Shown: positions 1-50,274 of the stretch, piece after piece
Layout of the letters: each line of letters starts with the position of its first letter
Numbering within the stretch: the stretch's first letter is position 1
Origin: Acetobacteraceae bacterium
GTDB lineage: Bacteria > Pseudomonadota > Alphaproteobacteria > Acetobacterales > Acetobacteraceae
Assembly: GCA_003164455.1 (NCBI GenBank)
Contig: PLTJ01000009.1
Span: 11,639 to 61,912 of the forward strand
Length of the DNA stretch: 50,274 bases
Reading direction: 5' to 3'
The notes under the pieces: model-generated
What the model saw: the letters and a program-made list of their open reading frames with translations, nothing else
Databases searched by the model: none
What the model was told of the DNA's origin: nothing
Translations under genes and position numbers: made by a program

Positions 1-720
1 GCCGGTCACCAGCGCCTTGGTCGCGGGATCGAAATAGCTGACCTGCGCGGCCTTGTAGGTCTGCCGGCCGAGCGTCTGGTTCTTGAAGTCGAAGTTGATC
101 ACTCCCGTGCGGGAAATCGTCCCGACCGGCGCCACCGCTTCCAGTGCCGGGTGGCTGTAGAAGACCAGCTTGTTGTCCCGCACATTGAACTCGTAGTTGT
201 GCGTGCTGGCGAGACGATGCAGGAAGGCAAGATCGGGTTCCAGCGCCTGGGTGACGCGCCCGTAGGGGACATTCGGATCGACGGCATCGCCAACCACCGT
301 GAAGCCGTGCCGGGCCGCCACCGTGCCGGCGATCTGCAACAGGGTCTGGCCCTCATAGGCGGCACTATTCGGGGTGCGGAGCGCCTGCGTGAGGCCGGCC
401 TGGATAGCTTTGATGTGGAACTGGTCGGGCGGCCCCTTGAGGCCAAACTCATCGATCTGGAACGTCCCGACAGACTTCAGGGCGCTGCCGGCGTAACCGA
501 GCGAGAGGTCGATCGTATCCGTGATGGTGGGCGGATTGGCCTGCATCTGCTGCAGGGCATCGGTCAGCACGATCTCGATCGAGTTGGCCTGCTTGCCGAC
601 GGCCTCCTCGTAGGTGATCTCGCTCAGGAAGGTGGCGAGCCGGCGCGTGATGTCGGTTCCGTTGTACAGCACGCGCCAGTCCGGCACCGGCAGCGCGAGG
701 GATATCCCGGCGCCGCTCAT
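1..720 (-). CDS. Phage late control/baseplate hub protein (P2 gpD-like), partial, runs off the left edge
   Basis: Translated manually from ATG at 720: MSGAGISLALPVPDWRVLYNGTDITRRL...QANSIEIVLTD...GTFQIDEFGLKGPPD...RVTQALEPDLAFLHRLA. Lies downstream of gpU and gpX. Confidence 0.88.
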   Translation of the reverse strand, partial: MSGAGISLALPVPDWRVLYNGTDITRRLATFLSEITYEEAVGKQANSIEIVLTDALQQMQANPPTITDTIDLSLGYAGSALKSVGTFQIDEFGLKGPPDQFHIKAIQAGLTQALRTPNSAAYEGQTLLQIAGTVAARHGFTVVGDAVDPNVPYGRVTQALEPDLAFLHRLASTHNYEFNVRDNKLVFYSHPALEAVAPVGTISRTGVINFDFKNQTLGRQTYKAAQVSYFDPATKALVTG

Positions 721-724
721 GCGA

Positions 725-1264
725 TCAGCCGCCGCTCTGCGCGATGCAGACGTACTGCAGCTTGTTGCCGTTTGCGGACGTCTGGGTCGTCGAGATGGCG
801 GTCGCCGAGGTCACGTAGCTCTGCGAGGCCAGCGGAGTAGCGATCCAGCTCACCACGCAGTACGGGGCCGCGTTGTAGGGCTGGGCGAAGGTGATGACGC
901 AGCCGGTCGCGGAAGTTCCCATGGTCACGATCCCGGCGGTGTCGGTGCCGGCGATCGAGGGCGAGGTGCCACAGCTCGACAGGGTCGGGGCCGCGCTCTG
1001 GGCCGAGACCAGGTGGGCCGGGGCGGAGGTCGTGGTGCCGAACGCCTGGCCGGCGAGCGCGGCGGGGCTGGTGACGCCGTTGTTACCGGCAAGCCCGATG
1101 CCCACCGTGTTGGCGGTGGTCGGCGGGGTCTGGTAGATGACGGCGCGCAGCTGCCCGGTCGCGGGCGACTGTGCCTGCGTCGCCACGGCACCGCCGAGGC
1201 AGCCAATCAGGACCGCGGCGGCGGCGAGTTTCAGCACTGCGGGGAAGCGGAAGCGGAAGCGCAT
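725..1264 (-). CDS. Ser/Thr/Ala-rich protein with a Sec-type signal peptide, inside the tail module
   Basis: GGAG RBS before ATG 1264. MRFRFRFPAVLKLAAAAVLIGCLGGAVATQA-Q looks like a signal peptide; C-terminal beta-rich domain with 4 Cys. Confidence 0.7.
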   Translation of the reverse strand: MRFRFRFPAVLKLAAAAVLIGCLGGAVATQAQSPATGQLRAVIYQTPPTTANTVGIGLAGNNGVTSPAALAGQAFGTTTSAPAHLVSAQSAAPTLSSCGTSPSIAGTDTAGIVTMGTSATGCVITFAQPYNAAPYCVVSWIATPLASQSYVTSATAISTTQTSANGNKLQYVCIAQSGG

Positions 1265-1332
1265 CGTGGTCTCCTGGATCTGAGGGGAGGGGGAAGGCGT
1301 TTCTGAAGCTGAGGCGTCGGCGGGCGCGGGGC

Positions 1333-1617
1333 CTAGCCCCAAGGCGTCGTGCTGGCCGGCGCCGCTGGCGGCGGCAGAATTCCGCCCTGGATCACGGTGC
1401 CCTGCGGGATCTGGCAGACGATCGGGACGGCCGGGTTGGCCATCACCAGGACGTTGATCTGCGTCGGATCGCCGTAGAGCTTCCACGCCACGGTGTCCCA
1501 TCGCTCATTCAGGCCGGTCGTGTAGACGGCGTTCGGGGCCGCGGGCGCCGGCGTGCCGGATGCTGGCAGCAGCCCGTAGGCGAGGGCGAACTCGGCCGCC
1601 GTCATGGGTGTGGTCAT
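1333..1617 (-). CDS. Phage tail protein X (P2 gpX, LysM-like)
   Basis: YTTGLNERWDTVAWKLYGDP...LVMANP motif; ATGA overlap with the gpU stop. Confidence 0.88.
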   Translation of the reverse strand: MTTPMTAAEFALAYGLLPASGTPAPAAPNAVYTTGLNERWDTVAWKLYGDPTQINVLVMANPAVPIVCQIPQGTVIQGGILPPPAAPASTTPWG

Positions 1618-2147
1618 GCCGACCTCGTGGCTGTGGACAGTGGCGCGTCCGCGAAGTCTCCGGCCACCGGGGCCGACGCGGGCGCTGGCGCCTGGAGCGG
1701 GGTTGCACCAGGGCCGGCCGTCGTGGTTCCGAGTGCGTTGGCGTTGGTCTGGACGGTGGGAGCCGAGGCCGGCAGCGTACCGGCCCATTGCAGCAGCGAC
1801 AGTTCGCATCGCGCCGCGATCAGGGTGCCGTCATCGGCCCGCCAGACGTCCCGCTGCCGCAGGTTGGTGATCACGTAGTTGCCCTTGTTCTCGACCCCGA
1901 TCACCATGGGCGCGGGCTGATGCAGGGTCCGCTGCTGCTGCAGGTCGGCGATCGCGGACGTGGGATCGCACCACATCTGGTGCAGATAGATGCCAAGCTC
2001 GATCCTGGTCAGGTCATCGAAAATCCACTGCAGAACGGGCGGGCCCTTGATGACGTCGATCTTGGCATAGTGAGACTCGTCCTCAAACGACAGCTTGTCC
2101 GGGCCGCCCAGAACTGTGAACCCGATACCGCCGAATGCGCCGAACAT
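1614..2147 (-). CDS. Phage tail protein (P2 gpU-like)
   Basis: MFGAFGGIGF...YAKIDVIKGPPVLQWI...GNYVITNL; follows the tape measure gene. Confidence 0.88.
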   Translation of the reverse strand: MFGAFGGIGFTVLGGPDKLSFEDESHYAKIDVIKGPPVLQWIFDDLTRIELGIYLHQMWCDPTSAIADLQQQRTLHQPAPMVIGVENKGNYVITNLRQRDVWRADDGTLIAARCELSLLQWAGTLPASAPTVQTNANALGTTTAGPGATPLQAPAPASAPVAGDFADAPLSTATRSA

Positions 2148-2165
2148 CTGCCGGTTCCCCTGCGA

Positions 2166-4274
2166 TCAGTAGGCGGGGCTGAAGCGGCTGTCGCCGAAGT
2201 TCAGCCGCGCATCTTCGTCGGCCGAAGTCGGATTGAGTCTCTGCATCAGGCTCCGGTGCACGTCGGCCACAGCCGCCGCAGCAGCCTGCGGGGCCGTCGC
2301 GCCGGTCACGGTCTGGTTGATCGTGATGTTCGCCGGCGCGCTGACCGAGTTGTTCACCGTGGCAGATACCGGCGCCGGCGAGGCCGCCGGAGTGCCGCCG
2401 GCCCAGGTGGGCAGCACGGACCGCGCCGCGCCGGTGACGGCCCCGTCAGCCGAGGACGCGGCCCCGCTCACCGCGCTCTTGACGCTCTTGGCGGCTTCCG
2501 AGATGGCCTTGACCTTGTTGTCCATCCACTCGGCCGCTTGCCGGACATCTTCGATGACGGGTCTGATCTTGTCCCACGCGGCCTGGAAGACCCCGACCAC
2601 GGCGTCCCACATGGTCTTGAAGAAGTCCGAAACGGGTTGCCATGCCCCGACGATCGCCGTCGCGGCTTCAGCGAAGTAGCGCTTGATATCCTGCCAGTGG
2701 TCGTAGACCAGGACCGCGGCATCGACGAGCCAACCGAACGGCCCCGCGATGGCGGCCACGATCGCCATATGGTTCCTGATCCAGTCCACGGCCTCGGAGA
2801 AGTACCGCTTGATGTCCTCCCAGTGGTTGTAGATCGCGATCGCGGCCTCGCTGATGCCGCCGGTCATGATCGCGAGCGCGGTCCTGATCCCCTCGATGTG
2901 CTCCCGGCACCAGGCCACGCCTTCCGCGAACCATTGCTTGATCTTGTCCCAATGTTCGTAGATCTCGAAAGCCGCAACCGCGATGGCCGTTACCAGCAAC
3001 CCGATCGGGTTCGCGGTCATCGCGACTTTGACGGCCATCATGCCCGCCTTCACCGCCACGAGGGACGAGTGGACGATGTAGAAGGCGCCCCCGAGCGCGA
3101 TGGCGCCCGATGCGAGACCCGCGATCGCGGATGCGAACTCGGTGATGTGAGGGTGCTCCTCCGCGAACTGCCGCACTGCCCCGAGCACGTCGGTCAGGCC
3201 GTGGGCGAAGTCGGCGATCGGAGCCAGCAGCGGCGTCCCGAACGCGACCGCCAGGTCCGTCACGGCGTTATGGAGGTTGGCGAGCTGTGCCGCGAGGGTT
3301 TCCTGTTGCTTCGCTGCTTCGGCGGCAGTCGAGCCCGCAGCGTTCGCCAGGTCCTGCGTGCCCTTGGTGATGTCCCCGACATGATCGACCATCAGGGCCA
3401 GGAGCCTGCCGGACGGCCCGAGCTTCTTTTCAAACGCCTCCAGGGCGGCCGGGCCGCGATCGTGCAGATGCTCAATCGTCGTGGTCAGATCGATCGTGCC
3501 GTCGCGGAAGTGATAGAGCGCGAACCCCGCCTCGCGGATTGCCGGGACGCCGTCCTTGCCGGCCTTGAGCATCGCCTCCGCGAGCGTGCCGAAACTCACG
3601 CCGGCGTTGCGCGCGGCACCGGACTTGCTCAACGTCTCGACCGCCGCCAGCGACTGATCGATGTTGAGGCCGAGTTGCTTCGCGGTACCGGCGGTGTTGG
3701 CGAGCTCGCGCGCCATCTGCTGGGCGCCCCCGACGTTGGGCATCGCCTTCACCATCGCGGTGATCTTGTCGGCGACGTCCTGCATCCGTTCGGCGACTGG
3801 CTTGGCCTGGTCGCCCATGGTCTCCATGGCGGGGCCAAGGATCTTGGAAGCTCCCTCGGCCGAGGTGCCGATCACGTTGGCGAACTGCGCCGTCGTGGCC
3901 ATGGTCTCTTTCGCGGCGTCGAGCGAGCCCGTGTACTTGGACATCGCGGTCTGGGCGGCCGTGATGTCCTCGGCGCTGCGGGCATAGGTGGTGGAAAGGC
4001 TATCTGCCTGTTCCTGCGCCTCCTTGAGCTGGTCGGCCGTCGCGCCGGTCGCCTGTGCGAGCCGCACCTGCGCCTGCTGCATTTCCTCGGCTGGCCCGAT
4101 GACGTGCTCCAGCACCTCGTAGCCGACGAACGCCGCCGCGGCCGCCTTGCCGATCCTGCCGACCGATTCCTTGAATCCCTCGGCATGCTCCTTGATCTCG
4201 TTCAGTGGCCCACTGAACTTGTCCCGGAGTTCGACGAGGAACTGCAGGACGCCGGCATTGCTTTCGTCAGCCAT
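2166..4274 (-). CDS. Tail tape measure protein
   Basis: 702 aa, Ala-rich and helical, with repeated ANPIGL/IYxHWxxIKxxF units; follows the tail chaperone. Confidence 0.93.
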   Translation of the reverse strand: MADESNAGVLQFLVELRDKFSGPLNEIKEHAEGFKESVGRIGKAAAAAFVGYEVLEHVIGPAEEMQQAQVRLAQATGATADQLKEAQEQADSLSTTYARSAEDITAAQTAMSKYTGSLDAAKETMATTAQFANVIGTSAEGASKILGPAMETMGDQAKPVAERMQDVADKITAMVKAMPNVGGAQQMARELANTAGTAKQLGLNIDQSLAAVETLSKSGAARNAGVSFGTLAEAMLKAGKDGVPAIREAGFALYHFRDGTIDLTTTIEHLHDRGPAALEAFEKKLGPSGRLLALMVDHVGDITKGTQDLANAAGSTAAEAAKQQETLAAQLANLHNAVTDLAVAFGTPLLAPIADFAHGLTDVLGAVRQFAEEHPHITEFASAIAGLASGAIALGGAFYIVHSSLVAVKAGMMAVKVAMTANPIGLLVTAIAVAAFEIYEHWDKIKQWFAEGVAWCREHIEGIRTALAIMTGGISEAAIAIYNHWEDIKRYFSEAVDWIRNHMAIVAAIAGPFGWLVDAAVLVYDHWQDIKRYFAEAATAIVGAWQPVSDFFKTMWDAVVGVFQAAWDKIRPVIEDVRQAAEWMDNKVKAISEAAKSVKSAVSGAASSADGAVTGAARSVLPTWAGGTPAASPAPVSATVNNSVSAPANITINQTVTGATAPQAAAAAVADVHRSLMQRLNPTSADEDARLNFGDSRFSPAY

Positions 4275-4430
4275 GGGGGGTGCCTGGTTTGGCTTCGCAG
4301 TCCCGCAGTGCCTCGGCCCAGAAGAAGATGTCGCCGATCGTCATGCGGCTCAACTCACTGGGCTGGATGTTGGCCCGCACTAGACTCCCGAGGAGGGCGC
4401 GGCTTGGGGCTCGGGAGCCTCCATGGGGGA
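4267..4430 (-). CDS. gpE'-like -1 frameshift extension of the tail assembly chaperone
   Basis: The -1 frame reads ...LLGSLVRANIQPSELSRMTIGDIFFWAEALRD...*, matching the P-EL--M---W pattern of gpE'/GT proteins. It ends overlapping the tape measure start. Confidence 0.65.
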
Positions 4431-4706
4431 GTCGTCTTCATTCAGCTTCTGGAACACCTTGCTGATCCGGGTGATGACTCCAAGCGGCAGGCGCCGGAAT
4501 GTGTCGTAGGTCATCTGGACGCCGTCGATCGCGACGCAGCGGGCCGTCAGCGCATAGTACTGCTCAACCGATGAGGCATCGGCAGGGGCGGACTTGAGGG
4601 CCTGGATGCTGTCGTCACCGGTGGCTTGGCGGATCACCGCGACACGGCCGCGCGATAGCGGCACCCTTGTGGTCGGGACCGTGGGATCGGGGACTTCAAC
4701 CATCAT
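4380..4706 (-). CDS. Tail assembly chaperone (P2 gpE/FluMu gp41-like)
   Basis: 108 aa between the tube and tape measure genes; LSRGRVAVIRQATGDD motif. Confidence 0.8.
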   Translation of the reverse strand: MMVEVPDPTVPTTRVPLSRGRVAVIRQATGDDSIQALKSAPADASSVEQYYALTARCVAIDGVQMTYDTFRRLPLGVITRISKVFQKLNEDDSPMEAPEPQAAPSSGV

Positions 4707-4730
4707 GGCGGAGTTTCCTTGTGTTGCTGA

Positions 4731-5255
4731 TCAGGCGCCGAGGTTCGCGCGATACTGTGCGAGCTGATCGACGCCATTGACGACGTATTGATTCGAGAGC
4801 GAGTCGAAGAGCAGGATCTGCTGGCCGGCGAGCGAGTAGTCGATGTGGTAGACCGACGCGACGCTGCTGTACTCGGCGTTGGCCTGCGCCTTGAGGTCGA
4901 TCGGCCCGGGGTCCTTGAAGATCACGGTCATGTTGCCGGAGACCGGCAGATCCTGGATCAGCCCCGTTGACGCGATGACCTGTGCGTCGGCCATGAACGT
5001 GAGGGCCGTCATGCCATTGGTGTTGTTGATGTTGGTCAGGACATCGGCATCGAATGACGTCCACTTCAGGGTCGTCTCGAGCTTCTCGAACCCGACCGGC
5101 ACCTCGATCTGGCCGGCCATGCCGAGCGACTTGTAATCGACCATGACACGCTTTGGCTGTGGGATCTTGAACTCCGCCATTCGGCCGAGCAGGTCTGTAC
5201 CGTTCAGCAGCACGTTGCAGTTCCACAGCGTGGTCACAGAAATGAGCTGCGCCAC
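4731..5255 (-). CDS. Major tail tube protein (P2 FII-like)
   Basis: 174 aa; YKSLGMAGQIEVPVGFEKLE...VVNGVDQLAQYRANLG; GGAG RBS. Confidence 0.93.
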   Translation of the reverse strand: MAQLISVTTLWNCNVLLNGTDLLGRMAEFKIPQPKRVMVDYKSLGMAGQIEVPVGFEKLETTLKWTSFDADVLTNINNTNGMTALTFMADAQVIASTGLIQDLPVSGNMTVIFKDPGPIDLKAQANAEYSSVASVYHIDYSLAGQQILLFDSLSNQYVVNGVDQLAQYRANLGA

Positions 5256-5311
5256 CGTACTCTCCTATGTCTGGGTTGCGTGGCGCCGGGGTGCCACCGT
5301 TCCTTGGCGCG

Positions 5312-7633
5312 TTACGTGGAGGACTGCGAGGACGTCAGGCTGTTCAGCAGCGAGGTGTCGACCGTGAAGTTGTAGGTGATGTCCTCGGCGGGGGGCGGCG
5401 GCATCAGGTTGATCGCGAAGACGATGATGCCGGCCGCGAGCTGGGTCGCGGGGTTATCGCCCGAGTTGAACGAGATCTTGGAGCCCGGCAGCAGGCCGCC
5501 CTGCCGGATGACGTCGCGCAGATAGGCGTTCACCGAGCCCAGCACCGAGTTGATCAAGCCGCTGGTGATCGGCAGATCGACGAACTGCAGGCTGGCCTGC
5601 TGGATCGATACCTCGATGACGTCGAGCACCATCCGGACGGCCAGGAATGTCCTGGCGTCGGTGTAGGTCGGGTATGCGGACGACCGGTTGCCCCAGGTCC
5701 GCAAGCCGGTCGCGAAGGCGTTGAAGACTGTGATGATCCCGGCCGCGTTCAGGTTGTTGGTGTCGCTGTCCTGATCGGTCGCGGACATGTAGATCGGCAC
5801 GTCGGGGCCGGTCGGATCGGTCAGCACGGTGTTGCTGGGCGAGTACCAGAACCCATTGTTGACGATCCTGGACGACCAGGCCCCAGCCACGAGGGCGGAA
5901 TACGGGGCCTCGGCCGTGGCGTCGACCACGGGATTCACGACCACGCCCGCGGCGTTGATCATCGTGGCGGTCGGATCGATACCCAGATCCTCGAATTTCT
6001 CGCACGGGAAGCAGTGGCCGACCCGATAATCCGTGATCCCGAAGGCTGTGGTCGTGTCCGAACGACTTGCCAGCGCTGTCGCGACACTGACATTGGGCGC
6101 GGAATCATCGAGCGAGATCCCGCGCAGCGTGTTGGCAATCACCTCCAGGGCGGACGCTACGGGCCGATCCTGCGAGCCGGCGTTGCCGGCATAACCGGGC
6201 GCGATCAGGATCCGCGGCGTGAAGCCGAACTTGCTCATTGCGAGCTGCCACGCCTGCATGCCCGTGTATTGGCCGCCCGTCACGGCCCCGATCAGGTCGG
6301 AGTCTTGGACTTGCGAGGGATCGCAGTACGCGTACGAAACCGAGAGGGCCAGGCTCGGCGCGATGGCACCGCCGGACTCGGCATAGATCAGGCCGTTGAC
6401 GTAATCGACCGTATAGTCGGTGTTCTCGACGTAGGTCGGCGATCCGCCGGCCGCCTTCACCACGACGGTGCTGGGGGGGCCGGCCCAGGTCATGTTGAAG
6501 GTAGCGCCCGTCCCCGCGCCGCTGCTGCTGGCCTGCGCAACCGGATTGGCTGGCACTGCCGTGTAGGAGCCGGCGGTCGACACGGTAGCGGCCAGGATGC
6601 CGAATACGGCGGCGTTGAAGGTAGCGCCCGTCCCCGCGCCGCTGCTGCTGGCCTGCGTGAAGGTGGCGCTGTTGGCCGTGTATTTGCCCGGATTGACGAC
6701 CGAGAAGGTGTTGACGCCCATGACCAGCGACAGTGCGGCGCCGGTCAGGCCCGCACCGGTCACCGGCTCGTCGGTCAACGTGGTCGGGTTGACCGTATAG
6801 GCGCCGGCCACCGAGATGGACCCGACCGCCGTGATGGCGCCACCGGAAACGGTCACGCTGGCCTGGAACTTCGTGCCGGAGCCGGTCGTGCCCGTGACGG
6901 TCTGGGTGCCGTTGGTGCCACCGGTGCCGCCCGCCGCTATGGTGGCGGACACGACCTGAGTGGTATCGACCGTGACCTGGCCCGCGACCGTCGAGGTCCC
7001 GCCCGCGAGCACGATCCCGGCGCCCGGCGCATAGCTGTGGGTGGCGGCGCCGCCCGGGGCGTTGAGGCCGAGCGAGACGATCTGCGTGGACGCTACCGTC
7101 AGGACCGTCGCCGGGATCATGGAGGTGCTGGGGGTCCCGCCCGCGAGCGTCACGGTGTCGCCGTGGGCATAGCTGTGGTTCGTCTGGCCACCCGGTGTCG
7201 CGACGACATCGACGGCCGCGGTGCTGAGCGGCGTGTTGGGCAGTCCGGGGCCGATCAGGCCCATGTGGCCGACGCTGACGTACTGGGTCCCGCTGGCCGG
7301 CATCGCGAGCGTCTGACCACTGACCTGGGTGTTGTGGATCAGCGGATTGAAGACGTTGACGGCGATGACCTGACCAACGCCCTTGGCGCCGGCCTGGTCG
7401 AGGATGTGCTGCAGCGCGTACGGGATCGAGTAGCCCTCGATCATCGGCCCCAACATGCTCTGGGCCGACTTGCTGTTGACCAGGAAGGGCTGGTTGGGGG
7501 CGGGCGGGGTGCCGGACTGGACGTCCCAGCTTGGCGCCGACCCGACCAGGCCGATGACCGCAGCCTTGACGGACTGGATCGACACGCCACCGGCCAGCGT
7601 CTCGGTGATCGTGATGCCATGGAAAAAGCTCAT
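5312..7633 (-). CDS. Tail sheath protein (P2 FI-like) with a large Gly/Thr/Ala-rich insertion
   Basis: MSFFHGITITE...AVIGLVGSAP; PRILIAPG; GFWYSPSN; GLRTWGNRS; PPPPAEDIT. Confidence 0.95.
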   Translation of the reverse strand: MSFFHGITITETLAGGVSIQSVKAAVIGLVGSAPSWDVQSGTPPAPNQPFLVNSKSAQSMLGPMIEGYSIPYALQHILDQAGAKGVGQVIAVNVFNPLIHNTQVSGQTLAMPASGTQYVSVGHMGLIGPGLPNTPLSTAAVDVVATPGGQTNHSYAHGDTVTLAGGTPSTSMIPATVLTVASTQIVSLGLNAPGGAATHSYAPGAGIVLAGGTSTVAGQVTVDTTQVVSATIAAGGTGGTNGTQTVTGTTGSGTKFQASVTVSGGAITAVGSISVAGAYTVNPTTLTDEPVTGAGLTGAALSLVMGVNTFSVVNPGKYTANSATFTQASSSGAGTGATFNAAVFGILAATVSTAGSYTAVPANPVAQASSSGAGTGATFNMTWAGPPSTVVVKAAGGSPTYVENTDYTVDYVNGLIYAESGGAIAPSLALSVSYAYCDPSQVQDSDLIGAVTGGQYTGMQAWQLAMSKFGFTPRILIAPGYAGNAGSQDRPVASALEVIANTLRGISLDDSAPNVSVATALASRSDTTTAFGITDYRVGHCFPCEKFEDLGIDPTATMINAAGVVVNPVVDATAEAPYSALVAGAWSSRIVNNGFWYSPSNTVLTDPTGPDVPIYMSATDQDSDTNNLNAAGIITVFNAFATGLRTWGNRSSAYPTYTDARTFLAVRMVLDVIEVSIQQASLQFVDLPITSGLINSVLGSVNAYLRDVIRQGGLLPGSKISFNSGDNPATQLAAGIIVFAINLMPPPPAEDITYNFTVDTSLLNSLTSSQSST
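6494..6657. repeat. Exact 44-bp direct repeat (6494-6537 and 6614-6657) within the sheath insertion
   Basis: gttgaaggtagcgcccgtccccgcgccgctgctgctggcctgcg occurs twice, 120 bp apart, encoding QASSSGAGTGATFN. Confidence 0.95.
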
Positions 7634-7723
7634 CGGAGCCTCCGATTTCTGTCTGCCGCAGCTACGCGGATTGCCCGACGCCGCGGCAAAGCGCGGCGCT
7701 CATCGGTCGAGGGGTGGCGTTGA

Positions 7724-8572
7724 TCAGGGAGCCGTGACGGTATCGAGGACTGGCGCCGTGGTGATCTGCACCGTCATGTCCGGCGCCAGGATGCCGGACG
7801 GCACGATGCTGAAAGTCCCGACCACGGCGGCAAAATTGTAATCGCGATCCAGGCGCGCCGGCACGCCTCCTGGAGCCGCCTCGGTGGCCGGAGCCATCAC
7901 CGAGACCACGATGGTGTTCGGCGGAAGTGTCAGCGTGCCATCTTGCGCGATCGTCATGGTTGCCGTGACCGCGCCGGCGAATGTCGAGACCAGATCGGTG
8001 ATCTGCTTCAGGTTCGCCAGCAGCATCTCGGGTGCCTGCTGGGGCCGCAGCGTCACGACGTTGAGCGTCATCCGGTAGTCCCAGACCTTACCTTCGGGAT
8101 CCTGCTGGGTGTAGCGCTCGTCGGTGAAGTAGGCGTTCCGGCATCCCGTCGGTCGGAAGCCGGTCAGCGCCGCCTCGACGGCATCATTCAGCGCGAAGAC
8201 GGATCCTGGTCCAAGCAACGCCCATGCAGTCGTGCGCGCCAAGATGTGGATCTCGAACTCGATGGTGCGTTCCTGCAGCATCGCGGTGGAGTTGATGGGC
8301 TGGCCTAGGCGCGTGCTCGAATACGCCACCAGCAGGAACGCGATCGACTTGCTGGCCCACCACTTGTCGAGATCGTAGTTGGGAAACTCGTAGACGCCGA
8401 TCGAGGCGAGGTTTGCCTTTGCCAGGAAGCTGCGAAGCTGCCCGGCGATCTGATCCTGGATCGCCCCGACGTCCATCGGCGAGGGCGGCGTGTATCGGCG
8501 TCCGAACCAAGCAACAGGGTCGATCTCGACCGGGAGGCTACCGTAGGTCGGCACGTTGTCAGACATCGACAT
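7724..8572 (-). CDS. Tail terminator-like protein (Mu gp37 family) with a C-terminal extension
   Basis: LLVAYSST...QER...VEAALTGFRPTGC...GKVWDY; precedes the sheath; TAATG coupling at 8572. Confidence 0.7.
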   Translation of the reverse strand: MSMSDNVPTYGSLPVEIDPVAWFGRRYTPPSPMDVGAIQDQIAGQLRSFLAKANLASIGVYEFPNYDLDKWWASKSIAFLLVAYSSTRLGQPINSTAMLQERTIEFEIHILARTTAWALLGPGSVFALNDAVEAALTGFRPTGCRNAYFTDERYTQQDPEGKVWDYRMTLNVVTLRPQQAPEMLLANLKQITDLVSTFAGAVTATMTIAQDGTLTLPPNTIVVSVMAPATEAAPGGVPARLDRDYNFAAVVGTFSIVPSGILAPDMTVQITTAPVLDTVTAP

Positions 8573-9039
8573 TACCTCGAATGCGGCAGCACCATCTCGA
8601 TGCCGAGGATCTGCTCGCTCCACCGGTTCTGCATGGTGGCCGGGGTCGTGACTTGCCTGCCGTTGATCCATGCCTCTTGTACGAGATCATCGAGTGTGTT
8701 TTGCGCCGTTCGGCCGCACGCGATCTGGACGGCATGCTCGACCGCGTCGGCAAGGTTGTTCAGGTCCGCGACGGCAGAATCATCCTCGATCTGGCCATGC
8801 AGGGTCTGGATGATGCCTTGCGCCCTCAAGGTCACCTTGGCGGGCGCGAAACGCTGGCCGCGGTCATACTCCTCGCCAAGCTCGACGAAGAAGAAGGCCG
8901 GGTACTGCTCGGCCGGCAGTTTCCCGAGATTGATCATGCGGCGGCCCGCGTAGCCGAATGACCCGGCCGGGGCCAGCAGCATGGTGCGGAGCTGCTCAAA
9001 GAACGCGCTGTAGATGGCCTCGCGGCCCAGGGACGACAT
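8572..9039 (-). CDS. Head-tail joining/tail completion protein (putative)
   Basis: 155 aa in the connector module; REAIYSA...PAFF...LNNLADAVE pattern. Confidence 0.6.
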   Translation of the reverse strand: MSSLGREAIYSAFFEQLRTMLLAPAGSFGYAGRRMINLGKLPAEQYPAFFFVELGEEYDRGQRFAPAKVTLRAQGIIQTLHGQIEDDSAVADLNNLADAVEHAVQIACGRTAQNTLDDLVQEAWINGRQVTTPATMQNRWSEQILGIEMVLPHSR

Positions 9040-9165
9040 CTGACCTGCCTATTCTGGGGTGCCGGGCGCCGCCTTGGCGGGACGGCTCGTGCCCGGCACC
9101 TTTCGTCCGGACTCTGGTCTGGGCTGCCAACCCGTGCCGCTCCGGCTTGTCTCGGTAGTGACGCG

Positions 9166-9750
9166 TCAGAGCTTTTCGATGGCGGCGCCGAGCGCGCGCG
9201 CCAGCGCGTTCTGGACCTCGGTTTTCTTGTCCCGGATGCCGGGTGCGAAATATGGCCGGGCCGGCATCGTGACGCTGCGCTTGAGCGCAAACAACGGAGT
9301 CGCCTCCGCGTCACCGGGCTGCTTGCCCATGATGGCGCCACCGGCGAAGAACGTCTTCCAGCCTTGGCTCTCAGCCTGCCGCGGGCCGAATCGCGCCACG
9401 CCGGCTTGCGTCTTAACGGCATCGAGCGGGATGGCGAGGAACTGCCCGTGGACCGGCTTGATCTCGCCGCCGTACTCGTGGATGCGGGCATAAGGAAGCC
9501 CCTGGCCCGCCAGAACGCGGCCCGTCACGCTGGCGGCCCCGCGTTCCACCTTGCCCGGCACGATGCTGCGGCTCAGTGCGCCAGTGCGGCGCTCCAGGCC
9601 GGACTTCGGCAGCGTCACCGACTTGATGTGTCCCACCAGCATGATGGTGACGAGCGATATCTCGCGCGCCGCGGCATTCATGACCGCCGGCGTGATAAGG
9701 TTGATCTTCGCCGCGATGGTGTTCTCGGTGACGGTGATGTCGAGCGGCAT
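9166..9750 (-). CDS. Phage virion morphogenesis protein (P2 gpS/Mu gpG/HK97 gp10-like)
   Basis: RTGALSRSI, YARIHEYGG and MPARPYF motifs. Confidence 0.85.
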   Translation of the reverse strand: MPLDITVTENTIAAKINLITPAVMNAAAREISLVTIMLVGHIKSVTLPKSGLERRTGALSRSIVPGKVERGAASVTGRVLAGQGLPYARIHEYGGEIKPVHGQFLAIPLDAVKTQAGVARFGPRQAESQGWKTFFAGGAIMGKQPGDAEATPLFALKRSVTMPARPYFAPGIRDKKTEVQNALARALGAAIEKL

Positions 9751-9751
9751 C

Positions 9752-10612
9752 TCACCACCGTCCTGCGCCGGCGGCGCCCGGCATCACGACGTCGGCGATC
9801 GGCACCACGGCGCGATGCAGATCCAGCGCTTCCTTGGTGCGGGGGTGCATGTTCTTGAGCATAAAGCTCACCCGCTGCGGCCCTTCACCGACCGAGGTAT
9901 CGCCCATGCGGGTCCGCATCGTGGCGGCGTAGCTGGTCAGTTCCAGGCAAGCCACGACGATGTCATCGGGCAGCGGCTCGGCGCCAGCCGGCGGCGCCAC
10001 ATAGGCCGCGGTGCAGCGCCAGGTGATCAGCCCGTCCACGACGGCGGCGCCGATCGTGGTCGGCCATGCCGGAGCGGTTGCCCCGGTGGCACCCTCGCCG
10101 CTGGCCGTGTAGACGCAGCCGTTCCCGGGCAGAATTTGCGCCCCTGGGGCGGTCGGCTTCTCGGCCGTCCATTCCGGCAGGCCAGCCAGCGCAACCTGCC
10201 CGGGCGTCAGATACCCGGCCGCGTAGGACAGCGCGACGTTCTTGATCCCAGGGGCGAAGCGGCCACCGCCACCGCCGGGAACGCCGCCGGGCCGGAGGTA
10301 GATGAACTGCTCGTCGTTGATGTACCCGGGCCCCGTGGGTCCCTGCGCCGGCGTGACGGTGTGGCCGTTGATCGTGACTGCCGCGACGGAGATGATCGGC
10401 CAGTTCTTGGTGCGCATCGACTCCAGGCCGTTGCCGTGCCGCAGCTCGGTGTAGCTCTCGGCGACGAGGTGGCGGCTCAGGTACTGCTCGATCCCGCGCG
10501 ACACGCTGGTCAGGATGCGGGCCAGCACGACGTCGCCGCGCGTCGTCTCCGCGAGCGGCACCATGTAGGCTTTCAGGCTCGCCAGGTCGGCGAGGTCTCG
10601 GGTAGTGGCCAT
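9752..10612 (-). CDS. Head-tail connector (gp6-like) with an inserted small aromatic/Pro module
   Basis: LADLASLKAY...IEQYLSR...NVALSYAAGY...PDDIVVACLE. Confidence 0.8.
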   Translation of the reverse strand: MATTRDLADLASLKAYMVPLAETTRGDVVLARILTSVSRGIEQYLSRHLVAESYTELRHGNGLESMRTKNWPIISVAAVTINGHTVTPAQGPTGPGYINDEQFIYLRPGGVPGGGGGRFAPGIKNVALSYAAGYLTPGQVALAGLPEWTAEKPTAPGAQILPGNGCVYTASGEGATGATAPAWPTTIGAAVVDGLITWRCTAAYVAPPAGAEPLPDDIVVACLELTSYAATMRTRMGDTSVGEGPQRVSFMLKNMHPRTKEALDLHRAVVPIADVVMPGAAGAGRW

Positions 10613-10624
10613 GGTGGCTGCGCC

Positions 10625-10855
10625 CTATGACCGGCGAGCTTGCTTCCCGCCGCGTTTGTCGGCGCCGGACTCCGGAGTCGCGGCGTCATTTGCGCCCGGA
10701 GCTTCGTCGGGCGGCTCGTGCTCGACCCGCCAGCCGTGGGCCAGGGCGTGCTCCAGCATCCGCTGGTCCACCATCACGGCTCCGTACTTGTCGGGCTTGC
10801 CCACCGCGAAGGACATGCTGGCGCCTGGCGCCGGCGGAGCAACACGGATCTGCAT
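10625..10855 (-). CDS. Small capsid-adjacent protein (hypothetical)
   Basis: MQIRVAPPAPG...PDKYGAVMV...LAHGW directly after the capsid gene; start inferred. Confidence 0.55.
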   Translation of the reverse strand: MQIRVAPPAPGASMSFAVGKPDKYGAVMVDQRMLEHALAHGWRVEHEPPDEAPGANDAATPESGADKRGGKQARRS

Positions 10856-10931
10856 TTTGTGGGGAATTCCCTTGTTGGATAGCCAAAGGCGCCTGATGAA
10901 GCGAAGCATCTCCGCCTTCAGTGGTGTTGGG

Positions 10932-10964
10932 TCGGCGGCCCCGGCATCGTTCCGGGGCCGCCGA
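10932..10964 (-). terminator. 13-bp GC hairpin downstream of the capsid gene (terminator or mRNA stabiliser)
   Basis: tcggcggccccgg-catcgtt-ccggggccgccga; no U tract. Confidence 0.5.
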
Positions 10965-10977
10965 TGTTGCGGAGAGG

Positions 10978-12600
10978 TCAGCCGTTGCCGACGTTGGTCA
11001 GGAGGCCCATGGCGAACGGCACGTAAACGGCAAGAACTTCTTGCGAGTAGCAGCCGTAATACTGCTCGCGCGAAACCTTCGGCCAGATTTCGCTGTAGTA
11101 ATCCTGCCGGGTCTGCACGACAGCGCACTCCGGCACGGCGTTCGACACGTACCATGGCGGCAGATGCTCGGCCCAGCCGAGGAGTGTCCCGGCCGCCAGG
11201 TTGGGATGGATCTTGATCGGAATCTTGACGCCGCCGTCCGGGGTGTAGGGGTTGAAGTAGTAGCTGACGACACCGCCGGCCGTGACCTTGTATTCGGCAC
11301 CACCCTCGGCATCGACTTCCTGGTTGTAGCGCAGCAGTGGGGCCGAGGCGCCGTTCAGCGTCTTCGCCGTGATGTTCTTTTGTTCCTGGCTATTGACGTA
11401 GATCACGGTGGCGCTGAGGCGAGAGTTGTCCCACATCGCCTTGTTCATGGTGTCGATCTCGTTGACACCGCCGGCGCCCGAGCTGGTCAGGAAAGTGCCG
11501 GTGCCGGCCGTACCGGTCGGGAGCGTGTTGACGTAGGCGCCGCTGGACGGGTTGAACGCCCAGGTCAGCAAGCCGTCGAAGGCGTAGCTCTGGTTCGTGC
11601 TGCAGTCCGCGGTGATGGCGGCGGCGGGCTGCAGGCCGGAGGTCAGCGGCGCCGAGAACACGACGCTGTTGATCGTGGTGATGGCCTGCAGGGTCTCCTG
11701 ACCGGCCACGCCGACGAACCAGGCATAGGCGACGGCACCCGTGACCGGCGTCTCGGCGCCGGTCAGCGCCTGGCCCAGGGTGATGGGCTGCGTCGTGTTC
11801 GGCGACTTGTTCGAGGAGCCGCCGTTCAGGACATAGGTGCGGGCATCGTTGCCGGTGATCGTCAGCGCCTGCGCGATGCCGCCGCTGAGCGAGGAGTTCA
11901 GGTAGCCTTCCTGGGTCAGCGCGACCACGATGACGCTGTACGTGCCGGCCGGAAGGGTTGCCGTGGAGCCGGAGGCGCCAAGGGTCGGGGCGGACGGAGT
12001 GCCGAGCGGCAGGGAGTTGTCGCCGCCGATCAGCCCGGCCTCCTCCTTGATGAAGGTACGCAGCAGCAGCCGGAGCTGCACGAGGGCATCCTCGTCCTCG
12101 AAGCCATCGGCCGCGAAGCGGGCTTCCTCGGTGATGCTGTCTTCCTCGCCCAGCGTCATGTAGGACAGGGACTTGTTGGACGTCACGTAGGACATCGAGG
12201 CGCTGCGCCGGCCTTCCTGGACCCACCCCATGAAGGGCTGGCCGGAGCCGATCGTGTTCACGACCGCCTTCCAGTGCGCGGCTTCGCCGGGATGCTCGCG
12301 CTGCATCCTGGCGAGGCTGTTGCGGATCGGCGTCACGGTCGGGAACAGGTTCATGGCCGGGGCCCGCAGATCGTAGTAGGTGAGGCCGGTTGCGACCGAC
12401 ACGCTCTTGCGCAGCGAGTCCGACATCTGGTCGTCGGTCATCGGGTTGCCGAACGACGCCTTGAAGAGATCGAGCGTATGGGCGGCGCGTTTGCGGGACA
12501 TGTAGCCGATGCGGTTCTTGTCCGGGGCCGACGTGCCATTGATGGTCGCCTGGAAGCGGTCGATCACCGCATCCCGGGGCTGGACGACGCGGGTTGCCAT
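10978..12600 (-). CDS. Major capsid protein with an inserted Ig/Fn3-like domain
   Basis: 540 aa after the protease/scaffold; YDLRAPAMNLFPTVTPIRN, FDGLL, IKIHPNL; GGAG RBS. Confidence 0.85.
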   Translation of the reverse strand: MATRVVQPRDAVIDRFQATINGTSAPDKNRIGYMSRKRAAHTLDLFKASFGNPMTDDQMSDSLRKSVSVATGLTYYDLRAPAMNLFPTVTPIRNSLARMQREHPGEAAHWKAVVNTIGSGQPFMGWVQEGRRSASMSYVTSNKSLSYMTLGEEDSITEEARFAADGFEDEDALVQLRLLLRTFIKEEAGLIGGDNSLPLGTPSAPTLGASGSTATLPAGTYSVIVVALTQEGYLNSSLSGGIAQALTITGNDARTYVLNGGSSNKSPNTTQPITLGQALTGAETPVTGAVAYAWFVGVAGQETLQAITTINSVVFSAPLTSGLQPAAAITADCSTNQSYAFDGLLTWAFNPSSGAYVNTLPTGTAGTGTFLTSSGAGGVNEIDTMNKAMWDNSRLSATVIYVNSQEQKNITAKTLNGASAPLLRYNQEVDAEGGAEYKVTAGGVVSYYFNPYTPDGGVKIPIKIHPNLAAGTLLGWAEHLPPWYVSNAVPECAVVQTRQDYYSEIWPKVSREQYYGCYSQEVLAVYVPFAMGLLTNVGNG

Positions 12601-12710
12601 TCGAGACTCCTCTATGACCGCCGCCGCTCAGGCGTCAGCGGATCCGACAAATGCCGGGGCGTGCGCCAGCACGACCGCGCGGCGTGGGACAAGAAGGCTG
12701 GCGCCTGAAG

Positions 12711-15656
12711 CTATTTCGATGTCGACAGGTAGGCTTCGCGCAGCAACGCGTCGGCGCGTTCCGGGCCGGCCGGAACCGCGAGCACCTTCTGCAGCAGCGC
12801 CGACTGCGGAGCGGGATCCGTGGCACCACCACCGGCGCTGATCGCGCCGCCGTCCGCGGTCTTGGTGACGGCGCTGCCGGCCGGCCGCGAGGCGTGCCGG
12901 AGCGGCGTCACCACGGGCTCGCCCTCGAGCTTGGCGATCTTGCTCTTGAGCGTAGCGATCTCGACGTTGGCCGTGGTCAGGCTGGCCCGCATGTCCTGGG
13001 TCGCCTTCACCAGCGGCGCGACCTGGCCCACGATACTGCGAAGTAGCTTCTCGGATCGCGGATCGGTCGTGGTCGTGGCAGCAGGCGCCTGGCTGCCGGA
13101 ACCAGTACCGGTTGCCGTGGGACGATCTGCCGTCGCGAGGCGCTCCATCTCGGGCGCTGCCTTGTCGAGCGAATCGGCCAGCGCCTTGCGGAGCTTGCGG
13201 ACGTCCTTCGGGACCGGCTTTTCGGCCCTGGCCCGCAGCACGCCGGCGAGATCGCGCATCCAGGTCGGGGCCGCGAGCGTGACGTACTGAGGGCCATTAC
13301 TGTCGCCGGTCCAGATGCGCTCGACGTCCTTGCCCTCGCCGAACTCCGTCGCCTCGCGGGCCACGACGTCTTCCAGGAGCTTGATGCCGGACGCCAGCCA
13401 TTCGTGAAGCTGCTCGACCAGCTTGACGGCGTCTGGATCGGTGTCGCCCTCGGCGGACTGCTCGCGCTGATAGTCGTGCTGCAGCGATCGGATACCAGTC
13501 AGGGTGCTGGCCAGAGACGCGATGAAGCCCATGCTCTTGTGCATCGTCGCCGCCTTGGTGAGGGCGCCGCCGCAGGCCGCGCACTTGGTGTCGCCATCCT
13601 TGATCTCGGCATGGCAGGCCGGGCAGGTCTTGGCAGCCTTGGCCAGCGGCTGCGACTGACCTTGCGCAGCCCGCACCTTGACAAGCCGATCGGCCCTGGC
13701 CACCCAGCGCGCGGCCTTGGCCAGCTTCTTGGCCTTCCGGGCCGCCTTGGCGAGCTTGCGCGCGCGTCGGTCTGCCTCGCTCTCGCCGGTAGGAAGCACC
13801 GCGTTATCCTGCTGGGGATGCGGCTCGGGATGGGCCTGATCGACCGTCACGCCGGCACCCTTGGTCGCCGTGCCGCCCTTCTTCTTGGTGCTGCCGGGCC
13901 AGTCCTCGGGCAGCTTGTCGGTGGCCTTCAGGCGCTTGGCCTGGGCGGTGATGTGGGCCTTCGCCTTGTCCTTGTCCTTGGCGCGGCCGAACGCCGAGAC
14001 GGCGTCCTCCAGATCGGCCTCGGTCTCGATCGGGAAGCTGCCGTCCTCCATGGCGTGGCCAGCGTCGGCCGCATCCTGGCGCTGCTTGTCCGTGAAGTCG
14101 CGCTTGCCGAAGTACACGCCGTGCTTGTCGAGCCACGTCCCGTCGGCCGACTTCGTCAGCTTGGCGAGCGGCTTCACGGCACGCTTCTGCGTCGGCTGCG
14201 CCAGATCCGGAAGCCCCGCATCGGTGAAGCTCTTCGCCATCGCCTTGCGGGCATCCGCGACCTGGCGCAGCGTACCGGCGAACTTCGCATGGCCTGCGGC
14301 GTCCTCGGTGCGGCTGTCGGTCTTGGCCCGTTCGGCGAAAGCGTCGTACTCGCCGGCTGCCTTCCCGCACTTCTCGGCGTGGGCGGTGCAGTGATCGGCC
14401 GCGGCCTTGCACAGCGCGATACGAGCGCCGCCGGCCGCCTTGCCGAGATTGCCGTCCTCGTTGGCGCCGTGCGCGGAGTCCGACGGCACCGTCTTGATCC
14501 GCTCCGCCACGAGATCGTGGTAGCTCTGGGCGGCGTCGTGGTGATGCTGGGCCGCGGTCTCGTGCGCCTCGGCCTCGGCGTCGGCGTGCTTGGCCTGGTC
14601 CTTGTCGCCGTCGGCGCGCTTCGCGTTGGCGGTGGCGCGGGCCTGTGTGGCGGCCGCGATGGCCGCGATGGCCGCGGCGTCCTCCTCGACAGCCCTGCCA
14701 TGCGCGGCCTGGATCTCGGTCAGCGCGGTGATGCCCTCGATGTTGGCCGAGCTGATCGCCGCCGTCATCTTGGCGAGTGCGGCCTCGGCCTCGGCGAGGA
14801 TGTTGTCAGGCATTTGAACCTCCTTGGAACCGCCGGACGCCAGCGAGGCCGCCAGCCGGCGATAGTTGCGGGCGGCGTTGCGGTGGTGTTCGGCCAGCGC
14901 GGCGTTGGCGTCGGCCAGATGGCTGTGAACCGTGATCCCCACGGCGTCGGCCCCGGTTTCGGCGGCGGCGCGGCGGGTGCGGTGATGCGTGGCGGCCTGC
15001 TCGGCCTTTTCGGCCGCGGCGTCGTGCTCGGCGGCGTGGGTCAGCACCTCCTGGCGCAGCGCGTCACGGGTCGCGAAGGTGCCGCCATAGAGGCGGTGGC
15101 CGGCCTTCCCGAGCGGCTCCGGGCCGCAGCCCAGGAACTTCGCCAGCGGTTCCGCGGGGGCGGCACCGTCCGCCTTGACGATATCGATCCGAGCGTCAGG
15201 GTTACATGGCCGATCGACAAGCGAGATTTCGACCAGGTCGATGCCGGTCACCGTGCGCTTGTCGTCCGGGTCGCGATCCGTGATGCGGCCGCCAACCGAA
15301 AATCCTTTGTAGACGGCCGGCAGCTCGGTTCCATCAGCAAGCTTTGTCGGCTTGCATTTCGCCCACGCCTGATCGTCCTGGACATAGGCGCCAAACCACA
15401 GACCTTTGCCGTCGATCGTCGCTTCGACCGCTGTCCCAACTGCGGACGGCTGGTGCATTTGGCGCACGCAACCCCAGTCAAGATATTCCGGAAGAGCTTT
15501 CTTGACCGCGTCGAGCGTTATGACCTCGCCGCTCTGGTCGCGGGTTGGCGTCGTCGCGTACCCGAAGACCATGCGCTGCTCTTCGTCGATCTTGCATATC
15601 GGCGCGAACAGAACGGGCGTGACGCCACCTGCGGAGGTCGAGACTGCACCAGACAT
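12711..15656 (-). CDS. Prohead protease (XkdF/HK97-like) fused to a long scaffold region with a DUF6582-like domain and a zinc ribbon
   Basis: N-terminal EEQRMVFGYA, RQMH, YKGFSVGG, EISLVDRPCNP; AMEDGSFPIETEADLEDAVSAFGRAK; CPAC...CAAC; C-terminal coiled coil. Confidence 0.85.
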   Translation of the reverse strand: MSGAVSTSAGGVTPVLFAPICKIDEEQRMVFGYATTPTRDQSGEVITLDAVKKALPEYLDWGCVRQMHQPSAVGTAVEATIDGKGLWFGAYVQDDQAWAKCKPTKLADGTELPAVYKGFSVGGRITDRDPDDKRTVTGIDLVEISLVDRPCNPDARIDIVKADGAAPAEPLAKFLGCGPEPLGKAGHRLYGGTFATRDALRQEVLTHAAEHDAAAEKAEQAATHHRTRRAAAETGADAVGITVHSHLADANAALAEHHRNAARNYRRLAASLASGGSKEVQMPDNILAEAEAALAKMTAAISSANIEGITALTEIQAAHGRAVEEDAAAIAAIAAATQARATANAKRADGDKDQAKHADAEAEAHETAAQHHHDAAQSYHDLVAERIKTVPSDSAHGANEDGNLGKAAGGARIALCKAAADHCTAHAEKCGKAAGEYDAFAERAKTDSRTEDAAGHAKFAGTLRQVADARKAMAKSFTDAGLPDLAQPTQKRAVKPLAKLTKSADGTWLDKHGVYFGKRDFTDKQRQDAADAGHAMEDGSFPIETEADLEDAVSAFGRAKDKDKAKAHITAQAKRLKATDKLPEDWPGSTKKKGGTATKGAGVTVDQAHPEPHPQQDNAVLPTGESEADRRARKLAKAARKAKKLAKAARWVARADRLVKVRAAQGQSQPLAKAAKTCPACHAEIKDGDTKCAACGGALTKAATMHKSMGFIASLASTLTGIRSLQHDYQREQSAEGDTDPDAVKLVEQLHEWLASGIKLLEDVVAREATEFGEGKDVERIWTGDSNGPQYVTLAAPTWMRDLAGVLRARAEKPVPKDVRKLRKALADSLDKAAPEMERLATADRPTATGTGSGSQAPAATTTTDPRSEKLLRSIVGQVAPLVKATQDMRASLTTANVEIATLKSKIAKLEGEPVVTPLRHASRPAGSAVTKTADGGAISAGGGATDPAPQSALLQKVLAVPAGPERADALLREAYLSTSK

Positions 15657-15661
15657 ATCGA

Positions 15662-18600
15662 TTACTCTTCGCTCTCGCTGCCTTGGTCGCCGCCGTCCTC
15701 GACGATCGTCACCGCGATGTCGCAGCGGTCGTTGGGATGCGCCGGGGGCGCGTCATCACCAGACTGGAACGTGTCGTCCATGTCGATTTCCCCCTGGTCC
15801 GCGTTGGCTTGGCAGATTTCGCAAGGGTCATCGCCCACCAGCCAGGACTTCTTCATCTTGGCCCCGTACTCCTTGGCGGCCTCGCGGTAGCCCGTCATGG
15901 CTCCGGCCATGCTGGCATCGGCTGCCTCGGTCCTTGCGATGGTCAGCGAACGGGCCAGCGAGAACGCATAGTCCTCGCTCAGCAGATCGCGCGTCTGGGC
16001 CGCTGAAAGGCCATCCTCGTACGCCTGGGCCAGCGTGCCGCGCAGCATCTCGCGCGTCGTGTCGTCGATCCGCATCGCGGCTCGTTTGGCCGGCACCAGG
16101 TTGCCGTCCTCGTCGTACCGCATCCCGACCATCTCGGCGGCGCGCCGGCGGGCGTGGTCGAGCGCCTTTTCGTCCACGGCGTCGAAGACCGCGGAGTCGT
16201 CATGCTGTTCCGGCGCCACGGCCTCCACGGCGGCCTCGGCCGCTGCCTTGCCGGCCTGGACCGCGATCCGGCCGAGATCGGGCTCGATCTCGATCAGCTT
16301 CTTGAGCGCGTCCAGGCTGATCTGCGACGTAGCGGTATTGGCCCGCGCACCAGCGCTGGCTGCATCCTTGCCGAGCTGGTCGCCGATCTCGTTCAGAACC
16401 TCGTTGCGGAGCGCCGTCAGGACACGGTGGACCTTGTCGGCGATCGCCTGGACCTCGGCATCTCGGGGCTGCCGCACCGGCGGCAGGCGATGCGCCGCCG
16501 CCTTGCTGAGCGGATCAGTACCGGAACCAGTCGTGGCGATGAAAGGGACGGGGCCGCCTTCGGCTGCCTCCATCTTCCGCATCGCGTCCGGCGAGATCGG
16601 AGTCGTGGTCTTGCCGCTCTTCAGCCATTCCTTAAACCGGGCCATGGTCCATTCGTGGACCGAGCCGATGAAGTGGTGCCCGGGGTGTGCCGGTCCGCGA
16701 GTGTCGGCGTTCCGGTACGCGGCGATGAAATCGTGCTGCGCCTCGGACCAGTGGTGGTAGCCGATGAATGTCTTGTGCTCGTCGAATGATCCATCTTCCT
16801 TCACCTGATCGATGATGAAGACGGTGGCGCTTTCGGGATCCGGTCCGAGAAAGACATCGACCGGCTCGCCGTCGGCGTCTTTCGTGTCCTCGATGTAGCC
16901 GTACTCGGTCGGCATCACGGCGCGCCAGCCGTCGTGCCGGCTTTCGCGAATCGAACCCTGGGCGTTCTCGATCGCGATCGGGAGGCCTTGGATCTCGATA
17001 TGGCCCTTCTTGTAGTTGCCGGAGGCACGCTGGGCTTCGGTCGGGTCGCGGGCTGTTTCGGCCGCGGCCTCCTCGACCTCGGCGTGGGTTACCTTGGCGA
17101 GCCCGGAGTCGTCGTCGCCATACTCCGGCGACCCGAACAGCAGCATGCCGGGGAAGTTCGGCGGGACATCGTCCGGAACGTCGAGGGAAACCAGCATCCG
17201 CGGCGTGTCACCAAGCCAGCCGTCAAACGCGGCCATCTCGCGCCGCAGCTCATCGGACTCAAGCGCCAGCCAAACTCCAGTCGCATCCGCCTCTACCTTG
17301 ATCTGACCGGGCTCCACCAGGATCATCGGCGCCATCTCGGGGCTGAGCATGAGGTCGACCGGCCACGACAGCAGCCCGGCCGTCACGATCATCGCGACCG
17401 TCACGGCGGGCCGCTCGACCAGGCCGATGCCATAGCGATCGGCCCACTCGCTCAGCTCGTAGACGCTGTAAAGTGGGCGCTCGACCGAGATGACCTCCGA
17501 GCCCGCCATCTTGCGGGTGGCGCCGCTGGGCCGCGTGCCGGGCTGGACCGGCTCCACGGCATCGTCACGGCCGGGCCGCGGCGGCTTCGGCAGCTTGCCG
17601 CCGGGAGGGGCATGCACGTCGTTCGCCGGAATCGGTCCACCCGGACACGGCGTCAGTGCGGCCCGCTCGTCCGGGTCAACCGGCACATAGCCGGCGGCGG
17701 TCAGGACCATCGGCTTGGAGAACGCGCCGCCGAGCGGGTCCTGGCCGATCGATTCCCGCCAGTCGTCCAGCGCGATCGCCCCCTTGGTCGCGGCCGTGCT
17801 CAGGATGACGGACTGCTTGATCGGGTCGAATTCGCGGTCCCCATCCCAGGCGATGCCCAGGTAGTCGATCCCGAAGCAATCCCGGATGATGCCGTTGACG
17901 AACCGACGCATCCATTGCGAGGTCGGCTGCAGGCCCTCGGCGGACGCCTGGGCCTGGTTGACCTGCGCGGTAGCGCGATTCTGCTCCTTGATGAACGGCC
18001 CCGGCGCAATCGACATCGCGTAGCAGATGACGCGCGCAAGCCACTCGTCGAAGGCGTCGGTCAGGACGTCCTTCGTGAACGGCTCGTACTTGGTCCCGGC
18101 CGGCACCCACCAGAGGCGGCGCCGCTGCTCGATGTTGCCGAGGAAGACCGAATCCCAGTACTGCTGGATTTCGGTGATCTGGGCATTCGAGAACCCGACC
18201 GGCGCCTCCATGATTCCGACCGGGACATCGCCGTGGGTGTAGAAGGCCATCTGCTCGCGCAGCCGGGCGATCGCCATCTCGGCATAGGCAAGGACTTGCT
18301 CGCATGGGCCGTACCCGTAGGCGTGGTCAGGACGCCAGTTCTTGATGCCGTAGATCAGGTCGCCAGCCGTGTAGGTGGCGTAGTCGGCCGCCGGAATCCC
18401 CTTCAGGACCTGCTGGAACGCGGGGTTAGGCGGCTTCGGCGGCCGGCCGTTCTCGTCGATCAGAACCGAGATGCTGGCGGCGTCAAGCTGCTCAAGCGCG
18501 TAGAGCTGGCCGCCACGGTTGCGCCGCTTGTAGAGCGCGACAGCGTCATAGACGAAGTGCTGGTCCAGCACGCCGCTCAACCACTGTGACCAATCGAGCC

Positions 18601-19105
18601 GTTTGTCCGGCGACTCGAAGAACTTGGTCAGCAGCCTGATGTCGTCGGCGTATTTCTTCTTGAGCGCGGGGCGTTCGGCGGGAGAGCCGAGCGGCACAAT
18701 GTGCCAGTCCAGCGCGGTCATCTGATCAATGCGGGTCTGGATGCACTCCCGCAGGATCACGCAGTTCTGTGCCACCGCGCGGAGCCGCCCGAACGATACC
18801 GGCTCGTGGGAGCGCGGGATGTAGTTCAGGTTCCAGCCAACCGGGAAGTCGAACTGCCGCGACCGCGCGCTCTCCGGAGCGAATGGCCGCAGTGGCTGCA
18901 GCGGCGAGAACCAGGTCGACGGCGTGACACCGGAGATCGTGTACTGGACGGCCTGCGCGACACGGCGCAGCCATCCAGCCCGCGGCGCCGGGGCCGGCGG
19001 CGTCGTCAGGCGCCAGTTCTCGTTGGTGGGCCGGTTCCGCAGCAGCGCCGGATCGGAGGTGACGATCTGGCTCGCGGGCTGGCCATCGTTGATGCCGGCA
19101 GGCAC
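15662..19105 (-). CDS. Portal protein fused to degenerate 2H-phosphoesterase (Acb1-like), inorganic pyrophosphatase-like and MuF head morphogenesis domains
   Basis: Portal N-terminus (YGYGPCEQ, DEWLARVICYAMSI); GNYKKGH...IENAQGS...YGYI..T.DADGEPVDVFLG...DQ...FDEHK; IARTE...KKSW...CEIC..N...PPAHPNDRC. Confidence 0.88.
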   Translation of the reverse strand: MPAGINDGQPASQIVTSDPALLRNRPTNENWRLTTPPAPAPRAGWLRRVAQAVQYTISGVTPSTWFSPLQPLRPFAPESARSRQFDFPVGWNLNYIPRSHEPVSFGRLRAVAQNCVILRECIQTRIDQMTALDWHIVPLGSPAERPALKKKYADDIRLLTKFFESPDKRLDWSQWLSGVLDQHFVYDAVALYKRRNRGGQLYALEQLDAASISVLIDENGRPPKPPNPAFQQVLKGIPAADYATYTAGDLIYGIKNWRPDHAYGYGPCEQVLAYAEMAIARLREQMAFYTHGDVPVGIMEAPVGFSNAQITEIQQYWDSVFLGNIEQRRRLWWVPAGTKYEPFTKDVLTDAFDEWLARVICYAMSIAPGPFIKEQNRATAQVNQAQASAEGLQPTSQWMRRFVNGIIRDCFGIDYLGIAWDGDREFDPIKQSVILSTAATKGAIALDDWRESIGQDPLGGAFSKPMVLTAAGYVPVDPDERAALTPCPGGPIPANDVHAPPGGKLPKPPRPGRDDAVEPVQPGTRPSGATRKMAGSEVISVERPLYSVYELSEWADRYGIGLVERPAVTVAMIVTAGLLSWPVDLMLSPEMAPMILVEPGQIKVEADATGVWLALESDELRREMAAFDGWLGDTPRMLVSLDVPDDVPPNFPGMLLFGSPEYGDDDSGLAKVTHAEVEEAAAETARDPTEAQRASGNYKKGHIEIQGLPIAIENAQGSIRESRHDGWRAVMPTEYGYIEDTKDADGEPVDVFLGPDPESATVFIIDQVKEDGSFDEHKTFIGYHHWSEAQHDFIAAYRNADTRGPAHPGHHFIGSVHEWTMARFKEWLKSGKTTTPISPDAMRKMEAAEGGPVPFIATTGSGTDPLSKAAAHRLPPVRQPRDAEVQAIADKVHRVLTALRNEVLNEIGDQLGKDAASAGARANTATSQISLDALKKLIEIEPDLGRIAVQAGKAAAEAAVEAVAPEQHDDSAVFDAVDEKALDHARRRAAEMVGMRYDEDGNLVPAKRAAMRIDDTTREMLRGTLAQAYEDGLSAAQTRDLLSEDYAFSLARSLTIARTEAADASMAGAMTGYREAAKEYGAKMKKSWLVGDDPCEICQANADQGEIDMDDTFQSGDDAPPAHPNDRCDIAVTIVEDGGDQGSESEE

Positions 19106-19108
19106 CCG

Positions 19109-19366
19109 TCAGGACTCCAGCCGCACCGCGACCGCGGTCGGACGGCCGCGATGCTCGCCAACCGAAAAGGAGACCCTGGCGCCGTCAACCAGCAACCCGG
19201 GATCGAGGTCGCCCAGGGCGCGGCGGTGCAGGAAGAGGTCGCGCTCCGCCAGGACCGGGGTCTTCTGGTACGGCGTGATGAAGCCCCAGCCCCTCTCGTC
19301 GCTGAACCACTTGACAGTGCCGAGATAACGAACCGGGGCCAGCTGGACGGCAACGGCTTCAGACAT
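19109..19366 (-). CDS. Cold-shock domain protein
   Basis: GTVKWFSDERGWGFITP...DLFLH (RNP1/RNP2 motifs). Confidence 0.9.
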   Translation of the reverse strand: MSEAVAVQLAPVRYLGTVKWFSDERGWGFITPYQKTPVLAERDLFLHRRALGDLDPGLLVDGARVSFSVGEHRGRPTAVAVRLES

Positions 19367-19682
19367 GGACGCGATCCTTGATCAGCTTGACGGGATTGAA
19401 GCCGCGCAGCGACGCGAAGCCGCGGCGGAACATGTCGCGGCGCCGTTCCCGGCGCGGGGCCTCGAGGTGGGACTTCACGGCGAGCTCGTAGTCGATCGGG
19501 TGCAGGGTGATGGTGTCGGCGACGATGCCGGGAACCTGCTCGCCGATGCGGAAGACGCCGAGCAGATGGCCCTGGCACCACAGCGCCTGGACGCCTTGCG
19601 GGAGCTCGAAGGATTTCCGGATGGTGACGCCGTTGAACGTGCGCGGGGCGTAGCCGACCGGCTTGACGGGATGATCGAACAT
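19359..19682 (-). CDS. Hypothetical protein
   Basis: 107 aa ORF, coupled to its neighbours in the late operon. Confidence 0.6.
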   Translation of the reverse strand: MFDHPVKPVGYAPRTFNGVTIRKSFELPQGVQALWCQGHLLGVFRIGEQVPGIVADTITLHPIDYELAVKSHLEAPRRERRRDMFRRGFASLRGFNPVKLIKDRVHV

Positions 19683-19695
19683 TGGCGCGGTCCCC

Positions 19696-20061
19696 TCAGG
19701 TCACCGCCAGGCTACGGGCCTGCGCCTGGTGCCAGTCCGCGGCCTGGTCATGGAGCCGCGCCAGCGCCTCGCCGTGCGCCAAGCTGATCATGCCCTCGCC
19801 GCTCCGGCATTTCCGCGCCTTGCGGCGATGCCGGGTCGCCTCGTCGGCGTGGAAGCTGGCGGCCTGCAGGTTGGTCAGCGCGGCGCCCTGATCCGGCGCC
19901 GGCGCGATGTTGGTGTCTCCCTTGGCGAGGCGATCGCGGGCGCGCAGCTCGTGCTTGGCCGCCTTGCGGAGATGCTTCGCCAGCTTGGTGGCAGTCCGCT
20001 CGACGGAGCTCTGGAACAGCGGGGCAGGCGTCATCGTGAAGTTGCCGCTCTCTCCGGCCAT
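19696..20061 (-). CDS. Hypothetical protein
   Basis: 121 aa, His/Ala/Arg-rich helical protein; GGAG RBS. Confidence 0.6.
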   Translation of the reverse strand: MAGESGNFTMTPAPLFQSSVERTATKLAKHLRKAAKHELRARDRLAKGDTNIAPAPDQGAALTNLQAASFHADEATRHRRKARKCRSGEGMISLAHGEALARLHDQAADWHQAQARSLAVT

Positions 20062-20083
20062 CTCGGTACTCCCCTGGTGCTGC

Positions 20084-20539
20084 TCAGTCGCCGGCAGGGG
20101 CGGGGACGTGATAGGTGAGCATGGTGCCGACTTCCTCGCGTCCCTGCGCTCGCATGGCCCCTCGAGCCGCGTCGTTGCTGACGTGTGTGGCGCTCGAGAT
20201 CGTCGGTCGCTTCAGTTCACGGGCCTTCGCCTTGAGGGCGTCGAACATCTCGGTATGGATGCCCTGGTGGCGGTACTCCGGACTGACGTAGGCCAAGTTG
20301 ATCCAGATCTCGTTCGCCCAGTTGGCGTCGGTCCAGGTCAGGACGCCGACGGGTTCGTCATCGACGAACGCCACAATGGCTTTGTGATCCCAGCAGACCG
20401 CCGTCGTCGCCAGCGTGCAGAGACCTTCGTGGAGCAACTCGGCCCAGCCGAACACCGCAAGGGGCAGCACCGGCGTGTTGGGCAGGCAGTTGAAGTGCTC
20501 GACACGAAGGCGTTCACGAAGGCTTTGTCGCATAGTCAT
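20084..20539 (-). CDS. GNAT-family acetyltransferase
   Basis: AYVSPEYRHQGI (acetyl-CoA motif A) and THVSNDAARG. Confidence 0.85.
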   Translation of the reverse strand: MTMRQSLRERLRVEHFNCLPNTPVLPLAVFGWAELLHEGLCTLATTAVCWDHKAIVAFVDDEPVGVLTWTDANWANEIWINLAYVSPEYRHQGIHTEMFDALKAKARELKRPTISSATHVSNDAARGAMRAQGREEVGTMLTYHVPAPAGD

Positions 20540-20567
20540 TATGTCTTTCCTTGCGTTGATCGGCACG

Positions 20568-22202
20568 TCAGCTCGGGCGCCGGCATCCGGCCCGTTCCAG
20601 CGCCGGCACGAAGGCGACCGGCACCGTCAGCATGCCGGTGGCATCGGCCATGAAGCGCTGCGAGCCACCGGCGGGATCCGGCACGAAGTAGGCCGCGTAT
20701 GGCCCCTTCGCGATCAGCCGCACGGTATCGGGCGGCGGCGGCGGATCGGTCGGGCGTGCCGGCAGGGCAGCCACCGGGTTCGTCGGCACTACGGACTCTT
20801 GCGGGATCGCGGGCACGGCCGGCGCCTGCGGTGGCTTCGGGGTGTGGGCGCGGTAGTATTCCAGCCACCCCGCGGCGTTCGGCCCCAGCATCAGGTCGGT
20901 GAGCCCCCAGACTGCAGCGTCGGCACGGTTTGGCGACCTGGCCCCGATGTAGCCCTGGTCGGTGAACTCGGTCAGCTCATCCTCGAGCTTCTCGAAGCGC
21001 CCGGCATGCGAGACCTGTTTGCGCTGGTAGAGGGTGGCAATCGGCTCCGCCCGCTGCGCCTTGCCGCGGCTCGCCGTCACGGCCTTGAACGGCACGCTGG
21101 CGTCGACGGTCTGGATCACATACTCGACCATCGCACCGCCGAAATTCGTCTCGCCCACGATCGCGTCGGCTTGCCAGTGATGATACGCCGCGACCGCTGC
21201 ACTGCCCCATTGATTGGGGCCGCCGAGCAGCGAGCAGTCGTCCAGCACGTAGCCGCGGCCGTCCATCCCGAGCCCCGCAACCATGATCCCGATCTCGTCG
21301 TGCGCGCTGTCGAGTTCGTTCTTGGCGCCCGATGGGTCGACCGCCACGACGACTCGCTGCATCCGGGGTAGCCGGGACGGCTCGACGCGGGTCTCCTCGA
21401 GAAGCTTCCAGGTCCACAGCGCCGACTCGGTCTCGTCGCCGTAGACGCCGTCGCGGAACCGTCGCCGCGCCCGATCCGGCATGTCGTCGAGCGATTGCAG
21501 GTAAGCCGGGTCGAGGTGCTCGGCGTTGTCGGCCGGCTTCGAGAACAGCCAGCGGTACTGGTCGGGGTTCGCGAGCGGCTTCTTGCTGACCGGGTCGCGG
21601 TGCTCACCGAACAGGATGTTGGTCCAGTGGCCCTTGCCCGGCGGGTTGAGGTCGTAGAACGCCTTTTGCTGAAGCGCCAAGCTGGTATCCGGGTTCTTCG
21701 CCGTCTGAGCAAGGCGGGTCAGGGCGGTCAGCACCGACGAGTACGGGATCTGCGAGCATTCGTTCAGGAGAATGGTCGCGTATTCGTTGCCGAGGATCTT
21801 GTCGACCCGCTCCTTGTCGTCGAGGCCGCCAAGCCAGAGTTCGGAGTCATTCGGCAGGCTGAAGAAGCGATCCGCGGAATGCGGCACGATCCGCAGGTCC
21901 GGGAAGAACGTCCGCGCTACGAACGGCAGGGTCTGAAGCCCGATCGAGGGCCAGACCGCCGCGGCATGGAGGCGCATGATGGCATGCCGGGACGGCGCCT
22001 GCAGCCCGCGCAGGATGATGGTCCGGACGATGGCGACCGTCTTGCCACTGCGCGACCCGCCGGGCAGGCAGATGTGCCGGGCCTCGCTGTTCAGCAGCTC
22101 GGTCATCTCGACCTGCCGGGGCGTCAGCAGATCGGGGCGGCCGTTGAGGATGACGTCCTTGGAGGCCGCCTTGCTCCGCGTGGCCTTCCGTTTGGTCGGC
22201 AC
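20568..22202 (-). CDS. terL: Terminase large subunit
   Basis: Walker A GGSRSGKT; ILLNEC; DLNP; nuclease motifs VVAVDPS and SPNRADAAVWG. Confidence 0.95.
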   Translation of the reverse strand: MPTKRKATRSKAASKDVILNGRPDLLTPRQVEMTELLNSEARHICLPGGSRSGKTVAIVRTIILRGLQAPSRHAIMRLHAAAVWPSIGLQTLPFVARTFFPDLRIVPHSADRFFSLPNDSELWLGGLDDKERVDKILGNEYATILLNECSQIPYSSVLTALTRLAQTAKNPDTSLALQQKAFYDLNPPGKGHWTNILFGEHRDPVSKKPLANPDQYRWLFSKPADNAEHLDPAYLQSLDDMPDRARRRFRDGVYGDETESALWTWKLLEETRVEPSRLPRMQRVVVAVDPSGAKNELDSAHDEIGIMVAGLGMDGRGYVLDDCSLLGGPNQWGSAAVAAYHHWQADAIVGETNFGGAMVEYVIQTVDASVPFKAVTASRGKAQRAEPIATLYQRKQVSHAGRFEKLEDELTEFTDQGYIGARSPNRADAAVWGLTDLMLGPNAAGWLEYYRAHTPKPPQAPAVPAIPQESVVPTNPVAALPARPTDPPPPPDTVRLIAKGPYAAYFVPDPAGGSQRFMADATGMLTVPVAFVPALERAGCRRPS

Positions 22203-22208
22203 AGCAGA

Positions 22209-22613
22209 TCAGGACGTTGGTTCGCCATTGACCTGCACGGCCCGGCGCGCCGCCGCGCGGGTCCGCCGCGAGAACCGCGCCGCATCGAGCCGCAACAGCA
22301 GGCCGGTGAAGCGCCGCAGCACCGCCGCGAGACGGCCCGGCGCCCGAGCCTCGCCCTGGTCCACGGCGCGCTGGGTCGCGACCACGGTGGTGTCCAGGGT
22401 CGGATCGGCGGCGATCAGGGCGTCGAGCGCGGTCCGCGTCATCGTGATCGTTACGGCCTTGCCGCGGCTCTCCGGCAGCTCGTGGAGAAGCGTGATGGCG
22501 CGCGCCGCGGTGCGGGCATCATGGTCCGCGAAGGCGATCACGGCCGCGGAGCCGAGATAGATCGGCAGCCAGCCGCGCTCATCGAGCAGCTTCTCAGCCA
22601 GCGTGTTCTGCAT
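22209..22613 (-). CDS. Hypothetical protein between terS and terL
   Basis: 134 aa ORF overlapping the end of terS. Confidence 0.5.
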   Translation of the reverse strand: MQNTLAEKLLDERGWLPIYLGSAAVIAFADHDARTAARAITLLHELPESRGKAVTITMTRTALDALIAADPTLDTTVVATQRAVDQGEARAPGRLAAVLRRFTGLLLRLDAARFSRRTRAAARRAVQVNGEPTS

Positions 22614-23019
22614 CGGGTTCTGTTTCGTTGATGGGGTCTGGTGGTTCGGGCAGGCTGGCCTGCGGCCGGTCCGGCCCGCCGATCTGGACGATGAAGCGCG
22701 TCCCGTCGGGGAGCTCGTGTTCCAGCTTCTCGGTCAACTTCCATCCGCACTTGACGCGGAGGAAGAAGAGGATCGCCCGGAGATTCCCCTTCCGGATGTG
22801 CTGTGCCAGCCGAAGTTCCGCGACGCCCTGAAGCCACATCGGGTCCGTCGCCAGCTCGGCCTTGTAGTGCTTCCGCAGGGTCTTGAGATCGATCCTAAGG
22901 TAGCGGGCAATCTCGTTGTGCGTGTGCTCCAGCGCGGCCAGAGCCGTCACGGCCGCCTTGTTTTCCCGCGTCGGAACATGCTCGGGCCGCCCCACGTGGC
23001 CCCGTGCGGCCATCGCCAT
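22594..23019 (-). CDS. Terminase small subunit-like HTH protein
   Basis: GRPEHVPT...EIARYLRIDLKTLRKHYKAEL...AILFFLRVKCGW; first gene of the late operon. Confidence 0.75.
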   Translation of the reverse strand: MAMAARGHVGRPEHVPTRENKAAVTALAALEHTHNEIARYLRIDLKTLRKHYKAELATDPMWLQGVAELRLAQHIRKGNLRAILFFLRVKCGWKLTEKLEHELPDGTRFIVQIGGPDRPQASLPEPPDPINETEPDAEHAG

Positions 23020-23226
23020 ACCCCTTCGTGTTGGCTACCCGAACAGACCGGCCGCCTTCTCCTCCGGCACCGACCCCGGTGATGGGCGGGCATCCCTGGC
23101 GACAGGCTTGGCTATGTCTGGCGGGCTGATCCGAGCCCCGGCCCTCACGCGCGATAACGCCGGTTTAGCGCGTGTTACGCGGACCCGCCACAATCCGCTC
23201 GGGACGCAGCTTCAGAGCATGGTCAA

Positions 23227-23256
23227 TCACTACTGCATAAGATTCGCGCCTGTCAA
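23227..23256 (-). promoter_or_regulatory. Putative late promoter (TTGACA-18 nt-TAGTGA)
   Basis: Consensus -35 box in an AT-richer intergenic stretch upstream of terS; the -10 resembles the early promoters' TAGTGT. Confidence 0.5.
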
Positions 23257-23459
23257 GCACTTTCTTGTGCTCCCGGCCTCCGAGGCCGGTTTCCGGGGAG
23301 CGACGAGCGCCGCGACGACGGCGCCACTCGGGTCCGAGGTCAGCCCAGTATGAACTGCAATGTTCGAACCGCCCGGCCGCCGCACCACTAGGTCTGCCGA
23401 TACTGCTTAGGCGCGGACATTGTTCCGGCCCAGGCGGCCATGCCCATAAACCGGGGGAA

Positions 23460-24311
23460 TTACTCCGACATCCCGCCCGGCGCCGGCGGGTCGTAGAAGT
23501 CGGCGAGCCGGTCCAGCGCAGCGACCAGGATGCCGAGCGCGACACGCTCGTCGATCTCGGTGCTGCCATCCTTGCGGCGGCGGCCAAGGTGATGGCGGCG
23601 CGCGAACGACTTGACGTCGCGATGCAGCGGGTCCGGCCAGCCCAGGATGACGTGCGCCATCGCCGTGACGCCGAGCTTCCCGACCGCGGCGCAGGCGGCT
23701 TTCCAGCGGCTGAGCCGGATCAGCACCGTCTCGGAGCAATACATTCCGTCGGCGCCGGGGGCGCCGACTGCCATGCCGATCCGCTCGACCGTCGACCCGA
23801 TGCTGACCTGGCTGCGCTCGTAGTCGTCGAGCCATCGCCGGGCAGCGCGGCTGTGCCGGCGGGTGATGTAGCGGGAACGCTGCAGATCATGCAGCGGATC
23901 GGTGGCCCTGGATGCCGCGATCTTGCGTGCGGTCCGGCGGTGCGGGTCGGTGTCGCTGGGGTCGCGCCATTCCGCCGGTACGGCGCTGGGCTCCCGCAGC
24001 ACGGTCCCGTCGGCGTTCCGGATCTCCTGTCGCCGGATCGCGGGGCCGAGGTCCTGGGCATCGACGAGATCACCACGGGAGCTGGCGCGGATCCGGATCA
24101 GCGTCTCGGTCGCGACCTTGCGGTCCGCGGCATGGATCGGCTGCAGAGCTGCGGCGAGCATGTGCGGGACTTCGGCGCGGAGCCGATCGAGGCGCTTACA
24201 GGCGCATTCGCCGGGGCCGGGGTCCGGCGGCACCAGCGGCTCGCCGGCATAGGGCCATGGTTTCCGGCGACGCCTGCCATCGGCGCGGGGGGAAGCGGCA
24301 TCGGCGGTCAA
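23460..24311 (-). CDS. Putative late transcription regulator (DUF6456-like, in the Q position)
   Basis: TTG start overlapping the upstream TGA; DPLHDL...ITRRHSRAARRW..DY...LVAALDRLADFY; last early gene before the late promoter. Confidence 0.55.
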   Translation of the reverse strand: MTADAASPRADGRRRRKPWPYAGEPLVPPDPGPGECACKRLDRLRAEVPHMLAAALQPIHAADRKVATETLIRIRASSRGDLVDAQDLGPAIRRQEIRNADGTVLREPSAVPAEWRDPSDTDPHRRTARKIAASRATDPLHDLQRSRYITRRHSRAARRWLDDYERSQVSIGSTVERIGMAVGAPGADGMYCSETVLIRLSRWKAACAAVGKLGVTAMAHVILGWPDPLHRDVKSFARRHHLGRRRKDGSTEIDERVALGILVAALDRLADFYDPPAPGGMSE

Positions 24312-24643
24312 TCGGCCCTCTCGACATCTGGAAGTCCCAGGATGTGCCTCGGCAGCACGGTGACGATCAGCGCGTCCGCGGGCTGGTAGACCACGCGCAC
24401 CGGAACTCCGCACAACGTGACACGCCAGATCTCGCGGTCGAACCGTGTCGGGCCGATGTAGCGCGCCGAGCTGGCCTCACCGGCCACCGCGGCGCAGATC
24501 GCGAGCACGGCATCCCGCCAGTCCGTGGCCGTGGGTTCCAGCCCATGCTGTCCGGCAGCGTACTTCGCCGTGATGGCGGCATGGTGCGCCTCGCCGATGT
24601 CGCGGGGTGGCTGGTGGACGGAGTGAGCAAGGTCCAAGGACAT
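24308..24643 (-). CDS. Hypothetical protein
   Basis: 111 aa ending IWRVTLCGVPVRVVYQPADALIVTVLP. Confidence 0.6.
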   Translation of the reverse strand: MSLDLAHSVHQPPRDIGEAHHAAITAKYAAGQHGLEPTATDWRDAVLAICAAVAGEASSARYIGPTRFDREIWRVTLCGVPVRVVYQPADALIVTVLPRHILGLPDVERAD

Positions 24644-24719
24644 GATGTTCGTTAGCTTCCCTGACACGCCGAACGTTCCGACCGCGCTGCCTTTCCGCTC
24701 CCCCCGCCGGTTCGTAAGG

Positions 24720-24858
24720 TGCGCCATAAACTGCGCCATAACATGCGCCATTTCGACCCAGGGGCGGTGGGCTGCGCCATAACGGCGCCGCCGTAAGGCG
24801 GCGTTATGGCGCACCGCCCCCTTTGGGCGCCATTTCTGCGCCACAAACTGCGCCATAA
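24720..24858. repeat. Putative replication origin: eight TGCGCCATAA-like iterons and a large hairpin
   Basis: Copies at 24720, 24732, 24744, 24773, 24804 (inverted), 24826, 24837 and 24849; palindrome at 24761-24820; immediately downstream of the AAA_25 helicase. Confidence 0.75.
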
Positions 24859-24864
24859 ACTCGC

Positions 24865-26088
24865 TCACGACACGGGACCCGGACGCTTGGCGTCGACCAC
24901 GCGGACGCACATCCGATCCTTGCGTTGGACGGGATCGCGGTAAGTGTCCCTGACAAGAACGCCATTGCGCACCCATGTCTCGATCACCTTGTCGGATTCG
25001 AGGTCGGTCAACCCGAACAGTCGCACCAGGACGGTGCCGGCCCACCGGGAGGCGTCCTTGCCGCGGCGCGAGTGGGTGTAACGAACGCCCTCGCCAGGAC
25101 CGTCGGCGATGGCGTCCAGCACTTCGTTGCACTGGTCGACACTCAGCGTGTCCGTCACCTTCGGGGGGTCCCAGGCGACCATGGCCGCCACGGTGTCGCC
25201 GTTGGGGTAGTCCTGGGTGCCGTTGCCCAGCTTTACCTGTTCCAGCTTGAGCCACGTCGCTTTGTTGCCACGCGGCGCCATGTTGGCCTTGGCGTTGTCC
25301 AGCCGCACGTACTGCCAGCGGTCTTCTGGCGCGATGGCAAGGTCCTTGCCGTCATCCTCGCCCATCGGCGACATGATGAGACCGACGCGGGCGCTGTCCG
25401 TCAGGCCCTTGGCGCCGCGCGCCGCGTCGATGTCCGACACCGCGCCCTTGCGCACATGATGGATCAGGAAAATGGCGCAGTTCGTGGCGCGGGCAACGCG
25501 TCGCCACGCCGCCGCCGCCTTGACCATCTGAGGGTTGCTGTTCTCTTCGAGGCTGTGGGACTCGGCGAATGGGTCAACCACGAGCACGCCGATCTCGTGC
25601 ATCTTGATCTGCTCGATCAGCGCGACCTCGTCGGGGTGGATGATGCTGAAGCCGTCCTCCGAGATTGCCGCCATGGTGACCGGGCGGTCCTCGCCCGAGT
25701 GCATGAAGAGCCCACCAGCGACATCGGTCTCGTCGACGTTGTGCTGCAGCAGGATCGCGGCGAGGCGGCGGTCCAGCTCGTCGAGCGGGTCCTCCAGGTT
25801 GAGCACTGCTGCGTTGGTACAGGCGAACACGTGGTCTCGTAATAGGCCGCGGCCCAGCACGCAGGAAACCGCGACGGTCATGGCGTAGATGGACTTGCCG
25901 GTGCCACCGGGCGCCACCAGCACCGTGACGAACCCGCGGAGGAGCTGCGTGCCATAGAGCCACTGCCGCGGCGGGATCGTATGCGGGTCGGGCAACCGTG
26001 CCGGACGCAATACGAGCGGGGGCGTGTCCTGGTCGTGCACCACCGAAAGTCGGGGCTTGCTGCCCCAGATCGGATCAGCGGACTGCAT
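24865..26088 (-). CDS. AAA_25/RepA-like replicative helicase
   Basis: PPRQWLYG, Walker A APGGTGKS, LNLEDP, Walker B VLVVDP, IHHVRK, ARGA, KAN. Confidence 0.9.
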   Translation of the reverse strand: MQSADPIWGSKPRLSVVHDQDTPPLVLRPARLPDPHTIPPRQWLYGTQLLRGFVTVLVAPGGTGKSIYAMTVAVSCVLGRGLLRDHVFACTNAAVLNLEDPLDELDRRLAAILLQHNVDETDVAGGLFMHSGEDRPVTMAAISEDGFSIIHPDEVALIEQIKMHEIGVLVVDPFAESHSLEENSNPQMVKAAAAWRRVARATNCAIFLIHHVRKGAVSDIDAARGAKGLTDSARVGLIMSPMGEDDGKDLAIAPEDRWQYVRLDNAKANMAPRGNKATWLKLEQVKLGNGTQDYPNGDTVAAMVAWDPPKVTDTLSVDQCNEVLDAIADGPGEGVRYTHSRRGKDASRWAGTVLVRLFGLTDLESDKVIETWVRNGVLVRDTYRDPVQRKDRMCVRVVDAKRPGPVS

Positions 26089-26836
26089 GGCGCCTGCGCC
26101 TCATTGTCTGCGCTGCGACCCGGCGGCACTCCTCGATGAGCGCGTCGCTGGGCACGAGCCAGCCGCCGAACCGCTCGTGCACCGCCTCGGCTGCGGAAAG
26201 GATCTGCTCACCCGGTTCCCGGCTGGCGCAAAGCGGCCAGATCCGGCGCCGTAGGGTATCGTGGAAACGCCGTGCGACATCGTTGCCCTCGCACCAGATC
26301 GCGGCGCCGGCCTGGCGCGCTGAGGTGTCCGGCAGGTCGACCTGCGCACCGAGGCGGACCGCCGCACCGACAACTTCATCGGCGCCGTCCGGCCACTCCA
26401 CGCCGAACAGCGCGCAGGTGGCACACATCACGGCGTAGCCGAGCAACTGCTCGCGCAGCCAGCGGGTACGGCGCGGCGATTCGAGCCGGGTGACGGCGTC
26501 GTACTCGCGCTGGCGCCGTGCCTGCTCGTCGCGGCGAAGCTTCGAGCGGATCGGCCAATCATGCGCGAGTGCCAGCACGCCGGCGAGTGGCGGCGGGTCG
26601 GGGTAGCCGTGCAGCATCATGTCGGCGGGGTCCTTGGGCCACGCCGCAACACGGGCGGCCTGCTCCGGGCGGCGCCGGTAAACCACTGCGACCACGGCCG
26701 GGGCGTAGGCATCAGCGGTCTCGAGAGGCAGGGCGGATACCAGATCCAGCCAGGCCGCGCGGCCCCCGCCCTGGCCCATGCACAGCAGCTCGGCTGCCTC
26801 CTCGATCATGTCAGCCGGGAGTTCGGGGACGATCAT
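26075..26836 (-). CDS. Hypothetical replication-region protein
   Basis: ATGA coupling with the VRR-NUC gene; overlaps the helicase start. Confidence 0.6.
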   Translation of the reverse strand: MIVPELPADMIEEAAELLCMGQGGGRAAWLDLVSALPLETADAYAPAVVAVVYRRRPEQAARVAAWPKDPADMMLHGYPDPPPLAGVLALAHDWPIRSKLRRDEQARRQREYDAVTRLESPRRTRWLREQLLGYAVMCATCALFGVEWPDGADEVVGAAVRLGAQVDLPDTSARQAGAAIWCEGNDVARRFHDTLRRRIWPLCASREPGEQILSAAEAVHERFGGWLVPSDALIEECRRVAAQTMRRRRHAVR

Positions 26837-27219
26837 GCTGCACGCACCAGTCGCCGGGCATCGTCGTCGGAGCCCAGCACCGCCGAGAGACCGCCGGCGG
26901 CCGCGACCGCGGCCAGGAACTCGCGCTGTCCCATCTCGAAGCGACCGCCGCGCGGCTTGACCTCGCCGGCGGTGAACAGCCCCACGAGATGTCCGACCAT
27001 GTCCGGGGTAACCACGACGCTCGTCCAGCCGATCAGGTCGGACGCTCCTTGCAAGAGTCCGCATTCCTGCCGGCGCGGATGCAACAGCGTGACGGTATCC
27101 TCCGTGGAGGCGATCACCTTGCCGGCCCAGAACAGGCCGCGGTTGTTGCGGAACAACCGGGCGTGCGGTACCCGGCCGATGGCGAGGCGGATGTGGGCCT
27201 GCAGCTCGGACTCGCTCAA
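26833..27219 (-). CDS. VRR-NUC (PD-(D/E)xK) nuclease
   Basis: SESELQ..IR...LFRNNRG...GASDLIG...GEVK...Q.EFL..V...GG; TTG start. Confidence 0.88.
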   Translation of the reverse strand: MSESELQAHIRLAIGRVPHARLFRNNRGLFWAGKVIASTEDTVTLLHPRRQECGLLQGASDLIGWTSVVVTPDMVGHLVGLFTAGEVKPRGGRFEMGQREFLAAVAAAGGLSAVLGSDDDARRLVRAA

Positions 27220-27422
27220 TTCTGCCCCTCCGCCGTGAAGATCTGACGCATCCCCGCAGCGGTAACGTCGATCTCCGCCGTGACCTGGTAGCCTTCCGGG
27301 GCGGCGGCCAGCCAACGACGGAACGCCGCCACCATTGCGCGCCGGGCCGCGCAGAACTCGTCGTACGGACTGCTGCGGGGCACCTCTCGTATCGGAAGCG
27401 GTATTAGGTTGCTGGCGCTCAT
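27216..27422 (-). CDS. Small hypothetical protein
   Basis: 68 aa, coupled to neighbours on both sides. Confidence 0.55.
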   Translation of the reverse strand: MSASNLIPLPIREVPRSSPYDEFCAARRAMVAAFRRWLAAAPEGYQVTAEIDVTAAGMRQIFTAEGQN

Positions 27423-27877
27423 GCCGCTTCTCCAGCGAATCGCAACGGGGCCTGTCGCCGCTGCCACTTCTTCGGGACGGCCTTGATCTCTTCCCAGACC
27501 CTGGGATGCTGGCCTTTGAAGTCGGGCAGCCGAGGTCCGGCGATGAAGCCACGGCCGGCCGGATCCGGTACCAGCCAGCGGGAGCCATCGATCCAGCGGC
27601 GGATATCGACGTCCACGGCGCGGAAATCGTCGCGGGTCAGGTAGCCGGTTTCGCCAAGCAGAATCGCCAGCCGCAGCGCCCGGATCTTCCAGTTCGTAAG
27701 CTGGATCGGCGCCGATGCCCCGGCGACGACATCCGGCACGTACTCCGGCAGCGGGCACCGCCGCGCCGGCATCATCTCGTGCCAGTCACCGTCCTGGTAG
27801 TAGAGGGCATCCGGAACCGGCAGCGACGGCGAGAACGCGGGGCCACGGACGTACTTCGGATAGGGAACTATATACAT
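27419..27877 (-). CDS. Conserved phage hypothetical protein, probably the C-terminal part of a gene interrupted by the cassette end at 27863
   Basis: WHE..P..RC.LPEYVPDVVAG.SAP.QLT.WKI motif; the first codons come from the inverted repeat. Confidence 0.6.
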   Translation of the reverse strand: MYIVPYPKYVRGPAFSPSLPVPDALYYQDGDWHEMMPARRCPLPEYVPDVVAGASAPIQLTNWKIRALRLAILLGETGYLTRDDFRAVDVDIRRWIDGSRWLVPDPAGRGFIAGPRLPDFKGQHPRVWEEIKAVPKKWQRRQAPLRFAGEAA

Positions 27878-28221
27878 GACTCCCTTTTCCACTCATTTTG
27901 CAGCCGCGAACAACGGCGCATCGGTTCCAGAGACATGAGCAACCCGGCGCTCAATTCGTTGGCGTCGATGGTGCCAATCATCGGCTTGCGGGCCAATACA
28001 ATCGGCTCATGCGCCGGTTTCAGCGAAGCGCGCGACTTCGGAAATCCAGTTTTGTAAATCCACTGAATTTGATCGCGTATCTCGAAGCCCGCGTCCTCAA
28101 CAGCGCAAGCAAGCCGATGGTAGGTGCGCGAGCCACCGAAGGCGACGAAGTGCCCGCCGGGTTTGAGAACGCGGAGACATTCTCGCGACCACGCCTCGCA
28201 CCACTCCTGAAAGAGGTTCCC
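27863..28221 (-). mobile_element. Decayed IS1595/ISNwi-type non-autonomous cassette: one terminal repeat plus an internally deleted N4/N6 DNA methyltransferase passenger
   Basis: GGGAACTATATACATGACTCCCT (27863-27885) is 21/23 identical to the repeat at 32893. The passenger has LRVLKPGGH..AFGGSRTYHRL...EDAGFEIRD...GFPKS...LKPAHEPIVLARKP, plus an out-of-frame MTase tail IERRVAHVSGTDAPLFAAAK* ending 7 nt before the repeat. Confidence 0.75.
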
Positions 28222-28368
28222 GTGCAGGACCGGATCGTTGATGTGGACCCCGAGCAACGCGCGGGCGCGTTCGAGATAGCCGCCCGGGTAGGCACCGAAC
28301 AGCTTCGCGCCTTCTCGCAGACGCGGGCGCGCCAGGATCCATTCATCGGAGATCGGTCGGTATGTCAT
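28222..28368 (-). pseudogene. N-terminal fragment of a phage methyltransferase-like gene fused by deletion to the MTase passenger
   Basis: MTYRPISDEWILARP...FGAYPGGYLERARALLGVHINDPVLH switches abruptly to N4/N6 MTase sequence. Confidence 0.55.
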
Positions 28369-29312
28369 GCCGCTTTGTCCGGCTCCGCCGTCTTCGCGGG
28401 CGCCAGACCGCTCGGGCTTGAGCCAGGTCCAAACGGCTCGACCAGCACGAACTCGGGTAGCCGCCACTTCCGGCGATGCTGGTTCAGCCCTTCCATGTCG
28501 CCATTGAAGCGCGGCAGGCCAATCTTCCGCGCCAGCGCTGTGGCCTGGTTCCAGCCGATCTCGATGCGGCCGTACGGCCGCGGAAGCGGCAGCACAACCG
28601 GCGCCGGGGAAGGTGCCGCCGTGATCTCAGGTGCCGGGGAAACCGGCTTCGTCCCCGAAGTGATCGGCGGGGGTTCGGCGGCCCTTGGTGCTGCCGCGTT
28701 CGGCTGTGGTTCCGGGATCGCAGCCTTCTGGTCCGACGCCAGGACGGGCGACTTCCGCGGATCCGGCACACAGCCCGGGCGCCGCTTGAAGTGGCACTTC
28801 TTGATGACGACCCACACCGCCTTCGAGGTTTCGATATGGGGGCCGGGCAGCTTGTTGACCTCCGGCAGGATGGCGTCTTCCCAGAGACCGTCGCCCCACT
28901 TCTGCTCCACCAGTGCGACACGCTCGGGAGTCCATTTTACCGGAGGTCCGGGGCTCTTCTGGGTTGCCGGACGCACGACGACCTGCATCGCGGCCCCGAG
29001 GACGTTCGGAACTTTCGGCACTGGCGCTGGCGGAGGCGCCATCTCATCGTGCTGTTCTGGTGCGTCGGGTGGCGTCGGCGGAGCGACCTTGTCGGGCGTG
29101 GTGAGATCAGCCGCCGCGATCTTCGCGACAGCAGCATCGGCCACGGTGACCACGCCATGCGCCGGGTCTGGCGCTGGGAGGCGCGTCAGGAAGCGCTCGA
29201 CCAGCTCCTGCAGATCAGGGTCGAGCCCAACCGTGATGTGGTTCGGAACGCCGGTGATGGCAATCTCGATCATGCCGCTCTCCGCTGCAGTCGCCGCTGC
29301 CACTGCATCCAC
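28365..29312 (-). CDS. Pro-rich protein with a GcrA-like HTH and a C-terminal domain shared with the GcrA gene
   Basis: KWTPERVALVEQKWGDG; C-terminal IGW...ARKIG...LNQHRR...P. Confidence 0.6.
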   Translation of the reverse strand: MDAVAAATAAESGMIEIAITGVPNHITVGLDPDLQELVERFLTRLPAPDPAHGVVTVADAAVAKIAAADLTTPDKVAPPTPPDAPEQHDEMAPPPAPVPKVPNVLGAAMQVVVRPATQKSPGPPVKWTPERVALVEQKWGDGLWEDAILPEVNKLPGPHIETSKAVWVVIKKCHFKRRPGCVPDPRKSPVLASDQKAAIPEPQPNAAAPRAAEPPPITSGTKPVSPAPEITAAPSPAPVVLPLPRPYGRIEIGWNQATALARKIGLPRFNGDMEGLNQHRRKWRLPEFVLVEPFGPGSSPSGLAPAKTAEPDKAA

Positions 29313-30658
29313 GCCCAGCCGGGCTTGTAGCCGAGCTGATGCGCAAGATTGTGCATGTCGTGCAGCGAGTGCGCCTCGGCCAGCAGCGCGTCGAGGCTGG
29401 TGCGCTTGAGCTGCACGTCTTCCGGGCGCAGCTCGGCCAACTCGCCGGCGCGGCGCTCGACTTCGCGGGGGCTGCTGGCCGCCGCGGTAAACTCATGTCC
29501 GCAGCACGGACAACGATGCTGCGGAGGAAAGACGGCGTAACAGGCGGGGCACTGCCGGATCGCCGGCACGGCGCGGCGATGCCTGCGGCCTTCCAGCGAC
29601 CATTGCCGTGGCGTCTCCGCGAACCCATGCGCGGCGGTGTTGTTGGCGTGGTCCAGCACCACCAGGTGCGTCTTGTCCGGCATCGGGCGGAGGCCGCGGC
29701 CGATCTGCTGCAGATGCAGCGACAGGCTCTGGGTCGGCCGCAACAGGGTGACACAGCCAACCGCGGGGACATCGAGTCCCTCGGAAATCAGATCGGCCGC
29801 GCACACCACCTGCACGCTGCCGTGGGCCAGGCCGCCGAGTGCGGCATCGCGCTCGGCCGGCCGCATCTCGCCGTGCGCCGCCACCGCACGCCAGCCGGCG
29901 GCGCGGAATGCCTCGGCGACGTCCTTGGCGTGCTGCACCGAGACGCAGAACGCAATGCACGGCAGGCCCGGCGCATGCCGGGCGTAGTGCAGCACCGCAT
30001 CGCCGGTGATGGCTGCCTTGTCCATCGCCGCGGCGAGCTGGCGGGCATCGTAGTCGCCAGCAATGGTGCGCACTGCGGACAGGTCCGGTCCCGTGACCGG
30101 CGCCCAGACGCGCGTCGGCGTCAGATAGCCCGCCGCGACCAGCTCGGCGACCTGCGGGCCCATCACCAGGCGATCGAAAACGCCGCCGGCGGCGATACCG
30201 AGGCCGCGGGCGTCGAGGCGTTCCGGCGTCGCCGTGACGCCGAGCAGCTTGGCCTGCGGCTGCGACTTGATGATGGCGAGGTATTGGCCGGCGACGGAAT
30301 GGTGCGCCTCGTCGATGACGATCAACGCGAATCGCGGCAGCCGCGCAAGACGGCGCGCCACCGTCTGCACCGAGCCGACCTGCACCATATCGTCGGTCTC
30401 GGGATAACCCGGGGCGATGATGCCGTGCGGCACGCCGGCGTCGCGCAGCTTGTTGCTGGCCTGGCGGATCAGCTCGGCGCGGTGCGCCAGGATCAGCACC
30501 CGGTTGCCCTTGCCGTAGGCGCCGAGCGCCACGGCGGAGAAAACCACGGTCTTGCCCGAACCCGTGGCAGCACACAGCAGGGGCGCGGCGGCCCCTGTCA
30601 TGTACGCCTGCCGGAGGCTTTGGACTGCGGCCTCCTGATACGGGCGCAGGCGGACCAT
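29270..30658 (-). CDS. Superfamily 2 DEAH helicase (RadD/YejH-like) with a zinc finger
   Basis: LRPYQ, ATGSGKT, DEAHH, TATP, QQIGRGLR, CPAC/CPCC; TGATG start at 30658. Confidence 0.93.
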   Translation of the reverse strand: MVRLRPYQEAAVQSLRQAYMTGAAAPLLCAATGSGKTVVFSAVALGAYGKGNRVLILAHRAELIRQASNKLRDAGVPHGIIAPGYPETDDMVQVGSVQTVARRLARLPRFALIVIDEAHHSVAGQYLAIIKSQPQAKLLGVTATPERLDARGLGIAAGGVFDRLVMGPQVAELVAAGYLTPTRVWAPVTGPDLSAVRTIAGDYDARQLAAAMDKAAITGDAVLHYARHAPGLPCIAFCVSVQHAKDVAEAFRAAGWRAVAAHGEMRPAERDAALGGLAHGSVQVVCAADLISEGLDVPAVGCVTLLRPTQSLSLHLQQIGRGLRPMPDKTHLVVLDHANNTAAHGFAETPRQWSLEGRRHRRAVPAIRQCPACYAVFPPQHRCPCCGHEFTAAASSPREVERRAGELAELRPEDVQLKRTSLDALLAEAHSLHDMHNLAHQLGYKPGWAWMQWQRRLQRRAA

Positions 30659-30915
30659 CAGATCGGCGCCTCGTTCATTGGCGACGTGTCGCCCAGCGGC
30701 ATCTCGGGCTGGTCCGGCGTGATCGGCGCCGGCTTGCGCTCGCCCTCGTACTCCTCGGGGTCGGCCACCACGATCAGCACGCGCGCCCCCTGGCAGTCGA
30801 TCAGCTCGTGTCGCCGCTCCTCGAACTTCGACATCGTCAGGGCGGCCTTGATGCCGTCCTTGACCGTGATGCTTTCGAGAGTGGCGGGAATCGTGCGTCG
30901 GCCGTTGGCAGCGAG
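30658..30915 (-). pseudogene. C-terminal part of a conserved phage protein with its N-terminus missing
   Basis: AANGRRTIPATLESITVKDGIKA...RHELID..G..VLIVVADP is protein-like; the upstream in-frame sequence is low-complexity and hairpin-rich. Confidence 0.5.
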
Positions 30916-31555
30916 ACGGGAGCAACGAAGGATGGAGGTCGGTGCACAGACTTTGGCGACGGTAGACAACGGCAGGCGCCCGGTGCTGGGGAGCATGGAC
31001 GGGCGCCGGCACGCGCGGTGGGATGATGCAGTCGCGGCAACAGGCGCTGCGGCTACACGATCGTACCGAGGGGTTGGTCCCGACGCGGCCACACGCACCG
31101 CGCCGGGCGCCGAGGGTCGCAGCAGCAGCAGCGCGGGAGAGGTGAGGAAGCCCGCGTGGTTGCCGTTCGTGTGCCTCGGGTGGCAATGGGAAAGTGCGGC
31201 CGGCCCTGCGACCGGCCGCGAGTTGGGGGAGGAGACGCCAGCGTGGCGAATGACCGCGGCCACGCACGCGGAAACGACGCCAGCGGGACGCCCGGCGTTA
31301 CCGGGTAGCGGCCCCCCGCTGACGCGCGTCACACACCGGGCCGCATCGCATGGAGTAGCACCAGTCGGCCGGAGTCTGTGTGTGGCGAAGGGGAACATGG
31401 TGCGACGCTGCTAGCCCCCGAACAGCCACGCCAGGGCAAGCACCGCGGCCCCGATGCAGGCGACGTCGGCCAGCAGAATGGCGGGGATCAGTCCCACGTC
31501 ACCCACCGCAAGGCGCCGACGGCGCAGAGCCATGGCACCAGCATGAGGGCAGTGA

Positions 31556-31690
31556 TCACCGCTGCACCCAGCCCTGGTCGTCCGCGCGTCGCCGGGTCTC
31601 GGCCACGCGACGCTCCCGCTGCCGCTCACATGCGACGCAGAACCCGCAATACGAGACGATGATGAGGACGACGATGATACCCGCGGTCAT
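31556..31690 (-). CDS. 44-aa single-transmembrane peptide
   Basis: MTAGIIVVLIIVSYCGFCVACERQRERR...; ATGA overlap with the XRE gene; absent from the ORF track. Confidence 0.5.
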   Translation of the reverse strand: MTAGIIVVLIIVSYCGFCVACERQRERRVAETRRRADDQGWVQR

Positions 31691-31941
31691 GTCACACCTC
31701 GCTTCGCCAGCTCTTCATCGACGCGCGACACGCACGCCTCGACCAGCAGCTCGCGCGCCGACACGCCCAGCACACGCTCGATGGCGATGGCCTGCTCGAC
31801 GGAAACGAATCGGCGGCCATGGATGAGGTAGGAGAGCTGCGACGCGTTGATTCCCAATTCGCGCGCCAGTGCGGCAACACCGTGCCGCGCCTGGGCGGCG
31901 TCCTGCAGCAGGGCGGCCAGACGTGCATGCAGCGGCGGCAT
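31687..31941 (-). CDS. XRE-family HTH regulator (HigA-like)
   Basis: AALARELGINASQLSYLIHGRRFVSVEQAIAIERVLGVSA. Confidence 0.85.
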   Translation of the reverse strand: MPPLHARLAALLQDAAQARHGVAALARELGINASQLSYLIHGRRFVSVEQAIAIERVLGVSARELLVEACVSRVDEELAKRGVT

Positions 31942-32156
31942 CAGGCGGCCTCACGCGATTCGGTGGCGGGCGCATCCCACAGATCCGGACGCAGCTCGTG
32001 ACGCGGGATGCCGCTGGCGCAGGCCACTGCGGCAACGCGCTTGGGTGGGATGTCTTCCCAGGAATAGAGCGACTCCATCCTGATCCCCAACTCCCTCGCG
32101 AGGGCCGTGGGACCGCCGGCTGCCGCGATCGCCCGCTTTACGATCTCACTTTGCAT
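31941..32156 (-). CDS. Cro/YdaS-like repressor
   Basis: AAGGPTALARELGI...SW..IP..R......SGIPRHELRPDLW; first gene from the leftward promoter. Confidence 0.9.
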   Translation of the reverse strand: MQSEIVKRAIAAAGGPTALARELGIRMESLYSWEDIPPKRVAAVACASGIPRHELRPDLWDAPATESREAA

Positions 32157-32161
32157 GCCTT

Positions 32162-32284
32162 GGACACTAAGCGATGCCTAGCGGAATATCAATAGGCAAA
32201 CGCTAGGTGCGACTCCGGTACGCAAAAAGGACAATCTCGCTAGGCTGTGCCTATTGACGTTTCGCTAGGCGTCGCTTAGTGTCC
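32162..32284. promoter_or_regulatory. Divergent early promoters formed by a 37-bp inverted repeat with CGCTAGG operator motifs
   Basis: Plus strand: TTGACG(32254)-17-TAGTGT. Minus strand: TTGATA-17-TAGTGT. Arms 32162-32198 and 32248-32284 are inverted copies with 4 mismatches. Confidence 0.85.
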
Positions 32285-32312
32285 CCTCGCTCCCGCGACG
32301 AGGAGACCCCCG

Positions 32313-32510
32313 ATGTCACGTCCCGATCTCACCCTCCAGGCCGCTCTCCGCATCGCCCATTCGGCCGGCACAGACGCCGCGAACCGTTCCGCGCGTCGCG
32401 GCGGGCGCAGCGCTTGGTCGGACACCGATCGCGATGCGGCGCAACGGGCCACGGAGACGGCGCTGCGCGGGTTGGGGTTCGGCCAGTTCGTGACATCAGA
32501 GGTCGCCTGA
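32313..32510 (+). CDS. Hypothetical protein (first rightward early gene)
   Basis: AGGAG RBS; 65 aa. Confidence 0.7.
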   Translation: MSRPDLTLQAALRIAHSAGTDAANRSARRGGRSAWSDTDRDAAQRATETALRGLGFGQFVTSEVA

Positions 32511-32511
32511 G

Positions 32512-32892
32512 ATGCTCACCGGCCTCTGCACCGCTCTTGAAGCCCAGCCGGCCCCGCCGCTGGTGGTGATCCCGCGGCCTTATCCTGAGTTCGCCGGCGA
32601 CCTCGACCCGGCGAAGTTGCCGGCCACGGGGCTTCCGCGGAGCGACACCTACCAGTCGCTCGCCGCGCGCCGGGTCCGCGAGACCCGGCAATGGGTCCGC
32701 GACGCGATCTACGAAGGCCGGCACTACGAGGCCAGCGAAGAGGTCCGGCTCGCGCTACGGGCGCTCCGGTACTGGCAGCGCCGCCTCGTGCTGGCCCCCG
32801 TGCACGATGCGATGCGAGAGCAGCGGCGCCTGCAGCGTGTCGTCGATCTGGCGCGGCGCGAGACGCCGGCCGCGCTGCTGGCCGCAGAATAG
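32512..32892 (+). CDS. Hypothetical protein
   Basis: GAGG RBS; its stop codon lies inside the cassette target site. Confidence 0.65.
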   Translation: MLTGLCTALEAQPAPPLVVIPRPYPEFAGDLDPAKLPATGLPRSDTYQSLAARRVRETRQWVRDAIYEGRHYEASEEVRLALRALRYWQRRLVLAPVHDAMREQRRLQRVVDLARRETPAALLAAE

Positions 32893-33570
32893 GGGAATTA
32901 TATAGATGACTCCCTCTAATCATTTCAGAATCGGTCTAGTGGCCGAAGCGTCTGAACTGGTGGAACGATTTCACTACAGCGGCCGTGTGCCTGCCAACTT
33001 GCAATGCGTTGGGACTTGGCATGCGGATGGCGGACTGTTCGGAGATCAAGGTCAAGTGATAGCCGCGTGCTTCTTTTCTATCCCGCCGACACGATGGTCC
33101 GAAGATGTCTGGGAATTATCGCGTTTGGTGCGCCGGGATGACGCGGCGGTATCGTTGACCGGCCTGATAGCTGCGACCGTGCGTTTCCTGGCCCGTAGGA
33201 AGGCCATGGACCTGTTGGTGTCGTTCGCCGATGCCACGCATGGGCACCACGGGGCATCTACCAAGCGGCTTCATGGGCTTATGCGGGGCAGCGTGAACGG
33301 CGACAGGACGGCCTGATGATTAACGGAGTTTTCCATCCTTGTCGATCTTGTAACTCTCGTTGGGGAACGAGTTCCCCAACGAAATTAGCCATCCGGTTGC
33401 CGGATCACACGATTGAACCGCATTGGGATGACGGCAAGCATCTCTATTGGCGAGCATTGAATAAATCTGGTCGTGCAAAGGCTAAAAGGTTGGGCTTGGA
33501 AGCGTTGGCATATCCAAAACCACAATGGGCAGCGTTATGAGGGAGCGAGGGAGTAATGTATATAATTCCC
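32893..33570 (+). mobile_element. Non-autonomous IS1595 (ISNwi-type) mobile insertion cassette carrying a mom-like gene
   Basis: Terminal inverted repeats GGGAATTATATAGATGACTCCCT and AGGGAGTAATGTATATAATTCCC (21/23); 8-bp direct repeat CAGAATAG at 32885-32892 and 33571-33578; lower GC; no transposase. Confidence 0.88.
32906..33540 (+). pseudogene. mom: Mom-family adenine modification (GNAT-like) protein split by a -1 frameshift at G4 33251-33254
   Basis: FHYS...WELSRL...LLVSFADATHGHHG continues in the -1 frame as GIYQAASWAYAG...GKHLYW...LAYPK, matching the Mom SFAD..GH.G.IYQA..W.Y motif. Confidence 0.8.
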
Positions 33571-33588
33571 CAGAATAGGGAGATCGTC

Positions 33589-34065
33589 ATGGACACCAAC
33601 GTCACCGACACCGTTCGGTCGGAAATCACTGACATCATGGTCGGCGCCTGCACGGCCAGCATCTATCGCACCGGCAGCGTCTACCTGCACGGCGGCAGCA
33701 TTGGCGGCGGTTGCACCATCATCGATCCCGAGCACATGGACGACGCCATCACCGCTCTGACCGCTGCGCGCGATGCCAGCGCCGACCTGAAGCCGTTGCC
33801 GGTCGCCATCGCTGAGGCCAGCAAGCTGATCGACCAGGCGAAGAAGCTGCTGCTGCCCGTTGAGCACGATCTCGGTGTCGAAGCCAGCGCCGCCGGCGAT
33901 GCCGATGAGGATGTCGCCGGCGCCTACGTGGACGCCCAGACCGACATGGCCAGCGCCCTCGGTGAGCTGGGCGGCGTGCTCGACGGGCTGCGGCTGATCT
34001 CGTCCGGGATCGCCACCGCACGCCGCTACCGCGCCGAGGCGGCGAAGTCGCGCGCCGCGGCCTGA
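33589..34065 (+). CDS. Hypothetical protein
   Basis: GGAG RBS right after the target duplication; an alternative in-frame ATG at 33556 lies in the terminal repeat. Confidence 0.7.
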   Translation: MDTNVTDTVRSEITDIMVGACTASIYRTGSVYLHGGSIGGGCTIIDPEHMDDAITALTAARDASADLKPLPVAIAEASKLIDQAKKLLLPVEHDLGVEASAAGDADEDVAGAYVDAQTDMASALGELGGVLDGLRLISSGIATARRYRAEAAKSRAAA

Positions 34066-34100
34066 TCCATCCCCGCCAGTCTCAACGCAGGATATCCGCA

Positions 34101-34283
34101 ATGTTCCATGATGAGCCCGTCCCTTCTGACGGCGTGATGACCCGGCAACGCATGCGCGCCGCATCGCGTGCCACTGCCAAGGCCGAGCGCCAGGAGGCCG
34201 GGCGCCAGGTTCACCTCGCCCGCCGCAACGCACTGCTGGCACGCCGCCGCGCACGGAACGCCGGCCACAAGGCCGCGGCATGA
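34101..34283 (+). CDS. Small basic hypothetical protein
   Basis: AGGA RBS; ATGA overlap with the next gene. Confidence 0.55.
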   Translation: MFHDEPVPSDGVMTRQRMRAASRATAKAERQEAGRQVHLARRNALLARRRARNAGHKAAA

Positions 34284-35098
34284 CTCCCGCCCTTCCCGCG
34301 CGCCCAATCCACGAGGCACTGGACCGGCTCGCGCGAGGGCTTCGCGCCGCTCCCGTTGCTGCTGCGCGCACCCTGGTGGTCACCGACGAACTGCCGGAGA
34401 TCGTGGCCGCGATCGCGGATCGCGTGGAACCGGAAGGCCACGCGAGCAGCGCGCAGACTGCGCAGCCCGAGGTCTGCACCGCGGCCGCGGCCCCCTTGAA
34501 CCCGCGCGTGCTGCGCGCCGACGTGGAGGCGCTGAACGAGGCGGCGCGGATGTGTGACCGCCGCATCGCGCCGTCCGGCGAACGGCTCCGGCTGACGGCG
34601 ATCCATCTCGACATCGTGGCCGAGCAACTGGAGCAGGTTGAGCGCTGCGCCGCCCTGCTGATCAGCTACCGCGACACCCTGGAGGCACACGGCGTCGTCG
34701 GGCTGCCGATCGGGGTGCATGACGCGAAGCTGCTGGCGCAGTCCCTCGCCGTGGTGGCGCGGACCCTGGCACCTCAGGCTCCGGGGACGAGCGAGTTGCC
34801 GGCGGGCGTGGCCCGGCTGCCGATGCGCGAGGAAGCGACGCGCTTGCTGTCGGGGCCGGCTCTCGCCAACGCCAAGCTGGCTGGCGACATCACCGAGCGC
34901 ATCGTCAAGGAGCTGGCCGATCGCTCCGCCACCGATCGCTGCATGATCCTGACCACCGTCGCGACCGGCCTGGCGATGGACGCGCTGATCCGGCGCCGCG
35001 ATCAGCGCACCGCCACGGCGATGTTCGAGACACGGATCTCGGGCAACTCGAAGCCGACCCCTCCGAGCTCGCGGTCGAGACGGTGCCGGAGCACGTGA
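34280..35098 (+). CDS. Hypothetical protein
   Basis: 272 aa, coupled within the operon. Confidence 0.6.
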   Translation: MTPALPARPIHEALDRLARGLRAAPVAAARTLVVTDELPEIVAAIADRVEPEGHASSAQTAQPEVCTAAAAPLNPRVLRADVEALNEAARMCDRRIAPSGERLRLTAIHLDIVAEQLEQVERCAALLISYRDTLEAHGVVGLPIGVHDAKLLAQSLAVVARTLAPQAPGTSELPAGVARLPMREEATRLLSGPALANAKLAGDITERIVKELADRSATDRCMILTTVATGLAMDALIRRRDQRTATAMFETRISGNSKPTPPSSRSRRCRST

Positions 35099-35102
35099 AC
35101 TG

Positions 35103-35510
35103 ATGCCCACCCCCCGCAAGATCTGGTGCTGCGGCTGCGGCAAGACGGTCTCCGCGCGCCTGACGAATGGTGCCGAAGTCTACTCAGGCCGCGCCGATCT
35201 TGCGGAACTGCCGTTCTGGCGCTGCGATGTCTGCCGCAACTTCGTCGGCTGCCACCACAAGACAAACAACCCGACGCGCCCGCTCGGCGTGATCCCGACA
35301 CCGGAGATCAAGGGTGCCAGGCGGCACATCCACCGCATCCTCGACCCGCTCTGGCAGAGCGGCCGGATGCAGCGCGGAGAAGTCTACGTGCTGATCTCGG
35401 AACGCCTCGGCCGGCAGTACCACACTGCCGAGATCCGCAGCATCGAGGAGGCCCGCGAAGTCTACCGCGTCGTGCAGGCGGTCGCGAAGGAGTTCCCGGT
35501 CCATGCGTGA
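35103..35510 (+). CDS. DUF3268-like zinc-finger protein
   Basis: CCGC...G.EVY..R.DL...FWRCDVC.NFVGCH...PLG...AR..IH..LDPLW. Confidence 0.8.
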   Translation: MPTPRKIWCCGCGKTVSARLTNGAEVYSGRADLAELPFWRCDVCRNFVGCHHKTNNPTRPLGVIPTPEIKGARRHIHRILDPLWQSGRMQRGEVYVLISERLGRQYHTAEIRSIEEAREVYRVVQAVAKEFPVHA

Positions 35511-35838
35511 CAACATGCCGCCGCGCCGTGTGGATCAGCCGGAGCCCGGGCTCTTCCGTTGCCGCCTGGTGCGCCGCGGGCCCTGGGTTCCGGCGGCGAT
35601 CCGCCACGAAGCCGGCCTGTGGTGGGCCGAACTGAACGGCGAGCGGCTCGAAGCCGCGGCCGATCCCGCGCATGCCCCCAAGGTGTTCGAGATCTGGCTC
35701 AGCGGCCACGTCATCGACCGGGCCGAGTACGAGCACATGCAGCGCGTCCGGGGCTTCGCCGAGCGCTATGCGCCGGCACACCCCGGCGCGAAGCCGCGCG
35801 AGCCGATCGTGCTGGCGCAGCTACCCCCCGTTTACTGA
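35503..35838 (+). CDS. Conserved phage hypothetical protein
   Basis: PEPGLFRCRLVRRGPWVPAAI...P..P.EPI.L motif. Confidence 0.7.
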   Translation: MRDNMPPRRVDQPEPGLFRCRLVRRGPWVPAAIRHEAGLWWAELNGERLEAAADPAHAPKVFEIWLSGHVIDRAEYEHMQRVRGFAERYAPAHPGAKPREPIVLAQLPPVY

Positions 35839-35851
35839 GGACAGGAGAGAG

Positions 35852-36703
35852 ATGGGAACGCAGGAAACGATTGCCGCGACTGTCACCGAGGCCATCAGCG
35901 AAGCCACGGCGACGATCGGCGACAACAGCCGTCATGCCTACATCGACCTCGCGGTCGTGCTGGCACCGGAGTGGTTGAGCGACAACATGGAGGCCGGCTA
36001 CGGCGACCGCCGGAAGCGCGGCGGCGAACTGATGGCCGCCAACCTGCGCTTCCTTGCCGCCAACCCAGACGGCATCAAGGACGACGAGACGCAAGGCCGC
36101 GCTTCGGCCTTCGCGCGGCAGCTCGGCGACGAGATCAAGTCGCTCGATACCGCCCGCATGGAATCGGGCGCCCCGATCCGTCAGGCTACCGGCATCGTCA
36201 ACAGTTGGTGGGCGGCGCTGATTGATCCGCTGAAGAACGCGCGGGCCGGCGTCATGAGTCACATCGACAAGTACGCCAAGGACCGCGCCGATGCGGCCCG
36301 CAAGACGGCCGAGGAAGAGGCCCAACGCAAGCGGGAAGAAGCTGCGAACCTCGCGGCAATGGCCGAGCGCAGCGGTGACGTCGCCACGATGGACCGCGCC
36401 ATCGAAGCCGAGCAGGCGGCCGAGGACATGCACGCTGCTGCTGCGGCGAGCCCTGCGGCGCTGAGTCGCGTCCGCGGCGACCTCGGTACCACCACCAGCC
36501 TGCGGACGCGCTGGAGCTGGGCCGAGGATCCCGCCACTGGCGGCCTGATGGCACTCGTGCGCGCCGTGGCTGCGGGCACGCAGCCCTCGAACCTGCTAGT
36601 ACCGAACAAGGCCATTCTCGACGCACTCGCCCGCGACAAGAACAGCCGCAGCATCATCCCGGGCATCCGCTGGGTATCCGAACAGAGGGCGGTCGTGCGG
36701 TGA
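35852..36703 (+). CDS. Coiled-coil protein of the recombination module
   Basis: AGGAG RBS, ATG 35852; C-terminal SLRTRW...IPGI. Confidence 0.7.
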   Translation: MGTQETIAATVTEAISEATATIGDNSRHAYIDLAVVLAPEWLSDNMEAGYGDRRKRGGELMAANLRFLAANPDGIKDDETQGRASAFARQLGDEIKSLDTARMESGAPIRQATGIVNSWWAALIDPLKNARAGVMSHIDKYAKDRADAARKTAEEEAQRKREEAANLAAMAERSGDVATMDRAIEAEQAAEDMHAAAAASPAALSRVRGDLGTTTSLRTRWSWAEDPATGGLMALVRAVAAGTQPSNLLVPNKAILDALARDKNSRSIIPGIRWVSEQRAVVR

Positions 36704-37035
36704 AAACGCCATACGGCATCTACCTGCCCGGCAAAGCCGAGCCGGAGCGGCGCGACGTCGACTGGCCGCATGATCCCGGCTACGACCGCATCCGCGATCT
36801 CATCAGGCCGCTGCTTGACGGCGGCAAGCTCGAACACGTCACGGTTCTGCACAACGGCAAGCCGGCAGACATGTTCGTCGATGAGGATTTCCAAGACAAG
36901 GGACTGCCACGGAACGACGCCGCGACCGCGATCTACCGCGCGTACTCGCTCAAGTGCCAACCCGGCACGGATCCCGAAACGCTTCCAGCAATCGCCGGGC
37001 CGGCCATCATCTTTGAGAGGAGAGTTTGGCTTTGA
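36700..37035 (+). CDS. DUF3846-like hypothetical protein
   Basis: LEHV...MFVDE....GLPRNDAAT...IAGPAIIF. Confidence 0.65.
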   Translation: MKTPYGIYLPGKAEPERRDVDWPHDPGYDRIRDLIRPLLDGGKLEHVTVLHNGKPADMFVDEDFQDKGLPRNDAATAIYRAYSLKCQPGTDPETLPAIAGPAIIFERRVWL

Positions 37036-37628
37036 CCACCACCTACTTTCACTGCGACGTCACCGGCCCGTGGCTCTGGGAGCTGCCTGCCGATGCGCCG
37101 CAACAGCCACACCTGCTGCGTCTCTCTCTGCTCAAGGCGGACAGCGCGGGCGGTGAGGCGACACCCGAGGTGTTGTTCGTCAAGCCCGAGGCGTCCTGGA
37201 CGCTCGACGGTGAAACGCTGTTCCACGCCGGACTCGATGGCGTCTACGTGACGCAGTATGGCCAGCCGCAGGCCGTGGTGCTGCGCCGGTTCCTGGATTA
37301 CGCGGCCGTCTCGGAGCGTTTCGTCGCGTACAACGCCGAGTTCCATACGCGCGTGCTGCGCCGGACTGCGGCTGACCTCGGCGTGATCTGGCCAGACATG
37401 GAGGTGGAATGTGCGATGCGGCGCTCCACCAACATCGTGCGCGTGCCGAAGATGCAGCCGGGCGGTGGCTTCAAGTGGCCGAAGATGAGCGAGGCGCACC
37501 AGTACTTCGCCGGTACCGACATCCCGCACGGTCAGGGGGCTGAGATCGACGGCGCTGAGCTGGTGATGGCCGTCCGGCTGATCGACACCTGCCTCGATTC
37601 CGAATTCGCGGAGGTTGAACCCCGATGA
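37032..37628 (+). CDS. DnaQ/DEDDh 3'-5' exonuclease-like protein with a degenerate active site
   Basis: YFHCDVTG (instead of FDxETTG), VAYNAEFH, FKWPKMSEAH.YF, QGAEID. Confidence 0.7.
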   Translation: MTTTYFHCDVTGPWLWELPADAPQQPHLLRLSLLKADSAGGEATPEVLFVKPEASWTLDGETLFHAGLDGVYVTQYGQPQAVVLRRFLDYAAVSERFVAYNAEFHTRVLRRTAADLGVIWPDMEVECAMRRSTNIVRVPKMQPGGGFKWPKMSEAHQYFAGTDIPHGQGAEIDGAELVMAVRLIDTCLDSEFAEVEPR

Positions 37629-39466
37629 GTGGATCAAACGCCTTCGCCCTGGCACCGACGCGCGCCCAGGGCCAGTTTCTTGAAGCGGTCCGCAGCGGTG
37701 GTGGCGGTTTCGACCCTGATGTCTGGCACGTCATGGATGCCAGGGACAATGCCCTGATCGCCACCGAGATCCTGCATGGCGCCGGCTCGTCCAAGTTCGT
37801 CTATTCCTTCCCGATCAAGGGGCAGAAGGACCCCGTTGCCGGCATCTCCGTCATCGGTGCCCGCCATCTCGCCGCCCACTACGGTGGCCTCAAGCATCGC
37901 CTGCTCGGCAGCGTGCAGAAGACGGGCGCACTGCTGACCTTCACCAGCTATCCGGCGCCCGGCGTACCGATGCACGTCGAATGCTCCCGCATTCCCGAGC
38001 TGGCCGACGAGCCCGATTTCTTCGAGGCGGTCTGCGAGGTTGAAGACATCAAGGCCGGCAACGCGGTGCAGATGATCCGCCGCGAACTGCGCTACGAGAC
38101 GACGCGCGAGGGCAATCTCTACGATCGGCCGCACTATGCGACGATCGCGCAAAGCAAGGCGTACCGAAACGGCGTGCTCGCGCTGATCCCGCAGGACGTG
38201 CAGATCCAGTGGAAGCTGCAGCAGCTCGCGCTGGGAAAAGATGAGGTTATCACCGGCAGCGTAATCGAGGAGAAGCGCGTCGGTGTCCTGCAGTTCGCCG
38301 CCCGCAAGGGCATCCCGCTCGACCGGCGCGCGATCGAAGCCCTGACCATCGAGCAGATCACCGGGCTGTCGGAGGCGGTGCGCGGCGAGGGCCTGGACCA
38401 ATTCCGTGCGTCTGCTCAGGCGCTCGGCATCGTGCAGACCAGGCCGAGCGAGCAGACGCATCCCGGCCTGGTCATGACGGCGAGCTCGCGGGCACCTTCG
38501 GCGCAATCCGGCGGAAATGCCGAACCGCGGCAGCCCCGCCAGGACGTCCAGCAGCAGGCGGCTGCCACCGACGGACCTCCGGCCGGGCATCCCGCCAACG
38601 GACCGGCAGAGCCTTCGGCTCCGCAGCAGACCCAGCAACAGCCCACCAACAACGCGCAGCCCAGCGCCGGTCAGCAGCCTCAACAGCCGGCCCCGACCTT
38701 CGAGGCTTACGTCGTGGACGAGTTCGGCGAGCTGCAGATGGACGGTGACCGCACTGCCTACTACCGCGATCCCGTCGTGTTCGCCCGGAGTTTCGTCAAC
38801 CGTGCCATGACGATCGGCAACCTGCCGACGTTCCTGGAGAACAATGCCGATGCCATCGAGGACGCCCGCAAGGCCAACCCCGAGGCGGCGAAGATCCTGA
38901 CCGAACTGGACGCGCTGGTGAAGCCACGGCCGGCCGACGGCGCCGGACAGCAGCAGGCCCCGCAGCAAACCCAGGAGAAGGTGTCGCGCTGCGTCCAGTT
39001 GCCGCAGAAGGGCAACCGGTTCGATCTCGCCGGCTACCTCGTGGCCCTGAAGGCGTCGGCCGACCAGATCACGGATCTCGATGACCTCACAGCCTGGTGG
39101 ACCGAGCAGGAGCCGGTGCGCGCCAAGCTGCCCAGCGTGACGAAGCACGGGGCCGAGCACATCCTCGCCGATCGCCGCAGCGCGCTCTCGGCGCCGCAGC
39201 AGCCCCAGGGCGCCGGGCAGCAACAGGCCCAGCAGCAGCAGCCCGCGGCACCGCAGCCGTCGGGCCCGGACTGGAACGTCATGGCCCAGGGCATGCTGTC
39301 CGACATCCGGGCCTGCAAGAAGCTCGGCGACCTGGACGACATCGAGAGCAACGTCGCGCACCAGTCGCAAATGCGGCGCCTGGAAGCGGCCGACGCCGGG
39401 CTGGCACAGCAGATCCGGGACGCCAAGCAGCATCGCCGTGCCGAGATCGCCGGGGGGAAGCCGTGA
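37625..39466 (+). CDS. Putative recombination/ssDNA-annealing protein with Gln/Pro-rich linkers
   Basis: 613 aa after the exonuclease; globular N-terminal domain (IAQSKAYRNGVL) and QP-rich spacers; function inferred from position. Confidence 0.5.
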   Translation: MSGSNAFALAPTRAQGQFLEAVRSGGGGFDPDVWHVMDARDNALIATEILHGAGSSKFVYSFPIKGQKDPVAGISVIGARHLAAHYGGLKHRLLGSVQKTGALLTFTSYPAPGVPMHVECSRIPELADEPDFFEAVCEVEDIKAGNAVQMIRRELRYETTREGNLYDRPHYATIAQSKAYRNGVLALIPQDVQIQWKLQQLALGKDEVITGSVIEEKRVGVLQFAARKGIPLDRRAIEALTIEQITGLSEAVRGEGLDQFRASAQALGIVQTRPSEQTHPGLVMTASSRAPSAQSGGNAEPRQPRQDVQQQAAATDGPPAGHPANGPAEPSAPQQTQQQPTNNAQPSAGQQPQQPAPTFEAYVVDEFGELQMDGDRTAYYRDPVVFARSFVNRAMTIGNLPTFLENNADAIEDARKANPEAAKILTELDALVKPRPADGAGQQQAPQQTQEKVSRCVQLPQKGNRFDLAGYLVALKASADQITDLDDLTAWWTEQEPVRAKLPSVTKHGAEHILADRRSALSAPQQPQGAGQQQAQQQQPAAPQPSGPDWNVMAQGMLSDIRACKKLGDLDDIESNVAHQSQMRRLEAADAGLAQQIRDAKQHRRAEIAGGKP

Positions 39467-40179
39467 GCTACTCGGCGGCGTCGGTCTCCCCGGCCGACGC
39501 CTCGCCGCTGCACGGCGGGGATTGGACCGACGAGGAGAAGACGCGTCTCCGCGAACTGTGGAGCGGCCCCAGCTCGTCCGGTGCGATCGCGCTGCTGATG
39601 CACCGCTCGAAGAACGCGGTGGTCGGCATGGTGCACCGTCTCGGGCTGCCCGGCCGGCCATCGCCGATCAAGGGGCACCGTACAACTCCGGCCCAGCGAC
39701 TCCCGCACAGCAAGCCGCCGGTGCTGACACTGCCGGTGCTGCCGAGCATGGTGCCGGTTGTCCCGGCCACAGTCGTCGCCCAGCGCGAGCGGCAGACGCC
39801 CACTCCGGAGCCGCCGCCGAAGCCGACCGTGTTCAAGCCGCGCGCCTGCGGTCTTTGCTGCTGGCCGGTCGGCGAGCCCGGCACTCGCGGCTTCCACTTC
39901 TGCGAGGCAGGAACACTGCCGGGCAAGCCGTACTGCGCCGAGCACGCGCGCCTCGCCTACGTGAAGGTCTGGCCTTTCGCCCAGGAGGTGTCGTGGGACG
40001 ATGTTGCCCGCGAGGCCCGCCGGGTCGGCATCGTCGCCCGTTCGCCACAGCATGCCATCGCCCAGCTCAACGAACAGCGCCGCGCCAGGGGCGAGCCCGC
40101 GCTGCACGTCGATCCTGTCGCGGCGACGCATTGGATTGCTGCCGCATCGCCCGCTGTACAAGGAGGGCTTCCGGCATGA
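39463..40179 (+). CDS. gcrA: GcrA-family cell-cycle regulator with a C-terminal extension
   Basis: WTDEEKTRLRELW...IA..M.RSKNAVVG.VHRLGL; CCWPVGEP...FHFC......PYCAEH..LAY; GTG start. Confidence 0.9.
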   Translation: MSYSAASVSPADASPLHGGDWTDEEKTRLRELWSGPSSSGAIALLMHRSKNAVVGMVHRLGLPGRPSPIKGHRTTPAQRLPHSKPPVLTLPVLPSMVPVVPATVVAQRERQTPTPEPPPKPTVFKPRACGLCCWPVGEPGTRGFHFCEAGTLPGKPYCAEHARLAYVKVWPFAQEVSWDDVAREARRVGIVARSPQHAIAQLNEQRRARGEPALHVDPVAATHWIAAASPAVQGGLPA

Positions 40180-40526
40180 CATCGCCTCTGACCATTGTCC
40201 GGACGATCGCCGCCCAGGCCGCGCAGCACGACCTCAGCTCGCGCCAGCTCGCGGTGTTCGCCGAGGTGTACTGCACCGGCGAACTGCTGAGCGTGAAGCA
40301 CCTAGCCGAGCGGCTCGGCTGGCGCGCGAAGTCTCCCGTCACCCGCGCGCTGGACCGGCTTTGCGCGCTCAGCCTCGTGCGGCGCAAGATCGACCCGCGG
40401 GACCCCCGCATGATCCAGGTCATCAAGACCGATGACGGCAACCGCTACGTCGCAGTGCTGGAGCATGCCGTCGGCAAGGCGCTGTCGGCAGAGCCCGCGG
40501 CGGTACCGCAGAAGCGGGCCGCGTAG
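40176..40526 (+). CDS. MarR-family winged-helix regulator
   Basis: DLSSRQLAV...SVKHLAERL...KSPVTRALDRL...LVRRKIDPRD.R. Confidence 0.85.
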   Translation: MTSPLTIVRTIAAQAAQHDLSSRQLAVFAEVYCTGELLSVKHLAERLGWRAKSPVTRALDRLCALSLVRRKIDPRDPRMIQVIKTDDGNRYVAVLEHAVGKALSAEPAAVPQKRAA

Positions 40527-40528
40527 CC

Positions 40529-40633
40529 ATGCTCCCTTGGATCAATCGCCACTTCGCCGGCTCCGCGGTCGCATTCGCGGTGGCGGTCGCTCTCATCGTC
40601 GCCGGCGTCATGCTGCTGGGAGAAGGAAGGTGA
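40529..40633 (+). CDS. 34-aa membrane peptide
   Basis: MLPWINRHFAGSAVAFAVAVALIVAGVMLLGEGR; TGATG coupling to the next gene. Confidence 0.5.
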   Translation: MLPWINRHFAGSAVAFAVAVALIVAGVMLLGEGR

Positions 40634-41145
40634 TGAGTGACGATCTCGCGCAGGCGCGCAACCCGGAGCGGCGCACTGATCTACGGTGGGCGAGCGATGG
40701 AGCCGCGCCATCCGCACCCGAGACGGTTGACGCCCGCTACATCGTCAGCCGTCTGTCTGATGCTGGCCGGACGTTGCTCGCGCTCCCGGCCGGCCCTCAC
40801 AACATCCACCTGCTGCACGCCTCTATGGAGGTCATGCGCATGGCGGTCGATGCCGCCGATGCGGATGCCGACCGCCTCCGCCCACGCCCTCCATCGGCAG
40901 GGTCGATCGACCTGATGGACGATGCGCTATCCTGGATCTCGCTCATTCCCCGTGACCGATATGTGCTGCGCCGGATCATCGGTTCCCGGTGCCTGGTTAG
41001 CCCGGTCACAGGGCGGCATCTGTATTCGTGGCGCCGACTGGGCACATTGCTTGGTGCTGACCACAAAGCCATCAAACGGTGGCACGACCAAGGCATCGAC
41101 ATGATCGTCCGGGCGCTGAACCGGCGCGGCACGAGGAACGGGTGA
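40633..41145 (+). CDS. DUF6362-like HTH protein
   Basis: RL.DAGRTLLALP...PSA..I..MD.ALSWI.LIP...LRRII..R.LVSP.T.RHL.SWRRL..LLGADHKAI.RWH.QGID. Confidence 0.75.
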   Translation: MSDDLAQARNPERRTDLRWASDGAAPSAPETVDARYIVSRLSDAGRTLLALPAGPHNIHLLHASMEVMRMAVDAADADADRLRPRPPSAGSIDLMDDALSWISLIPRDRYVLRRIIGSRCLVSPVTGRHLYSWRRLGTLLGADHKAIKRWHDQGIDMIVRALNRRGTRNG

Positions 41146-41510
41146 TGGTCGATCGTCCCATCATCTTCAGCGCGCCCATGATCCGCGCGCTGTCTGCCGG
41201 CCGGAAAACGCAGACGCGCCGGCTGGCAATTCAGCAGGTGAGGCGCCGGGTTCGGGTTGGCGAGCCGACGGTCGTGATCGTTGAACGGCCGTCGCCATGG
41301 CAGAGGGTCAAGCCTGGGGATCGCCTGTGGGTGCGAGAGGAATGGCGGGTTGGTCGTCGCTGGGATGCGACCAAGCCACGCAATCTCCCTCCACGCGCCA
41401 TGACAGTGATGTTCGATGCTGGCGGTTCCGTCGCGAATGAAGGTATTGGCAAGGGCTGGCCCAAGGGCCGGCGGCCTGAAGCGACCCGAAATTGGGAAGA
41501 GAGAACATGA
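41145..41510 (+). pseudogene. ASCH-like phage protein, C-terminally truncated
   Basis: RPIIFSAPMIRAL..GRKTQTRR...PGDRLWVRE; lacks the usual PSIHMPRWASR...VERLQ half. Confidence 0.6.
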
Positions 41511-42859
41511 GAAACAGGACTGACCCACTTGAGGCGCGCGCCCGGGAACTGGCGATGGCGGCCGGGAAGAACCCGGATGACCGTGTCACCGTTCCCGGTA
41601 AGCCGCGCGGCATGCCGACGTGGTGCCTGTACCGCGGCGATGCCCGCGTCGAGCAGAATGCCCGCGAGCAGTCTGCACTGGCAGCGGAGAACGCCAGTCT
41701 TCGCCCGCAGGCGCCGCAATACCAGGATGGCCCGCTTACCGTCCTCGGCGCACACGACTACGCCACCATCGAGCAGATGCGGAACTGCATGAAGGTCGGC
41801 AACGTCGTGGCCGGCGTGATCTGTGCTGATGGCCATCTCGGCTATGCGCAGCCCGTTGGCGGCGTCGTTGCCTATGAGCGGCAGGTTTCCATCTCTGGCG
41901 TGGGATTCGACATCGGCTGCGGCAACATGGCCGTACGGCTCGACGTTCCGTTCTCGACCATCGAGGATCGGGTCGGCGCGATCATGGCCGACATTGCGCA
42001 CGTCGTCTCATTCGGCATCGGACGGCCGAACGGCGAGAGAGTCGAGCACGAGCTGCTGGACGATACCGAAGCGTGGGCGGCCTCCGGGATGGAGGAGTAC
42101 CGGCCGAAGGCGGCGGCGCAGCTCGGCACGGTCGGTGGCGGCAACCACTACGTCGATCTGCTGCGCGACGAGAGCGGCCTGGTGTGGATTGGGGTCCATT
42201 TCGGCTCGCGTGGCCTCGGCCACACCACCGCGACGAAGTACTTGAAGCTGGCGGGAGGCAAGGACGGCATGAACGTTCCGCCCGCCATCGTGGACGAGGA
42301 CTCCGACGTCGGGCGTGCCTACCTCGCCGCGATGAAGCTTGCCGGGCGCTACGCCTACGCCGGGCGGGAATGGGTGTGCGAGCGTGTCCGCCGGATCATT
42401 GGTGGAACCGTGACGGATACCGTGCACAACCACCACAACTATGCCTGGCGCGAGCGGCACGCCGATCGTGATCTCTGGGTTGTTCGCAAGGGCGCCACTC
42501 CCGCCTTCCCCGGCCAGCGTGGTTTCGTCGGTGGCTCCATGGGCGACGACGCCGTGATCCTTGAGGGCGTCGAGAGCGAGCAATCGAAGGCAGCGCTCTA
42601 CTCCACGGTACACGGTGCCGGGCGCTTGTTCGGCAGGAAAGAAGCCAAGCGACGCTTCGCCCGGCCGGAGATGGACTCCTGGTTGCGCGAGCGCGGCGTC
42701 ACGCTGATCGGCGGCGATCTCGACGAAAGCCCGATGGCCTATCGCCGGCTGCCGGATGTCCTGTCGGCGTGTGCCGACAGTGTCCGGGTGCTGCATACCC
42801 TGCGCCCGGTCGGCGTGGTCATGGCCGGGGAAGGCGAATTCGACCCCTGGAAGGACTGA
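41507..42859 (+). CDS. rtcB: RtcB-family RNA ligase
   Basis: DGHLGY..PVGGV, GFDIGCG, LGTVGGGNHY, VHFGSRGLG, HNHHN, RKGAT, STVHGAGR, DESPMAYR. Confidence 0.95.
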   Translation: MRNRTDPLEARARELAMAAGKNPDDRVTVPGKPRGMPTWCLYRGDARVEQNAREQSALAAENASLRPQAPQYQDGPLTVLGAHDYATIEQMRNCMKVGNVVAGVICADGHLGYAQPVGGVVAYERQVSISGVGFDIGCGNMAVRLDVPFSTIEDRVGAIMADIAHVVSFGIGRPNGERVEHELLDDTEAWAASGMEEYRPKAAAQLGTVGGGNHYVDLLRDESGLVWIGVHFGSRGLGHTTATKYLKLAGGKDGMNVPPAIVDEDSDVGRAYLAAMKLAGRYAYAGREWVCERVRRIIGGTVTDTVHNHHNYAWRERHADRDLWVVRKGATPAFPGQRGFVGGSMGDDAVILEGVESEQSKAALYSTVHGAGRLFGRKEAKRRFARPEMDSWLRERGVTLIGGDLDESPMAYRRLPDVLSACADSVRVLHTLRPVGVVMAGEGEFDPWKD

Positions 42860-42928
42860 CGGCCTAGCGCTGCTCAGCGAGCTTCCCGATGGCCTGCCGC
42901 AATTCCGCGGCAGTTGGAAACAAGGGAC

Positions 42929-43050
42929 ATGAGAGTGTTTAACGACCAAGCGATCGAGGCCGAGATCAAGACCAAGGGACTGAATGCCCCGCGTCTATCT
43001 CCGGACAAGATCGACGCCGTGATCGTCGGCGAGGACTACCACGTCTTTCC
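42929..43050 (+). pseudogene. N-terminal fragment of an N4 gp49/Sf6 gp66-family protein
   Basis: DQAIEAEIKTKGLNAPRLSPDKIDAVIVGEDYHVFP, after which the similarity is lost. Confidence 0.6.
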
Positions 43051-43149
43051 CGACCCCCGCGAGCCGATTGCGGCTCGCGATCAGGTCTTAGGTGGTCGTG
43101 GGGGCAACCCCGCGGCCGTCATCGTGTCGGGACATCAGCCTCCGTCATG

Positions 43150-43560
43150 TCAGGGCCGCAGGCAGCCACGCACGATCGGAGCGCAGACCGCATCGTGCCC
43201 GGTAATGCCGTCATCAGCACCCGCATAGCGCAGGGACACCACATGCCAGTCTCGCAACGTTGCTATGGCGCGGCAGTCACCGGAGGTGCTCAGGGATGTG
43301 GACCCGGCGCCTGCCAGACTGATCGGCAGTGATACAGGCAGCAACGCCAAATCGGCGAGCGGCAACGCCATGCTGCGCGATGGTTCGACATAGCTCCACA
43401 TCGCCACCGTCGTGCCGTCGCGGACGTCCGCCTTGTCGGGCGGCCCCATGCACTGCTCAAGGTCCGCGAGCGTGTGGCCTGGTGCCCATGTCCGGGCCTC
43501 GCGAGCCTGCTGCGCGCCGCAGGATGCCAGAAAGAGGCAAAAAATCAGCGCCAGCCGCAT
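43150..43560 (-). CDS. Lipoprotein (moron; possible superinfection exclusion)
   Basis: MRLALIFCLFLASC lipobox; MGPPD resembles SmpA/BamE-type lipoproteins. Confidence 0.7.
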   Translation of the reverse strand: MRLALIFCLFLASCGAQQAREARTWAPGHTLADLEQCMGPPDKADVRDGTTVAMWSYVEPSRSMALPLADLALLPVSLPISLAGAGSTSLSTSGDCRAIATLRDWHVVSLRYAGADDGITGHDAVCAPIVRGCLRP

Positions 43561-43567
43561 TTTCCCA

Positions 43568-43600
43568 TTGACGTGCATTGGGGTGTCCTATATATAGGAC
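43568..43600 (+). promoter_or_regulatory. Sigma70 promoter with a perfect 16-bp palindromic operator over the -10 box
   Basis: TTGACG-17-TATATA; GTCCTATATATAGGAC at 43585-43600. Confidence 0.8.
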
Positions 43601-43651
43601 GGCATAGAGCCGGTCACAGGACCGCTCGGAAGGTCAGCAAGGACCGCCGCC

Positions 43652-43885
43652 ATGATGGATCAGAAAATTCTCGCCAAGTTCGTCGATCGGGCCGCCGACC
43701 GCGCCGACATGATCGACCGCGAGCCAGCCAGCCCGAAGCAGTGCTGGTTCCTGGCCGGCCTGATCGTGAAAGGCGGCGACGAGACACAGGCAAGCGAGTT
43801 CGTTCTGAACACCAGCCTTGTTCTCACGAAACGCATCGCTTCCGGCATGATCGATGGCTATCTGAGCACGCGGAGGGCCGCGTGA
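43652..43885 (+). CDS. Hypothetical protein
   Basis: AAGGA RBS; PASPKQ..FL...LTK..AS.MID motif. Confidence 0.7.
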   Translation: MMDQKILAKFVDRAADRADMIDREPASPKQCWFLAGLIVKGGDETQASEFVLNTSLVLTKRIASGMIDGYLSTRRAA

Positions 43886-44271
43886 TGGACGACTTCTCAA
43901 GTCCATGCACTGGCGATGTGGTCGCCGGCGATACGATCCGGTTCTCGGAGGGCGTATTCGGTGGCTCCTTTCGGCGCTCGCAGTTCCTGGGCGAGCGCCT
44001 CGTCGAGGCGCGGGTTATTCGTGAAAGCTACGGCGCCGACCGACAGCAACACACGTTCACGCTGGGGGTTCTGGCATCTTCCGGCGTCGAGCCGCTGGCG
44101 GCTGGAACGACGATCCGACGCAAGGGCCGGAACGTGTATCGAAACGGTACATGGCGCCAGCCCTGGCCAGATGAAGCCGCGCGGCGGCTGGTGGCCAGCG
44201 AGAAGCATGCTCGGGGCGATGTAGCGCGGGCCGTCCGGCAGGCGCGGCGGGAGGAATACGACGGATACTAA
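43885..44271 (+). CDS. Protein resembling the C-terminal domain of plant SAP/C3H62-type proteins
   Basis: CTGDVVAGD...RVIRESYGADRQQHTFTL...KGRNVYR..T.RQPWPDE..R.....EKHARG..AR. Confidence 0.7.
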   Translation: MDDFSSPCTGDVVAGDTIRFSEGVFGGSFRRSQFLGERLVEARVIRESYGADRQQHTFTLGVLASSGVEPLAAGTTIRRKGRNVYRNGTWRQPWPDEAARRLVASEKHARGDVARAVRQARREEYDGY

Positions 44272-44731
44272 CGAACTGCACGCCTGTGGCATGGCGCTCT
44301 ACGGGCCCGAGTGGCAGTCGCCGCTTGCCCGCGCGCTGGGTGTGAACGCCCGCTCCATTCGATTCTGGGCGTCGGGTTCCCGGCCGATTCCGGAGGAGAT
44401 TGCGGCAAAAATCCGCAACCTGATGGGCGTTGCCGATCCGCTCGACCTGGATCAGCGGCATCCGTTCGACGACTGGATTCTCGGCGATGGCGCGAGCGAT
44501 AGGGAATACCTTATCCACACGCGTCGGCCGCGTTTCATCGCTCGCATCGCTGCGGATGACATGGAATCCGACGACGCTGCTGATCGCAGCAGCGGAGTGA
44601 CTTTCCATGGCGGCGGAGATTCGGGCTACACGCTCTGCGAGATCGTCTGGATCGATGCCCCGCCGGGGGCGGGCGAGATGGTGCGTCTTATGGAAAGCGC
44701 GTGCGACGCGGTGGACGCGAGTGTCGAATAG
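44261..44731 (+). CDS. XRE-like HTH protein with a C-terminal domain (start ACG 44261 or ATG 44291)
   Basis: ALYGPEWQSPLARALGVNARSIRFWASGSRPIP; YLIHTRRPRFIARI. Confidence 0.75.
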   Translation, partial: TDTNELHACGMALYGPEWQSPLARALGVNARSIRFWASGSRPIPEEIAAKIRNLMGVADPLDLDQRHPFDDWILGDGASDREYLIHTRRPRFIARIAADDMESDDAADRSSGVTFHGGGDSGYTLCEIVWIDAPPGAGEMVRLMESACDAVDASVE

Positions 44732-44737
44732 CGTCCG

Positions 44738-45022
44738 TTACAGTACCAAAACGGAGAGTGCGAGAATGAGCCATCGTGCTGCCCACACGATTGTCCTGAT
44801 GGCGACGGCAAAGCAGATGCCGGCGCGGACGTACACCCACCACGGCGACGGTGCGTTCGTAAACTGCAGCTCGCAATGATCGCGCTGGACAGCCCACGAC
44901 AGGAACCAGCACATGACGCGTGCCCACCGCTTGCCCTGCCGATTTGCGACGGCGCAGCGCAGCGAGACGGTCTGGTTCGGCAGGCCGCCAGCGAGCGCGT
45001 TGATTTCCTCGTCCGTCATCAC
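44738..45022 (-). CDS. Lysis-region membrane protein (paralogue of 45803-46252)
   Basis: NAL.GG.P.QTVS.R...GK.W....C..L....DHC. Confidence 0.6.
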   Translation of the reverse strand: MMTDEEINALAGGLPNQTVSLRCAVANRQGKRWARVMCWFLSWAVQRDHCELQFTNAPSPWWVYVRAGICFAVAIRTIVWAARWLILALSVLVL

Positions 45023-45054
45023 GCCGACGGTCTCGGCGTAACGCTAAATCTCGT

Positions 45055-45810
45055 TCATGCCGCAATCGCCCCCAGCGCCGCATCAAGCCCGTCGAAATCC
45101 AGGTGCGTGGGCGATACCGCCGAGGTGTTCAGCCAGTCGCGGTTGAGCAGCGCGTAGGCTTCTTCGCAGTACTTCTGCCAGAACGCCCACGTCATCCGCT
45201 GCACCGTGTCCCAGGTGATGCAGGCCAGGCCGTCCTGATCGTAGTCGGTCACCCATACGGCGTGACCGCCCCAAGTTCCGGGTGCGCTGCCGACGTCCCA
45301 CACCGGCTGATTCTGGGCGCTATCGGGCAGCAGCAGCCCGACGTAGAGGCCGCCGAAGTGATAGATGGCCTCGCGCACGTCGGCGTCGTTGCCTGGTTGC
45401 AGCGCCGCCCACAGAGTCACGTCCTCGTCCTGCCGCCCAATGTCCCAACCATGCCGCGACCAAGCGCCGAGCACGTCGGTCTCGACGGCACCCTGGTCGG
45501 TCGCCGGCTTGCCGGGCCGATAGCCGGATTGGCCGTAGCGCGCCTCGACGATGGCGTCGGCCACGCGCCAGAGCGCGCCGTTCGCGGCGGTCCACGTCTG
45601 GATCGCGTTCGCCGCTGCCGCAATGGTGCAGTCGCCGATGGCGTCGTTGAGGTGCATTCCCCATTCGGAGATAATGCCGCTGCGCTTGCACGTAGGCGGC
45701 GGAGGCGGCAGCGCACGCCGCCGGAAGTCCGCCAGCTTCGGCACGATCATGCCTGCGTGAGGCGGCCGACGGCCGAGCTTGACGAGACGATGATCAGGAA
45801 AATCAAGCAT
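45055..45810 (-). CDS. Papain-like (C1-type) cysteine peptidase
   Basis: NDAIGDCTIAAAAN (catalytic Cys) and GGHAVWVTDYD...CITW (catalytic His). Confidence 0.75.
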   Translation of the reverse strand: MLDFPDHRLVKLGRRPPHAGMIVPKLADFRRRALPPPPPTCKRSGIISEWGMHLNDAIGDCTIAAAANAIQTWTAANGALWRVADAIVEARYGQSGYRPGKPATDQGAVETDVLGAWSRHGWDIGRQDEDVTLWAALQPGNDADVREAIYHFGGLYVGLLLPDSAQNQPVWDVGSAPGTWGGHAVWVTDYDQDGLACITWDTVQRMTWAFWQKYCEEAYALLNRDWLNTSAVSPTHLDFDGLDAALGAIAA

Positions 45811-46252
45811 CAACGTCTCCTTTGCCGGCTGATTTTTTCAACTCGTACAACACGATCTCCAGCGGCTCCCCGCTCCACCGCCAGATGCGATACCCGCTAG
45901 GAGTCCCCGGAGTAATCGCCCAAGTGCAGTGATCCTGGGTCGAGCCGACGAGTCGTCCCGCCATAGTCAAAAGCGTGCATGCGATGCGAGCCAACCATCC
46001 CCACGGCTTGCCACCGTCCTTGCGGCACCATGCAGTACGTTGCGATACAGTTTCGTATGGCGCCCCCAGCAAAACGGTATTCAATGCCTCGTCGTCCAGG
46101 ATCAGCGCGTTGATGCCAAACCTTCGGTCGATCAGGGTTAGGAACGCCGCCGCGACGGTCCACGCCGCCAGAATCGGCACGATAATAACCCCGACTAGCA
46201 GAACGAATAGAGCAAGCACTACGTGGTCAAGAATGTTTTTCAACGCGGGCAT
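45803..46252 (-). CDS. Lysis-region membrane protein
   Basis: N-terminal transmembrane segment; DEALNTVLLGAPYETVSQR...C...DHC. Confidence 0.6.
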   Translation of the reverse strand: MPALKNILDHVVLALFVLLVGVIIVPILAAWTVAAAFLTLIDRRFGINALILDDEALNTVLLGAPYETVSQRTAWCRKDGGKPWGWLARIACTLLTMAGRLVGSTQDHCTWAITPGTPSGYRIWRWSGEPLEIVLYELKKSAGKGDVDA

Positions 46253-46256
46253 GCCC

Positions 46257-46541
46257 TTACCAGCGCCCAGCACGCAGCGTCCCCTCCACTGATGCCTCGC
46301 GATTTTCCAGAGTAGACAAATTTTGTGATTCTTCCGGCCGCCATCCGCATACTGCCGCTCCGTGCTTGTCATGCGCCAGCACCTGCCGTACCAAGCCGGG
46401 AGACATCGCCCCGATATCCGACGCCGCAGGTCGGATCGGTTCCCATCCGGCGCACGGGTCGGGACAGCTAGCGACTACGGCTGGCCCAGTTGAACAACTC
46501 GCGGCGATCGGCAGTATCGCTAGCAGCAGCCACCGCGTCAT
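46257..46541 (-). CDS. Rz1-like outer-membrane spanin lipoprotein
   Basis: MTRWLLLAILPIAASC lipobox; CAGWEPI...QVLAHD..G...CGW; overlaps Rz. Confidence 0.75.
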   Translation of the reverse strand: MTRWLLLAILPIAASCSTGPAVVASCPDPCAGWEPIRPAASDIGAMSPGLVRQVLAHDKHGAAVCGWRPEESQNLSTLENREASVEGTLRAGRW

Positions 46542-46686
46542 CGGTCTTCTCCCTATCCTCCAGAGCGACCACCGTCGCGGTGGTCTGCGCTTGCTTGTCC
46601 ACTGCGCTCTGTGCCGCGTCGCCGGCACGATACCCGGCGAGGTAGAGCAGGAACGCCTTGATTTTGGCCCAAAGCGTGAGCATCAA
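46468..46686 (-). CDS. Rz-like inner-membrane spanin
   Basis: N-terminal hydrophobic anchor and helical tail ending RRELFNW; overlapped by Rz1. Confidence 0.65.
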   Translation of the reverse strand: MMLTLWAKIKAFLLYLAGYRAGDAAQSAVDKQAQTTATVVALEDREKTDDAVAAASDTADRRELFNWASRSR

Positions 46687-47255
46687 TGCCCGGCCGGGAG
46701 GCCAACGGCGCGGAACATGGCGGCCTCGGACATCGGAGCCGTCGCGGGAGCCTTGACCGAGCTGACGGACGAGATCAGTGATTGCAGCAAATTGTATGCG
46801 GTAGCCACTGCGTTGATCACGGTGGCGACGGTGGATGCGTCAGCCGATGACAGCTTAGCTTCGATCGGTGCGACGCTCTCCTGCATATCGGTCAGGACCG
46901 TGCCGACATCGGCGAGCACGGAGTCGAATGCCGCCTTGGCGCCGGTGCCGTCGTAGGTGAAGGTCAGGCTGCCGCTGGTGGCTGTGTCGAGCGCCTTGAG
47001 CGTGCCAGCCAGCGCCGTGCTGGCGGCATTGATGATCACGATGGCGGGGGCGCCGATGACGGACGCGACCGCTGCGATGGACAGCATCGTCGCGACAGCG
47101 GAAATTCCGACCTGAGCGTAGGAGTCCACGGTCTTGGTGTTGATCGTGACGGTGGTCACGCCATTGGTCGTGGTGGTGGTGCATGCCGCGAGACCGGCGG
47201 CTGTCAGGATCGCGGCGGTAGAGATGCCCCCGAGGCCGCGGCGAGAGAGGTTCAT
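46683..47255 (-). CDS. Twin-arginine (Tat) lipoprotein in the lysis cassette
   Basis: MNLSRRGL...LAAC: a Tat motif followed by a lipobox. Confidence 0.7.
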   Translation of the reverse strand: MNLSRRGLGGISTAAILTAAGLAACTTTTTNGVTTVTINTKTVDSYAQVGISAVATMLSIAAVASVIGAPAIVIINAASTALAGTLKALDTATSGSLTFTYDGTGAKAAFDSVLADVGTVLTDMQESVAPIEAKLSSADASTVATVINAVATAYNLLQSLISSVSSVKAPATAPMSEAAMFRAVGLPAGH

Positions 47256-47674
47256 GAATTTTGTCCTTTGATGGTTTCAGCAATCTTCGTCTGGCCGACG
47301 ACGAGTTCAGTATGGTTTTCTGCCGACACTGCATCGACGTGAGTATCGCGGGCGACTTGAGTCGTCTGCGCAGTCTTGATAGCCTGAACGTCGTGCGCAA
47401 CGGCCGCAATGTCCGCCATGATGCTAGACGCAGCAGCCCAATTTTTTGTCGCCACGGCGGCAATCATGTCGCCGGCCAACTTGTTCATGTCGGCCTGGGT
47501 AGTCGGCGCCTCCGGCAGCACCATGGCGATGGCGCCGAAAACTGCCGCCGCAACCCCATGCGCCATTATAGCGTTGCCGTTCACCAGATAGGTGACAACG
47601 CCGGCGGCAGTGCCGACGAAAAGACTGATACCGATGATGGTAGAGGGCTGCTGCACCCACGTTTTGAAACTCAA
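47252..47674 (-). CDS. Putative holin (2 transmembrane segments)
   Basis: AGGAG RBS and TTG start; QPSTIIG...; two hydrophobic segments; directly after the endolysin. Confidence 0.6.
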   Translation of the reverse strand: MSFKTWVQQPSTIIGISLFVGTAAGVVTYLVNGNAIMAHGVAAAVFGAIAMVLPEAPTTQADMNKLAGDMIAAVATKNWAAASSIMADIAAVAHDVQAIKTAQTTQVARDTHVDAVSAENHTELVVGQTKIAETIKGQNS

Positions 47675-47691
47675 TGGATTCTCCTGTTGTT

Positions 47692-48279
47692 TCAAGTTTG
47701 AGACACGGCACCGATCGGAGCGATAGAAGCCGCTGCGGCCAATTTGATCGCCAGTGCTGTGCAGATGTTTAGGCGGGCAAGCCAACCATTGCCATCCTCC
47801 GGGAATTTCCGATCACTGCGGTAATCGGCTTCCATCTTGTTGCGAATCTTGATAATGGACTGCCCTGGGGTTCCAAATCCCCTGAGCGCCAGAAGTGTGA
47901 TCGGACCAATTTTCCCATCCACTCGGACGTCCAACATTCTCTGCAAGAGTATCGCGGCTGTCTCAGGACCGGCGTTGAGGGCGTGATCCGACAGCAGCAC
48001 GTCCACGCCTGCCGGAAGGCCATCTCCGTTCACCACATTCCAGTAGTTCTCGTGAGAAATCTCCTTGATTTCTGACAGCCGAAGAAGATCGCGCATGTCG
48101 TCGGCGGTTAGGGTCTGGTCGTGACGCCAATCGCGCCATTCAGACAACTCGATGCCACGCCACGTCGGATTTTCCCGCGAGGGATCGTCGGCATTGAAGC
48201 CCCCCTCCTTGCCTCCTGGTGAGGTTTCGCTGACGCCGAATGCAAATTCACACCATGGATCAAACGATGATGCCGCCAT
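47692..48279 (-). CDS. Endolysin, glycoside hydrolase family 108 with a peptidoglycan-binding domain
   Basis: EGGF..DDP...T.RGI; YW...D.LP.GVD...D.A.NAG; VDGKIGPITL; GWLARL. Confidence 0.9.
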   Translation of the reverse strand: MAASSFDPWCEFAFGVSETSPGGKEGGFNADDPSRENPTWRGIELSEWRDWRHDQTLTADDMRDLLRLSEIKEISHENYWNVVNGDGLPAGVDVLLSDHALNAGPETAAILLQRMLDVRVDGKIGPITLLALRGFGTPGQSIIKIRNKMEADYRSDRKFPEDGNGWLARLNICTALAIKLAAAASIAPIGAVSQT

Positions 48280-48280
48280 A

Positions 48281-48886
48281 TCACCCCTCCACCAGTTCTT
48301 CGGGCACGACGCCCGGTGTCATCGGAATAATTGGCAGGCGCCGACCTGCAAAGAACTTGCGTTCTTCCTCCATCCCGAACGAAATATCCCAACAAGATGC
48401 TCGCAACTGGATCATGCCGCATGCGCACTCCATCATCGGCGCGTCGGCGTTCAGCCAAATGGCGTGCGAATAGGGGTCGATGTGGCCGTGTTCGGCGATA
48501 GGATGACTGTGGGCGATCGGCGAATAGACCTTGACTCCGGCCACGAGAAGACGAGCGGCTTCCTGGCATGCCTGTTCGGCAGCGAGGATGCTGACGATCT
48601 CATCGAGGCTCGCGTCGTCAGTTTGTACATCTGGTGGCGTGTAGTCCCGCTGTGTGCCGTCTCGGGGCGCATCGGCCGCGCCCGTCAGCCCCCGCGCTTC
48701 GGCCGCCCGCCATCGCCGCAGCACTGCGTCGGGTTTCATCCCGAGTGCCGCCGCCGCCGCCCACACGGCTGATCTGTGGCCGGCGTGGACCCGTCCGCCC
48801 GGCGGCACGGCGCCCTGTGCCGCGGCATCCTGAACGGCTGCCACAGTGCGATGTAGTTCGGCGGCGGATAGGGGATGAGTTGCCAT
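48281..48886 (-). CDS. Chimeric ORF: HTH-like N-terminus fused to a DUF1937-like domain lacking its first strand
   Basis: VYSPIAHSHPIA...W...D..MM..C.......W..S.G...E; junction near 48580. Confidence 0.6.
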   Translation of the reverse strand: MATHPLSAAELHRTVAAVQDAAAQGAVPPGGRVHAGHRSAVWAAAAALGMKPDAVLRRWRAAEARGLTGAADAPRDGTQRDYTPPDVQTDDASLDEIVSILAAEQACQEAARLLVAGVKVYSPIAHSHPIAEHGHIDPYSHAIWLNADAPMMECACGMIQLRASCWDISFGMEEERKFFAGRRLPIIPMTPGVVPEELVEG

Positions 48887-48946
48887 CAGGGGGGGGGCCC
48901 AAACCGATCACGGAGACGCTGGCGGCCCTCCGTTCTGGTGTCTCGC

Positions 48947-49282
48947 TCACGGCCTGAGCACTCCCGCGTGGAAAAGAATCAGCGTCACCAGTCCCCCGAC
49001 CAGCGCAGGGACTACCCACGTCGCGAGTCGATTCGCGAACCCAAGCGCGCCCTGCCCACGCGCAAGTCGCATAGCAATATCAGTGGTTTGCGTCGCAAGT
49101 TCCTTGAACTTTTCGGAAACTCCCTCGAAACCCCGATCAAGTTTTGTCTCAATGGTATCTATTCTTCGACTTGTAGCATCTTCTCCGCGTTCTACTTGCT
49201 TTTCCAGAGCGACAAGCTGACCCTTGACGAACTCAAGACGTTCCCCAAGAGAAAGAGGCTGAGAATACTGGTCATCTGCCAT
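48947..49282 (-). CDS. Coiled-coil protein with a C-terminal transmembrane segment (holin/XhlA-like)
   Basis: Heptad N-terminus; WVVPALVGGLVTLILF. Confidence 0.6.
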   Translation of the reverse strand: MADDQYSQPLSLGERLEFVKGQLVALEKQVERGEDATSRRIDTIETKLDRGFEGVSEKFKELATQTTDIAMRLARGQGALGFANRLATWVVPALVGGLVTLILFHAGVLRP

Positions 49283-49316
49283 TGCGCATCCTTCCAACGG
49301 CGCCTTGCGCGTGGGC

Positions 49317-49730
49317 TCAGGTCGGCGGCACAGCCATGAGCGCGTTCACCTGGGCCTGGGTCATATATGACTTCGATACGCAATAGTTGAGCAGCGTCGC
49401 GAGGGCCGGTTGCGTCACATCGACTATGCCGCCGTTCGCCACCACACCGTTCATCCAAGCATTGTAGTTGTCTGCCAAGGTGGTATCGCTCACCATCTTG
49501 GACCACATGCCCAGGCGGATCGCCTGAGGTACCATAGCCATATACTGCGGCAGCGGCATCAACGGAGAAGGCGACGGGCTCGGCAAAACCCAGTCTGCTG
49601 GAGCCATACCAGAGAAGGCAGCATTTGCTTGAGCTTGACTGCACGGACCTATCGTAATTCCTCCGCGACCCCAAGAGCCGTCAGCGTTTTCGGTTACGGT
49701 CGCACCGAAGGCGTCGATGAATGTGGTCAT
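49317..49730 (-). CDS. Tail-fibre-associated protein (putative)
   Basis: AGGAG RBS; MTTFIDAFG...VDVTQP..L..L; follows the tail fibre. Confidence 0.55.
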   Translation of the reverse strand: MTTFIDAFGATVTENADGSWGRGGITIGPCSQAQANAAFSGMAPADWVLPSPSPSPLMPLPQYMAMVPQAIRLGMWSKMVSDTTLADNYNAWMNGVVANGGIVDVTQPALATLLNYCVSKSYMTQAQVNALMAVPPT

Positions 49731-49914
49731 TACAAGGCTCCTTGCGCAGTAGCGCCTATCCCACCCGTACCGCCAGTGACGCCAGATAGACCTGCGACGA
49801 TGTGCCGGAGGGGATGGCCGTGGCCGCGATGAACGGCGGGGGCATCGGCTGCGCCCACACCGGCCCTGCCAGCGGCAGAAGAAGCCCAAGAGTGGGGAGA
49901 AGAAGTCTGCGCAT
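49730..49914 (-). pseudogene. Deletion remnant: signal-peptide N-terminus joined out of frame to a Gly-rich C-terminus
   Basis: MRRLLLPTLGLLLPLAGPVWAQP... stops after 52 aa; another frame gives AGLSGVTGGTGGIGATAQGAL* coupled (TAATG) to the next gene. Confidence 0.5.
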
Positions 49915-49976
49915 TTTAACCTCTCAAAAGATGCAGACCACAGCCTGCTGTTGCTACCACGCCGTGGCGACGACGA

Positions 49977-50274
49977 TTAATACGTGCTCAGCGCCGCGCG
50001 CTTCCAGGTGTTGGCAGCCGTGCAGGCGTAGACGTAATTGGCGTCCACGCCGACCTGCCCGGCCGTGCAGGTCGCATTGTCAGCAGGAGTGCCTGGCGTG
50101 ACGCGCAGGGTATCGGCGGACACGCCTCCGGTCAGAGCCACGCCACCGCTGGTGAGATTGATGGCGCCAGTGCCCGCCGATATGGACATGGACGTGTTGA
50201 GTATCGCCGTCCCCGTCGCGGTCACATAGCCGGACCCGAACGTGACCGACGGCGCCGTCGTGTAGCCAGAGCCG
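49977..50274 (-). CDS. Tail fibre/structural protein C-terminus (partial, enters from the right edge)
   Basis: GSGYTTAPSVTF...TPA..ATCTAGQ...DANYVYACTAANTWKRAALSTY. Confidence 0.7.
   Translation of the reverse strand, partial: GSGYTTAPSVTFGSGYVTATGTAILNTSMSISAGTGAINLTSGGVALTGGVSADTLRVTPGTPADNATCTAGQVGVDANYVYACTAANTWKRAALSTY

What the first reader, a model, noticed from the sequence alone, without database searches (positions are those of the whole stretch)
32885..33578. Transposase-less IS1595-type cassette delivering a mom-like DNA hypermodification gene into a phage
Seen: a 678-bp lower-GC unit with 23-bp terminal inverted repeats and an 8-bp target duplication CAGAATAG. Removing it restores ...GAA TAG GGAG atcgtc ATG, so it landed between a stop codon and the next RBS without breaking either gene. 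Its only cargo starts at an ATG inside the left repeat. Known: IS1595-family elements make 8-bp duplications, ISNwi-group ends begin GGnnatTAT as I recall, and Mom modifies adenines to block restriction. Inference: together with the MTase copy, this is a family of minimal mobile cassettes that shuttle anti-restriction genes among phages, mobilised in trans.
Basis: partly seen in the sequence, partly recalled or inferred. Interest (0 to 1): 0.88.

Follow-up and report, generated by a model that had tools for sequence, protein, structure and literature searches.

The report
Jumping cassette with broken Mom gene
A 678-base jumping-gene cassette with no transposase of its own sits between two genes of a phage and carries a Mom-family gene that is split by a frameshift and so likely dead, while elements with the same ends, with and without a transposase, occur in many other phages and often carry DNA-modification genes that likely shield phage DNA from host enzymes.

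Summary
The structure is real: 678 bp, 23-bp inverted repeats (21/23), exact 8-bp duplication, 54% GC in a 67% phage. Eight sequencing runs show the same letters, so the break is real and the gene is likely null. The 'MTase copy' is a one-ended, doubly deleted relic.

The family is confirmed: 76 duplication-flanked elements share these ends (45 with a full IS1595 transposase, 5 partial, 26 without). In phage contigs, 9 of 22 larger passengers are DNA-modification genes, against 3 of 133 flanking genes. The family also sits in host chromosomes. No empty site was found, and no transposase-less cassette was seen at two sites, so mobilisation in trans is inferred.

This is a mobile insertion cassette (a known kind) of an IS1595 lineage common in phages. 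This scan found the family before on other DNA, with methyltransferase or dpdA cargo. New here: the Mom cargo, and the finding that the phage-borne transposase genes keep their antisense frame stop-free, often from the repeat's ATG, which suggests non-polar insertion in either direction.

The parts
32885..32892 (.). Left copy of the 8-bp target duplication CAGAATAG; ends in the stop codon of the upstream gene
32893..32915 (+). Left terminal inverted repeat, 23 bp, of the ATG-bearing type: TAG at repeat bases 11-13, ATG at 14-16 (cargo start), TGA at 15-17
32906..33253 (+). 5' half of the Mom-family gene (116 codons; Pfam PF25680 positions 10-118; phrog_1384). Read on in this frame it stops at 33316 after 136 aa
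33251..33254 (+). G4 run where the reading frame breaks inside the conserved HHGG-IYQA motif
   Evidence: same letters in 8 runs
33253..33540 (+). 3' half of the Mom-family gene in another frame (95 codons plus stop; Pfam positions 120-202, below the curated cut-off on its own)
33548..33570 (-). Right terminal inverted repeat; holds an outward-reading ATG (33556) in frame with the downstream gene's ATG (33589)
33571..33578 (.). Right copy of the 8-bp target duplication
32512..32892 (+). Upstream phage gene, 126 aa, intact, no relatives found
33589..34065 (+). Downstream phage gene, 158 aa, intact, only its own cluster found
32162..32284. 45-bp inverted repeat holding two mirror-image promoter-like sites (TTGACG/TTGATA-17-TAGTGT at 32254-32282 + and 32192-32164 -); the + site points at the operon that holds the cassette (function inferred; the consensus scan did not list them)
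27863..27885 (+). Solo end of a second, wrecked element of the same family (2 mismatches to each end of the cassette)
27893..28214 (-). Two remnants of an N6/N4 methyltransferase cargo (27970-28214 and 27893-27955), 74% and 80% identical in DNA to the cargo beside the same end in L078, with about 590 bp missing between them
28222..28368 (-). First 49 codons of the phage's own ~180-aa methyltransferase-family gene (relative L202 hits phrog_3816), fused to the cargo remnant
27419..27862 (-). 3' part of a ~260-aa phage gene (phrog_15779) whose first ~110 residues are absent from the genome; the solo end supplies an in-frame ATG at 27877

Best explanation
This is a transposase-less IS1595-family cassette, flanked by an exact 8-bp target duplication, whose single Mom-family gene is frameshifted and likely inactive; it was likely inserted into a phage operon by a cognate transposase supplied in trans. 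Shown: the ends, the duplication, the absence of a transposase on this circular 61.9-kb phage, cognate autonomous elements with the same ends in other phages and genomes, and the break in the gene. Inferred steps: (1) an element of this lineage captured an ordinary phage mom gene and fused it to the ATG in its end; (2) a helper element, probably on a co-infecting phage or prophage, moved the unit to this AT-rich site between two genes; (3) the unit has no promoter or terminator of its own and would be read through from the phage promoter, with stop/start codons in the ends passing ribosomes in and out so that neighbours are spared; (4) while intact, the enzyme would have modified adenines much as Mu Mom does and blocked host restriction; (5) a one-base loss then silenced it recently, plausibly because unregulated expression in an early-type operon was costly. 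The same phage also carries the wreck of a methyltransferase cassette that took most of its own methyltransferase gene with it, so modification genes appear to be gained and discarded here.
For: Structure. Family: 76 distinct elements with paired ends and a duplication of at most 1 mismatch (72 exact); 45 full transposase, 5 partial, 26 none (from the loci that had enough flank). Transposase passes NF033547. Near-identical autonomous copies at different target sites (L037/L040 97%, L152 91%) show movement. No IS1595 transposase on this contig; the four in the bin are 26-28% identical to the cognate type and the bin has no further cognate end. Mom identity: Pfam; a profile of 27 intact homologs hits Mu Mom 8BV8 at E 6.8e-6; the fold of the closest intact homolog has 8BV8 as top match, E 1.8e-9, TM 0.63. 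Null: 117 of 120 homologs keep HHGG[IV]Y and all are 204 aa or longer; the lost half holds the Y159 equivalent and the insertion whose deletion abolishes Mu Mom activity (PMC13219725 section 13). Recent: 47/47 and 33/34 conserved columns are kept. Capture of an ordinary gene: 1 of 164 Mom loci has these ends, and it is this same phage locus. Cargo bias: 9 of 22 vs 3 of 133. Co-orientation of cargo with flanking genes in 9 of 10 scorable transposase-less phage cassettes. No terminator-like site in 31600-34200. Mu mom is cytotoxic when untimely (PMC3378877 passages).
Against: No empty-site allele: not in 8 runs, IMG/VR, 100 related genomes, GenBank phages or the protein collection. None of the 26 transposase-less elements was seen at a second target site, and no empty site was seen for any of the 76 among the loci held. 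This subfamily has Thr at the position of Mu Mom R151 (108 of 120) and, in this protein and the profile consensus, Thr at S124, so its chemistry may differ from Mu Mom. No expression data. The cost of early expression is an inference from Mu; the phage's lifestyle is unknown (no integrase among the ORFs scanned).
Confidence: 0.72

Rival explanations
1. Deletion in place: a transposase-bearing element with mom as passenger inserted here and then lost its transposase, so the 678-bp unit never moved as such.
For: Five elements carry partial transposases and none of 26 transposase-less units was found at two sites. The relic at 27863 shows that such elements suffer deletions in this very phage.
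Against: No transposase remnant in the cassette, and the mom frames fill 635 of 678 bp. The ATG-type end lies downstream of the transposase and its passengers in 43 of 45 autonomous elements, yet here and in most single-gene cassettes the cargo starts at that end, which a simple deletion would not give. The scan pattern required one ATG-type end, so this tally is biased in what it can see.
Confidence: 0.2
2. The cassettes are selfish by-products that sample whatever lies in phage accessory regions; DNA-modification cargo is common only because such genes are self-contained and tolerated, not because phages are selected to keep them.
For: Both elements in this phage are broken. Counting all sizes, only 12 of 48 non-transposase passengers in phage elements are modification-linked. 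Chromosomal copies carry mostly unknown or membrane-type passengers.
Against: Odds ratio about 30 over the flanking genes of the same phages, with or without the PAPS-reductase-like genes. Cargo is co-oriented with the operon in 9 of 10 scorable cassettes. The other modification cargoes seen are uninterrupted reading frames of 159-435 codons.
Confidence: 0.2
3. The frameshift is a switch: slipped-strand change in the G run, or ribosomal slippage, turns Mom on in a minority of phage genomes.
For: The break is in a homopolymer run, and both halves are almost undecayed. Some intact homologs use a G5 run at this motif.
Against: The run is only 4 G; phase-variable tracts are usually 7 or longer (own knowledge). 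No slippery heptamer is visible at the site. No variant in 8 runs, though contigs drop rare variants.
Confidence: 0.07

Closest known systems
Mobile insertion cassettes (MICs): MIC231 of Bacillus cereus; TALE-carrying MICs of Xanthomonas TnXax1 (PMC4337579 passages; PMC3129680 passages)
   Same: Passenger gene between IS-type inverted repeats, no transposase, target duplication, cognate autonomous element with the same ends, solo ends nearby.
   Different: IS1595 ends rather than IS231 or Tn3 ends; sits in a phage operon; 678 bp with the start codon inside the repeat; cargo is a DNA-modification gene; mobilisation in trans not tested.
IS1595 family and its transporter IS forms, e.g. MTnSag1 and tISCpe8 (PMC8101967 passages; PMC5704250 passages; the family paper by Siguier, Gagnevin and Chandler 2009 was not available)
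   Same: 8-bp duplication, ~23-25-bp repeats starting GG, cognate transposase with Zn-ribbon and DDE_Tnp_IS1595 domains, passenger genes.
   Different: No transposase in this copy. The lineage's transposases are 57-85% identical to each other but at most 45% to anything in PLSDB plasmids, 39% in GenBank phages and 47% in 151 kin genomes. Phage-borne members keep the antisense frame open.
Phage Mu Mom (GNAT fold, Gly-tRNA-dependent adenine hypermodification; PMC13219725 abstract, passages and section 13)
   Same: Pfam PF25680; 8BV8 is the top sequence-profile and fold match for intact homologs; H58, Y59, R111, D149 equivalents kept.
   Different: About 20% identity; Thr at the S124 and R151 positions; no Com/C-type control region; this copy is frameshifted before the Y159 equivalent and the essential insertion.
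Inverted-repeat-flanked restriction-modification units with 8-bp duplications in Xanthomonas and Neisseria (PMC2853133 passages)
   Same: DNA-modification genes between inverted repeats, 8-bp duplication, no transposase, trans-acting transposase suggested.
   Different: Those are chromosomal R-M systems with empty sites shown and no cognate IS named; this is a phage counter-defence-type gene with the cognate IS1595 identified and no empty site found.

Membership tests
IS1595 family (non-autonomous derivative) | 8-bp target site duplication | tested here: met
   Exact CAGAATAG on both sides; 72 of 76 family elements exact
IS1595 family (non-autonomous derivative) | Terminal inverted repeats shared with elements encoding an IS1595 transposase | tested here: met
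   45 elements with the same ends carry a full transposase; PF12762, PF12760, NF033547 above cut-off for those scanned
IS1595 family (autonomous element) | Encodes its own DDE transposase | tested here: not met
   No tblastn hit in the cassette or on the contig
ISNwi subgroup of IS1595 | Clustering with ISfinder ISNwi members and their end consensus | not testable with these tools
   ISfinder not available; alignment supplements of PMC8101967 unreadable. The Zn-ribbon domain excludes only the IS1016 group. The ISNwi end motif is recalled, not tested
Mobile insertion cassette (MIC) | Passenger gene between IS repeats, no transposase | tested here: met
Mobile insertion cassette (MIC) | Mobilised in trans by a cognate transposase | not testable with these tools
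   Needs an assay; no cassette at two sites among 26
Mobile insertion cassette (MIC) | Empty-site allele with one copy of the target | tested here: inconclusive
   None found, but no relative of the flanking genes was found either
Mom family (PF25680) | Profile match above the curated cut-off | tested here: met
   5' half 39.1 bits vs cut-off 27.1; 3' half 23.3 bits, continuing the profile
Mom family (PF25680) | GNAT fold closest to Mu Mom | tested here: met
   Model of intact homolog P0001 (pLDDT 90) matches 8BV8 first; the broken gene itself was not folded
Active Mom enzyme | Intact frame including Y159 and the HTH-like insertion | tested here: not met
   Frameshift after codon 116; requirement from PMC13219725 section 13
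Active Mom enzyme | Catalytic residues H58, Y59, R111, S124, D149, R151 | tested here: inconclusive
   Four kept; S124 and R151 positions are Thr (alignment, numbering offset 9 inferred from the delta-10 S124A construct)
Active Mom enzyme | Installs 6-NcmdA on DNA using Gly-tRNA | not testable with these tools
   Needs biochemistry

The most novel reading that the evidence does not exclude
This IS1595 lineage is a transposon adapted to phage operons. Its ends carry stop-restart codons and its transposase gene keeps a stop-free antisense frame, so it can land in either orientation without polarity. Its transposase-less cassettes put a real phage gene in place of that filler frame. Together they form a lending pool of DNA-modification genes (N6/N4, C5 and Dam methyltransferases, Mom, QueD, PAPS-reductase-like) that phages gain and discard as host defences shift between restriction and modification-dependent attack. 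This phage, with a dead Mom cassette and a dead methyltransferase cassette, would be caught in the discard phase.
Probability: 0.35. Interest if true: 0.78.

Novelty: new variant of a known kind. Interest (0 to 1): 0.52.

Why it matters
Phage DNA-modification genes are patchily spread, and the vehicle that moves them between unrelated phages is poorly known. This lineage offers one with defined ends, a cognate transposase and a simple trans-mobilisation test. It extends the cargo to hypermodification genes: a broken Mom here and an uninterrupted Mom-family gene in L035. The stop-free antisense frame and the stop-restart ends would be a testable design for insertion into dense operons without polarity. 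For this copy the practical lesson is modest: the phage likely has no working Mom, so the cassette records a past gain and loss and is not an active defence.

Tried and rejected
Sequencing error as the cause of the frameshift: rejected; contigs of 8 runs from 8 studies and one identical metagenome contig (L358) carry the same letters. These runs may include the window's source and hold a near-clonal phage, so they are not independent lineages.

A 5.7-kb composite element from 27863 to 33570: rejected, no duplication. A hidden partner for the 27863 end: none within 6 mismatches under a duplication; the missing gene halves are absent from the bin.

Empty-site searches all failed: two protein scans of IMG/VR, 100 related genomes, GenBank phages, the protein collection, joints in 8 runs (the two joints listed have 20-base sides and do not match the cassette), and a flank test of 76 elements against the loci held.

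Mom as a habitual cassette passenger: rejected for this subfamily, 1 of 164 loci. Phage exclusivity: rejected. A helper in the binned genome or its kin: not found; 6 of 151 genomes have only 38-47% relatives. Restriction-site avoidance in the phage genome: nothing clear beyond CTAG. A promoter inside the cassette: one weak reverse-strand match, at chance level. The transposase tree does not separate viral from chromosomal copies into clades (5 changes each).

Literature searches that found no description of phage-borne IS1595 cassettes with modification cargo or of the antisense frame: (listings only, apart from the papers cited). Four IS reviews or papers asked for by id were not held (five look-ups), so prior description in them or in ISfinder is not excluded.

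Full report
OBSERVATION. The element runs 32893-33570 (678 bp), with 23-bp inverted repeats (21/23) and an exact duplication CAGAATAG. GC is 0.54 against 0.67, and GC3 is 0.47-0.62 against 0.86-0.87 in three phage genes. It is the best repeat-plus-duplication pair in the window; three shuffles reach 14-16 of 23. It lies between the stop of a 126-aa gene and the ribosome site of a 158-aa gene, so neither is broken. The window is part of a 61,912-bp contig with a 25-nt terminal repeat, that is a circular genome, with terminase, portal, sheath and baseplate genes. The runs that hold it are labelled peat metagenome.

THE CARGO IS BROKEN. Pfam Mom positions 10-118 match 32906-33253 and positions 120-202 match 33253-33540 in a different frame. 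The break is in a G4 run inside the motif HHGG-IYQA, which 117 of 120 homologs keep; all 120 are 204 aa or longer, because only longer proteins were searched. Read as written, the gene gives 136 aa. Contigs of 8 of 8 runs laid, at depth about 6-143, show no other letter or indel, and a metagenome contig identical over 1,789 bp has the same break. A profile of 27 intact homologs hits Mu Mom (8BV8, E 6.8e-6), and the model of the closest intact homolog has 8BV8 as its top fold match. In that alignment H58, Y59, R111 and D149 are kept, the S124 and R151 positions are Thr, and Y159 and the insertion at about 175-209 fall after the break. Deleting that insertion abolishes Mu Mom activity (PMC13219725; I read the abstract, passages and section 13). 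The gene is therefore likely null. The loss looks recent: 47 of 47 and 33 of 34 conserved columns are intact.

THE SECOND END. A third repeat at 27863 has no partner and no duplication. Beside it are two pieces of an N6/N4 methyltransferase, 74% and 80% identical in DNA to the gene next to the same end in L078, with about 590 bp missing between them. They are fused to the first 49 codons of a phage gene whose relatives are ~180-aa methyltransferase-family proteins. On the other side, the first ~110 residues of a ~260-aa gene are gone from the genome. This is the wreck of a methyltransferase cassette. It supports the family reading, but it is not a working copy.

THE FAMILY. Among these loci I found 76 distinct elements with paired ends and a duplication of at most one mismatch (72 exact): 45 with a full transposase, 5 partial, 26 without (one of the 26, L147, holds a distant IS1595 gene). 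Elements with mismatched duplications or no partner in reach were left out of this count (listed). The transposase is IS1595 by Pfam and NCBIfam. Targets are 79% AT, and near-identical autonomous copies sit at different sites. No cognate transposase lies on this phage or in its bin, and kin genomes hold only 38-47% relatives (6 of 151).

CARGO AND HABITAT. In the 35 phage elements, 9 of 22 non-transposase passengers of 110 aa or more are methyltransferases or PAPS-reductase-like, against 3 of 133 flanking genes (Fisher p 8e-7; 7 of 22 vs 2 of 133 without the PAPS-like genes). My gene caller clipped the Mom of L035 and the QueD of L008 below that size, so they are not in the 9. The role of phage PAPS-reductase-like genes in DNA modification is my own recall. 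Counting all sizes, 12 of 48 passengers are modification-linked; the rest are small unknown genes. The family is not phage-exclusive. Of 25 genome loci on larger contigs, scanned by their 4-5 longest flanking proteins, I read 16 as host-gene context, 4 as phage-like and 5 as unclear. Mom itself is mostly a native phage gene: 1 of 164 loci has these ends, and it is this same locus. L035 is a separate 628-bp cassette with an uninterrupted 186-aa Mom-family gene.

WIRING. The entry end reads TAG (11-13), ATG (14-16), TGA (15-17), so two of three incoming frames stop at the restart codon. The exit end here has an ATG in frame with the next gene. The ATG-type end is downstream of the transposase in 43 of 45 autonomous elements, yet 11 of 26 transposase-less elements have a frame from that ATG covering 88% or more of their length; in L011 this frame is antisense to a Dam gene. 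The in-register antisense frame of the transposase is stop-free in 32 of 43 elements (2 more were not parsed), against 0 of 39 control genes at GC about 0.55, 18 of 89 at 0.60 and 34 of 83 at 0.65. In 9 of 43 it starts at the end's ATG and spans most of the element. Eleven viral transposase genes under 85% identity use 3 TCA/CTA/TTA codons where control rates predict 22; a chromosome-like set uses 29, but I assigned part of that set after seeing the stops, and related genes are not independent. I read this as selection against polarity in phage operons. That is inference; no expression was measured.

MECHANISM. Most likely (0.72), a lineage member captured a phage mom gene and fused it to its end's ATG, a helper element moved the unit in trans, the phage promoter read through it, and a one-base loss then silenced it. 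The cassette is the third gene after a mirror-image promoter pair beside the cro-like genes, and untimely Mu mom expression is toxic (PMC3378877, passages), which gives a plausible reason. Deletion in place (0.2), neutral sampling of accessory genes (0.2) and a phase switch (0.07) remain; they are not mutually exclusive. No empty site was found and no cassette was seen at two sites.

KNOWN AND NEW. It works like, and meets the structural definition of, a mobile insertion cassette (PMC4337579, PMC3129680, PMC3281130; passages). IS1595 features are from PMC8101967 and PMC5704250 (passages). Repeat-flanked R-M units with 8-bp duplications are in PMC2853133 (passages). Eight searches found no paper on phage-borne IS1595 cassettes with modification cargo, but the family paper and IS reviews were not held and ISfinder could not be consulted, so ISNwi membership and prior naming are open. 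This scan listed eight earlier findings of the same kind on other DNA, with methyltransferase or dpdA cargo; I did not check that their ends are the same as these. None matched the Mom protein or the antisense-frame words. Verdict: a new variant of a known kind; a real but dead copy of an interesting family. Interest 0.52.

Noticed in passing
L005, L009, L028, L062, L065, L072, L168, L174, L182 (also L016, L026): Autonomous elements whose antisense frame runs stop-free from the ATG in the end across 91-99% of the element (396-774 codons); TCA/CTA/TTA codons are depleted in viral transposase genes.
   Followed up: partly
L015 3001-5500, L153 8001-9491, L183 7436-8918, L021 3001-4443: Elements with a third, internal end; the duplication matches the outer pair. 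This suggests capture of neighbouring DNA by use of an extra end.
   Followed up: no
L008 1868-3022: Transposase-less 1,155-bp cassette with a QueD-like gene and a 215-aa gene (phrog_15826), possibly part of a 7-deazaguanine pathway.
   Followed up: partly
L035 2395-3022: 628-bp cassette with exact duplication and an uninterrupted 186-aa Mom-family gene of another subfamily, near portal and terminase genes.
   Followed up: partly
window 32162-32284: 45-bp inverted repeat made of two mirror-image promoter-like sites between divergent operons; two small HTH/cro-like genes follow on the minus strand, and no integrase was found among the ORFs scanned.
   Followed up: partly
window 15662-19105 (-): 1,147-aa protein fusing a portal domain, an InPase domain (PF18823) and a Mu F-like domain.
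   Followed up: no
window 41492-42859 (+): Phage-encoded RtcB RNA ligase (PF01139, E 3.8e-66).
   Followed up: no
run X16, laid at window 32893-32925: A short contig carries the same end (33 bases, 2 differences) with a different flank, so a sibling element is present in the same community (depth 2, weak).
   Followed up: no
L127 949-1119, L137 7913-8022: 171-bp and 110-bp miniature elements with the same ends and exact duplications.
   Followed up: no
alignment A1 and P0001-P0120: A large Mom subfamily in which the Mu R151 position, essential in Mu, is Thr in 108 of 120 proteins; its product may differ from the Mu modification.
   Followed up: partly
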